Below are positions 1-64,000 of a DNA stretch of 64,000 bases, in pieces. The notes beneath the pieces were generated by a model, which did no database searches, was not told where the DNA came from, and saw only the letters and a list, made by a program, of their open reading frames with translations. Made by a program: the position numbers and the translations under genes. This stretch comes from Eledone cirrhosa (taxonomy: Eukaryota): positions 124,248,001-124,312,000 of the forward strand of contig OZ024742.1 of NCBI GenBank assembly GCA_964016885.1, in the 5' to 3' direction. Each line of letters starts with the position of its first letter. The stretch's first letter is position 1.

Positions 1-1466
1 TAATCTACTGCAAGTACTATTTAGTTGGATGTTTTACACTCAGGAACATCATGGCGGAAATTGAAATTGAGAACATGCCACATTGAACTAAATACAGAAC
101 AGCGTCCAATTTCCAATATATATTTCGGCTACATTCAAATATATGTGTCACTGAAAATTTCATTTCAAAATTAATATTCATTTCTTCATATTAATATTCC
201 TTCCTTTTCATTTGTAGTCACCCTGAATTGGTTATAAATTTAAAGTTGCCTTTGTTTTTCATTTATGTGTTTCTTATACATTTATTCGCCCATGCCTTCC
301 CGACTATTTTCCCTATTCACTTCTAATTCATTCTGTTACGTTACTCTCTGTGTATATAAACCATTGTCTCCAATTATGTTCATCAATTAAACCATTGAAT
401 GATTTACGCGTTTGATTAGGTTTACATAGACGGACATCACACTGGTATATCACAAAGAAAAGTGTAATCTCTGTATGCATCTGCATTATTGTAATTTATT
501 GACATCATTGATGTTAACCTGAAATTAAAAGTTGCCGAGATTTTTATCACATTTAAAAATGTTAATGACTTGTGTCATTACGATAGTTAATAATCGCAAT
601 TGTCACATTATTCACCTTTCAGAAGTGTCAGACAATCTTTTCATAATTTTCTCTAAAATTAAGATGTATTATATAAAAAAAAAAAATAGATTGTTATAAA
701 TATAATATGAAAAATACACGAAAAGTTCAGTGACAAGTAGCAGAAACGTTTCGAGGGAGTGACACAACGTTACTTTCATTATCAAAATAAGTTCTCGATT
801 TTATTCATTTGAACTACTATATAAGGATAATAAAAACGATGCGTGAAAATGCTTGCCAACGTTCATATTGATTAAATTTTGTAAGTGTCAGCTGAAGGCA
901 GCAAAATATATATATATATAGTCATTAATCAGTAATTCATTAAATGAAACCCATAAAATCAATACGTTTGGAAAATGTATTTCAAAATGTAATATTTTGT
1001 GTCAACAATTTATTCTGTATGTTTTCCACAATACGACAAATGCAAAACAACGTAAGGAGGATCAACCCTTCTGAAAACATACATTGATATACTGAGTATA
1101 TATAGATATTCTATTTAAGGATGTGAATACTTACGATTAGTATTCTTTGATAAAGCAAAGCTAGGGTCAAACATATCACAGTAAATATGTAGAAGAACTA
1201 CCATGGCGATAACTGATAATTTTCAAATGTGAAAATTGCAAACTTGGCTGTCACCACAGAATATGACCCTGAAGATTGCGAAAGGATGAAAGTACTTGTT
1301 CAATTAACAATTAACATTTAATATTCTACCATACTATTTCATTCTAATACCATTATACATTTTAAAGGATTGTAAATAAAACGAGTAAATCAGTGAAAGA
1401 TGGAATTCCTTTTATTAATATAATCTTCTATACACAATCATACACACCCGTGTATATTTATTTATA

Positions 1467-1577
<111 letters not shown>

Positions 1578-1582
1578 TATAA

Positions 1583-1635
1583 AGTACCAGTAATACACTG
1601 GGTATTTGCTGGCCTTGTGCCAAATGTAGAAAGAG
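1583..1635 (+). mobile_element. SINE 3' fragment (tRNA-derived, Meta-domain family)
   Basis: aaagtaccagtaatacactggg...gctggccttgtgccaaatgtagaaa matches the 3' end of the full copy at 17238-17421. Confidence 0.75.
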
Positions 1636-1664
1636 TTATATATATATATATATATATATTTTTA

Positions 1665-1858
1665 AATAACTGTTTCTACGTTTGGCACAAAGCCACCAGT
1701 TAACCAGTGTATTACTGGTACTTTATTTTATCGACCCCGTAAGGATGAAAGGCAAAGTTAACCTCGGCGGGATTTGAACTCAGAATGGCAAGGGCCGTAA
1801 TTCTATGCATCAAAGCATGGCGTCCAACCCTGTACCGATACTGCCAATCCACCGCCCT
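1665..1858 (-). mobile_element. Full-length tRNA-derived SINE with Meta-like central domain
   Basis: Reverse complement of the 17238 copy: ggcggtggattggcagtatcgg head, gagttcaaatccc B-box, gcctttcatccttacggggtcgataaaataaagtaccag core. Confidence 0.85.
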
Positions 1859-2197
1859 TATATTTATATATAACGGCGATGAATTAGTTTTGCGAGGTTT
1901 TTGATATGCAATAGTGTGTCGAAACAAATATTGTTATACTTTGGGAGGGTCATATTTGTGTAATAATATTGCCGGAATTAATAATAGAACACACTCACTC
2001 TTTGGTTGGTTTTCGCTTCTGTATATTTTATATCAGTTAATTTAATTACTCGGTCCTCAATGTTACCATTGACTGACCAACGGTAAAAAATACAGATATG
2101 ATATACACTCAAACACATATATATAGTCTAACAAAGTTCAGGGAAATTAGCTAACCAGTGTAGAAAGGCCCTGAGAAAGACCCACTTAACGATTAAG

Positions 2198-2506
2198 GTG
2201 GTAGAAAAGCGAGGAACCACCATAAAATCTCTGATCAGCAAAACCTACCCTTTTAAGAAAACCCACTGTACTAATAGGAAATGTATTATATGTAAAGTAA
2301 AGCCCCGGATAAACTCTAAAACTAGAAAAGTAGTCTATAGCATAAGATGTACAGAGGGTACTTGCAGAAACATGACAACAACATACATAGGGAAGACAGC
2401 TCGTAACATAGGTGAAAGGATAGACCAACACTGGGGGGAACAAAAAGGTCGAAAAACGGTTCAGTACTATACGAAAACGCCAGACAAGAACATGACGGTA
2501 ACATAG
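2198..2506 (+). pseudogene. PLE GIY-YIG endonuclease fragment
   Basis: CxxxxCxxC linker, then VVY..C..C...YIGxTxR..ER..H; frameshifted at the C-terminus relative to the 58465 copy. Confidence 0.8.
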
Positions 2507-2908
2507 ACAACATAGAAATTAAAATAATATCTAAACATTGAAATGACCCAGCAGAGAGGAAATCAGAGACGCCAGCGAAATAGAACTTAAAAAGCTAAAC
2601 AGAAAGAATGAATGGAATAACAACAACGCCCAAACAAACAATACTGACCTAAGAGAACTATAAATAAATAAATATATAAATAAATACATACACAAGCACA
2701 ATAACAACAAACACATATAAACACACACTAGTAAACTAAGATAGAATACAATAACCAAAACAGTCACCAAAACACGAACACACCTCAAACACTATACATA
2801 CACGCAAACGCATGCGCAGAGAAGAAGACAAAAATAAATAAATAAATAGATAAATAAACGGATTAAATAAAGATGGCGTAGACATACAATTCAACAGGAG
2901 GAAACATA

Positions 2909-2963
2909 ATAGCACCCCTGACGATGTTGCAGATGAGCAACGAAAGAAATGTGTTAGACAATA
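2909..2963 (+). ncRNA. Degenerate type I hammerhead motif (family A pLTR)
   Basis: CUGACGA-U-GUUGC[AGAUGA]GCAAC-GAAA; the cleavage-triplet region is mutated relative to the 57894 copy. Confidence 0.6.
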
Positions 2964-3142
2964 TATATGTGTTTGTGTCTATATTATATCTTTATTTTTG
3001 ACCGTTGGTCAGGCAATGGTAACATTGAGAACAGAGTAAATTAAATTAACTGATATAAAAGATACAGAAGCGAAATCCAACCAATCAGTGAGTGTGTTTT
3101 ATTATTAATTCAGACAATATTATTTCACAAATATGACCCTCC

Positions 3143-3498
<356 letters not shown>

Positions 3499-4619
3499 AG
3501 TTTGATTAGCGATTCTTGTTACTCAGGTGTCTGATGTCACCGTGAGAAGCAGGTGAAATTCCAGAATAACAAAATTCACTAAAATTACATTAAGAGTACT
3601 ATAATGTTGAACAATGAAAACAAAAAGGCAAAGATTGGTGCTGAACTAGTTTATTGTTTTCCGATCGCTCAGAAGATTGATTGATACATCGATGTATTAT
3701 ATAATTGATACTGGTTTTCATCCCCAAATATTACTTGTCTCAATACTGTAGATCCATCTCACATTTTTCCACATATATACATATATATATATCTATATAC
3801 ATGCGTGAGTGCGTTTGAGAATGTGTGTATGTATGTACTTACGTATGTATGTAACATGTAACACAGTACAACCTCTCGCATGGTCGGGTCGTCGGCGTCT
3901 AAACAGGCAACCCCACCAAATTTACTTGGTGATTTTGGACACCCAGCAGGACAAAAAACAAAACCTGACAAAGGACGGAAGAACCCATAAGAGTCAACGT
4001 TCATCCATATGTGCATAAATATGTATATACAAATGTACATATGTGTATGCATGGGTGCATGTGTTTGTATATGCGCGGGGACATAGAAATAGTCGGGCTG
4101 GACACCCGATTGCGCGGTTGAACCACTGGGAGTGAAGGACCCCCAACCTTTGTCAGGGCATTCTTCTAGGAGAAGGCAGCTCAGGAAACTCCGATATAAA
4201 ACCTGTGGCTCAGTAGTTACCGATGATGTTGATCCTTTTTTCTTTTCGGGTTATAGCTACTGTCGCTCAGAGAGTGGGATTGGGTCAGTGCACAGTCTTT
4301 CCTCACTTTAAAAAAAATCTTCACGCACAGACATTCCACAATAGAATTAATTAATAATTATTGGTAATGGTATAACGTGCAATGGCCATACTCGATAACG
4401 AGCGGGCAGCCATCATGTATGTATGTATGTATGTATGTTTATATTTATTATTTATGTTTACATTTATATGCTTTTATATGCCCCGGCATCTACGCTATCA
4501 ACGTTCCGGATAAATTGATTTAAAATGTAAACCTGAATAAAACTATTTAATATACACGACAACTAAAAATGAAAAGAGTTCATTCCACTACACACGCTAG
4601 CTCAGAATCTGGGGAATAA

Positions 4620-5495
4620 GAAAGCCGATTATAATAACCCCAATACTTAACAAGTACTTTATATTATCGACCCAAGAATTATGTAATATAAATTTGACCT
4701 TAGCTGGAATTGAACTCAGAACGTAGAATGTCGTCACAAAATATTTCGAAGCATGTGTCCCAAGTTTATGGATACGAAAACAATAGGAAATAAAATATGC
4801 GCTAGGCAGAGCTCATTTTATACATAACCCAGTGACGTTGGCTGGCCCTTTACGATCTGAGTTCATATGATTTCTGAAATGAAAGTATAATACTTGTGCC
4901 AAAAGTAGAAACAATTATTTATACTTGAAATGGATTGGCAGTATCGATAGAGGGTCAGATGCCATGCATTGCAGCTTAGAGTTACGACCCTTTACGTTCT
5001 GAGTTCAAATCCCGCCGATGTTACCTTTGCCTTTCCTTCTTACGGGGATCGATAAGATAAAGTACCATTAATGCAGTGGGGTAACTGCTGGCCTTGTGCC
5101 AAAAGTAGAAACAATTATTGATACTTTATGTTCTGAGTTCAAATCCCGCCGATGTTAGCCTTGCCTTTCACATTTGCGGGGTTGATAAAAGAATGTATCT
5201 GTAACGCACCGAGGTCGATTTAATCACCTTCAACTTCCCTCCAAATTACTGGCTATGTGCCAAATGTAGAAACTATCATTTATATTTCTTAAGTCTGTTA
5301 GACTGGTATAATCGTGAGAGCGACTGGCAAATCCGTACCAGGTTTATACATTCTGAATTCAAATCCAGCCGATGTCAACTCTACTTTTCATCCTTCTGAG
5401 GTCAATGAAATAAATTACAAGGAATAGATACGAGTCGGATTAAACAGGTTGCTCCTTTTAAATTGGTTTCCTTTTGCATATGATAGGAGTAATTA
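4620..5495 (+). mobile_element. Cluster of head-to-tail SINE copies and fragments
   Basis: Repeated ctgagttcaaatcc...tttcatcc...gtgccaaaagtagaaacaattat units near 4800, 4931, 5125 and 5290, plus an opposite-strand fragment at about 4630-4740. Confidence 0.75.
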
Positions 5496-5711
5496 TTTAT
5501 AATTGTTTTCTGAGCACTAGTGGCCAGTAAGAGAAATATTTATTTAGATTTGCTTTGTGAAATTATATCAACAATATTCTAATCCCCAAGCAACTTTTTA
5601 TCAGGAATTTAAAATATTGCGGAGAAATATCGGATGATAGTAACAATTGTGACATGGGTTATATTACTAAAAGTAATTCCTGCAACATAGCAATATGCTA
5701 ACATATGTCTA

Positions 5712-7030
5712 GTTTTGCTCCCATAATCCTTTCAAATTCCTCCATTGGTAATGCTGTAGGCATATGCCGACACAGACATGCCATTATCCGGTTCCAGCGT
5801 GATGCCTTTCAGCAGCTCCGGTTTCCACAATAAAGCCTTGAGATTGACATTCATTACGTACAGAAGATAGGAAAGAGGGAATACTTGACGGGCCGATCGG
5901 GAGATCTGAAACGGGTCGGAAATATGGTCATTAACTTCGAGCATCAAACAAATGCCGCTGTGCATCGTAGAGATCCACCCTCAGAAGACGGCAAAGAAGC
6001 CATCAAAATAGGGACTGAAATCCGCTTCCGTCTCCGGTTCATCACACTCCCAGAAGAGCTGAGCAAAGTGCTGGTGAAAAGCCTCAAACTACTGCCCATG
6101 GAACAGCTTTGGTTCCCTCATTTCTCAGAGCGCGGGCCGTAGCTCTGATAACGCAACCTTCACGTTTTGCATTGATGAAGTAGTCTAATGCCATGCTCTC
6201 CTCCAGCACGATAGTTGTATTGCCACTACGAATAGTATCTTTTAATTTAACTACCAGCTCGCTATTCTTTCTACTTTCCTCTAACGCTACATCTTTACTA
6301 AGACCTATCAAGATTAATCTACTTTCCCCTTTGAGAGCCCCAACACCACCTGTTGTTGACGCCTCACCCAGATAACCTTCGCTTTACTAAATTGTTAACC
6401 CGGTCCCTTAAGCCTTATTTGCCGGAAACAATATGTTCAGCCTCCAGTAAGAATGTTCTAACCTGCCCGAATTATCTAGGTCGACACTACAGAGCACAAA
6501 CATGTGATCTGAATAGGCCACCGTTTGACAGTTTGGACAACCTATATTATTTCAATATATCGACCTCATTATTTAAAAAAATATCTATATATTATTTTGA
6601 TGACACTATGCGATTGGTCTAGCTCCACACTGGCGTATTAGGGATATCTAACCGGTACCAGTCAGACATTTGGAACGATCTGCTCAGTTACTTGAGGCGT
6701 TTGCACTACTCACCTCTTCTATTAGCTACTCCCACACAATCCAAGTGTGCGTCTAAGATGCCGTTCCAGTCTCCCGCTAACAGTAAAGGGTGAGACGTTC
6801 CCAGAAAGGCTCCCAGGCACCTAATGAAATCCGACAATCAGGCCGCGGTTGGGGTGTAGACAGCTACCAGTTCAAAGGCATCACATTGACTATTTCGTAC
6901 TGTCCGGGTCCCGGAATATCGACCTAACCGCTAGATCCATCTCCTTCCTAAACAGCACTGCCACCCCATTTCACATTCCGAGCCGACTAAGAGATGCGAA
7001 GATTTCATAGCCGCCTAAAATGTGGCTAAT
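5712..7030 (-). mobile_element. Decayed L1/Tx1-like LINE (APE endonuclease and RT remnants)
   Basis: RQVFPLSYLLYV (RQGCPLSPLLY-like) and VSAYAYSIT (VSAYADD-like) in ORF 5732-5965; LVAVYTP and GDWNGILD endonuclease motifs on the minus strand at about 6750-6870. Confidence 0.7.
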
Positions 7031-7213
7031 ATATGATATTTTCTAAAATATACAGAACTGAACTGATGAAGTATAATGACCCAGAAACATTAGTGTCTGC
7101 AGTTCTGTTTACATGCCAACACAAGAGCAAGAATGAGGGGCTCATTCTACTGACATGGCTTAAAAGAGTATGTTTGCATGATTACAAACGAATCGAATAT
7201 TATTATTTGCCAT

Positions 7214-7318
7214 TCTGAGTTCAAATCCCGCCGAGGTTAACTTTGCCTTTCATCCTTACGGTGTCGATAAAATAAAGTACCAGTAATACACCTTGTGCCT
7301 AATGTAGAAACAATTATT
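7214..7318 (+). mobile_element. 5'-truncated SINE
   Basis: ttctgagttcaaatcccgccgaggttaactttgcctttcatcc...aaagtaccag. Confidence 0.8.
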
Positions 7319-7533
7319 TAATATTCGAAAAGCTCAGATTACATTTATTGTATTTAGCCATGTAGAGCGATAACTTTGGGTTATCTATATATATATATAT
7401 AGTGTTGTCTCGAAAATCAGGGTGAAGAATAGAGCATTAGAAATTTATAGAATAAGTTGAAACCCATGCAAAGAATATTGCCCAAACCGTAAAATATCCT
7501 CAATGACGACTTTGGGTAAAGGCTTACCTGAAC

Positions 7534-7605
<72 letters not shown>

Positions 7606-8577
7606 AGCGTGTGAGTATGTGTGTCTGTGTGTTGTGGTACACAAGTTGATTGATCTTGTCATTCCGTTTAGTATATAATGTAATTGTAGGAAAAGCACTA
7701 TACCTCATAAAACTCATCCATCGTTGATATTAGGTCCCATGGTTGGTTCAGGAATGTTGTTAAATATTAATTTCATTAAAACAACAGGAGGACGGAATGG
7801 CGGTATCCTTTTAAAGTGTTATTGTCGCAAAACACACTATTATAATTAACTAATTCAAAGCACTGAATGATTTTAGAAACAAGGTTTGGCGTCTTGAGTA
7901 TGACTCGGAAATACATCAGTCCGTTAGTCGGTGGTGTAACGCATACCAGATACATTTTAATAGCAGTGATGCTTATGATAATGTGATATAATTATGGTAT
8001 GGATAAAAATGTCAAGTATATATTTAAATGTAAAATTGAAAACTTAATATATAATAAAATTCATGTAAACTAAATTAAATCAGTAGCTACTATTGGGTCT
8101 CTTGGTTGGTTCAATGTCAGATTACATATGGAAAATAATATAATTTATTTCTACAAAATATGAAAATACAGAAAATCAAGTGCTAAATTATGAGTAATTT
8201 TATATTTTATAGTCTGCATTTCCCTGTGTAGTTACAATACAGGGGAACCGTATCGAATGATAGCTGGTGAGTAAATTACGAGTGGGGGTGGAGTATAATT
8301 GAATATATAATTAATGGATGGTAAATAAGTAAAAGATGTAGTGAAATGCAATTAATTAAAAATTATTGCTTTGGAGAAAAATTATTACAGAGACATGTGG
8401 TTTAGAATGTTATAGCGCATATGAAGTATAAGATAAAGTCATATGTGTATATAATGTGTAACACGTTATATTTGAAATATATAATGTAATGAAAACAAAA
8501 ATCCAAAATAAAATAAAATTAAATTAAATCAAAATATGAAATCCGATAATATATTATGTTAATGCGAAATTCCAAAC

Positions 8578-10053
8578 CAGGGGTCGGCAACCTTTTGGAG
8601 AGAGAGGGCCAAACAGCTATGCAGTGTCATGGAGGAGGGCCATCTTATTAAATATGTCAATACACTTTCTGGAGGTTTAAAGCAAAATAAATAATTTAAT
8701 GTAATTTTATTTTAACAAGGTCCCTTATTTTACTGCAGGAATAACAGAAAAACAACTACTATCACAATAAAAAAAAAAGCAAATTCCTTGTTACAAACGA
8801 AATACAGTTAGAAAATGTAAATGATTTAATGAGACACTTGTTTCTGCTTATTGTACGATAACTTCTCCACATGAGGTGAAATATTTGTCGATGACAGGAG
8901 CTAAACATCATCCTTGTTCATAAATGACTTTTAGTATATTTCATTTGGGAAACAAGTTGTTCACAAGCATATGTACATCCAAATAATGATATCATCATGT
9001 TCGCATTAGTCAAGATGTTTTTATATTTTCTGCTTGGCAATATATATTTCTTGTAGAGTCAGCAGTGGATTCGAACTGAAATTTTGATTTCAAAGATTCG
9101 TCGCACTGTAAGTCAATTAACTCCAATTGATATTCTTCTTAAAAGTTCGGTACTCCAAATCGACTTTTCTTTTCTTAGCTACCATGGGCTTGTTTTTATT
9201 CAAACAAAAAAGATTTATGGAAAGGAAAAAGAACAAAAAGTATAAAAATCTTATGAAGAAATAAGAAACAATGAAAACAAATGTAAATGCAAATACGGTA
9301 AATATGATAATTGGGAATAAATTATATAAAACTAGGTTTCTAACAACGTTGTTAGATCAGGGTTGCCATTTGTTTTTTAAACCACTTCTGGCCTAATTCT
9401 AATAATAATAATTCAGACAATTTATCACAAATAATTAAATAAAAGTTATTATCGAATAAAGATACCTACTGTATAGTTGTTATATCACCAGCCAACAAAC
9501 TCAAATGAAAATACTCTGGGGAGGAGGGATCAAAGTAATTTTTCCAAGGGCAGCTTTACCTTGTGCCGGGGGGCACAGGTAAGGTCAGGAAAACGTAGAC
9601 GACAATAATTCACGACTGATTTTATTGAATGACAATATGGGTATGAAAGCGAGTCATGCGAACCGTAAGGTAGTTTACCTTCCAGTCGCTGACGAAAATT
9701 CATACTTCCAGCCAACATTTGTGTTTGTTGACTGGAACAAAAACACATACATGAAATCACAGGAAATAATAATAATACAGGTGATATAATGCTTGGCGGA
9801 AAGCCCAGAAAAAGATGGATAAGAGGAAATAATAATAAATGGAAAATATAATAAAGTTACAAAGGTATCTGTAAATATATACGGTATGAGCAGCGATTTG
9901 TGATGGGCATCATGTCGACACAACCGTGAAGTGAACTACTGTATCTGCATTCGATACTAATTAGATAATTAGTGTCCAGTGTAAGATGGAGGGCCGGACA
10001 AAAATCACTCGAGGGCCTGATGTGGCCTGCGGGCCGAGGATTGCCGACTCCTG
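8578..10053 (-). mobile_element. Internally deleted hAT (Buster/SPIN/Charlie-like) DNA transposon
   Basis: TIRs CAGGGGTCGGCAAC and CAGGAGTCGGCAAT; 8-bp flanks ttccaaac/ctctaaac; minus-strand transposase C-terminal remnant LIDLQCD...SLFGCTYACEQL..MKYTKS at about 8920-9125. Confidence 0.85.
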
Positions 10054-10061
10054 CTCTAAAC

Positions 10062-10774
10062 CAAAGGTTCTCAACCGGAGACATATGCACCCCCGGGGGC
10101 GTTTCGGAGCTCCAGGGGGGAGTTTGGGAGCAATGTCACGTTAGGGGGGCGTTTGGAGCTGGGGGAGGGGGTTGAGGTGGCGCTGGAAGGCTCTTTATTT
10201 TGGTAAGTTTTATAAGCCATATTTGTATGTCTTTTGAGACAGCCAGTGTGAATGCATTTGCATGAGCTTGGAGACAGCATAACTATAGTCTGACCGAAGC
10301 TGTGAGCAGGTGAGTCCGGTAATTGAGATCCTAAAAATGGAAAAACCCACAGTCAACTGGGTCAAAGACACTTTGAGCGCAGCCAGTTAGAATCTTATCT
10401 TTCCTTCACCGATACAATGTATTTCATGTCTGAATTTAATGGGTCAACCGTAACGAGTTAACACTATGTAGATACATTTTATTCCCTATTGTATAAATAA
10501 TATTACAAATAAAAAAAAGAAAAAAAAAAACCAGAAGCGAGTAGCACACACATCTAGGACCACATGCAACACATAATCAGATAATACACACATCTAGAAC
10601 AACATACAACACAATCAGATAATACACACATCTTTGTAATATTGTTAATCAATTTTTTAGTAATCTACTGATATAAAAATCAGTAGTATATTGAAAAATG
10701 GAAAAATAGGGGGGTGTTTCGTGATTTCGAGGGACAAAAGGGGGTGTTTGGCCTAAATGGGTTGAGAACCTCTG
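10062..10774. mobile_element. Non-autonomous hAT element (MITE-like)
   Basis: TIRs CAAAGGTTCTCAACC and CAGAGGTTCTCAACC; perfect 8-bp TSD ctctaaac at 10054-10061 and 10775-10782; internal ~40-bp tandem duplication at 10546-10632. Confidence 0.85.
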
Positions 10775-13734
10775 CTCTAAACTATAGAGGTAAAAGCACA
10801 GTCAGTACAAGGAATTCAAATAGAATCACGCCTAAACATCAAATAATTTAGAGTCTCTGTCAGAAATCTCATATGGTTTTATGTAACCATTAAGGAGTGT
10901 CGTATGACCATGCAGGTAGACTAAGTTGCAGCAAGTAACACTGGTCTGGAGTGGTAGTCCTTATATATTGGTGTCTGGATCTGAATTACATCACAAAGCG
11001 GTAAAAGGAGCTGTATTCATTTATGTTTTCAGGTTTACCAATGGATATAACTGGTCATTCCGTTTAGTTAACTATGATTTAATAGCAAGAAAAACACTCC
11101 ACATTATGCAACACAGGGAGGAGTTAAATATTTGATTAAACAAACAGGCGGCCGGAATTGAGATATCCTTTTAAAGTTTTATTGTTGCAAAAAAAGAAAA
11201 AAACGCTGTACATATCTCAATTGCTTGGTTTCGTACGACTCTGCCGACATCATCAGACACGGATTACATAATTAGTAAATCAAAAGAATTACGGCAAACA
11301 CAACCAGAGAATAGAGAACATATTTGATTCGGAGATGGCTCGCGAAATCGGTGTTATTGTCTCGGAGGACCATCTATGCCGACATGTTTATCTATATATA
11401 ATTTTCACAATCACTACATCCGCCAGCTGTGGATACGGAACCATGTATTACCCGTAATACTGACTTTTGTGTGTAGCTATTATTGAAAAAAAGCCTATAT
11501 CTTCTTCTTCAACTACAGAATGCTTTATGTCAATTTAGAACATGACTTCTCTTGAAATATTTCTTTAAACATATTGGTGTAGAATTGATAAAACATTTTA
11601 TGAGTGGGAGATCATTTCTCCATTGCCCTGTGTGAATGGAAATACGGCTTAACACACAATACGAGAAATATAATAACTTCTGCGTAATTAAATACATTGC
11701 AACAATAGTTTTCTTTGTATTGTTCTAGAAGCCCATATATTGATTTTATTGTACCTTTCCAAATAAGTACTGCATTCTTCTGGTGCATTAATGCACACAA
11801 TATAGAATATGTTGTTGTTTTATCTGGTGAAATGCAAATGCAGAAGACCTCTCAAGACATTAAAGAGAGTCACTGAAGAAGATACAGAACTACCCGTTGA
11901 AGAACAGGCAGCTAGTTTGATCGTGTGAGATGAAGAGATTTTATCATGTCATCATAAAGAAGTTGATGAATTCAGTGATTAGTAGTTAGTATATGAACTA
12001 ACTTGATAAACATTATATCTGTTTATATATTTATATCATGATACCAAAAATACGTCGTGTTATGTGCAATATGAATTTCTATGATTTAGTATTCAATGCT
12101 GTCTTAGCGTTATTTAAATTGCGCGTTTTAACTGTTGAATTAATAATATCTACTGTTGAATTAATTTGAAATAATTGTGGTGTATGCTACTTTTAAATAG
12201 TAACACACTACCAAATTGCTCTCGGTAGAATAAGATGATATTGTCTGCACAACGTCATTATAAATGTAATTCTATAGTGGACATCCAATAGAAAACAACT
12301 TTTTAATCAGTTACCTCTTAACATTTCCTCATATATCAATGTTTCAAGGAAGAATATAAAAGCTACCTGTAATGAATTATATACTACAGATGTCATTCTC
12401 AATTTCTATTTAAAACCTTGCAAAATTTAGACCTTACTAGACGCAACCTTTCTCACTTCATTATTATCAAATGTCGTTGATGACATCGTGTTGCAACCGC
12501 CAGCTACATCTGCGAACAATACTTATGAAGTATTATATTGAAGAAGGGATAGGTGGTAAAGGTAACAAAAACAACTAGTATATTACTGATAATCATTTGA
12601 CTTATCTATAACATGTGTCACAGCATTGAATGCTTCTCAAAAGATTGGAAGGAAAATAAATGTTTCGCAAACGGAATTGTTGCTAAATGAGGAAAAAGAT
12701 TGTTATGTGAGGTCACGGGAACAATGATGACGATTGGCAGTGAAATGATTACACGGGCAGAGTGGTTTCTTCAGAAATATTCTGTTATATCTAGTCAAAG
12801 CTTTAGGATGCTCTTTCAGTCGTTTGCTTATACACTCATATAGTATTCGCGCCGATTTCAATATCAATATATATTTAAACAAATCTTATTTTCTCATTGT
12901 CGAACGTATTCATTGGCTGGCCTTCTTTAGAAACTAATTAAGAAACACTATTCATTCATCTAATTACTTCCTTACTAACTTTTCTCGCTTCGATTCTCAT
13001 TTCTCTTATTTTCCTGCACACTGATATATTCTCACAGGCATACAATCAATCATATACACCCGGAAATTCGCACACATACATGTTAGATCGTAGAGAAACT
13101 GGCTTCCGTGGATATAATGTTATCAAATGACGGCATGATACCATAATATTTCACAATTTCCACACACGTGTGTGTTTATCATTCCGACACATTGATAACA
13201 ACTCTTCTCCCTCGCTAACTGAAAGTGTTTCAGTATACAAGGTGTTCGGTTGCATAGAATAACGAGAGCCTCGGAATAAATGTTTGCAGCATTCATTCTC
13301 TATCTCTCCGCACTGAGTTCAAACCCAACCGATAGCAACTTTGTATTTCAGGCTTTCCTGGTTGATACATAAAGCATGAATTCAGAATTGTCTTCTCTTT
13401 CTCATTTCCTTACTTTCTCTCTTTATTTGTTTCTCTCCCTACTTATCCGTTTCTAATAGAAAGAGAAAATTAGATGTGGCCTAACCATTCGGAAAAAAAT
13501 GGATACCCCACTCAGCAAGGCATAACTTGCTCATGGCACAACGTATATCAAGACTCTGATAAGAGTTAAGGTCTCAGTGGAAATTGATTTATGATGGATA
13601 TATACACATGATTTTATTGATGTTCGTTTCACAGAGAATGAAAGAATTCACATATATAGACTGAATAGAGTGTATTGAATAATGGATTTGATATGTCTCT
13701 TTTGAGAGAAGAAATACTGCAGAAGGCTCGAAAA

Positions 13735-15700
13735 TATGATGCTACCAACATTTTATCATCTTACAAAGGCCCACAGAACCTGCACAGAAATCCATATTAT
13801 ATCCGTAGTCTCTAGCATAGAAGCACTCTAGAAAATCATCTAGCTCTTTCCCTAGATCCTCAAGACCATACAAATCACCTTTCTTGGACATCTCAGTAGC
13901 TCCGATGAGGTCATAGACATCCCCCACTATCTATCTCCATATCAACTCAAACGTAATAAACACAACTTTAGCCTCGACGTTGTTGAGGTTTTAGTCCTGA
14001 AATATTAAGACATCTAAATAAAATAACGGATGACACACTAACATCTTCAGTGCTTTCATTTTCTTTTCCAAAACCTACATTTTCTTTTCAAAAACTTCCC
14101 GCCAAACCATAAATACCATCAAATCTTAAATAGATCAACTGTCAAATTTGCCTACTCCACTACCAAAATTATACAAAAAATATAAGTGCGTACAACGCAT
14201 ATAAATGTAAGAAAACCACAAACACATCAACACATCAAACACATCAAACCAACCATACACATCAAACCAACCATAATACTAAAATAAACCGCAACAAACC
14301 ACCATCTCCTTCACCTATAACAAGTCGGGTAAATTCCACACCAAATTTGACTAACTCCCCTGCTATAATATTCACGAATGATTGTAATTTTAGAATCAAA
14401 TGTAATTGCCGATTAAAGGGAAATTGTCTTATTAATAACATAGTCTATAAATGTAAAATTAGCACTAAGGACTCCACTTATTCATATATAGGAGCTACGT
14501 CTAACCAATTTAAAATAAGATTTAATACCCACAAACAGTTTTTTTAAAATGTCGCATTAGCTAATACAAAATCCTTGGCTGAAACATGCAATAATTATAG
14601 AAGAGGAATATCGATTACAACCTGACCTGGAGTGTGCTCAAAAGGGCCACCCCTTATCAAAGTAACAGATACGAGTGTAGGTTATGCTGCCAGGAACTTT
14701 TTGAAATCATGAAATCTAAGGATATCTTATTAAATAAGCGACAGGAATTAATTATATCTTGCAATCATAGAATTAGAAGAACCTTCAAATATTATAAACC
14801 TAATTAATATACACCTTACACTTATATTTTACATATTATTATAATTAGTTTTTTTAATTTAGTTAACCTATAATTAGTACTTTACTACAGAGAACTTCAT
14901 AATTTTATTTCCCTCTTACAGCACTCTTTTCCTAAAATTAATACCTAAAAGTTTACCTATAAATTAATTTAATTTCCTGTTATGAATCTAGATTCCTTGT
15001 AGTTTATATAAGATTGGTATTTCTCACTACTACCTAAAAGTTTACTTTCCTTCATTTTAACAACACTATTTAATAACATCTAATTCTTATTTATCACATT
15101 CATATGAATTAATATAAATGTATCCCTATAATTATACCTATCAATTAATTTAATTTCCTGTTATAGATCTAGATTCCTTGTGGTTTAAATAGGATTGGTA
15201 TTTCTCACTAATACCCATACCCTAACATTTTATTTACCTTCGTTTTTAAGATTATTCTTTAATAACATCAAATTTTCGTGTACCCTTCACTGGCTTGACC
15301 TCGTTTCATCCCCAAAGTATTCTTTTCATTCAAAGTATTCTTTTCATTCAAAACACAAGTCTGCACTCTTCTACCCCTAAATTAAATTTCTACTACCACT
15401 ATTCTATCAACTTGACCTCTAACTACTGTTCTATTGGTCAATTCAAAACCTGTTCCCAAACAGACCTTTTATATTAAATCTTTGTTGTTTTTTTCAATAA
15501 ACAATTTTCATCATTTCTGAAGACAGCATGTAAATGTGACGGTATGTATATATCCTCTGATAATTTATAATATTTTTACATAGATCTCTATGATATACAT
15601 ACCAACACACATATACATCCAAGAAACGATCGTAAAATGATGATTGTTTTATGTAAAGAAGTTGGTCTTTGTTTTTATTTCATTGATTTTATTTATTTAT
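13735..15700 (+). mobile_element. Decayed Penelope-like element (Naiad-type GIY-YIG) with 3' UTR and pLTR
   Basis: LPTFYHLTKAH (RT-like) near 13740; KNFPPNHKYHQILNRSTVKFAYS near 14090; GNCL..IVYKC..YIGATSNQFKIRFNTH (ORF 14347); W..LKRA.PY...C.LC..E...LLNKRQE...C.H to about 14800; HHR at 15508. The 13740 piece may be a separate fragment. Confidence 0.75.
15508..15643 (+). ncRNA. Type I hammerhead ribozyme with long stem II
   Basis: Stem I UCAUCAUUU/AAAUGAUGA (9 bp); CUGAAGA 15517-15523; ~100-nt stem II region (GGUAUGUAUAU/AUAUACAUACC); GAAA 15623-15626; palindromic ACGAUCGU; GUA site, predicted cut after 15634. Confidence 0.85.
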
Positions 15701-15804
15701 CTTGACTCTGTTTTCCTATGATTTTCATCGAAAATCTTTGAATGCATCTTCTCTTTTCATGATATCTGGATTACATTGAGTTCTTCATACATTTTGGTAG
15801 ATTT

Positions 15805-16665
<861 letters not shown>

Positions 16666-17048
16666 TAGGTATAGGATTATCCAAGATGTAGTGATGGTTA
16701 ATTACTACACTGGATATGGTTGACGTACGGTAAGAGGTTACTCTACGAGTTATGGAAAAATTGTTCAAGAAACTTAGTTCCTGATCCTTCAGTGTTCCGG
16801 AGTGTATATAAAGAATGAATAATAACAGGTAGACATCATAAAAAGGTAGTTTATTCCGTGTGCTTACAAGTGTATCCACGGTGGTGCTGCAGCCTAGTTC
16901 CGCTACGTGCAAATTCACCAGTATTTGCAGAACTCGAATATCCAATGCTGTGACCACTGTTTCCTCAGAGCAGAATGGTAAATATACAATGTAAAAACCC
17001 TTAAGTGGGGTTGTTGGGGAAGATAGATAATGTTGGATAATATATATA

Positions 17049-17237
<189 letters not shown>

Positions 17238-17421
17238 AGGCGGTGGATTGGCAGTATCGGTAGAGGGTCGGACGCCATGCTTTCCAGCATAGTTACGTCC
17301 CTTTACGCTCTGAGTTCAAATCCCGCCGAGGTTGACTTTGCCTTTCATCCTTACGGGGTCGATAAAATAAAGTACCAGTAATGTACTGGTTAATTGCTGG
17401 CCTTGTGCCTAATATAGAAAT
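17238..17421 (+). mobile_element. Full-length tRNA-derived SINE inserted in (TA)n
   Basis: A-box-like tggcagtatcgg, B-box gagttcaaatccc, Meta-like core gcctttcatccttacggggtcgataaaa. Confidence 0.9.
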
Positions 17422-17431
17422 TATATATACA

Positions 17432-17502
<71 letters not shown>

Positions 17503-17550
17503 CTAAGGCGGGTAAAATTCCCGAGATCATATATATATATATATATATAT

Positions 17551-20500
17551 CTAAGGCGGGTAAAATTCCCGAGATCCATGGACGAGTTCTCTCCAGCGGT
17601 CTCTGTCCCTCATTATCGCTGCCATATCCTGCATCTCCAACAGACCAGTGTCTGTCCTTAGGGCATCAACATATGTTAACCTTGGTCTTCCCCTTCTAGT
17701 GTGTCCATGTAGGGGCTCCCAAAGGAGCACTGAGTGCAATGTCAACTGTGGATGTCGGTGAGCATGTCCAGCCAACCTCAGTCTCCTCTGTGTCACTTTT
17801 GAGCTGACTTTTGGGATGCTCCCATACAGCTCTGAGTTTTTCATCCTCAGTGTATACTGATTAATGTTCAGAGCCATCCTCAGCATTCTCGTGTAGCACC
17901 CATCCACCATCTGAGTGAGTCTCTTGGTCAGTGTCCAAGTCTCAGACCCACACAGCAGCACAGACTCCACTACAGCAATGAAGAGGCGGATTTTCAGGTC
18001 TCTACGAAGGTCCGACTTCCACACCGATCTCAAGCTGTGACACTCCGCCCAGGCCTTGCTCTTCCTCTCAACCACATCATCTTCCGTATTCCCAATTTTT
18101 GCTCCCAAATACAGGAAGTCCTCAACCAGTTCCAGCGGCTTCCCGCCTACATTAGTGATCCCCTCTGGCTTCTCAACATTCTCTACCAGATATTTTGTTT
18201 TAGTCTCATTCATTCTCAGCCCCACACTCATCGACACAGTCTCAACCTCCCGCATCAAATCCTCTGCCTCCTTCACTGTATTTGTCACCAAAACTATGTC
18301 GTCGGCAAATTCAGCATCCGATACCTTTTTCGCCCCAACTCTCCTGCTCTGAGCCGGTGCTACAGTAAAGCCAGAGTCCTGGTGTTTCTCCAGTGCAAGG
18401 CGCATACAAAAGTCCACTACGATGATAAAAAGGTAGGGTGCCAATGTATCTCCCTGGAGCACTCCAGCCAGTATCTCAAAGAACTCTGTCATCCCATCAG
18501 GTGTAATGACTTGGGCTGTGGTGTTGGTGTAGAGCAGTGATATCAGGTCCACTATCCTCTTGGGGATTCCATAAGCCTGTAAGATCTTCATCAGGCAGTA
18601 ACGGTCCACAGAATCAAAGGCCTTCCTACAGTCAATGAAAACCATGACCGCAGGAAGGCACTTTGCTCTAGCTCCCTCTAATATCCTCCTCAGCATCAGG
18701 ATGTGCCTGGTGGTTGATCTACCCTCTCTGAAGCCGTTCTGGTTGTCCCTGAGTTTCTTCTCCATCTCAGGCTGGATCCTGTTAAGAATCATCCTGTTGA
18801 GGGTCTTTGCCACAAGTGACGTCAGTGAGATCCCCCGGTAGTTGTTGGTGTTAGAGAGATCTCCCTTCTTTGGCACTGGGACGATGTTACTGATCCTCCA
18901 CTGATTCGGGGCAACTCCTTTCTCCAGTGCCCCGTTACAGAACCCCAGGATGATATCATCAAAATCACACCTCTTCATCACCTCTGATGCCACTCCATCT
19001 TCTCCATGAGCCTTGCCCTCCTTGATCTTCTTCTTGGCTCTCTGAAGCTCCTCTCTGGTGAAGGGCTCTGTCTCAACATCCAGTTCCTCAAACAGCCGCC
19101 GGATCTCCCCAGTGCTCTGGGCTGTGGAGGGTGGCTCTCCTAGTAGGGTCCTAAAATGGTCTAGCCATTTCCTCTTACTATCCTCGGGCCCCGTTCCCTG
19201 GATCTGACTCGAACACCTTTTCTTCCTCCCTGTGATCTCGTTGATGATCATCCAGCTCTCCTTACATCCAGATCAGTCAACCGCTCTCTCCACACTTCTT
19301 ATCTTCTCTATCAGTGCCTCCTCTCTGACCTCAGTGTAAGCGGTACAGAGCTCTTCCCTCATCACCTCCACAGTCTCCATCCTCTCCTCCGTAGGATCAG
19401 CATAGAATTGGTCCCTGGCAGCTTTCAGGTGTTCTCTGGCTGCACACACTTTTGGGTTTGCAGAGCTGACGTGCTTCCCTTTGTTCTTTTTCCTCGGCAC
19501 CAGGGTTTCACTTGCTTTCGCCACTGCATTGGTGAAGTGCCCGTACCTCCTCGTCACACTCTCCTCAGTCCATCCAATCTCTCTCTCATCTGACTCTCCA
19601 CACAGAGCACTAAACCTGTTTCTCACTTCCACTGTGAACCTCTCCTGTAGCTTATCATCTTCCTTGAAAGCTCCCCAGTCATAGATTGTTCTCCGGGGCT
19701 GAGCCTTGCTCTTTCTTAAGCTCACGCGGACCTCACTCATAACAAGCCGGTGGTCACTACCCAGTGTACTGAAATAGCTGTATGGTTCCGTGTTCAGAAC
19801 ACTATTCCGCCACTTTTTCCTCACCAGAATGAAATCAATCTGGGACTTGGACAGGTGCATATCTGACATGTAGGTCCACATCTTCCCCAGATTCTTCCTA
19901 AACCTTAGGTTGGTCGCCATCAAGTTCGCCTCCAGCAGGGTATCTCTCAGTAGTCTTCCATTTCGGTTGGTGTTGTTATGTAAGTACCAGCAAGGATCTT
20001 CACTGCCCTCCTTACTCAGATGTGCATTGATGTCCCCCAAAACAAGCAGGATATTGTGTGCCTGAGTGGTGCTGACAGCTCTACACACCTCCTCATGGAA
20101 CACCTCGGCATTCACATCACTGTCCCCCTCGGTTGGACTATAGGCTGAGATGACTGTCAGTCTTGGGTTTCCATTGAAGGTCACCCTCAACACTCGCGGG
20201 GAGATAGGCATTATTTCCCTCACCAACAGATTGGTTTTTGCACTGAACACAAAACCCACTCCTCGTACTGCAGCATTTGTTGTGTTCTTCACTGCCGATG
20301 TAGTGATGAGCTGGCTCTTCCTCCCGATCATCACACTCCTCACGGGCTCATCGTGTAGAATCCTGTGTTCTTGGATCGCAAGTATCTGTATACCACTCTC
20401 CTCGAACAGATGTCCCAACTCCTCTCTCTTCTCCAGCGTTCGAATAGTCCTCACATTCAAAGTGCCCATTTTGATGGCTCTTCTGCAGGACAAAACTGCA

Positions 20501-20685
20501 TTATTTATATTTGTCTCAGAGACAGCTGGTCCATCATCCACTGGCCCTCTCTGTGGTTCTAAGCCAGCAGAGTAACTACGACCAGGCTGCTCCTTGACAG
20601 TGTAATTAGGGGCTCCAGCCCTAGTGCTGTTAGATCGACTCTCCATATTTCTTTTCAATGGCAGACAATACCTTACCGGCGCCAC
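17551..20685 (-). CDS. RTE ORF (APE endonuclease plus reverse transcriptase) interrupted by one in-frame TGA at 19273-19275
   Basis: ORFs 19273-20685 (TLNVRT, IQEH, YSPT, LGDINAH, QIDFIL, SDH) and 17551-19251 (YRGISL, QNGFR..RST, GVLQGDTLAP, FADD, YLG) are in the same frame, joined by TGA-SGCKESW. Confidence 0.88.
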
Positions 20686-20849
20686 TCGAATAAGGTAGTT
20701 ATTTAACCCATAAATGGAGCCCTAACAGGTACTACCACCCCGGGCCAGGGCAGACCTGGGAGTCATGGCAACTAAGGGGTAACTCCACATTCCCCACATC
20801 TCCTGAACTCCCGAACTGGAGCCTTGCCACTGGATGTAGTTTAATGTCA

Positions 20850-20850
<1 letters not shown>
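17551..20850 (-). mobile_element. Near full-length RTE-clade non-LTR retrotransposon flanked by (TA)n on both sides
   Basis: Single long ORF with APE endonuclease and RT, RLAGH..R and GRP C-terminal motifs typical of RTE; stop codon runs directly into the (AT)n tail; ~165-nt 5' UTR. Confidence 0.92.
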
Positions 20851-21530
<680 letters not shown>

Positions 21531-21978
21531 GTAAAGTTATATTTAAAATTGTTGGGTTACAACTAGTAAATATTTATAACTGATATAAAAGCACTCGACA
21601 AATACTTGGAGTATATTTACAATATTAAATAAATGGAAAACTATATTTATAAAACCATATTTATTTCATTATATATATTTCGGGGATATCATATTAACAA
21701 TATGCTATGCCTTCATCAGACAAAATACAATATAAACAGTTTTATAGATAAATATATTCGACATACCGTAATAAACATCAACTTCATTTGAAGAGTGAAC
21801 CTCTTCAAATGAAGTTGATGATTATTACGGTATGTCGAATATATTTATCTATAAAACTGTTTATATTGTATTTTGTCTGATGAAGGCATAGCATATTGTT
21901 AATATGATATCCCCGAAATATATATAATGAAATAAATATGGTTTTATAAATATAGTTTTCCATTTATTTAATATTGTA
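21531..21978. mobile_element. Fold-back PLE pLTR element, family B
   Basis: 178-bp inverted arms 21618-21795 and 21801-21978 (one mismatch seen), 5-nt loop, 87-bp unpaired tail; homologous to 56873-57315; flanked by (TA)n. Confidence 0.85.
21863..21939 (+). ncRNA. Type I hammerhead motif (mirror copy on the minus strand at about 21657-21733)
   Basis: CUGAUGA 21877-21883, imperfect stem II, GAAA 21915-21918, U[AUAU]A-U-A site, stem I AUAUUGUAUUUUGU/AUGAAAUAAAUAU. Confidence 0.7.
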
Positions 21979-23600
<1,622 letters not shown>

Positions 23601-23602
23601 TA

Positions 23603-23829
23603 TAGAAGCTAAAACCAATCCAAACCAAACAGTCAGACTGTTTTATCATTTCTTGCAATACTGTAACTATATGATCCTCCCCAAATATAACAATATATAC
23701 ATATATATATATATATGTGTGTATGTATATATTGTTATATTTGGGGTGGGGGGGAAATCATATAGTTACAATATTGCAAGAAATGATAAAACACACTGAC
23801 TGTCTGGTTTGGATTGGTTTTAGCTTCTA
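23603..23829. repeat. Inverted repeat of a pLTR-tail-like sequence centred on a (TA)/(TG) tract
   Basis: ~100-bp arms tagaagctaaaaccaatcc...ccccaaatataacaata and its reverse complement; resembles the family A terminus at 59405-59488. Confidence 0.75.
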
Positions 23830-23854
23830 TATATATATATAAATATAATAATAA

Positions 23855-24330
23855 TGGAGCTGCGGCGTTGCAAATGGGTTACATATAAAAAAGGGGGAGG
23901 GTCCTTCATCAGTGACCCTCCAACCGTCCCAGGCATTTCATCGCTTTAAGGGCCATATACCTCAGGTTGGTGCGAACAACGGCTAAAAAAAGTCGTTTGG
24001 ACACGTAAATAAAGAGAACGTTAGGGTGAACAAACAAAATGGTTTAAGCAACAGAAAGTGAGAGAAAAGAGACAAGTCCCAGATTTCTATGAATATAAAC
24101 TCGATAAAATCGTGAACTACTAGAGAATAAAGACCATCGGACCTGGTTGAAATGTGAGAAGGAAGGAATTTCTCACAGGTCTAACGGGAGGAAGAAGAAG
24201 AAGGGGTCAGGTCGGCGAATTCGGTAAACATAAGTTTTGTGAAGACGCAGACGAGAGAGAGAGAGAAAAAAAATTCATACCGCTTGGCCAAGAGTGCGCG
24301 AGAAAAGGAATCGGACAGGTCAAGCGGGAT
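23855..24330 (-). mobile_element. Probable PLE 3' UTR/pLTR fragment (family Y) in (TA)n
   Basis: Pyrimidine-rich minus strand leading into an HHR-like motif; (TA)n on both sides; no coding remnant seen. Confidence 0.5.
23906..23970 (-). ncRNA. Rearranged, pseudoknotted hammerhead-like RNA
   Basis: CCAACC-UG-AGGUA-U-A^UGGCCCU-UAAAGCGAU-GAAA-UGCCU-GGGAC-GGUUGG-AGGGUCA-CUGAUGA; three helices of 6, 5 and 7 bp, fully paired when G-U is allowed. Confidence 0.75.
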
Positions 24331-27270
<2,940 letters not shown>

Positions 27271-27362
27271 GAGAGAGAGAGATAGATAGATAGATATATT
27301 TCGGTGTGAGTATGTGCGTGTGCGTGCCTGTGTATACACAGGCACGCACACGCACATTACTC

Positions 27363-27984
27363 CCACCACCAATTGAGTGTGTCTCTTGGTCGGTGTCCAA
27401 GTCTCAGACACGTAGAGCAGCACAGACTCCACTGTAGCGACGAAGAGACATATCTGCAGGTATTTACGATGGTTCGACTTCCACACCGATCTCAAACTAT
27501 CGCACCACGCCCCGGATTTGCTCTTCCTCTCCAACACATACTCCTCTGTGTTCCCAATCTTTGCTCCCAGATTCAGGATGTCCTGTATCTAGCGCTTCCC
27601 ACAAACATTCATAAACTTCTCTGGATTCTTAATGTTCTCTATCAGATACTTCATCTTACCCGCATTCATTGGCAGCCCAATAATTATCGACACAGTCTTC
27701 ACCTGCGGATGAATAACACAGAGCTGTACGGAAGCCTCCATAATATCTGCTCCAAAGTAACACAGAAAAGACTGACGTTAACTGGACATGCTCACCGGCA
27801 TTCAGAGTTGACACTAAACTTAATGGTACCATGGGAGCCTCTAAACGAGCACACTAGAAAAGGTAGTCCGTGGTTGACATATACTGTTGCCTTAACCACA
27901 GGCACAGGTCTCTGGGACACACAGGACATGGCGGCGATGATGAATGACAGACATCACTAGAGAGAACTCGTCCATGGTTCTAGG

Positions 27985-27988
<4 letters not shown>
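27363..27988 (+). mobile_element. 5'-inverted, truncated RTE copy related to the 17551 element
   Basis: 27363-27700 matches about 17905-18245 in the same orientation; 27700-27988 matches the reverse complement of about 17570-17855 (LRMNNTELYGS...LTGHAHRH). Confidence 0.8.
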
Positions 27989-28042
<54 letters not shown>

Positions 28043-28837
28043 GATAACGTAACTGCCCTCTGTACACCAAGGTACTGAGTTATGCGATCATATGTGTTCA
28101 ACGACTTTTTTTGGTTAAAGGATATTAAATATTCATAATGATTATTACATTGACTCTTGAAAAGGTATTAAGTACTTTATGCAATTCATATTTTCTGTAT
28201 ACGATACATATGTGAGTGTGTGTATTTGGGTCTGTAGGTGCGTATGTGTTTGAGAGTGTGCGTTCGCGTGCATTACTTATAAATATGTTTATTGTTTTCA
28301 GCGTGAAAAAGGGTGCGTTAGAATATTGCTGTGTTCAGATTTGGGGAAATCTAATAGTAATTCATTTTTACTTCTAAATTAAAGTCTACACTGATACAAG
28401 ATTTTATTTCATCTTTCATTCTCTATATAAATGTATATGCGAATGATTATTATATTGTTAACATTTTAGATTTTCCATCAAATATAAATCTATTTCTGGC
28501 TTAATATGAAAAGTAATTATGTTAACGAATTTACTCTCAACATCTTTTGTCCTACCAAAAGATTATATAAGTAGTATTTTAATCAATAGCTTGATGATTG
28601 GATAATATAAATTATGTTTCCTCTCACGCAAGAAATTATCTTTAAAATCTACTTTGTTGGGAAATCGAATGAAAGAAGGTAAAACGATGATTTCAATAAG
28701 AATGTATCATAATTTAGACGAACATGAAATTTTTACAAAATTTGGCTCTACAGATTTGATGAAAAAAGAATCATCTTTCAATAGATTTTTCAATTTCGCC
28801 TCATTTTAGATCTTCCAATATTTCATTACATAAACGT

Positions 28838-29793
28838 ATTCCTACGTATGCCGCAATGTTATATGGACGTTATGTCTTGCTGGAGTCTCTTTCCTACGTG
28901 AATATGCAGCAATGTCATATGGATGTTATATCTTGCTGAAGTCTCCTTCCTACATCAATATACAGCAATGTCATATGGATGTTATGTCTTGCTGGAGTCT
29001 CTTTCCTACATGAATATGTAGCAATGTCATATGGATGTTATATGTTGCTGGAGTCTCTTTCCTACATGAATATGTAGCAATGTCATATGGATGTTATATG
29101 TTGCTGGAGTCTCTTTCCTACGTGAATATGCAGCAATCGCATATGGATGTTATGTCTTGCTGGAGTCTCTTTCCTACGTTATATGGACGTTATGTCTTGC
29201 TGGAAACTCTTTCCTACGTGAATATGCAGCAATGTCATATGGACGTTATGTCTTGCTAGAATCTCTTTTCTACGTAAATATGCAGCAATGTCATATGGAT
29301 GTTATGTCTTGCTAGAATCTCTTTTCTACGTAAATATGCAGCAATGTCATATGGATGTTATGTCTTGCTAGAATCTCTTTCCTACATGAATATGCAGCAA
29401 TGTCATATGGATGTTATATGTTGCTGGAGTCTCTTTCCTACGTGAATATGCAGCAATGTTATATGGACGTTATGTGTTGCTGGAATCTCTTTCCTACGTC
29501 ATATGGACATTATGTCTTGCTGGAATCTCTTTCCTACGTGAATATGCAGCAATGTCATATGGATGTTATATGTTGCTGGAGTCTCTTTCCTACGTGAATA
29601 TGCAGCAATGTCATATGGACGTTATGTCTTGCTGGAAAATCTTTCCTACGTGAATATGCAGCAATGGCATATGGATGTTATGTCTTACTGGAATCTCTTT
29701 TCTACGTGAATATGCAGCAATGTCATATGGATGTTATGTCTTGCTAGAATCTCTTTTCTACGTCATATGGACATTGTGTCTTACTGGAGTCTC
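28838..29793. repeat. 56-bp minisatellite with 40-bp deletion variants, about 18 units
   Basis: Unit tcctacgtgaatatgcagcaatgtcatatggatgttatgtcttgctggagtctctt; short units near 29172, 29492 and 29757. Confidence 0.95.
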
Positions 29794-31443
29794 CGATAAA
29801 ATTTAAGACAAATCATTTTATTCCTTAACGAAGGTGCTCAATCATTGATTATTTCTTCGTGATGAGAATTCTTGTGATTTCAATGTTCGTGTTTTCCGGT
29901 TAGGCTGATGGTTGTGGGAGATTTATATTTAATATTATTATATGATTATAATGGTAAAATTGACACAGCCATACACAATTCTAATTGTATCTAGAATTAT
30001 CAATATTTCCCAATACCTCTGTCATATTTTAAGTGCTTAGTTTGTTACTTATGAAATCGATAGTTCTAATCAATAGTGACACAATTATTATCAATTTATT
30101 TTAACACCTCATATATTGAATTGTATTTTTTTATTAATTTCTGTGGTGTGTTTCTGTTGTTTTTCCATCGTTATTGAAACTAAGTGCTTAAAGTATACAT
30201 TGTAGCATCATTTCTGGTAACTTCTTTTCAGTTCGTCCTTGCCTGATGAAAATGTCATTTATTATTAAACATTAAATAGGAATTTAAATACAAGCCTGCA
30301 GCAATTACTTGATTGTGGGATCCTAATTTAATTTCTACGCCTAATTGCAAAGCATATTCTGTTCATATCTTTTTAACTAATTTTCATACAATAAAAGGTT
30401 TTTACTTTCTTCTTTTTTTTCTTATGCTTCATTATCTCTAACAGGAAAATCTCTCATATCAATAGAATTTCTCCTTTACTTTGCCGATGCTTACACTGCT
30501 GATATTAATTATTAGGAAATCCAAACGACTGCATTTATTTTAAGGTAGTCTTTCAGGTATAATGTAGTGGAATCGATTAATTTTCTGAATCCTTTCGATA
30601 GTTTATACTCTGTTAATGAGTCTCATACAATCTTGATAAGTTCTTTGCTATTTTACCTAGTTAGCAAAGCAACAGAACATTCATCATAATATTTCTATTG
30701 CAAAATGAACTGAAATTTTATTAACTGAAAGTCACACTAAAGCGAGTTTATAATTCTATACATGATTTGCATGAATAGTAATTTTATTACAAATACAATA
30801 CTTGGACTACATTGGTTTACTGTAATTTCACAATACTTTTTGTTAATCAATAGGTTAATGGAAATACATTCCTTTCTAAGCTACTATAAAATTAATTTTG
30901 TCAAATATCAGTAATAATATTGAATCAGATGTACAAAATAAATTATAATACATTTCCGAATCACAAGATATTAGTTTACTATTATGTGGCTGGAAGTGGG
31001 AGGTGAACTGGCATATATTATGCAATTTCCAAACGATGGACAAAACATTCAAATGATGCTTTATTGCAGCTTGAGGTTAAGCTCCAGGACATGACTATAT
31101 TCAAGAGATTACGCAAAAGCGTTTCATTTCTGACTATATTGTCTTTTTGTATATGAGGTCCTGGAGTTGACAGCAAGTGATGTTGAATTTTGCAATGTTC
31201 CTTTACATTCTGTATTCAATCGTCACTGTTGTCATATTTAACTTTCCTCTCTAGAGAAAACATTAGATATAAATACAAATCAGTTACCAGGGTTCGTGAA
31301 AACGATAGTCCCCTTTCGACAAAACAGATGAGTGTATGGTCATGATAGATATCATTTTTTAATGAAAGGTAAATTGATGGCGCCTCAACTCCATTTCAGA
31401 CTAGTAACATTGCCGTATTTGAATGTTTATCTATCATGGCGTT

Positions 31444-31800
31444 TCAATGAGCCGCAGAATGATTGGTGGTACTCATCTCCTCTCCAAGCATCAGGTCTCT
31501 GACATAGTTTAGCCTGCCAGCAGAAGCAGTTTCCGAGGTGCGACTGAAAACCTTTGCAAAGTCAATAGTGAGTGTTACGTCAGGTGAGAACAAAGGTACC
31601 CTTCTATCCCCAATGAGGCCGCTGCCAGACACCAACGTATTTTTTCTACCTGAAAACAATTCCTTGTGGGAAAACATTCTTCAGGGCTCAGTCGAGGCAG
31701 ACAAACGAATAACTGGTTCAACATGAAAGTCTGCACTAGTCACAACACTGAGACCCTTTTACGCTTAATGGAGAATATAGACCAGTGACGGCTGACTACA
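31444..31800 (-). pseudogene. Possible old LINE RT remnant
   Basis: IDFAKVF resembles the RT motif DFAKAFD; GC-elevated island; otherwise degenerate. Confidence 0.3.
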
Positions 31801-32087
31801 TAAGCGTCTAGAGTGACACCGCGACAACTGGCTGCACCAGGTTCGGAAACATGATTGGTGATAATGAATATAGCCATATACAAATGTTTGAAGGGCCGTG
31901 GTTACTCAGTATCATGATTTGGTCCAGTGGCAATTTCTCATATATATAGTATCAATTATGATAACACATGCACAATAACGTTACAATCTATTTCCGTCCG
32001 ATACAATCATGCTTTGCGTGCATGCATGCTCTGGTAGCTCATGTTGGAGGCGTTGGAGCACCGTATTGAAAAAAAAAGATATAGAGG

Positions 32088-32246
32088 AAGAATCGACCCA
32101 GTACTTGACTGGTATATTTTATTCGACCTCGAAACGATGACATGCAAAATTGAGCTCGGGGTGATTTGATTTCACAGAGCAGAGAGCCGAAACAAATACC
32201 ACAGAACATTCTATCTGATATTCTAACGACTGCCAATTCGTCACCT
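32088..32246 (-). mobile_element. Old SINE copy
   Basis: gacccagtacttgactggtatattttattcgacc...ctaacgactgccaattcgtcacc is the reverse complement of the SINE pattern. Confidence 0.6.
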
Positions 32247-32991
32247 AATGTCAGATTTTACATGTCAGCAAATGAAATTGTATGTAATCACTCGAGAATG
32301 ATTGAAATGTTCCCAACATTTCATAACAACTGCTTAATAAAGAATTATGTACTAGATGAATTTGAAAGTACGAATGTAACTAAGAGATACGTTTTGGTCT
32401 CTCACAAAGATTCCACTGCTATACTTAAACGGACATGAAGATCCGGTATTTATCACTAAATCATTAATTAATTTTCTACGCCAAAATAATAACATCGTAT
32501 CAGAGAGTTAGTCTCTCCTCGGGGGATCAATTTGAAATAGTAGCCAATTTTCCCTCACACTGTCTTATATGTTTGCGTATAGAGATTACTATCCCTAATA
32601 TTCAAGAAGTTGATATAATCAGTGATGGAATGCATCTGAGAAAATGTATACACGATCGGTGATGACATGTGGTTAGACATGAAACAGCAGTAAAGAATTG
32701 TTCAATGTGGTGTCTGCTTTTCGATCACACATCTTATCACTGAACATCACTTTTGAGGATGCTCTTGTTGTTTTCTCCCAGGCTAACTCTAATCAGGTTT
32801 AGGAATAAAGGCTCTCACCTGTAACAATTTCATTCTCTGTTTATATATTGTTTTATCAAACTAAATGAACCTCCTCTGACTGTGATTTGACTGCAAACTG
32901 CTATAAATACGGGAACAATAGACTGTATAGAAGTAAATTCGCTGATTTGTGCCAGCATTGTACGAGAAAAGGAAAGTATGTAAGTATGGAC

Positions 32992-33090
32992 CTGTATCTT
33001 CTGATGGAGTGGAGTCGTAGGCGCGCCATAATGACATACGGCGTTTTGGGGGCATTTTAAAACCTGGCGAAGCTCATCTTCTCTCAAGTT
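32992..33090 (-). CDS. Candidate host exon (NLREDELRQVLKCPQNAVCHYGAPTTPLHQKIQ), unknown product
   Basis: Non-repetitive, GC-elevated, AG/GT-bounded 99-nt open frame; weak splice sites; no recognisable homology. Confidence 0.2.
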
Positions 33091-33816
33091 CTGTTCTAGG
33101 CAGTTTATTCCATGGAAAGAAAGAGAGTAGGATAATGGAATTAAAAAAGAGATATAGTGGAGCATTTGCCCCCAGTAGTAGACTAGTACATTTGTATAGA
33201 GGAATGACTATGTTGACCTGAACCAGATCTGAACACCGAGAGTAGAGGACAAGAATGAATACTGAAAATCATGTTATCTGACGCATCATAAGAGAAATAA
33301 AATTATTTTAATTTCGCTATTAAATATGACCACTTATATGAGGTTAACGCGTTGAGGACATTGGTAAACCAAACACCATTTCGAAAATAATATATTACCA
33401 CAGTTCTTATAACCATCCACGCTTTCTAATAATAGCGAGTAGTACACTAACTGAAAACAAAGTCTCTGAACGTCAAAATGGGTCAGCCACATATTGATGG
33501 AGACAATATCACTTGGGCATTTACGTATTTATTTGTATGTACATTATCTAACTTGTTTGGTTGAAATATCTTATTAACATTAAAACAATTTACGCCGGCA
33601 ATATATTAATTCTGTCATTACATTGGAAACACACGAAGCATCCTGGAAATATTACATTTTCTAAATTAACATATGTTGATTCGAAGTTATTTCTTTATAC
33701 TTATTAATCGAAGATATAAACTGTCCATAGAATAGCTGATTATCGGATAAATTTCAGAATATTTACGTATCATCCGTTATATTGGAAACTGTATTCATTA
33801 TTATATATCAAACACG

Positions 33817-34730
33817 GGCCGGTGGATTGGCAGTATCGGTAGAGGGTCGAACATCCTGCTTTGGAGCATAGAGTAACGGCCCTTTATGATCTGAGTTCAA
33901 TTCCCGCCGAGGTTAACTTTGCCTTTCATCCTAACGGGGTCGATAAAATAAAGTACCTAGTGACGCACTGGGGTCGATTTAATAGACTTTCCCCTCTCCC
34001 TAAAATCGCTGGCCTGGTGCATATATAGAAACCAGTATTAATATATCAAACAAGGGCGGAACATTGGCAGTATAGGTAGAGCATCGGACAAGATACTTCT
34101 TGGAATAGAGTAACATTCCTTTTCGTTCTAAGTCCCTATCGCTGTGAGGTATAGTTTTGCCTTTCGCCCTCACGGAGTCAATAGAATATGGTACCAGTAA
34201 TGCACTGGGATAGACTTTATCGACTAACCCCTTCCCCCATATCACTGCCTACATCGGAAACAACCATTATTATATATCAAACTATGGGCGCTTGTTTGGC
34301 AGTATCGTTAGAGCAGCCAACAAGGTGCTTCGCGTCAAAGAGTTAACTCTTTTCACGCTATTCCAAATCCCACCAAGGTTAGCTTTTGCCTGTCATCATT
34401 GCGGGGTCGATAACATAGAACATCAGAAATGCACTGGTGCCGATTTAATTGAAATTTCCATCCGCCAACATTGTTAGCCTTGTGCCAAAATCAGAAACTA
34501 TTACTGTATATCAAACGAGGTTAGCGTAGACGTGACGATACAGCGTCCAACACAAGCTTCTGCAGTATTAAGTGATATCTTGCTATGTTCTGAGTTCGCA
34601 TGAAGGAGATCTTTGACATTTATCCTTCCTGGTTCGATAAAATAAAGTAACATTTTCCGTATAAATTCGATAAATCGATTTTTCTGTTACCGATATTTCT
34701 TGGGTTGTGCCGACATTAGAAAGAATTATT
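33817..34730 (+). mobile_element. Tandem array of four SINE units, ~232-bp period
   Basis: Unit starts near 33817, 34054, 34286 and 34518, each preceded by (t)atatcaa(a)c. Confidence 0.8.
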
Positions 34731-36313
34731 CTTTGACAAATCTACATGGATATTGAAAGTCTCTTTTTCAAAGGTAATTTAAAGAGAACAGGCGTATGAA
34801 CATTATAGACACTCTTAGTATTTTTAAAGTACTTACTAATAATAGACATTGACATAACAGCTGAAACACATTTACGTAATCGTCGATTTACTAGAATTGG
34901 GAGCGCTGAATCCCTCAAATCACACCTTAAGCTACTCTTTATAGTTTTATATGACATGGATCTGTAGATAAAATAGCCATTGAAACGCATTGAATGATAT
35001 GGGCGCATGTTATGATAGCTGGTTGGCTTTGATAAAAATTCAGCTCAGGTAACAGTAAAAACCACACTTTCATTGTTAATATCGTAGTTACAAAATACTA
35101 ATCTGTAGAAATAGAAAGACATTTTTAGAATGTCAAGCATAGTTGACTGTCCGCAAAACAAGACATAAACTAGTTCTACATTAGTAGTACACCATTATAT
35201 TCTATGTGCATTCCACTATGTTATGGACGATAATTTCTCTTGCGAACTTACAAGCCATAACCCAACTGGATTTCCATCTAAATAACGCTGCGACTGCAGT
35301 TAACAGAAGTTTATTTCGTTAAACAGTAAACTACATATAAGGTAGGTTACACCAATAATTAACTCAAATGTATTAACATTATAGAATGCATGTATAATGC
35401 ATGAACATAGAAAGATTTACATATAAACTATCCATTTACGTAAATTCAAATAATTACAGAATATCTTTCCCTGTTCAATTATAATTCCTTTCGTAATGTA
35501 ACTTCAATATATACCAAACATAACTAATGTCATTCATTAAAATTAATTCTAGTTTAAATCCAGTTCGATTATTCTACACAGGTGACGCATAACACAATCT
35601 ATGATGTACATGGCGTATGAGACACCGTTGTGCTATCACCACCCACTTCCATATTCTTTGGAATGATAACTAAATAAAAGTATATACCTAAAGAATTTTC
35701 CCGGAGAGAATGTTGATGTCTATCTTTTCAATGAATTTTATATCCTGAAGCAAATATTTCAATCACCCTGCATATTGAGAATCTTGCATTCCTCTTTAGA
35801 GTGACAAACAAATTTCAGATGTCAAAATGTGTTAGGCGTTTCTGCAGCTTATCTAACAATCCCAAGGAAATACTGACAAGTAGGAGGTGGCACAATTTCA
35901 ACACACATCCAAATGATAGACCATATCTTTAAACGAATACCCTACACACTAGCCCAACTCGACTTCTGCTACACAGACGTGCCGATCCTTCACTGCTTAT
36001 TTTCCAAGATTACTACCATGGCCTATGCCTCTTGTAACAAATAGGATTGTTCATCCCCACTTAATTTCATATGTCGCATTCATATCTCTACACTTTCTCA
36101 CATATCGCTCAATTCAGTCTGTAGTAAAACTACCCCCCCCCCCCCCCCACACACACACACAAAAGAAACACTCCCTATATCTACACGTTGCCTCTGAATT
36201 TGTTACCCATCTTTGCCCTCCCTACATCAGAATCAATGCTAAATTCAAAGACAATCTATTTTCTTAGGAAAGTGCATTGAATGCATAACAAACAGCCAAG
36301 ATTTAATTCAAAC

Positions 36314-36469
36314 CTGCGCTCTGCTGTCTGTAATGCAGGGGAGAGGAAGATTGCTAAATACCGGTGCCTGACCAACTGCTTCCTCTTTGTACCGGTCACC
36401 GTCGAGACATATGTTCTCATTGCTCTCCGCGCTGCTTCTTTCCTCCGTTAGGTAGGGTGGCTGTTGCAT
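36314..36469 (-). CDS. Candidate first coding exon (MQQPPYLTEERSS...DSRAQ), unknown product
   Basis: GC-rich unique island, ATG at 36469, 52 codons ending at a CAG|GTTTGA donor; no recognisable homology. Confidence 0.3.
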
Positions 36470-39142
36470 CGGGTGTCTCTGACCATTCACCACGGTAATT
36501 CTTTTTCTGTTTTAGTCCGCTGAGCTCAGATGAAACATTGTTCGGACTGGTGTGTGATGTCTGTCGCCCCTTTCTCTTTCTTTCGTTGCTTGTTCCCTTT
36601 AATAGTTTGTCTTGCTTTGGTATAAACAACTTTTTAAATTTGTATTATTATTTGAGAAAGAAGAACATTTTATTTATATAATAGTCGAGGTTAATCACGT
36701 TTTGATTTATTACTACTTGTATGCTCATGAAATAATTAGATGGAACTAAAGTGTTATGCCTTACTAACATTCTACGGACATTTAAATTGATTAAATACAT
36801 ATACAAATGAATGAATAAATAAATAGATGAATAAATGTTTTTGATATGCTGAGAAACAGTTTAAATGTAAGCATCTATTATACAATTTGATAGGTTTAAT
36901 TTTTAGTGTTTTCGGTATATAATGTTTTAAAGAATATTGAGAAACACATTTTCTAAGTTGTTTTATTTGCATTATATCTAACAGGAATTGTGACCCGTAG
37001 AGAGTTAGCAATTGGATAGACTAACGGAAACATTGTTTCCTTGGTCGTATCTCACTATTTACACCTCAATCGATAAGCTAATGAGGCGTGGGATCTTGTC
37101 GATTCGGATCAATATTTGTATTGTTCTAATACGCCATTGTACGCTCCAATAAAATTAGATAAAATCATAAAGCATTTAATATATTTTCCTATTAGATTTG
37201 GAAGAGAGATTATACACTTGTAACAGATTATACGGTACATTTATAGTAAAGGTACATTGATATCAGCTTAAATGAGCATCTTGGATTTAATAATGTCATT
37301 TTAGAAATTAGTCACTCATAACACATGATTGTATAAGTAATCTAACAATAATTGCATGTCATTAGAATTAGGTAAATTTGTTGTATTGTTTTATATGAAA
37401 GCTTGTATACTTTTATATTATAGAAGTGTAGTTGTATATGCACGAAAACAAGTTAATAGACTTACCGCTGTAAATACAACACAGATTTAGGACTTATATA
37501 TATTATAATTATACAAATGTGTCATTGATAAAAGTACTTTATGGTTAGTCTGGAATACTATTTATAGAAACACGTCACTTTAGATATTACCTAGCTTTAA
37601 ATATACAGTATGTATTTAAAGTGACATATTCCTGCATGATAAAGTCAGAATTCAATAGATCGTGTTTGTACAAGCAAATCTGAAATAAGCTGCTTGAATG
37701 GCTGAGGAAGCACAAGAGGCGTCATAATGAGTATGTGTCTTATCGATACTAGGAATATTCAAATACAGTGATAAATGTTATCAGTTTCACCATATTCTTT
37801 ATATACAAGTAGTCTTGCTTTGATTACTGATCAATTCTAAGTCCTTCACTATTGGCAGTTCTAGTGGCGTACACTAAGAAAAGATAAATTAAACAATATA
37901 GACATCCGTGCATAAATATTTACTGGATTACGACACTTTAAAGAATTGCAAAATATTTACAATTTTAATATTGTAATGCATGCAGCTGTAATATACAATC
38001 TGACATAAAATAGATACAATTTTGAGAAAATAAAACGATATGGAATTCCAAATATAAGAAATATATTACTGAAATTAACAAATGTATTTTATAATATTAT
38101 CAGGAAAATAACACTGAGTTAATACCGAATAAACTTTAAACCAAGTTATGAATTTCGAATATGCTTGCAAGAAAACGTGTATGTCAAAGACAAATGAATA
38201 TTTGTTCAACAAAATTGATGTCCCATAATAATACTGCATAAACATTCAACGATATTCAAATAATTGTTGCCTGCGTTAAACATTACCGTTTTATATACGT
38301 ACAGATGTTTCCATTTCAACAGCAATATGTAATGTGATAATGACTGGAAATGTATGAATTAAACTTCAGGATAACTTTATTATGTTAAATGCTTCTCGTT
38401 ACTTAAATAGACAATTCTTTACAATTGAAGAAATCATAAATTGACGGTTTTGATGTCCATGGTATTTTCGTCCGGAATAAAATATTTTACTTCCAAATAG
38501 ACATAAAGTCTCTATTGCCTTCTTACTTGTATGGTTGTCTCTCTATTGCAACTCTCTCCTATCAGAATGATATATTATTTCATTCCATTTTGTTTTGTAG
38601 AGAATCTATTAACAATTGTGTTTACAAAAACATATGATTAATCTAACACTTGCGTCAATAGAAAACGTTATATATCAATTTAAGTTTAAATGCATGCTTC
38701 ATATATAATCAAAACAAATAATATTTAAAAACTATGAACATACTTCAAATTTATAAATTGGAGATAATTGACAAATTTAGTCGCTATGATAGAACAAAAG
38801 TAGATCCACATAAAATACAGATACTTATAATTCCTGTAATTAGAATTTGAGATAATACCAGGGTTGTGTACTCACAAAAGAAAGGAACAATCAACACACT
38901 ATGCAAGTTGAGATTATTTTATACATTAACACCCAGCAGCGTGGGCGTAAATGTACACATTTCCTTCAATAGGTTTTTAAATATTAAAAAGTATCTCTAA
39001 AAAAATGTCAACGTTTCACTCAAACGAAGCCGTTTGATTAAACATAAGTGAATCTCGTAATAAAATATTCTCAACTCTTCCATTATGTGTTATTTACACT
39101 TCTCTTTAGATTCTTTAGTACCCATTTATATGTATATATATA

Positions 39143-39209
<67 letters not shown>

Positions 39210-39259
39210 CTTAAAATGCAGTGGGAATACGAAGAAAGCAAGAACGTGGCGGGGTTTCC

Positions 39260-39324
39260 TCATCAGTTGTCTGCTGGGAGTCTCGGATATTTCTACGCTT
39301 TAAAGACAAAATATTTCACCCCAG
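39260..39324 (-). ncRNA. Rearranged hammerhead-like RNA, family X left arm
   Basis: CUGGGG-UG-AAAUA-U-U^UUGUCUU-UAAAGCGUA-GAAA-UAUCC-GAGAC-UCCCAG-CAGACAA-CUGAUGA. Confidence 0.7.
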
Positions 39325-39724
39325 GGCGTCAATAACTGGATAAGTTATTGGGGAAACGGAGGAGGGATGGAAGGAAAGCAAAAGTGAAGAAAAGAGAAAA
39401 CAGTAAAAAAACAGCGAGCAGAAAAAACAAATAAACCGAGCAATCTGCGAGCAACTTAAGGTAAGCAAATCGAAGACAACTCGATAATAGGACTTACCTT
39501 CAAGATTTAGTGGTCGAGAGAAAAAAGACACACGTCTGATCGCCGCAGGTTTAAGTGAGAAGAGAACTGGGTCTTGGATTTCCTTACCTTAAGTTGCTCG
39601 CACATTGTTCGGTCTGTTGTTTCTTTTCGCTGTTTTTTTTACTATTTTCTCTTTTATTCCCTTTTGCTTTCCTTCCCTCCCTCCCTCCTCCGTTTTCCAA
39701 ATAACCTATCCAGTTATTGACGCC

Positions 39725-39788
39725 CTGGAGTGAGAAATATTGTCTTTAAAGCGTAGAAATATCCGAGACCCCAGCAGACAACTGATGA
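39725..39788 (+). ncRNA. Rearranged hammerhead-like RNA, family X right arm
   Basis: CUGGAG-UG-AGAAA-U-A^UUGUCUU-UAAAGCGUA-GAAA-UAUCC-GAGAC-CCCAG-CAGACAA-CUGAUGA. Confidence 0.7.
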
Positions 39789-39868
39789 GCCCCCCCCCCC
39801 CCCTGCGTCCTTGTTTCCTTCGCATTCCCACTGCATTGTTGCTTAAATACCAACTACACAGCCATTTC

Positions 39869-40100
<232 letters not shown>

Positions 40101-40321
40101 ATATATATATATGTGCGTGTGTGTGTGTGTGTGTGTAATGTTTAGTATGGAACTGGCTTCTACATGACTAGAACTGTTCATTCTAAGGAAATCAACAGGA
40201 AAGCCAATTTCTATATTAAACATTATATACTTTACTATGTACTGAGTAACTTACTGCGCTTATCCCCGATTGAACCTGGGATACACACACACACATACAC
40301 ACACTCACATACACACACACA

Positions 40322-40373
<52 letters not shown>

Positions 40374-40391
40374 TATATATCTGTCTATCTA

Positions 40392-40780
40392 TCTAAGGCA
40401 GGTAAAATTCCCGAGATCCATGGACGAGTTCTCTCCAGCGGTCTCTGTCCCTCATTATCGCTGCCATGTCCTGCGTCTCCAACAGACCAGTGTCTGTCCT
40501 TAGGGCATCAACATACGCTAGCCTTGGTCTTCCTCTTCTAGTGTGTCCATGTAGGGGCTCTCACATGAGTACTGAGTGCAATGTCAACTCTGGATGTCGG
40601 TGAGCATGTCCAGCTAACCTCAGTCTCCTCTGTGTCACTTTTGAGCTGACTTTTGGGATGCTCCCATAGAGCTCTGAGTTTTTCATCCTCAGTTTATACT
40701 GATTAATGTTCAGAGCCATGCTCAGCATTCTCGTGTAGCACCCATCCACCAACTGAATGAGTTTCTTGGTCAGTGTCCAA
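40392..40780 (-). mobile_element. 3' fragment of the 17551 RTE family
   Basis: Near-identical to 17551-17938 (MVDGCYTRML...RLAGHAHRHP). Confidence 0.92.
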
Positions 40781-40812
40781 ATATAGATAGATAGATAGAT
40801 AGATAGGAAAGT

Positions 40813-41455
40813 TTCTACTTATTTGTTACGAGGGCACAAAAGAAAGGGACAAATACAAGGGGGGCGCGGGGTTTACATAAAGGAACGTGTAAAAAGCAAA
40901 TAACAAATATAAAATTAACAATACAGTCCTCAATAGGGAGGATGCGTTTTGGGGTAACCCCCCGCCCCCCGAAACAGTGTGAAACCCTTTTCCTTAGGAG
41001 CACAGAGAGGGTGTGCTTCTTTGAACTTCCACCTTTCCACTACAGGCTGATAAAGAGAGAAGGCCCATTAAAACGGGCCATTCTCGCTACTTTCACCCAC
41101 CTTTCATAAAACTTGCTGGGGTAGAGCACCTCTCTCTCCATTCTGATCCTTCTCTTAAAATGGTATTTAAAGAAAAGGACCAGTTGTTGGCCGGAGAGAA
41201 AGGTGTCCGACCTCAGCCCTTTAAAACGTGTCCACCATACCACCTCTTTCCCCATGGCTATTACACAGAGGAATACCGCCTCTCCTTCATTTTTGAAGGG
41301 GTAAGGCGGCTTCATAGTTACAATGGACTCGGTGGTCAACCGGATTAGTCCCACCTGTGACAGCAGTCGTTCGACATAGCCCCACATATCTGCAACGCCC
41401 GAGCAGTGTACCAATGCGTGTGCAACTTTTTTCTTGCGCGCACGCATCTGGGACA
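40813..41455 (-). mobile_element. 3' end of a Tx1/L1-like LINE
   Basis: ORF 41040-41447 has HALVHC...W (RT zinc-binding tail) and W..R motifs, followed by a 3' UTR. Confidence 0.65.
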
Positions 41456-41622
41456 GATCTTTTTTCGAATTTAGCGAATATGAATAAACGAAGTTAATAT
41501 CAGGCTGTTCTCTTACACTTCTTGTTTTTAAATTACTTCAGAGTAAACAGACCCACCTGCGCACTTCGTTGAATGTTCTACACTGGATACTGAAGTGTCG
41601 GTAACAACCAACACATTGTCAA

Positions 41623-41675
<53 letters not shown>

Positions 41676-41677
<2 letters not shown>

Positions 41678-41866
41678 ACGAAGGAGGTGTGGTAAGGAAC
41701 CAAATGGACCATAACGCACCAGAGTACTCAATACTTAGGGTGGTAGAGTGGGAAATAGGAAAAAGTATGACCCCGACGGCAGAGCTCACGCCCTTTCGAC
41801 GGATAGTCCAGAAATAGCCTTCTAAACGGCTTGAGCTCTGCCGTCGGGGTCATACTTCTTCCTATA
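41676..41866. mobile_element. Short fold-back family C pLTR element
   Basis: Arms aagtatgaccccgacggcagagctca and tgagctctgccgtcggggtcatactt; tail homologous to 48722-48792; in (TA)n. Confidence 0.8.
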
Positions 41867-41882
41867 TATATATATATATATA

Positions 41883-42063
41883 TGAACATTTCGGTTCACT
41901 GACGGGTGAGTTACCGCCGTTTCAACAGCTAAATCCGAACGGTTGTTGAAACGGCCGGAGCTCATCCGTCGGAGTCCCGAATTTTTCATAATACCCACTC
42001 TACTACCCCAAGTATCGATTACTCTGTTGAGTAATGATCAAACTGGCGTTTACCGCCTCCATA

Positions 42064-42067
<4 letters not shown>
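41883..42067. mobile_element. Second short fold-back family C element, diverged and in opposite orientation
   Basis: gacgggtgag..gccgtttcaacagc / gttgttgaaacggc..ctcatccgtc arms plus the atacccactctactacc tail. Confidence 0.7.
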
Positions 42068-42095
<28 letters not shown>

Positions 42096-42331
42096 CGTGT
42101 GTCTGTATCTGTGTGTATATAGCGTGTGCATTGTAGGATATGTTTAAATCATTGAACGATATAATAAATAGGCAAAAGCTAAATAAAGGTATCAGTATCA
42201 AATATGAATGTTATGTGGTACTAATATTATAAATATTGGATTAGGTGACGTGAGATAAAAGAGGCAATGGCGATTAGGTGACTTACATTTCATTATTTTA
42301 TAATCTAGAGACAATCCGAACCAGAAATTAC

Positions 42332-44160
42332 CTTCTTCTCCTTCTTTTTCTTCATCTTCGCCCACTTATAACTGGGACGGTCATGGGGGCATATTCCTCA
42401 AACAACCATTCCAGCAGTTCCTCTCAGAAGCAACCGACCGACCAAGTTCATGGATGTTGCTTGCTTTCTTCCACTGGATCTTCTGCCATCGGGTTTGCTC
42501 GTAAAATCTGTCCAGAGATTTTTTTCCCAGAGACATTCTAACCACCTGACCATAGTATCGGCACTGTGATATCTCAATTTGGAGAAGTAGTGGCTCTACC
42601 TGGAGTGACTCTCTTATCAACGAGCTACGCACTCTATTGAGTAAGATTACTCCAAGGATCCTTCGGAGGAACTCCATTTAGGCCGCTTTTATTCGCGATT
42701 TTGTTCTTTCGGTCATTACGCAAGATTTATTACCATAGGAAAGTGTTGGCATGGATACCGCTTTGAAGATAGTAAGTTTGGCTTTTATGCCTGCCTCCCT
42801 TCTGATTACTGAAAGCTGATGGGCGAGCATTACAACACAAGCTCCTGCAATTCTTGTACTTACTTCAGCCTCCAGCTTTCCATCACTCGTCCACAAATAT
42901 TTTACATGCGTTAGTGGAACTTCATTCCCATGTAGAGTGCTCTGCACATACTTCATTGAGAGGACAAGTTTCTCAGTTTTCGCAGCACCGGCTTTCATTC
43001 CAAGCAAGTAGAACCAGGCTGCGCATGTCAGTTCTGTTCATGTAAATAAGAACAGGAGAGGTGACAATGCGCACCCCTGGCGAACCTCGACTCATACATT
43101 GAATTGTTTCGGTTTATCACAGTTTATACAAACACAAATATTCTGGCATTCGTATAGAGACATCAGGGTATCAAGAAGCTGACCATGAATCCCATACTCC
43201 TGTAGAACATTCCACAGCCGGCCCCAACGCGGGCATATGCCTTTTCAAGGTCAATAAAAAAAGTATAAAACTCTTGGCAATTCTCCAACGATTTCTCGGA
43301 GACCAGCCGGGTTGTGAATATCTGGTCGTCTGTGCCACGTCCGGGCGGAAACAGCACTATTCAGCAGCCAGATTGGAGACGAAAATCCCCCTCCATCAAT
43401 TCGCCAGACACCTAGCATAGACTTTACCAAGGTGGTTTAACAAAGAAATCCCTCTGTAATTAGAGCAATCTGTTTTGTCTCCCTTTTGAAATTTAAAATT
43501 AGCACACCCAATTGCCATTGTTTGGCTACCTATGCAGAGATCCAGGCTACCCAACATACACGATTCAGCCAAATAATACATGTTCTATTTAATCTTTTGT
43601 TAACGTCTCGGAACTGATTTCATCTTCGCCAGCAGCCTTGTCGTATTAAAGCTGAGCCACTGAGAGATTAGTCACCACTTCCAGACGCAGGTCGTGTACA
43701 TCCAAATATACTGTTGTGATCGGGTCTAGTAGATCAGAAAAGTATTCTCTCCACCTTTTGAGGAGAATCCCAGGCGCGCGTTCTTGATAGAAGGTGTAGA
43801 GAAGGGTTTCTTATTACAAAGTGGTCGGATGATATGCCGGAACAATTTATTTGCTGATCTTAAGTCGGATTCTAGCTTAACCCAAAAGCCACTCATGTCA
43901 TAAATTTGGACGCCTTTACTGTCTCTGCTGCGATTCTTTCTGCCTACTTGTACTGTACGTGCCAGAAGGAGGATGTATTTCAAAGCCAAGCTTTGTAAGC
44001 CTCGTTCTTTGCTTGGATGTCATCTGTGATTTCTTGATTGACTAAAGGGGTCTTCCTACCATTCAGAGCCACACAAATGCTCTTTCACCGGAGCATTTAA
44101 AAGCTGAAGCAGAAACTGCCGCGTTGAACAAACTCTACTCTGTCTCAACGTCAATACCTA
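42332..44160 (-). mobile_element. Decayed RTE-type LINE, second family
   Basis: KGDKTDCSNYRGISLL, GRGTDDQIF, FIDLEKAY, MEFLRRILG, YGQVVRM in fragmented ORFs; (GAA)-rich 3' tail. Confidence 0.8.
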
Positions 44161-44219
44161 GATTATGTATGCATACATCAAGGTATCGACGTTGAGACAG
44201 AGTAGAGTTTGTTCAACGC
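44121..44219. repeat. ~99-bp near-perfect palindrome at the 5' truncation end of the RTE
   Basis: gcgttgaacaaactctactctgtctcaacgtcaatacct...aggtatcgacgttgagacagagtagagtttgttcaacgc. Confidence 0.9.
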
Positions 44220-44290
44220 TTATATATATATAGAGAGAGAGAGATTGTTCAACCCCCCCCCCCCCCACACACACACACACATACACACCC

Positions 44291-44335
<45 letters not shown>

Positions 44336-44916
44336 GTGCATTATATGTATGTGTGTGTGTATTTGTGTCTATATATTCCTAATGATATGTACATATGAGT
44401 GTGCATATTTTGTAGAGGAACGTGAGTATTTCCATACAGAATTCTATTTCAACTTATGTCTAAATCAGTGTATCAGACATGAAAATTCAAAACATAATAT
44501 AATTTTATGTATTTTGAATTAATACCACCATACGGAAAGAATTTAAATATCGTTTTTATTTACATTATTACCAGGAATCCGATGGTAGGTAAATCAAATA
44601 CTTCATGATCACATACATATATCTTAAGAATCACTGAAACATTAAATCAAAGCTGAGAATGGAAATAAACAAAAAGAAAATTGTTTTACATCAAGCAAAT
44701 ATTAGCAAACATATTTTAAGTCATCTATCAATTTATTAATATGTATGTGTGCATTTAGAAAAGCAATTTTTAGGTGACAAGATACAAATTCTATAAGAAA
44801 AGTCAATATTTCACTAACCGAATGATCGTTAGTAGGAAAAACAACGGTGAATTTTAAATAACACTGTGCATTTTTCATATAAAGGCAGAAACATCTCCCA
44901 TGATTTCTTCAAACAG

Positions 44917-45018
44917 CGAGGTTAACTTTGCCTTTCATCCTTACGGGGTCGATAAAATAAAGTACCAGTAATGCACTGGGTAATTGCTGGCCTTGTGCCA
45001 AAAGTAGAAACAATTATT
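44917..45018 (+). mobile_element. 5'-truncated SINE
   Basis: cgaggttaactttgcctttcatccttacggggtcgataaaataaagtaccag...gtagaaacaattatt. Confidence 0.85.
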
Positions 45019-45057
45019 GAACTAAAAATATATATATATATTTGATAAACACATTGG

Positions 45058-45091
<34 letters not shown>

Positions 45092-45750
45092 CCCTCTCTC
45101 TCCCCACCTCTCACTCTCTCTCTATCTATCTCACTCTCTCTCTCTCTATCTCACTCTCTCTCTGTATGTATAATATACATGTTTGTATGTATGTATGTAC
45201 GTATTAGAACATATATATGTATTTTTATATATAATTATATATTTGAGTTGTGCTTAACAGCAGATACAAATGGAGCTTAATACGTTGGTAGAGTTTAGGC
45301 ATCTCTATCATTTAGAGAAATGACTTCCGCAGTACTAAATATGTCTCATTCGTATGAAATCATCATGAATATCCTATTCTTTCTTGGCTAATAACATAAG
45401 GTACAGTCCTTTTTGTGGAATGGGGAGGTTCTTCGTGGAAGTGTAGATGTCCAGTTTGGCTATCATGATTCCGTCACGATGGTTGTAAAGGGCTATGTTG
45501 GGTGATGTATAATAAGTAGGTTCTCGAATAGTGTTGAGCGTAACCGCAGTTTAAAAAGGTACTTAATACGTAGGTATCATTATCATATCTAGAAATTACT
45601 TCCACAGGACTAGAACTAATTCATTTGTATGAAACAGTTCTAGTGCTGTAGTAGTCATTTCTATATACAATAAAGATATGTATATATGTATGTAAATATA
45701 AATATATATATGAGTGAAAATTAGAAATGGTGGTTCTCTGAAATAGCGAT

Positions 45751-45915
45751 ATATATATGAATGTATATATAGTGTATTTTGCAATACACTGTTTGCTGAA
45801 AATTGAAATAACTGACATTGTCACTATTTTAAAACTATAGCGTATGGTCTTCAAAATGCTTTTAATTAAGCATACAGTGTATTGCAAAATACACTATATA
45901 TACATTCATATATAT
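45751..45915. repeat. ~47-bp inverted repeat with 71-bp spacer
   Basis: atatgaatgtatatatagtgtattttgcaatacactg and its reverse complement; both arms translate as [11 protein letters not shown] in the ORF track. Confidence 0.85.
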
Positions 45916-45954
45916 TAATATATTCTTATCCATCTATCTATCCCCCCCTCCCCA

Positions 45955-45986
<32 letters not shown>

Positions 45987-46044
45987 TTATTTATATATAT
46001 ATATATACATATATATATTTATACATATGTATATATATATACAC

Positions 46045-46081
<37 letters not shown>

Positions 46082-46093
46082 GGAAGAAGTAAG

Positions 46094-46182
46094 ACCCCGA
46101 CGGCTCACATCAAGCCGTTTCGACGGCTAATTTTGAATGAAAATTTATTCTGTTATTTAAATAGCCGAGCTTATCAAGGGGT
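46094..46182 (-). ncRNA. Type I hammerhead with U3:A8 core (sense pLTR)
   Basis: ACCCC-UUGAUAA-G..CGGCUA/UAGCCG.C-GAAA-CGGCU[7 nt]AGCCG-U-C^GGGGU. Confidence 0.8.
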
Positions 46183-47335
46183 AATTCCATATATGGTCAA
46201 AGAGATAATCACCAGGATTGGTCACATCACAAGTTAGTAGTAAATCTGTGATGGCAAATTGGTGGGGGAAGGGGTAGCTAAACCTGCCGGTAGGAGAAAA
46301 AGGAGAGAGGGTGGAGTAAACCCATTCATGCGTTGGTAGTGCCGGCTACAGCTGGGTGTGAAGTCAAAGAGGATACTGGGGAGGCGGAGGGGGAGGAAGT
46401 CGAAACGGTAAGTAGAACAATGAAGGGTAAAACTATAAAAAGTACTGAGAATGAAAAAAAAATATATATATAAGCAAAGTCTGGTTACTAAGACTTAAGT
46501 CTCTCGCTATTGCTAAGCTAAAGAAAGACATTAATAAATAAATAAACAAATAAGTGAATAAAAGAATAGATAAATAAATAAAAAAAAATATAATAAATAA
46601 TAATAATAAAAATAAACTAGGTGGGACGGAAATAAAGGGACCCTTATACGAGATATAAGTTCGTGTGTCGTACGGTGACGGGTCAACAAAAGGGGTGCCA
46701 AAATACTAAAGAGACTACCACGAAATAATAAAGGTTTCTACCCCAATCACAGGGCCAGCACCACCCAGTGCAAGAAAGTAAACTAGTACGAGAATATAAT
46801 TCAGGGTCCCGCAAAAAAATACTAATGCAAACTCTAAGGGTACCGCAACGAAACAAAAAGTCTTATACAAGTTACATGTAATATCGTACGAAGTAAAAGT
46901 GAAGAACGGAAAATTAATACAGAAACACCCCCACCCCCCACCCCCAACAAAAAAAAGAGAAAAAGAAGAAATAAATACTGGATAAACGAGAAATTAAAGC
47001 AAAGATGCCACTAAGAAATATAGAAGGCACGGAAAAAAAGGCACAGCGGTCGGAGAAGGGGGCAAGTATCGGAAGTCTAACACCTCTGCTATAAAAAGCG
47101 GAGTCAGCCAAATCTATCATAGAATAGGGGAGAGGGTGGGGGTGCTGAAGCTACAAGTGACCGAGGGGCTACCTCGGGTGGGCGAGAAAAAGACGACGAC
47201 AAAGAAAAGGTAATGGGGTAGGGAGGGATGGGGGAAAGAAGGATATATAGAGGAAGCGATAAAAGATGTAAAAGAAGATCTTACGTCTCCATTGGCAAGT
47301 AGGGGTTACCCATTACAAAATAGGAAAGTGGGGTG

Positions 47336-48520
47336 TTATATCCCTAGTCTACCCCCCCCCGGGGTCATTATGGGGTTTGAGGGCGAGGTAAGTCCTACGT
47401 AATCGGTGTTTACATGCAGTAACCAGTTCATATTTCTTTTTAGGAGTTGGTCCGTCGAAAACAACATTTGTAAAGTTTCCTCCGAGCATAAATTGCACGG
47501 ACGGCGTCCTCCCGTGTAAGAGTTTGCTCTGGACAGTAATTTCCAAGCGAGATCATAGTTGATGTTGTTGTCCTTGAGGTCCCAGATGTGGCGCGAAAGT
47601 GTAGTGGAGTGACGCCGGACCGGGTTTCGGAAGGTATATCTGTGTTGGTATAGCCGGGTCTTGAAGTTACATGTGGTTAATCCTATATAAGCTTTGTTGG
47701 AGGTGTCCGTGCTCATGTTGCACTGGTAGATCACATTACGGTCTCTGCATCTGTTGTCGAGGGGGCTACTGGATCTATCAGGACAGTTGCACCTCCTGGT
47801 CGGCTCTCCACTGCTATTTAGGTTGTTTGTTCCATCGGGGTTGAGTTTTTTGTTGTTGGAGGAGACGATGTTTTGTGCGAAGTTAGGTGTAGTGCTGTAA
47901 GAGAGTTTGATGGTATTTTTGTTATTTATGTTGTGGTAGCGGTGTTGTAGTGGGAAGTGTTTTTCAATGAGCCTAAAGAAAATGTTCCCGATGTGAGTTG
48001 TCACCTCGGCGTTGTGGGGAGGATTGAACCATGTTACAATGCGTGAGCGGCGGTGTCGCCTGCTGGTTCCGCTAATGGGAGCTGGACAGTAGGATATTTC
48101 CTCCCGGAAACCACTCCACCTGAGGGCCTGGTTGTAGTAAGGCGCATGTTCATCGAATATCCTCTCATTAGCTGACAAACGGGATATGCGGAGGGAGATG
48201 TTTTTTACCAGGTTGTTGGTGATGTTCCTAGGATGGTTAGATCGGCGGTGGATGTAGTGCAGGTTGTCATTGGGTTTCCTGTATGTGTAGTACAGGTCAT
48301 TATTGAGATCAAGGGTAACGTCCAGGAAATTAACTCGGGTCAGGGACGTTTGTAGGGTTATTTTAAATCCTCAGTCGCGGAAGAAGCTGATTAATTGTTT
48401 ACGGACCCGATATGTACTACTGGGGTTGTACCCTTTAAGGGTAAGGAGCCCATCTTCACGGTACAATCCACCACCGAAAGCAAGAAACATTTCGGTGAGT
48501 TTGGCTATAAGGAATAATCC
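47336..48520 (-). pseudogene. PLE RT C-terminal half plus GIY-YIG endonuclease
   Basis: GLYREDGL, NFLDVTLDL, YRKPN..YIH..SNHP, WFNPP, CNC, VIYQC..YIGLT..FKTR..QH, CNLC; in-frame TGA at 48371-48373 and a C-terminal frameshift. Confidence 0.88.
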
Positions 48521-48616
48521 TCTACTCCTTCCCCCACCAATTTGCCATCACAGATTTACTACTAACTTGTGATGTGACCAATCCTGGTGATTATCTCTTT
48601 GACCATATATGGAATT

Positions 48617-48710
48617 ACCCCTTGATAAGCTCGGCTATTTAAATACCAGAATAAATTTTCATTCAGTCCAGCGTTAGCCGTCGAAACGGCTTGAGCTCAG
48701 CCGTCGGGGT
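48617..48710 (+). ncRNA. Type I hammerhead with U3:A8 core (inverted pLTR)
   Basis: ACCCC 48617-48621, UUGAUAA 48622-48628, GAAA 48683-48686, stem III CGGCU[UGAGCUC]AGCCG, GUC site with predicted cut after 48705, then GGGGU. Confidence 0.82.
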
Positions 48711-48791
48711 CTTACTTGTTCCTATTACCCACTCTACTACCCTAATTATTGAGTACTTTGGTCCACCTGGTTCCTAACCACATTTCCTTCG

Positions 48792-48844
<53 letters not shown>

Positions 48845-48927
48845 GGAGGTGAGTTTTATTGTAGTACAATAAAGCAATGCAGATATCGGATAAGAAGCAC
48901 TCTACAGTTTGTGGGACTGGAGTATGC

Positions 48928-49245
48928 ATAATATAAGATCAAAAGATGGTTAAAGGAGTTCCATATATTTTATTATGCGCATTTCAAAAACAAACATCAT
49001 CAAACAATAATATTTGTGTTTTCATCAGATAAAACAGGAGAACATGATATGAAGGCTAAAAAACACTTGTTGATAGTGCAGTTTATGTTGATTTAAAACT
49101 GCACTATCAACAAGTGTTTTTTAGCCTTCATATCATGTTCTCCTGTTTTATCTGATGAAAACACAAATATTATTGTTTGATGATGTTTGTTTTTGAAATG
49201 CGCATAATAAAATATATGGAACTCCTTTAACCATCTTTTGATCTT

Positions 49246-49252
<7 letters not shown>
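48928..49252. mobile_element. Fold-back pLTR element, family D
   Basis: ~157-bp inverted arms 48928-49084 and 49096-49252 (no mismatch seen), 11-nt loop; probable tail 48843-48927; in (TA)n. Confidence 0.85.
49144..49214 (+). ncRNA. Type I hammerhead (mirror copy on the minus strand at 48966-49036)
   Basis: Stem I UGUUUUAU/AUAAAAUA; CUGAUGA 49152-49158; stem II ACAAAUAUUA/UGAUGUUUGU; GAAA; palindromic AUGCGCAU; AUA site with predicted cut after 49206. Confidence 0.85.
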
Positions 49253-49281
<29 letters not shown>

Positions 49282-49651
49282 TATATATACATATATACAT
49301 ATATATATATATATGCATGTATGTATGCTTGTGTGTGTGTGTTTGTAAAAGAGGGGCGTGCATACAATCTTTAGAATATACTTGCTTTCCATTTTATGTA
49401 TAGAATATATAACCCTCTTAACTTTGCGACGAATATAGCGGAAGCAAAATGTTTGTGAAAGGGATTTCGATGACTTTGCTAGATCACGTTTGCACGTGTC
49501 CTAGAAGAATCACCTTGAACCAAACTAACCTTAATTCCATCACTGACTGATACTACATCTCCCTGTTTTATGCCGATATAATGGAGTATTGCTCTATGCC
49601 AATGTAAGGCCATATATAAATAACTTATCTTTGTAGCAACAGCAGCACCAA

Positions 49652-49708
<57 letters not shown>

Positions 49709-49724
49709 CAGTAGTAGTAGTAGT
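49652..49724. repeat. (TAG)n microsatellite
   Basis: Direct inspection. Confidence 0.95.
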
Positions 49725-51781
49725 AAATATCAAGGAATTTAGGTTATTGTTTGTGAAGTCATTAAACGTTTTTGCTTGAGTTTTATATCTGAACTTAGCT
49801 TAAATATGTTTCTATGTAGTACATATCTCTCAATGTTCTATGAAACCATATTCATTTTTTTATAATATTCGATGCATTTGTCTACTTTTTCAAGTTTGAG
49901 TTTATTATATTTTCACCGACTCTTGTTTTTAGATATGTTATTAATATGACATTCCCTTTTATTTGTGCAGATTTTGATACAATATTTTTCTACATTTGTC
50001 CATACATCATATTAACTATTACGGATCGTGATGTTGACCATATATTTACTCTTTTGTTCTAAGGTAATATGTAATTTCAGATTAGCTCTATAAATGCAAT
50101 GATTGATTGAGAGTAATTTATTGTTATAGAAGCAAATGCAAATTATAAGAGATGAAACAAATTTAAATTACAAGGAATATAGATGAATCTTGGATATGTC
50201 CTGAATATACAAACAATAGTGTTAGTTTCTTATACAGATCATGCATCTTGCGTATTTCCAATAGAAGCTTTATTTCTACAGCCAAAACACCCCCACTATA
50301 TTAACTATTTCTCTTTCTATAACATTTACTATTTGTTGTATTAACTGATATAGGTGTAAAGGCTAAGAACTTCTCTGTTAATATATGGCTATCCAAATAT
50401 TAGCGCCTGTATCTCATTTTGATTGGAATAAATGCTGCCAAATATTTTTTTTATGTAGGTTATTCATGCGCAGTTCTTAGAGAGTATATGGCATCTATAT
50501 TTGATGATAAATTGCAATCCACGTGAACCGTATTGGTTAAAGTGAATATGCTAAATGATTGATGTGGAATGTGCAGGATTGCTACAATATCTTTCCTCTG
50601 GCATTCGTAAGCATCTCAGCTTCTGATGGCAATTTTATAGTAGTAGCCTCCACATTCTTCAGAGAGATGATATTTTGTTATATATTTCTGCTGCAATGCT
50701 TATCTTTTTATTTAAATGTTAGACGTATAATGTGGTTTTATGTAGATATTCACAGCATAATACTATCCACAGACCCTACTGCTTTTGGTAAAGCATCACA
50801 TTACACCATTCAGTGGATTTGTTGTATTTAGAGAATATCAATCTTATTTCTTTCTACTCAACTGTCGGCAGTGTGTTTAGATTTGATACTTAATTATTTC
50901 AGGCATTTCAATTAAATCTGTTCCGAGGTTATATTTCATCATATATTCAATTTAACTCTAGTACTGGATTAATTTGGCATTACCGCGAGATATTTTACCG
51001 TTTCTCATATCTCTCTTTTTTTAATTATAGGCCTTCATTCAGGATAATTGCATTACACAATTTAGATTCAAACCCCTAAGTTCTCCGTTAAATTTACATG
51101 AGTATCATCATCCCTTGTCACAATTCTATAATTCACACCAGGAGTATCATTAACATATTACACGTTCTCATATAAGTGTAGCATTTTGCCACTTTACAAC
51201 GAACGAAATTCTAAATGCTAAAATCCATATAAATTTATATCATTAAACATAAATATATCCATACAGTTCAGCACTCACAACCCTCCTTATAAGTCGTGCT
51301 CACCAACTTGTTTTCATAATTTTTAGGTAAAACTCTAGATAATGAATATATCAGAAATCTTTTGAGAATTTATAAGTTGCCAGAAGTGAGTACTTTCTGT
51401 ATAATACTCTGTCAACATTTAGTCTAGTGCAAAAGCAAAATGCAACTTTTAAGATATTTTCATGGGTACTACTGCAAAGCAAGAAAATGGCCATGAATGA
51501 AAAAAATATTTAATGAGGTAAAACTATCAAACAAGTGGCTCATTTCATTCGTTATTTCTCAGGTTTCACAATAGTTGATGTTATTTTTTCATCAATGTAT
51601 GTCTTCAAATATATATGTTATTGCTTACTCCTGTGAATAGACATCTAATCAAATTAGCTATTGTTTGGATTGAAAGAGACAGAAAGAGATGTTGTGAAGT
51701 GAGGGAGGGTAAACACGAGAAAACGAGGTAAGCGATAAATAATTTGGGCATATATATATATATGTGTGTGCGTGTATATAT

Positions 51782-51833
<52 letters not shown>

Positions 51834-52309
51834 CATGCATACGGCCTTGTTTCAATCATAAGCTTACTCATAATAATAAAAAGTAACTCCCTCACAAAGA
51901 AATAGCTCTGTTATTTACCAATTATTCGGAGTGTCTATCATTTATGTTCATAAAAACAAAATGTAGTTTGTAAAAGAATAATAGACAACAAAATATGCGG
52001 CATCGTATAAAGAAAACGTTATTTATATTTTATTGCAAAAACTGTCCGAAGTTAATATGATTTGTAAGTTTATATGTAACGGACAACTGAGTGATTTATA
52101 AATTCTTTCTATAGTGTCCTTTGATTTGATTTGTCACAGAAGTCCTCTTTATTATGGAAACGCGCAAGGTGTAGAAGGTTAGGTGAACGAAAAATAAAAG
52201 TAAATAATCAGATAATCATTGGAAGTGGGATATAGAAAGTACGAGAGGGGGAAGTGTGAGAATATAAGACATGCAAATAAATAAATAAATAAATAAATAA
52301 TAATAATAA

Positions 52310-52341
<32 letters not shown>

Positions 52342-54195
52342 GAATGTCTAGGAGAGCAATATAAAGCTGCACTGTTAAAATCAGAATTGGTACGCATAAA
52401 GAATGTGAACAAAAATTAATTTCGGAAAATATTGAACTTTTCTTTATTTTTCGGTTATGTTTCATTTTTTAAATAATCGATACCATTGTCATATAATTCT
52501 TTCTTTTCTACATTTACAATAATATTTTCATTCTTGTCAGTATGAAGTTGAATTGAGGGGGACAAAAACAACAATAATTGTTTGAATAATTTCCTCGTTA
52601 TATTTCTCCTTATTCTTTTCTTTCTCACTCAGATTTTCTTTGTAATTTTTCCCTCATATTTTTTTTATTTATATACTTTCTTTTTCAATTTCCCACTTCA
52701 CTCTGTTTGTCTCTCCCAGAGCCTCACTATATTTATCTTGATAGATTTCTATGCAATCTTCCCATCACTACAACCCTGAATAATTTTGAATACCTAATTA
52801 GGTCTTACTCTTAACGATCGACGTAAATTGAAATGGAACGTATTGAATTGTTCATTTTACTTGTTTTTGTTCTTTTTTATCCTTCTATCGACACTGCGAA
52901 ATTCCCAGCTTGAATATTAATATTTTCATCAGGAAAAGATAACGCATACATGAATATATTCATACATTTTTCTGTATATAACATTGAACGTGTTTACATC
53001 TTAATATTTGAAAGCAATAATTCTACGGTAAAGATGAACTTTTTCTTCACTTCACGTTAATGATACACTCACTACTTAAAATATTTGGGTCCTTTTAATT
53101 ACTATTCCATATCATTTCACTTCTTTTATGAGTTAGAATCGTACCATATTAGATATTTTCTTCTTGATTTGGGATCGCTTAATTGTTGGCAGTGCAAAAA
53201 GTACCAAAGATACGATGAAATATACTTGTATTGCTTTGCATTTCCACATCTGTAACGTTAATATTTTATTTATCTGCGAATGATAGATGATCTACTGAAG
53301 ATAATTAATCAAACCTTAGGAAAAGCTGACGGCAAATAAAACTTTAATAACATCGTTTCATTTCGTATAGATCTACAGAATTGATATTATCAGACTGTTC
53401 AAATAACCTATATGATGGGTCGGTTTCTGTTTGATCACCAAACTACTTACTCAATAAGTTAACGTAAATGACTAAGTATAAAATATTAAATTTTGTTTTA
53501 ATAACTCTGACACTTTTCAGACTTGTTTACACAGACCCTGTATAACTTTATAAAAGTGTTTGGTGAGATCCTTTGAATCCAGTTTTATGAGAATACATAT
53601 CTGGGGAATCCATGACCATGATCGTAGGGAGTTATTTTTGGCCGCACTATATCAGCGAGCAGGGAGTTTATCGTAAGTTTCGTTCAGGAATTTTTCGGTA
53701 TGATATGTTTCGGTATGATATTAAAGGGAGGTTAGCTGGTTGACGTGAAATCTGACAGAATGTTCTTATTTGATGCGTGCTCGGGTTTTTTTTATAGAAG
53801 TAGAGTGCACGGGTCAAACCTTGCGTGGTGTGTCAATTCGATGTCAGTCTCTTTATAAAAATAAATTCTACATTAAGCAAATTCCCTACCATGTCATTTA
53901 AAGTGGCATTGTAGGGAAGAAAATACGTACGTTTTCAGCCCATCACAATAATTATTTACGACCAAGCAATATATTTATTACTGTGTTATTTTTTACCCTT
54001 GCGGTGCTTCAGGCTTCATTATACTTTATAACGGTTGGGCAGACCACATTCAAAAATTGATTCGCTATAAACTCACATACACATAGCTAGATACATACGT
54101 ACAAAGATACATAATACATACCATAAACTTACACGTCATGCACTCACACTAACACAGAGATATATGCATATCATTATATATATATATATATATAT

Positions 54196-54351
54196 ACAAC
54201 AAAGAGGTCGTGGTAAGATACCAGGTGGACCATAACGCAACAGAGTATTCCATACTTATGATAGTAGAGGTGGGTAATAGAAAAAGAGTCAGGAACCGAT
54301 GGCTGTCGAAACGGCCGGAGCTCAGCCGTCGGGGTCCTGACTCTTTTCATA
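54196..54351. mobile_element. Short fold-back family C element
   Basis: Tail ggtaagataccaggtggaccataacg...gtgggtaatag; arms aaaagagtcagga/tcctgactctttt; HHR 3' half gaaacggc..gagctcagccgtc^ggggt. Confidence 0.75.
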
Positions 54352-54480
54352 TATATATGTTTGTGTGTGTGTGTGTGTGCATATGTATATACATATATAT
54401 GCATACGCACACATACACACAATATATATATACATACATATATATATATATACATATATATGTATATGTTAATATATATA

Positions 54481-54482
<2 letters not shown>

Positions 54483-54573
<91 letters not shown>
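54483..54573. repeat. (GT)n microsatellite
   Basis: Direct inspection. Confidence 0.95.
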
Positions 54574-54576
<3 letters not shown>

Positions 54577-55371
54577 TGTGTGCTTGTGTGTCTTAGCGTG
54601 TGCGAAATGTAAACGGAAACATCACAACAGACGGTGAAATACAGTGAATATATCTGTTAGCTTCACGCTCAACATTGTAGGAAAGTGAATAACATTCCGA
54701 ACGCTAAAGGTTCATAAAAGATAGAATGACAAATTAAAGAAAAAATTTAAAGATAGTGAAAGTGAGCAGGGAAAGAAATGAAAATATATTCTTTGAGAAA
54801 AACGCAGGCAGCAGTTCAGGGCCGTGAGATCTGTTGTTGCAGTCTGCGTACAATAACTTCTTACCCACACGAAGTTGTTTTCCTCACTGTTTAACGAAAG
54901 TGTGCCCTATAGCCCGCTGGTTTCGAATTTCAATAATGCGAATTTTGTTCCCCATTGAGTGAATGAGGAAATGGCCGAAGCTATGTCCGTTCTATTCGAC
55001 TCCCCAATTTAATATATAGAGTTATATAATAGTTATCGAACCCTCTTCGGATTTTGGTCTTCATAAATATTACTAGCATAAATATATATGTATATATGGA
55101 GGTGGGGAGTGAAATATATAGATAGAAGAATATTTAGAGATATATGATATTTTTAAATATTTTGAAGTTGACGACAGCCATCGTTAATATGTTACCAGAG
55201 TGGCACCACTAGGTATCCCTCTGAATACTGTTGAGAGCTATTTAGAAGAAATGTTGGAACATTTAAAATTGCCTAGAGCACCCTGTTATGATTAATGCTT
55301 GGCTTTTTTTTCCACAATAACCGATTCACTTTAGTCATTTGCGAATAGGTACTTTGTATCCCGGCAAAATA

Positions 55372-55579
55372 ATGGTTTCTTATTTAGGCTCAAGGCCAGC
55401 AATTTGGGGGGAGGAGAAAGTCGAATAAATTGACCCGAGTGCGTGATGGGTACTTTATTCATAAGGATGAAAAGCAAAGTTAACCTCGGCGTGATTTGAA
55501 CTCTGATAATAGAGGGCCGTAATTTTATGCTACGAAGCATGGCGTCCAAACCTCTAGCGATACTGCCAATCCACCGCCC
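55372..55579 (-). mobile_element. Full-length SINE
   Basis: Reverse complement of the SINE pattern, ending gatactgccaatccaccgccc. Confidence 0.85.
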
Positions 55580-55845
55580 TATCCAAGCAAAATTATTGTT
55601 TCTACGTTTTTTTTTTCTACTTTAAAATAATTGTTTCCACTTTATGCCGGCGAAATAATAAAACAAGAAATAGGTTGCATTTTGGATGAAGAAAGAAAAT
55701 TGTTATGGATCGTGGCATAATAAAAAACTCAGGGAATTGAGTCTCCACGTTTCCAGAAGTGCTTATACCATAAGCACTGAGCAATAACTTTGTGGTTACA
55801 TTCATAACTCTCTTACATTTTTTCAGGGTTACATTATTGTATATA

Positions 55846-56517
55846 ACTAGCACTGGTACCCGGTGTTGCACGGGATAAAGTATTTTGGAACGCGGGCCGC
55901 CAACAGAACTAATCGTGGGAAAACTGCATGCCTGGAGAATATGTAAAGAAAATAAACCGAATACTCTGATGGCTGGATAATCTTTGAGATTTTCTTCGGT
56001 GAAGCAAGAAAAATGCTGTTTTCACCTAATGCGGGCCCTATGGGATCAAAAAAATGAATTTTTTTTTATGTGCATAATATGCCTTGAAATTTCGGGAAAA
56101 TCGGCTAGACGTAACGCCTCAAAAAAGCCCCAAAAAGCTGAACAAATGACGTTTTTCACCAAAGGCCATAAAAAAGTTGGATTGTCTTTGCTCACGGTAT
56201 GAACAAGAGACTGACTAATGCATAGTTACAATTTCCAGGAAATCGGTCTGACGTAACGCCTCAAAAAAAAACCTAAAAAGCTGAAAAAACGCAGTTTTTC
56301 ACCTAATGCCGGCCCTAGGGGATGAACTATTTGAATTGTTTATGTGCATAACATTCCGTGAAACATAAGTAATAAACAAGTAAAGTTTGACAAAAATCGG
56401 GAGGGTACTTCTCGAGTTTTATGGATTCAAACTCACAGACACACACACACACACACACGCATCTATACACACACACACACTCATAGACAGCCATCCTCGG
56501 TTTTATAAATATAGATA
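55846..56517. mobile_element. Helentron-type non-autonomous element (HINE/DINE-like)
   Basis: ACTAG terminus with subterminal hairpin cccggtgttgcacggg; internal duplicated blocks; (CA)n near the other end; ends ttttataaatatagat. Confidence 0.7.
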
Positions 56518-56534
56518 ATGTATTATTTCAAAAT

Positions 56535-56588
<54 letters not shown>

Positions 56589-56592
56589 TCTC

Positions 56593-56623
<31 letters not shown>

Positions 56624-56834
56624 CTAAATCTCTCTCTCTCTTTCACTCTCTCGCCGAAATCTCCATTTCCCGAAGGATGACTTACATCAGATGCCCCCGG
56701 ATTCTCCTTTATTTCCTCCTAAGCGTGATACTTATAAGACTAATTTTTCATCGCTACTTACGCGTTCTCATTTCTTCAATTATGCATATATATATATTTA
56801 TTTATAAGTGAGTGTGTGCATGTGTGTTTATATG

Positions 56835-56872
<38 letters not shown>

Positions 56873-56875
<3 letters not shown>

Positions 56876-57306
56876 CAAAAGTTTTATTTAAAATTATTGG
56901 GTTACAACAAGTAAATACTTTATAACTGATATAAAGCACTCGACAAGTTTTTGGAGTAGATATACGATATTAAACAAATGGAAACTATATTTATAAAACC
57001 ATATTTATTTCATTAGACATATTTCAGGGATACCATATCTCTATGTTTTTCTTTACCTCCGTTTCTTCTTTTTCTCCGTCTTTTTTATAACTGTGCTTAA
57101 CACTATAACTAAATAATTATAAACACTTCACTACCAAGGCAGCCTCCTAATTTAATGGTCGCTTATATTATGTTACCTCAAAATTATTTATAAAACTGTT
57201 TATATATTGTATTTTATCTGACGAAGGCATGCCATATTTTTAATATGGTATCCCTGAAATATGTATAATGAAATAAATATGGTTTTATAAATATAGTTTC
57301 CATTTG

Positions 57307-57315
<9 letters not shown>
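56873..57315. mobile_element. Family B pLTR element with partial inverted arm
   Basis: 56873-57039 is homologous to 21531-21695; inverted against 57243-57315; in (TA)n. Confidence 0.8.
57204..57280 (+). ncRNA. Type I hammerhead, family B
   Basis: CUGACGA 57218-57224; stem II AGG.AUGCCAUAUU/AAUAUGGUAU.CCU; GAAA 57256-57259; AUA site; stem I UAUUUUAU/AUGAAAUA. Confidence 0.8.
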
Positions 57316-57374
<59 letters not shown>

Positions 57375-57666
57375 AAGGCATGTATTGAGTTAGAAACTCA
57401 AAATAGTCTCTTACAATAAAATTAGCTCTAGTAAAGATGTTTTTCTGAACCCATTGTCTATAGTTAGTATTTTTTCACCTTAGCTAATCTGGTCCCTTAC
57501 GATTTAAACACGTATATGTATATGCCTATGTTCGTTTTTCTTTTTTTCTTTTTTTTCTTCAGTTATATTATATATACATATTTATTTAGTTTTGTTAGTT
57601 CACCACTGGTTAGAACTGGTCATTCCGTATGGTCAACCTCTCTGTAATATTATGGAGAGCACTTTA

Positions 57667-57705
<39 letters not shown>

Positions 57706-57893
57706 ATACTTGGGGAGGGTCATATTTGTGTAATAATATTGCCAGAATTAATAACAGAACGCACTCACTGTTTGGTTGGTTTTCGCTTCTGTGTCTTTTA
57801 TATCGGTTAATTTAATTTATTCTGTCCTGAATGTTACCATTGACTGACCAACGGTCAAAAATACAGATACAATATAGACACAAACACATATGT

Positions 57894-57947
57894 ATAGTCT
57901 ACCAAAGTTCTTTCGTTGCACATCTGCAACATCGTCAGTGGTGCTAT
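57894..57947 (-). ncRNA. Minimal type I hammerhead, best family A copy
   Basis: AUAGC-ACCA-CUGACGA-U-GUUGCA[GAUG]UGCAAC-GAAA-G[AA]C-U-U^UGGU-AGA-CUAU. Confidence 0.7.
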
Positions 57948-58464
57948 TATGTTTCCTTCCATTGTATTGTATGACTACGCCATCTTTATTTCGTCTGTTT
58001 ATTTATTTATTCATTTATTTATTTTGTGTCTTCTTTGCGTATGCGTTTGCGTGTGTGTATAGTGTTTTGTTTGATGTGTGTTCGTGTTTGGGTGACTGTG
58101 TATTGGTTATTGTATTCTATTTTAGATTACTAGTGTGTGTTTATATGTGGTTGTTGTTATTGTGCTTGTGTATTTATTTATTTATTTATTAATTTATACT
58201 TCTCTTAGGTCAGTGTTGTTTGTTTGGGTGTTGTTGTTATTCCATTCATATTTTATGTTTAGCCTTGGCCTTCTAAGAGACAGAATCAGACAACCAAAGA
58301 GACAGAATCAGAGTATACGAAGGAGCCACGGAGAAGTATAAGACCCTCATAGAACTGGAATTTGCCCATTATACGGGAGCAAATCATGGAACAGCTTAGA
58401 TAGGACTAAACATAAGATAAGGAAAGCCACCTCATGGTACGACAACCAGGGATACCAGAGTGTT

Positions 58465-58965
58465 ATGTTTGTGGACGCTACCCCTGGAGGGAAATTAGCT
58501 AACCAGTGTAGAAAGGCCGTGAGAAAGACCAACTTAAATATTAAGGTGGTAGAAAAGCCAGGAACCACCATTAAATCCCTGATCAGCAAAACCTACCCTT
58601 TTAAGAAAACCCACTGTACTAATAGGAAATGTATTATATGTAAAGTTAACCCCCGGATAAACTGTAAAACTAGAAATGTAGTCTATAGCATAAGATGTAC
58701 AGAGGGTACTTGCAGAAACATGACAACAACATACATAGGCGAGACAGCTCGTAACATAGGTGAAAGGATAGACCAACACTGGGGGGAAATAAAAGGACGA
58801 AAAAACGGTTCAGTACTATACGATCATGCCTGACAACACGACGGTAACATAGACAACATAGAAATTAAAATAATGTCTAAACATAGAAATGACCCAGCAT
58901 ATAGGCAAATCAGAGAGGCCAGCGAAATAGAACTTAGAAGGCCAAGGCTAAACAGAAAAAAATGA
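58465..58965 (+). pseudogene. PLE linker and GIY-YIG endonuclease
   Basis: MFVDATPGGKLA..VVEKPG..C..C..C..NCKTRNVVYSIRC..C..YIGETARN..ER..H; after a TGA it continues with RQIREA. Confidence 0.85.
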
Positions 58966-59248
58966 ATGGAATAACAACAACACCCAAACAAACAAGACTG
59001 ACCTAAGAGAAGTATACATAAATAAATAAATACATACACAAGCACAATAACAACAAACACATATAAACACACACTAGTAAACTAAGATAGAACACAATAA
59101 CCAATACACAGTCACCGAAACACGAACAGACATCAAACAAAACACTATACACACACGCGAACGCATGCGCAGAGAAGACAAAAAAAAAAGTAAATAAACA
59201 CACTACATAAATATGGCATAGGCATACAATTCAACGGGAGGAAACATA

Positions 59249-59301
59249 ATAGCACCCCTGACGATGTTGCAGATGTGCAACGAAAAACTTTGTTAGACTA
59301 T
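59249..59301 (+). ncRNA. Degenerate family A hammerhead
   Basis: CUGACGA 59258-59264, intact stem II, GAAA; stems I and III mutated. Confidence 0.6.
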
Positions 59302-59546
59302 ATATATGTGTTTGTGTCTATATTGTATCTGTATTTTTGACCGTTGGTCAGTCAATGGTAACATTGAGGGCCGAATATATTACATTAACCGATATAAAAG
59401 ACACAGAAGCGAAAACCAACCCAACAGTCTGTTATTAATTCAGGTAATATTATTACACAAATATAACCCTCCCCAAGTATAACAATATTTGTTTCGACAC
59501 ACGATTTCATATAAAAAACCTCGCAAATCTATATATATATATATAC

Positions 59547-59775
59547 ACTAGGAGATTGGCCCGGCGTTGTCCGGGATTTGCTCTAGGGTTCTTATATATT
59601 AGATATATATTTATAATTTCTTTAATCTTTTAACAAAATTCAGTAAACAAACATACCCTCACTTTTTACTTGGAAAAAGTTACATCTATGGTAGAAATTT
59701 GATGACGCTTGCTCCAGCCGCTTGGCGAAAGTTTGTTACTTACATACGGCCGTCAGCTTTATAGTTCTTGATATA
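59547..59775. mobile_element. Short Helentron-type non-autonomous element
   Basis: ACTAG...cccggcgttgtccggg hairpin terminus like that at 55846; ends gctttatagttcttgat. Confidence 0.5.
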
Positions 59776-60299
59776 CAAATACATATGTTGATTTCTATAA
59801 TTTTATTTATTTTATTTCATACTGGGTTGTTATTTCAATTACATATTGAATCAGCTGAGGTGTATTCTATTCATACACAAAGAGTACAGGATTTAATCGA
59901 AAGTACTCCGCCACACATACATACACGCGCGCGCGCACACATACATACACCCCCACACCCTTATATATACATATATATATATATGTGTGTGTGTGTGTGT
60001 CTGTGTGTGTGTGTGTGTGTGTTTGTTATTTACTCTTCCTCATACACGGTACACAAGAACTATCTAAGGATTCAAGGCACAATTCTGTCCATTTTGCCAG
60101 ATTGCAAGAAATTTCAAATGTGTGCCTTTCAGGCGCTTCGACGATCTTGAAGATTAACTTAACAATCATTTTTTTTTTGTTTTTGTTAGTATATTCATCA
60201 ATTCACTCATTAATTTGCTAACATTCTACCTTCTTGTGTGCCCACCTCCAGCATCCCCTTCTTTTCTCTCTTGTCTTCTGACGCCTATATATCTGATGT

Positions 60300-63200
60300 A
60301 GGTGAGCTATGAAGCCCTCTTACCCGCACTTTCCCTTTCACCCACGCACGCCAGCCACTCACCCATGATGTCACTCGGTGCCCCAGTCCCCGGCCCAATG
60401 TCCCATCCCCCATCCCCACAAGCCGACACCTGCAGCACATGCAGCACCACTAACAGATGGAAGAGGGGCCGGAACTGTTCGGGGTGAAGCTGCTTCCACC
60501 ACCTCACCTGTGTTGGCTTGACACGTCGAGCTTCCATGCCCTCGTAGCGTAGAGATGCAGGAACTGCCTCTCCCCCTCGTCTACCCAGCCACAGCCGTCT
60601 GGCACACCGCCATATGACACAGCGAGCTTGCCTGACGCCCATGCTTCGCTGGTATACATCGCTTGGCTCAGGCGGCTCCGGAAGATCTCACTCAGGACCC
60701 CGAGAGCAGCACGAGTGCCGGTAGCCGATGCCCTCGCTTCCTCGATTGAGAGCGCCCTGGTCTCCAATCGAGCCAGCGACTGGGAGCGAATCTTTTATTT
60801 CGCCCCACTCGCCCTCGGCCTCCCCAGCTCTGGCGCTGACCGGGGCGGCCGGTCGGCAGAAGCATTCGTGAAGCCCAATGTTTCGTCCTTTGGGAAAGCG
60901 CCCATTCCATGCGTACCTACGGACGCCGCACATCCCACCTTCGGGTACCCCCAATCCTCCACCCCTGAGGCTAGCGCCAACCGTTTGCGTGACCGCGTAA
61001 ATGCCAAACTAATCATGGGTGATGTCTGGGCCGCTGTAAGTATGGTTGCCTCAGTGGACACTGTCCTCTAACCCACCGAAGAAGTCCTGGCTTCTCTGCG
61101 ACTCAAGCACACTAAGCCACACGCTGATTTCAAACCCATACCCCCACCCAATCCCAACTTTCTTGTTGTGGCTTCCGACGAAGAAATCATGTCTGCCATC
61201 AAGTCCTTCCAGCTAGCAGCAACGGAGGTGCTCTGGTCTCCGACCAGGCCACCTCAAGGAGTTGCTATCCCCCTCTCTGCTGAGACCGGGTGTCGCCTTC
61301 TGAGTGTAATTTTGGGGCTCACCAATAGGCTCATCCATGGCACTCTGGACCCTCTCGCCCTAGGCCTCGTATTTTTCGGCTAGCCTCACCCCTCTCAGGA
61401 AGAAAGAGGGTGGCATACGCCCCATCGCTGTGGGCAATGTCTTCCGGAGGCAGGCTGCCAAGTTGGTCTGCAGGTCCATAACACCGAACTGCGTGAGGAG
61501 TTCAGTCCGGTGCAACTGGGTGTCGTCGTGGCTGGTGACTGTGAGTGGGCCGCACATGCAACCAGGTACTTCTTCAACCGCTGTCCAGCGCAACCAGCAT
61601 GCAGGGACTCCAGGCACCTCATTGTCAAGCTTGACATGAGGAATGCCTTCAACTGGTTACGCCGAGACTATCTGCTCGATGCCTGCCTCAGCCGAGCCTC
61701 CTCTACTTACCCGCTGGCCTACCTGTCGTATGGAGCCCCGAGTATGTTCCTTGCTGCTGATACGGTCATACTTTCGGCTACTGTAAACCCTTTGGGACGC
61801 CTCCTGTTTTGCCTTGGTATAGACCACATCGCCCGGAGTATCGCGGCTCCTCTAAACGTTTGGTATCTGGATGATGCTACGTTGGGCGGGCCAGTATAGA
61901 CTGTCTGCCATGACCTACAATTGGTGGTTCCTGCCCTGGCGGGAATCGACGTCCAGGTCAACTCGGCCAAGTCGGAGGTTGTGAATTTCAGCCACGATAC
62001 TGAGAGCTTTGCAGCCCCCGTCTTGGACGTGTGGTCTACCCGCTGGCCATCTGCTCCACCATCAGGTCCAGGTTTCAACAACTTCAGACGCTCACGAGCT
62101 ATCTGGGCTTCATCGACGGCCACACAGCTCTCTTTCTGTTGAGGAACTGCTTCGCCATGCCGAAACTCCTCTATACACTTCGCATCGACCCGTGCTAGAC
62201 CCACACATCTCTCCTCGCTGACTTCGATACTTGTATCTTAGCAGCAGCCGAAGAAACATGCAACGTCAAGTTTGACGACACTGGATGGCAACAAGCCACT
62301 TTACCTGTCAGGTATGGCGGCCTTGGCCTCCGGTCGCCGTCTCGCTTGCTTTGCCGGCGTATCTTTCGTCGATAACCTCGTGCCGCGTCCTCGTCATCAG
62401 GGTTCTTCAAAACACAATAGAACCCTCTGTGTGGCAGAGAATGTGAGGACGCCTGTGAGACGTGGGACCGGCTGGGACTTAGCCCAGTAGAAGTCTCTCC
62501 TCCTTCTCCCCCTGTTAACGTCAAGTCCCCCAAAGCACTTGGGACGCCATTCAGTGCAGCCTGGCGTCAGACAGGCTCACGCGCCAGCTCGATCAGCACC
62601 GCCTTGCCTGCTTTCGTGCGGCCTCGAAACCCCACAGTGGTGCCTGGCTCCATGCCCTGCCCTCATTTTCCACAGGCATGCAGCTAGACAATAATAGCCT
62701 GCGCATTGGTGTTTCCTTGAGACTCGGCCTCCGGATCTGCGAGCCACACCAATGTCGCTGCTGATCCACTGTGGACTATTTCGCCCTGCACCCGCTTACC
62801 TGTCGCCACAGGGCCGCCGCATTCCACGCCATGCTGCCTTCAACGAGGTCATAAAGCATGGCTTGGACGCTGTAGGCTTCCCTTCCCAGCTCGAGCTGGT
62901 GGGGCTTGACGGAGAGGACGGCAAAAGGCCAGTTGGCATGACCATCTTTCTGTTCCGCGGTGGCAAACCCCTTGTCTGGTATGCTACTTGCACCGACACT
63001 TTCTGCAGCCGCAACCTGGGTGCAGTCTGCGACTAACCCAGGTTCTGCTGCAAGTCCAGCTGAGGATGCCAAACTCCTCAAATACCGGTCGCTCTCCGAC
63101 AGGTTTGCGGTTGTACCCCTGGCAGTGGAGACTTCTGGTGACCTCGGCCCTAGGGCTACCTCCCCACTCACCACCATAGGCGCTGAGCTGGCCAGCCGCA

Positions 63201-63335
63201 GGTGTGAACCCCGCGAGCTGGAGTGGCTTTTCCAGCGCGTCTCCCTTGTCTCCCTCCGGGGGAACGCCTTCTCCATACTGTCCGCCCGGGCTGTGAGGGG
63301 GCCCCATCTCGTAACATTCCATATTTAAGTATGTA
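60300..63335 (+). mobile_element. Decayed CRE-clade non-LTR retrotransposon (RT plus restriction-like endonuclease)
   Basis: GIRPIAVGNVFRR, QLGV, KLDMRNAFN, WYLDD; RH..N..I, DGKRP.G.T, LVW..TC.DT, KYRSL..P.AVETSG.LG, WLFQRVSL...RGNA; several stops and frameshifts. Confidence 0.85.
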
Positions 63336-64000
63336 CAATACAACCATCATTCTGAATTTGCTTTTATTCAATGTATTTGTTAGTTATGGCGGCGAATTCA
63401 CATTTCACACACACACACCTATATATATATCTATATACATATAATATATGTATATATGCCTAATTGACTCTCTTTCTGTCTGTAAATGTAATAATTAAAT
63501 GGGTGGTTCAAACATATTTGGCGCCACGAATTCAAATCTTCCAATGTGTTCCAAAGTACAGAAATATAGAGCTATGATCAAACCAAATACTTTTAAAACC
63601 TCTTACAAGGGCGATATTTATTTCAGAAAATAATTTCAGATTTTCTATTAAAAGATACAAAGATATTGGGTGTGCAAACTGGTTGTGATATTAAATTCCA
63701 TAAACGTGCATTCATTTAATAAAAATGCAGAAGTGAGCTGGAAACGAAAATAATTCTATATTTTGTATAGTCTATCTTGTCTGCAAAGTGTATTATATTG
63801 CTCAAACCACTAACTATTTATCTGAACGAATCAGAATACCCAAACAAGAGATATGAAACCCAGAACTAATGAACATCCCACTTTACGAACGGTTGGAAAA
63901 TTGCGTGAATTGTAAATTCAAAATATTCCCTTTTAATTCAAAATACCAAATAGAAATAGCGAACTATTATATAAATAAATTCACTACGTAAGTTCATCAT

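What the first reader, a model, noticed from the sequence alone, without database searches (positions are those of the whole stretch)
39260..39788. Same rearranged motif in an unrelated fold-back element, with covarying helices
Seen: both arms of the 39214-39870 inverted element contain CUGG(G/A)G-UG-A(A/G)A(U/A)A-U-H^UUGUCUU-UAAAGCG-UA-GAAA-UAUCC-GAGAC-(U)CCCAG-CAGACAA-CUGAUGA. Compared with 23906-23970, segment lengths are identical in the left arm (the right arm has a 1-nt deletion). The unpaired motifs UG, UAAAGCG, GAAA, GRGAC and CUGAUGA are conserved. Helix sequences differ but remain largely complementary (CCAACC/GGUUGG versus CUGGGG/UCCCAG; UGGCCCU/AGGGUCA versus UUGUCU/AGACAA); stem III is only partly paired in each arm. 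I see no similarity in the flanks. Inference: a selected RNA fold shared by distinct retroelement families; UAAAGCG and GRGAC/UG are candidate tertiary modules replacing stem II.
Basis: partly seen in the sequence, partly recalled or inferred. Interest (0 to 1): 0.88.

Follow-up and report, generated by a model that had tools for sequence, protein, structure and literature searches.

The report
Split-core rearranged hammerhead of Naiad retroelements
Both arms of this fold-back repeat hold decayed copies of a likely self-cutting RNA (a hammerhead) whose strands come in a scrambled order, with one core helix supplied by an upstream strand; the same fold sits at the tail of Naiad jumping genes that were reported to lack one, but cutting is untested.

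Summary
The motif is real: 1,426 exact pattern matches in this 3.0-Gb genome against 0 in the control. It carries the whole hammerhead core in site-GAAA-CUGAUGA order, as in type SGC, but fails that type: the strand after CUGAUGA does not pair with the strand before GAAA. An upstream strand pairs with GCG(U/A) to make stem II; CUGAUGA leads into another helix (P0) closing a hairpin (P4), giving a predicted four-way junction. All six helices covary over eight families. So UAAAGCG is linker plus stem II, and UG/GRGAC fits a kink-turn. The element is two 5'-truncated, head-to-head copies of a non-coding Penelope-like unit in (TA)n; X and Y are distant relatives, not unrelated. The same fold follows a Naiad-type RT in a metagenome contig and ends 8 published Naiad consensi; 5 nematode Naiads carry type CSG. 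Against: cleavage untested, the 10.1-11.1 pair is lost in X/Y/Z, copy ends do not peak at the cut, no coding partner found here. This scan reported the same fold earlier on other DNA.

The parts
39207..39569 (-). Left copy of the family-Y unit, 5'-truncated at about 39569, 3' end running into (TA)n
   Evidence: blastn against Y tandem units L029 and L012, 84-85% identity
39571..39875 (+). Right copy of the family-Y unit, 5'-truncated, head-to-head with the left copy
   Evidence: a read-through RNA folds as one long hairpin, -380 kcal/mol
39254..39357 (-). Left-arm split-core hammerhead; all six helices present, H17 = U
   Evidence: joint II+P4+P0 score 44 against a shuffle maximum of 28, 0/100; coordinates
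39352..39357 (-). P0 5' strand; pairs 6 bp with 39254-39259, the strand right after CUGAUGA
39330..39350 (-). P4 hairpin, 8 bp
39326..39329 (-). Upstream strand of stem II; pairs 4 bp with 39295-39298 (the GCGU of UAAAGCGU); the 10.1/11.1 position is G.A
39274..39324 (-). P1 (39319-39324 with 39274-39279), predicted kink-turn (39316-39318 with 39280-39285), stem III (39311-39315 with 39286-39290)
39309..39310 (-). Predicted cleavage site of the left arm, between 39310 and 39309, by analogy with hammerheads
   Evidence: inference from U16.1-A15.1 and stem I; not observed
39260..39272 (-). Stem I 3' strand (39267-39272, pairs with 39304-39309) and CUGAUGA (39260-39266); GAAA lies at 39290-39293
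39692..39789 (+). Right-arm copy: P4 39700-39718, stem II 39720-39723 with 39751-39754, predicted cut 39739/39740, GAAA 39756-39759, CUGAUGA 39782-39788; the P0 3' strand is replaced by a C run and stem III has an A.A mismatch
23901..24004 (-).
   Evidence: joint score 36, 0/100 shuffles
23830..24330 (-). Family-X element, 5'-truncated, between (TA)n tracts
   Evidence: 80-97% identity to other X loci
39130..39208 (.). (TA)n tract at the left end; a (CT)n(TA)n tract lies at about 39875-39980 on the right
   Evidence: (TA)n is the reported Naiad target (PMC8557442)

Best explanation
This is a fold-back pair of decayed copies of a short non-coding repeat, likely derived from a Naiad Penelope-like retroelement, each carrying a hammerhead core in site-GAAA-CUGAUGA order whose stem II is supplied by an upstream strand, and which is predicted to cut its own RNA after UH. 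Strand order (shown by sequence and covariation): P0 5' strand, P4 hairpin, stem II 5' strand, P1, stem III, UH, stem I, UAAA linker, stem II 3' strand, GAAA, stem III, P1, stem I, CUGAUGA, P0 3' strand. Inferred: the hammerhead's A9-to-10.1 link is opened and replaced by a four-way junction (core, P0, P4, stem II). P1, stem I and stem II meet in a three-way junction that takes the place of the usual stem I-II contact, and in X/Y/Z a kink-turn bends stem III-P1 so that one molecule can close on itself. Inferred role: cutting tandem transcripts to unit length, after which a Naiad RT/endonuclease acting in trans copies them into (TA)n, leaving tandem, truncated and inverted insertions like this one. 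The two window copies are probably inert: the right arm lost P0, and read-through RNA would form one long duplex.
For: 1,426 vs 0, 132 vs 1 and 131 vs 4 pattern hits. Core helices I, III, II and P1 in 50 of 104 own-genome copies and 2 of 111 viral or metagenome hits; both of those two also show P4 and P0 pairings. The upstream module beats all 100 shuffles in 18 of 24 copies tried and all 40 shuffles in 14 of 25 cores not seen before. Strand-swap test over 8 families: own partner pairs 0.92-1.00, other families' 0.41-0.77, with 1 to 12 of 40,320 permutations reaching the observed value per helix. L148 has the fold 245 nt after the stop of an RT that has the Naiad-length RT3-RT4 gap (73 aa against 52) and no C-terminal GIY-YIG. 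The same fold, read by eye, ends 8 published Naiad consensi: coral x3, box jellyfish, ctenophore, one arthropod, octopus x2, in a clade reported to lack canonical hammerheads but to hold 'half cores'. Own-genome Naiad-type RT remnants carry a decayed site-GAAA-core motif downstream in 8 loci, 5 of them with U3/A8, a core covariation known from Cercyon elements. Related SGC and CSG permutations cleave in vitro. Tandem arrays of about 630 nt in X and about 530 nt in Y.
Against: No cleavage data. The 10.1-11.1 pair is G-C in W, U, V, L148 and L150 but U.U, G.A or C.U in X, Y and Z; my prediction that an X-type copy with C11.1 would have G opposite failed, both copies are C.C. 5' junctions with (TA)n do not peak at the cut: X 4 of 29 loci against 11 at the UAAA linker; Y 7 of 27, inside an ATATA microhomology (first 100 rows, counted by eye). 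No shared unit sequence between X/Y/Z and own-genome Naiad RT remnants, and no RT next to 60 motif loci, so the Naiad link for these families rests on the fold and the insertion pattern. Registers of stem II, P1, P4 and P0 were chosen by me, and the model was derived from X and Y. 11 of 25 new cores did not beat the shuffles. Oyster Naiads (3 of 3 ends read) show no such core. In another PLE, hammerhead cleavage was dispensable for insertion in vitro.
Confidence: 0.6

Rival explanations
1. Same fold and chemistry, but the active core is assembled from two copies: the loop carrying UH, the stem I 5' strand, the stem II 3' strand and GAAA of one unit docks on the end of another unit that carries the upstream stem II strand and CUGAUGA. 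Cutting would then happen only in tandem transcripts.
For: In one published Naiad (place 37) stem III plus P1 is 15 bp with a single-nucleotide bulge, about 40 A at the recalled 2.8 A per bp, which a 5-6 bp stem I and 1-2 linker nucleotides could hardly span in one molecule. Minimal PLE hammerheads are proposed to work as dimers. The families form tandem arrays.
Against: X/Y/Z place a kink-turn signature exactly between stem III and P1 (both GA in 53 of 73 copies), which suggests closure within one molecule. The geometry is arithmetic, not a model.
Confidence: 0.2
2. In the X/Y/Z lineage the fold is a catalytically weak or dead hammerhead derivative, kept as a recognition structure for the retroelement protein or as a passenger near the unit's 3' end.
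For: The 10.1-11.1 pair is lost and 11.1 varies among A, U, G and C. No excess of copy ends at the cut. Cleavage was not needed for PAc insertion.
Against: CUGANGA, GAAA and U16.1 are invariant across 20 aligned copies from six groups while helices turn over, which fits selection on catalysis; part of that invariance was imposed by the search patterns.
Confidence: 0.15
3. X and Y are descendants of one repeat and the shared words reflect ancestry alone, with no selected structure.
For: The families are homologous, flanks included.
Against: Helix strands changed on both sides while pairing was kept in all six helices, also in metagenome contigs and in Naiads of several phyla; 0 of the other 109 chance hits fold this way.
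Confidence: 0.03

Closest known systems
Type-SGC hammerhead (HRIMA-1 and SGC variants; Eckert et al. 2023, PMC10085705)
   Same: Block order site, GAAA, CUGANGA; stem I as a pseudoknot; short U/A linker from stem I into the stem II strand; all core nucleotides.
   Different: In SGC the strand right after CUGANGA is stem II and a fourth helix flanks block C. Here stem II comes from upstream, block C is split at A9 by a predicted four-way junction, and the extra helix P1 extends stem III. SGC was found only in metatranscriptomes; this is genomic animal DNA.
Type-CSG hammerhead (same paper)
   Same: Same cyclic order of blocks; this fold equals CSG opened between A9 and 10.1. Five nematode Naiad consensi read as CSG.
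   Different: CSG keeps block C whole and has no P0/P4 module.
PLE minimal hammerheads and non-LTR retrozymes (PMC4209133; bioRxiv 10.64898/2026.07.22.740005)
   Same: Hammerhead in the terminal repeat of a Penelope-like element; short non-coding tandem units; close pairs on opposite strands.
   Different: Those are type I in classical order with a hairpin stem II and a weak stem III.
Naiad Penelope-like elements (Craig et al. 2021, PMC8557442)
   Same: (TA)n target, inverted 5'-truncated copies, and the same RNA fold at the 3' end of 8 consensi.
   Different: Families X and Y are non-coding, and no coding partner was found in this genome; oyster Naiads lack the fold.

Membership tests
Hammerhead ribozyme | CUGANGA, GAAA, UH with A15.1-U16.1 | tested here: met
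Hammerhead ribozyme | Stems I and III flanking the site | tested here: met
   Covary over 8 families; 4 of 5 stem III pairs in each window arm
Hammerhead ribozyme | Paired 10.1-11.1 at the base of stem II | tested here: inconclusive
   G-C in W, U, V, L148, L150; mismatched in X, Y, Z including both window arms
Hammerhead ribozyme | Site-specific self-cleavage | not testable with these tools
   Needs a bench assay
Hammerhead types I-III (Rfam models) | Classical cyclic block order and a covariance-model match | tested here: not met
   No hammerhead family at E up to 10 in 39205-39880 or at E up to 5 in L148 and L150
Type-SGC hammerhead | Order site, GAAA, CUGANGA | tested here: met
Type-SGC hammerhead | Stem II formed by the strand directly after CUGANGA (block C intact) | tested here: not met
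   That strand pairs upstream (P0); stem II uses another upstream strand
Type-SGC hammerhead | Fourth helix joining the flanks of block C | tested here: not met
   Replaced by P1 and P0/P4
Kink-turn | 3-nt bulge followed by tandem G.A and A.G | tested here: met
   Both window arms; both GA in 53 of 73 X/Y/Z copies, 0 of 17 V, 1 of 109 chance hits. The 3' GA was imposed by the pattern for X and Y. Definition from abstracts
Naiad PLE | (TA)n target and inverted 5'-truncated copies | tested here: met
Naiad PLE | ORF with N-terminal GIY-YIG and C-terminal RT, linked to family X or Y | tested here: not met
   Units are non-coding; no sequence link to own-genome Naiad RT remnants
Naiad PLE (contig L148) | RT with an insertion of about 20 aa between RT3 and RT4 and no C-terminal endonuclease | tested here: met
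   73 against 52 aa; ORF ends after the RT. The N-terminus lies outside the DNA held; no Pfam match
Non-LTR retrozyme | Tandem non-coding units with one ribozyme each | tested here: met
Non-LTR retrozyme | Type I hammerhead | tested here: not met
   Non-circular order
Non-LTR retrozyme | Circular RNA accumulates | not testable with these tools
   No reads could be laid

The most novel reading that the evidence does not exclude
A natural hammerhead topology outside the six-permutation scheme: the catalytic core is split between A9 and 10.1 and rejoined through a four-way junction. It is the missing ribozyme of many Naiad retroelements across ctenophores, cnidarians, molluscs and arthropods, while nematode Naiads use type CSG. 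Naiads would thus be the first known animal hosts of non-circularly permuted ribozymes, and some families may cleave only by docking two copies.
Probability: 0.62. Interest if true: 0.85.

Novelty: new variant of a known kind. Interest (0 to 1): 0.76.

Why it matters
Eckert et al. assumed that the three hammerhead blocks cannot be interrupted and found no rearranged form in a known genome except one doubtful bacterial case; this fold breaks block C and occurs in over a thousand copies in an animal genome. Craig et al. concluded that Naiads lack canonical hammerheads and left 'half cores' unexplained; the fold explains the octopus case directly, and nematode Naiads supply a likely host class for type CSG. 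It makes two questions testable with 110-nt transcripts: whether a hammerhead core tolerates a four-way junction in place of stem II's base, and whether ribozymes are general to Penelope-like elements. Standard descriptors and Rfam miss it, so ribozyme counts in invertebrate genomes may be far too low.

Tried and rejected
Type-SGC membership: rejected because block C is not intact. UAAAGCG as a tertiary module: rejected; GCG is a stem II strand and the linker varies from 1 to 5 nt. Rfam over the whole window gave 232 matches at E up to 5; the 150 shown were microRNA-type and similar hits, largely on simple repeats, and the focused scans found no ribozyme. Nested folding does not recover the pseudoknots: z -0.7 to -1.6. 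Viral contigs: 12 pattern hits, none with the fold; the 3 hits entered the chance group where flanks allowed; no relative of the L148 RT. No RNA holder was listed, which is no evidence either way. The octopus-Naiad motif pattern had 0 hits in G000. GIY-YIG ORFs beside L016 and L027 lie on the opposite strand and were not shown to be linked. Z-type copies near two RT remnants (L231, L234) are antisense to the RT and look like separate insertions. The abundant 777-aa ORF is a C-terminal-endonuclease PLE with no motif nearby. A free best-helix search was too permissive to test P4 and P0 in X, so an adjacency-constrained search was used. MAFFT registers for P4 and P0 differed between families, so pairs were counted on anchored coordinates. 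Prokaryotic genomes were not scanned.

Full report
Observation. The motif occurs on the minus strand at 39260-39324, on the plus strand at 39725-39788 (one base shorter) and on the minus strand at 23906-23970. Looser patterns gave 132 against 1 and 131 against 4 and revealed further families (Z, W, U, V and others). These counts are for exact patterns and are lower bounds.

The element. Positions 39207-39569 are a minus-strand copy and 39571-39875 a plus-strand copy of the family-Y unit, both 5'-truncated and joined head to head, with (TA)n on the outside. Elsewhere Y forms tandem units of about 530 nt and X arrays of about 630 nt, with no ORF. Tandem copies, inverted truncated copies and (TA)n targets are the described signature of Naiad Penelope-like elements (PMC8557442, passages). 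A transcript through both arms would fold as one long duplex.

The fold. The core words come in the order site, GAAA, CUGAUGA. That is type SGC of Eckert et al. (PMC10085705; main text parts 1-6 of 8, supplement parts 4 and 6 and search passages; the HRIMA-1 alignment itself was not seen), where stem II is made by the strand that follows CUGANGA. Here that strand is not complementary to the strand before GAAA. They abut, so core, P0, P4 and stem II would form a four-way junction (inference). P1, stem I and stem II meet at their far ends through 0-5 nt.

Tests. (a) Stems I, III, II and P1 of at least 4 bp form in 50 of 104 distinct own-genome copies (X 18 of 25, Y 6 of 16, Z 18 of 32, V 6 of 17, others 2 of 14) and in 2 of 111 scorable viral or metagenome pattern hits; I set those two (L148, L150) apart after seeing them. 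(b) With adjacency enforced, stem II + P4 + P0 beat all 100 shuffles in 18 of 24 chosen copies; 2 did not (1/100, 8/100) and 4 gave no joint fold. The left arm scores 44 against a shuffle maximum of 28; the right arm scores 27 with P0 reduced to one pair. (c) In 25 cores fetched afterwards, 14 beat all 40 shuffles; several failures are truncated or rearranged inside the motif. (d) One copy from each of 8 families: strands pair with their own partner at 0.92-1.00 and with other families' at 0.41-0.77; 1, 8, 12, 4, 2 and 2 of 40,320 permutations reach the observed value for I, III, II, P1, P4 and P0; position 11.2 shows four pair types. I chose the registers of II, P1, P4 and P0, and the families are related, so these are not probabilities; (b) and (c) address the choice of register.

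The UG/GRGAC loop. Earlier scan notes suggested a kink-turn. A 3-nt bulge followed by GA, facing GA on the other strand, is present in both window arms and in 53 of 73 X/Y/Z copies (Y often has UA), in 0 of 17 V copies and in neither L148 nor L150. The consensus definition and 50 degree angle are from abstracts in a search listing (PMC5061560, PMC2790904). It is therefore a lineage-specific bend, not part of the core.

Relatedness. X, Y, Z and W align over 115 nt with few gaps. Upstream flanks align Y to Z (0/300 shuffles) and Z to X (0/300), Y to X only weakly (17/300); Y and W share a 3'-terminal motif (0/300). They are deeply diverged relatives.

Link to Naiads. L148 holds the fold on the sense strand 245 nt after the stop of an RT whose RT3-RT4 gap is 21 aa longer than in a C-terminal-endonuclease PLE of this genome and which has no C-terminal GIY-YIG. 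Craig et al. state that Naiads lack canonical hammerheads and flag eight 'half cores'. In their consensus file (supplement parts 1, 20 and 24 of 59, plus searches for three core spellings: places 23-52 of 62, 1-23 of 23, 1-30 of 43; matches split by line breaks are missed; read by eye) the complete fold is at or near the 3' end of 8 of 54 records: three Acropora, one Morbakka, the first record (ctenophore by file order; stem I only 2 bp), one arthropod record, and two octopus records, one of them flagged half core. One more record fits imperfectly. Five nematode records read as clean type CSG. Three oyster 3' ends have no hammerhead core. In G000, Naiad-type RT copies found were broken; 8 of the 73 overlapping RT loci searched reach a downstream site-GAAA-core motif with stems I and III, 5 reading U3/A8, 2 A3/A8 and 1 C3/G8, with stem II unresolved. 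U3-A8 is a known PLE core covariation (PMC4209133, part 1 of 4). No sequence link between those remnants and X, Y or Z was found, so for the window's families the Naiad origin is inferred.

Against activity. The 10.1-11.1 pair is G-C in five of eight families but mismatched in X, Y and Z, and the predicted G opposite C11.1 was not found; only 3 exact Y matches have C11.1. That this pair matters for catalysis is recalled, not from a call. Copy 5' ends do not peak at the cut, unlike a claim in one earlier scan note on another genome. In the PAc element cleavage was dispensable in vitro (PMC11167929, passages). One published record has a nearly straight 15-bp stem III-P1, which favours docking between copies.

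Novelty. Six searches of the held library found no description of a split-block hammerhead or of permuted hammerheads in Naiads; the 2026 retrozyme preprint (parts 1-2 of 5; its supplements are closed) used type I models only in the parts read. Subscription journals are largely outside the library. Rfam has no match. The scan itself reported this fold nine times on other DNA; I had reached the split-core and Naiad reading before that call (notes), and those notes are not independent evidence.

Verdict. A real, covariation-supported new topology of a known ribozyme, carried by Penelope-like repeats and very likely the unrecognised hammerhead of many Naiads. The two copies in the finding are decayed members; cleavage remains to be shown.

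Noticed in passing
window 2918 (+), 59258 (+), 57938 (-): One repeat family with a classical-order hammerhead core (CUGACGA, 5-6 bp hairpin, GAAA), probably minimal PLE hammerheads.
   Followed up: partly
window 21877 (+), 21719 (-), 57218 (+); 49152 (+), 49028 (-): Two more families with classical-order cores, each with an inverted pair, so the window holds both classical and permuted forms.
   Followed up: partly
window 20721-17554 (-); 48370-47339 (-): Two long ORFs of an endonuclease/RT LINE-like element, and a 344-aa frame resembling the end of a PLE RT; labels are my reading of the translations.
   Followed up: no
L300:824-1023 (-) and L229, L304, L194, L206, L203, L198, L297: Own-genome Naiad-type remnants carry a different site-GAAA-core arrangement with an AU-rich hairpin between stem I and GAAA in most copies and mostly U3/A8; possibly a further variant.
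   Followed up: partly
L150:1-1153: Metagenome contig whose first and last ~120 nt repeat, with one copy of the fold and no long ORF: a candidate circular or tandem unit of about 1,030 nt. It shares a motif downstream of the ribozyme with L148.
   Followed up: no
PMC8557442 supplement, nematode Naiad consensi: Five records are clean type CSG; the published CSG examples came from soil DNA, so nematode Naiads may be their source (inference).
   Followed up: partly
PMC8557442 supplement, oyster Naiad 3' ends: A different, strongly conserved structured motif without hammerhead words; by eye it could be HDV-like. Untested.
   Followed up: no
PMC8557442 supplement parts 16-19: Several arthropod Naiads have CUGANGA with complementary flanks in yet other arrangements; not parsed.
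   Followed up: no
L216: 777-aa ORF and many near-identical copies in G000: A young, intact PLE family with a C-terminal GIY-YIG endonuclease.
   Followed up: partly
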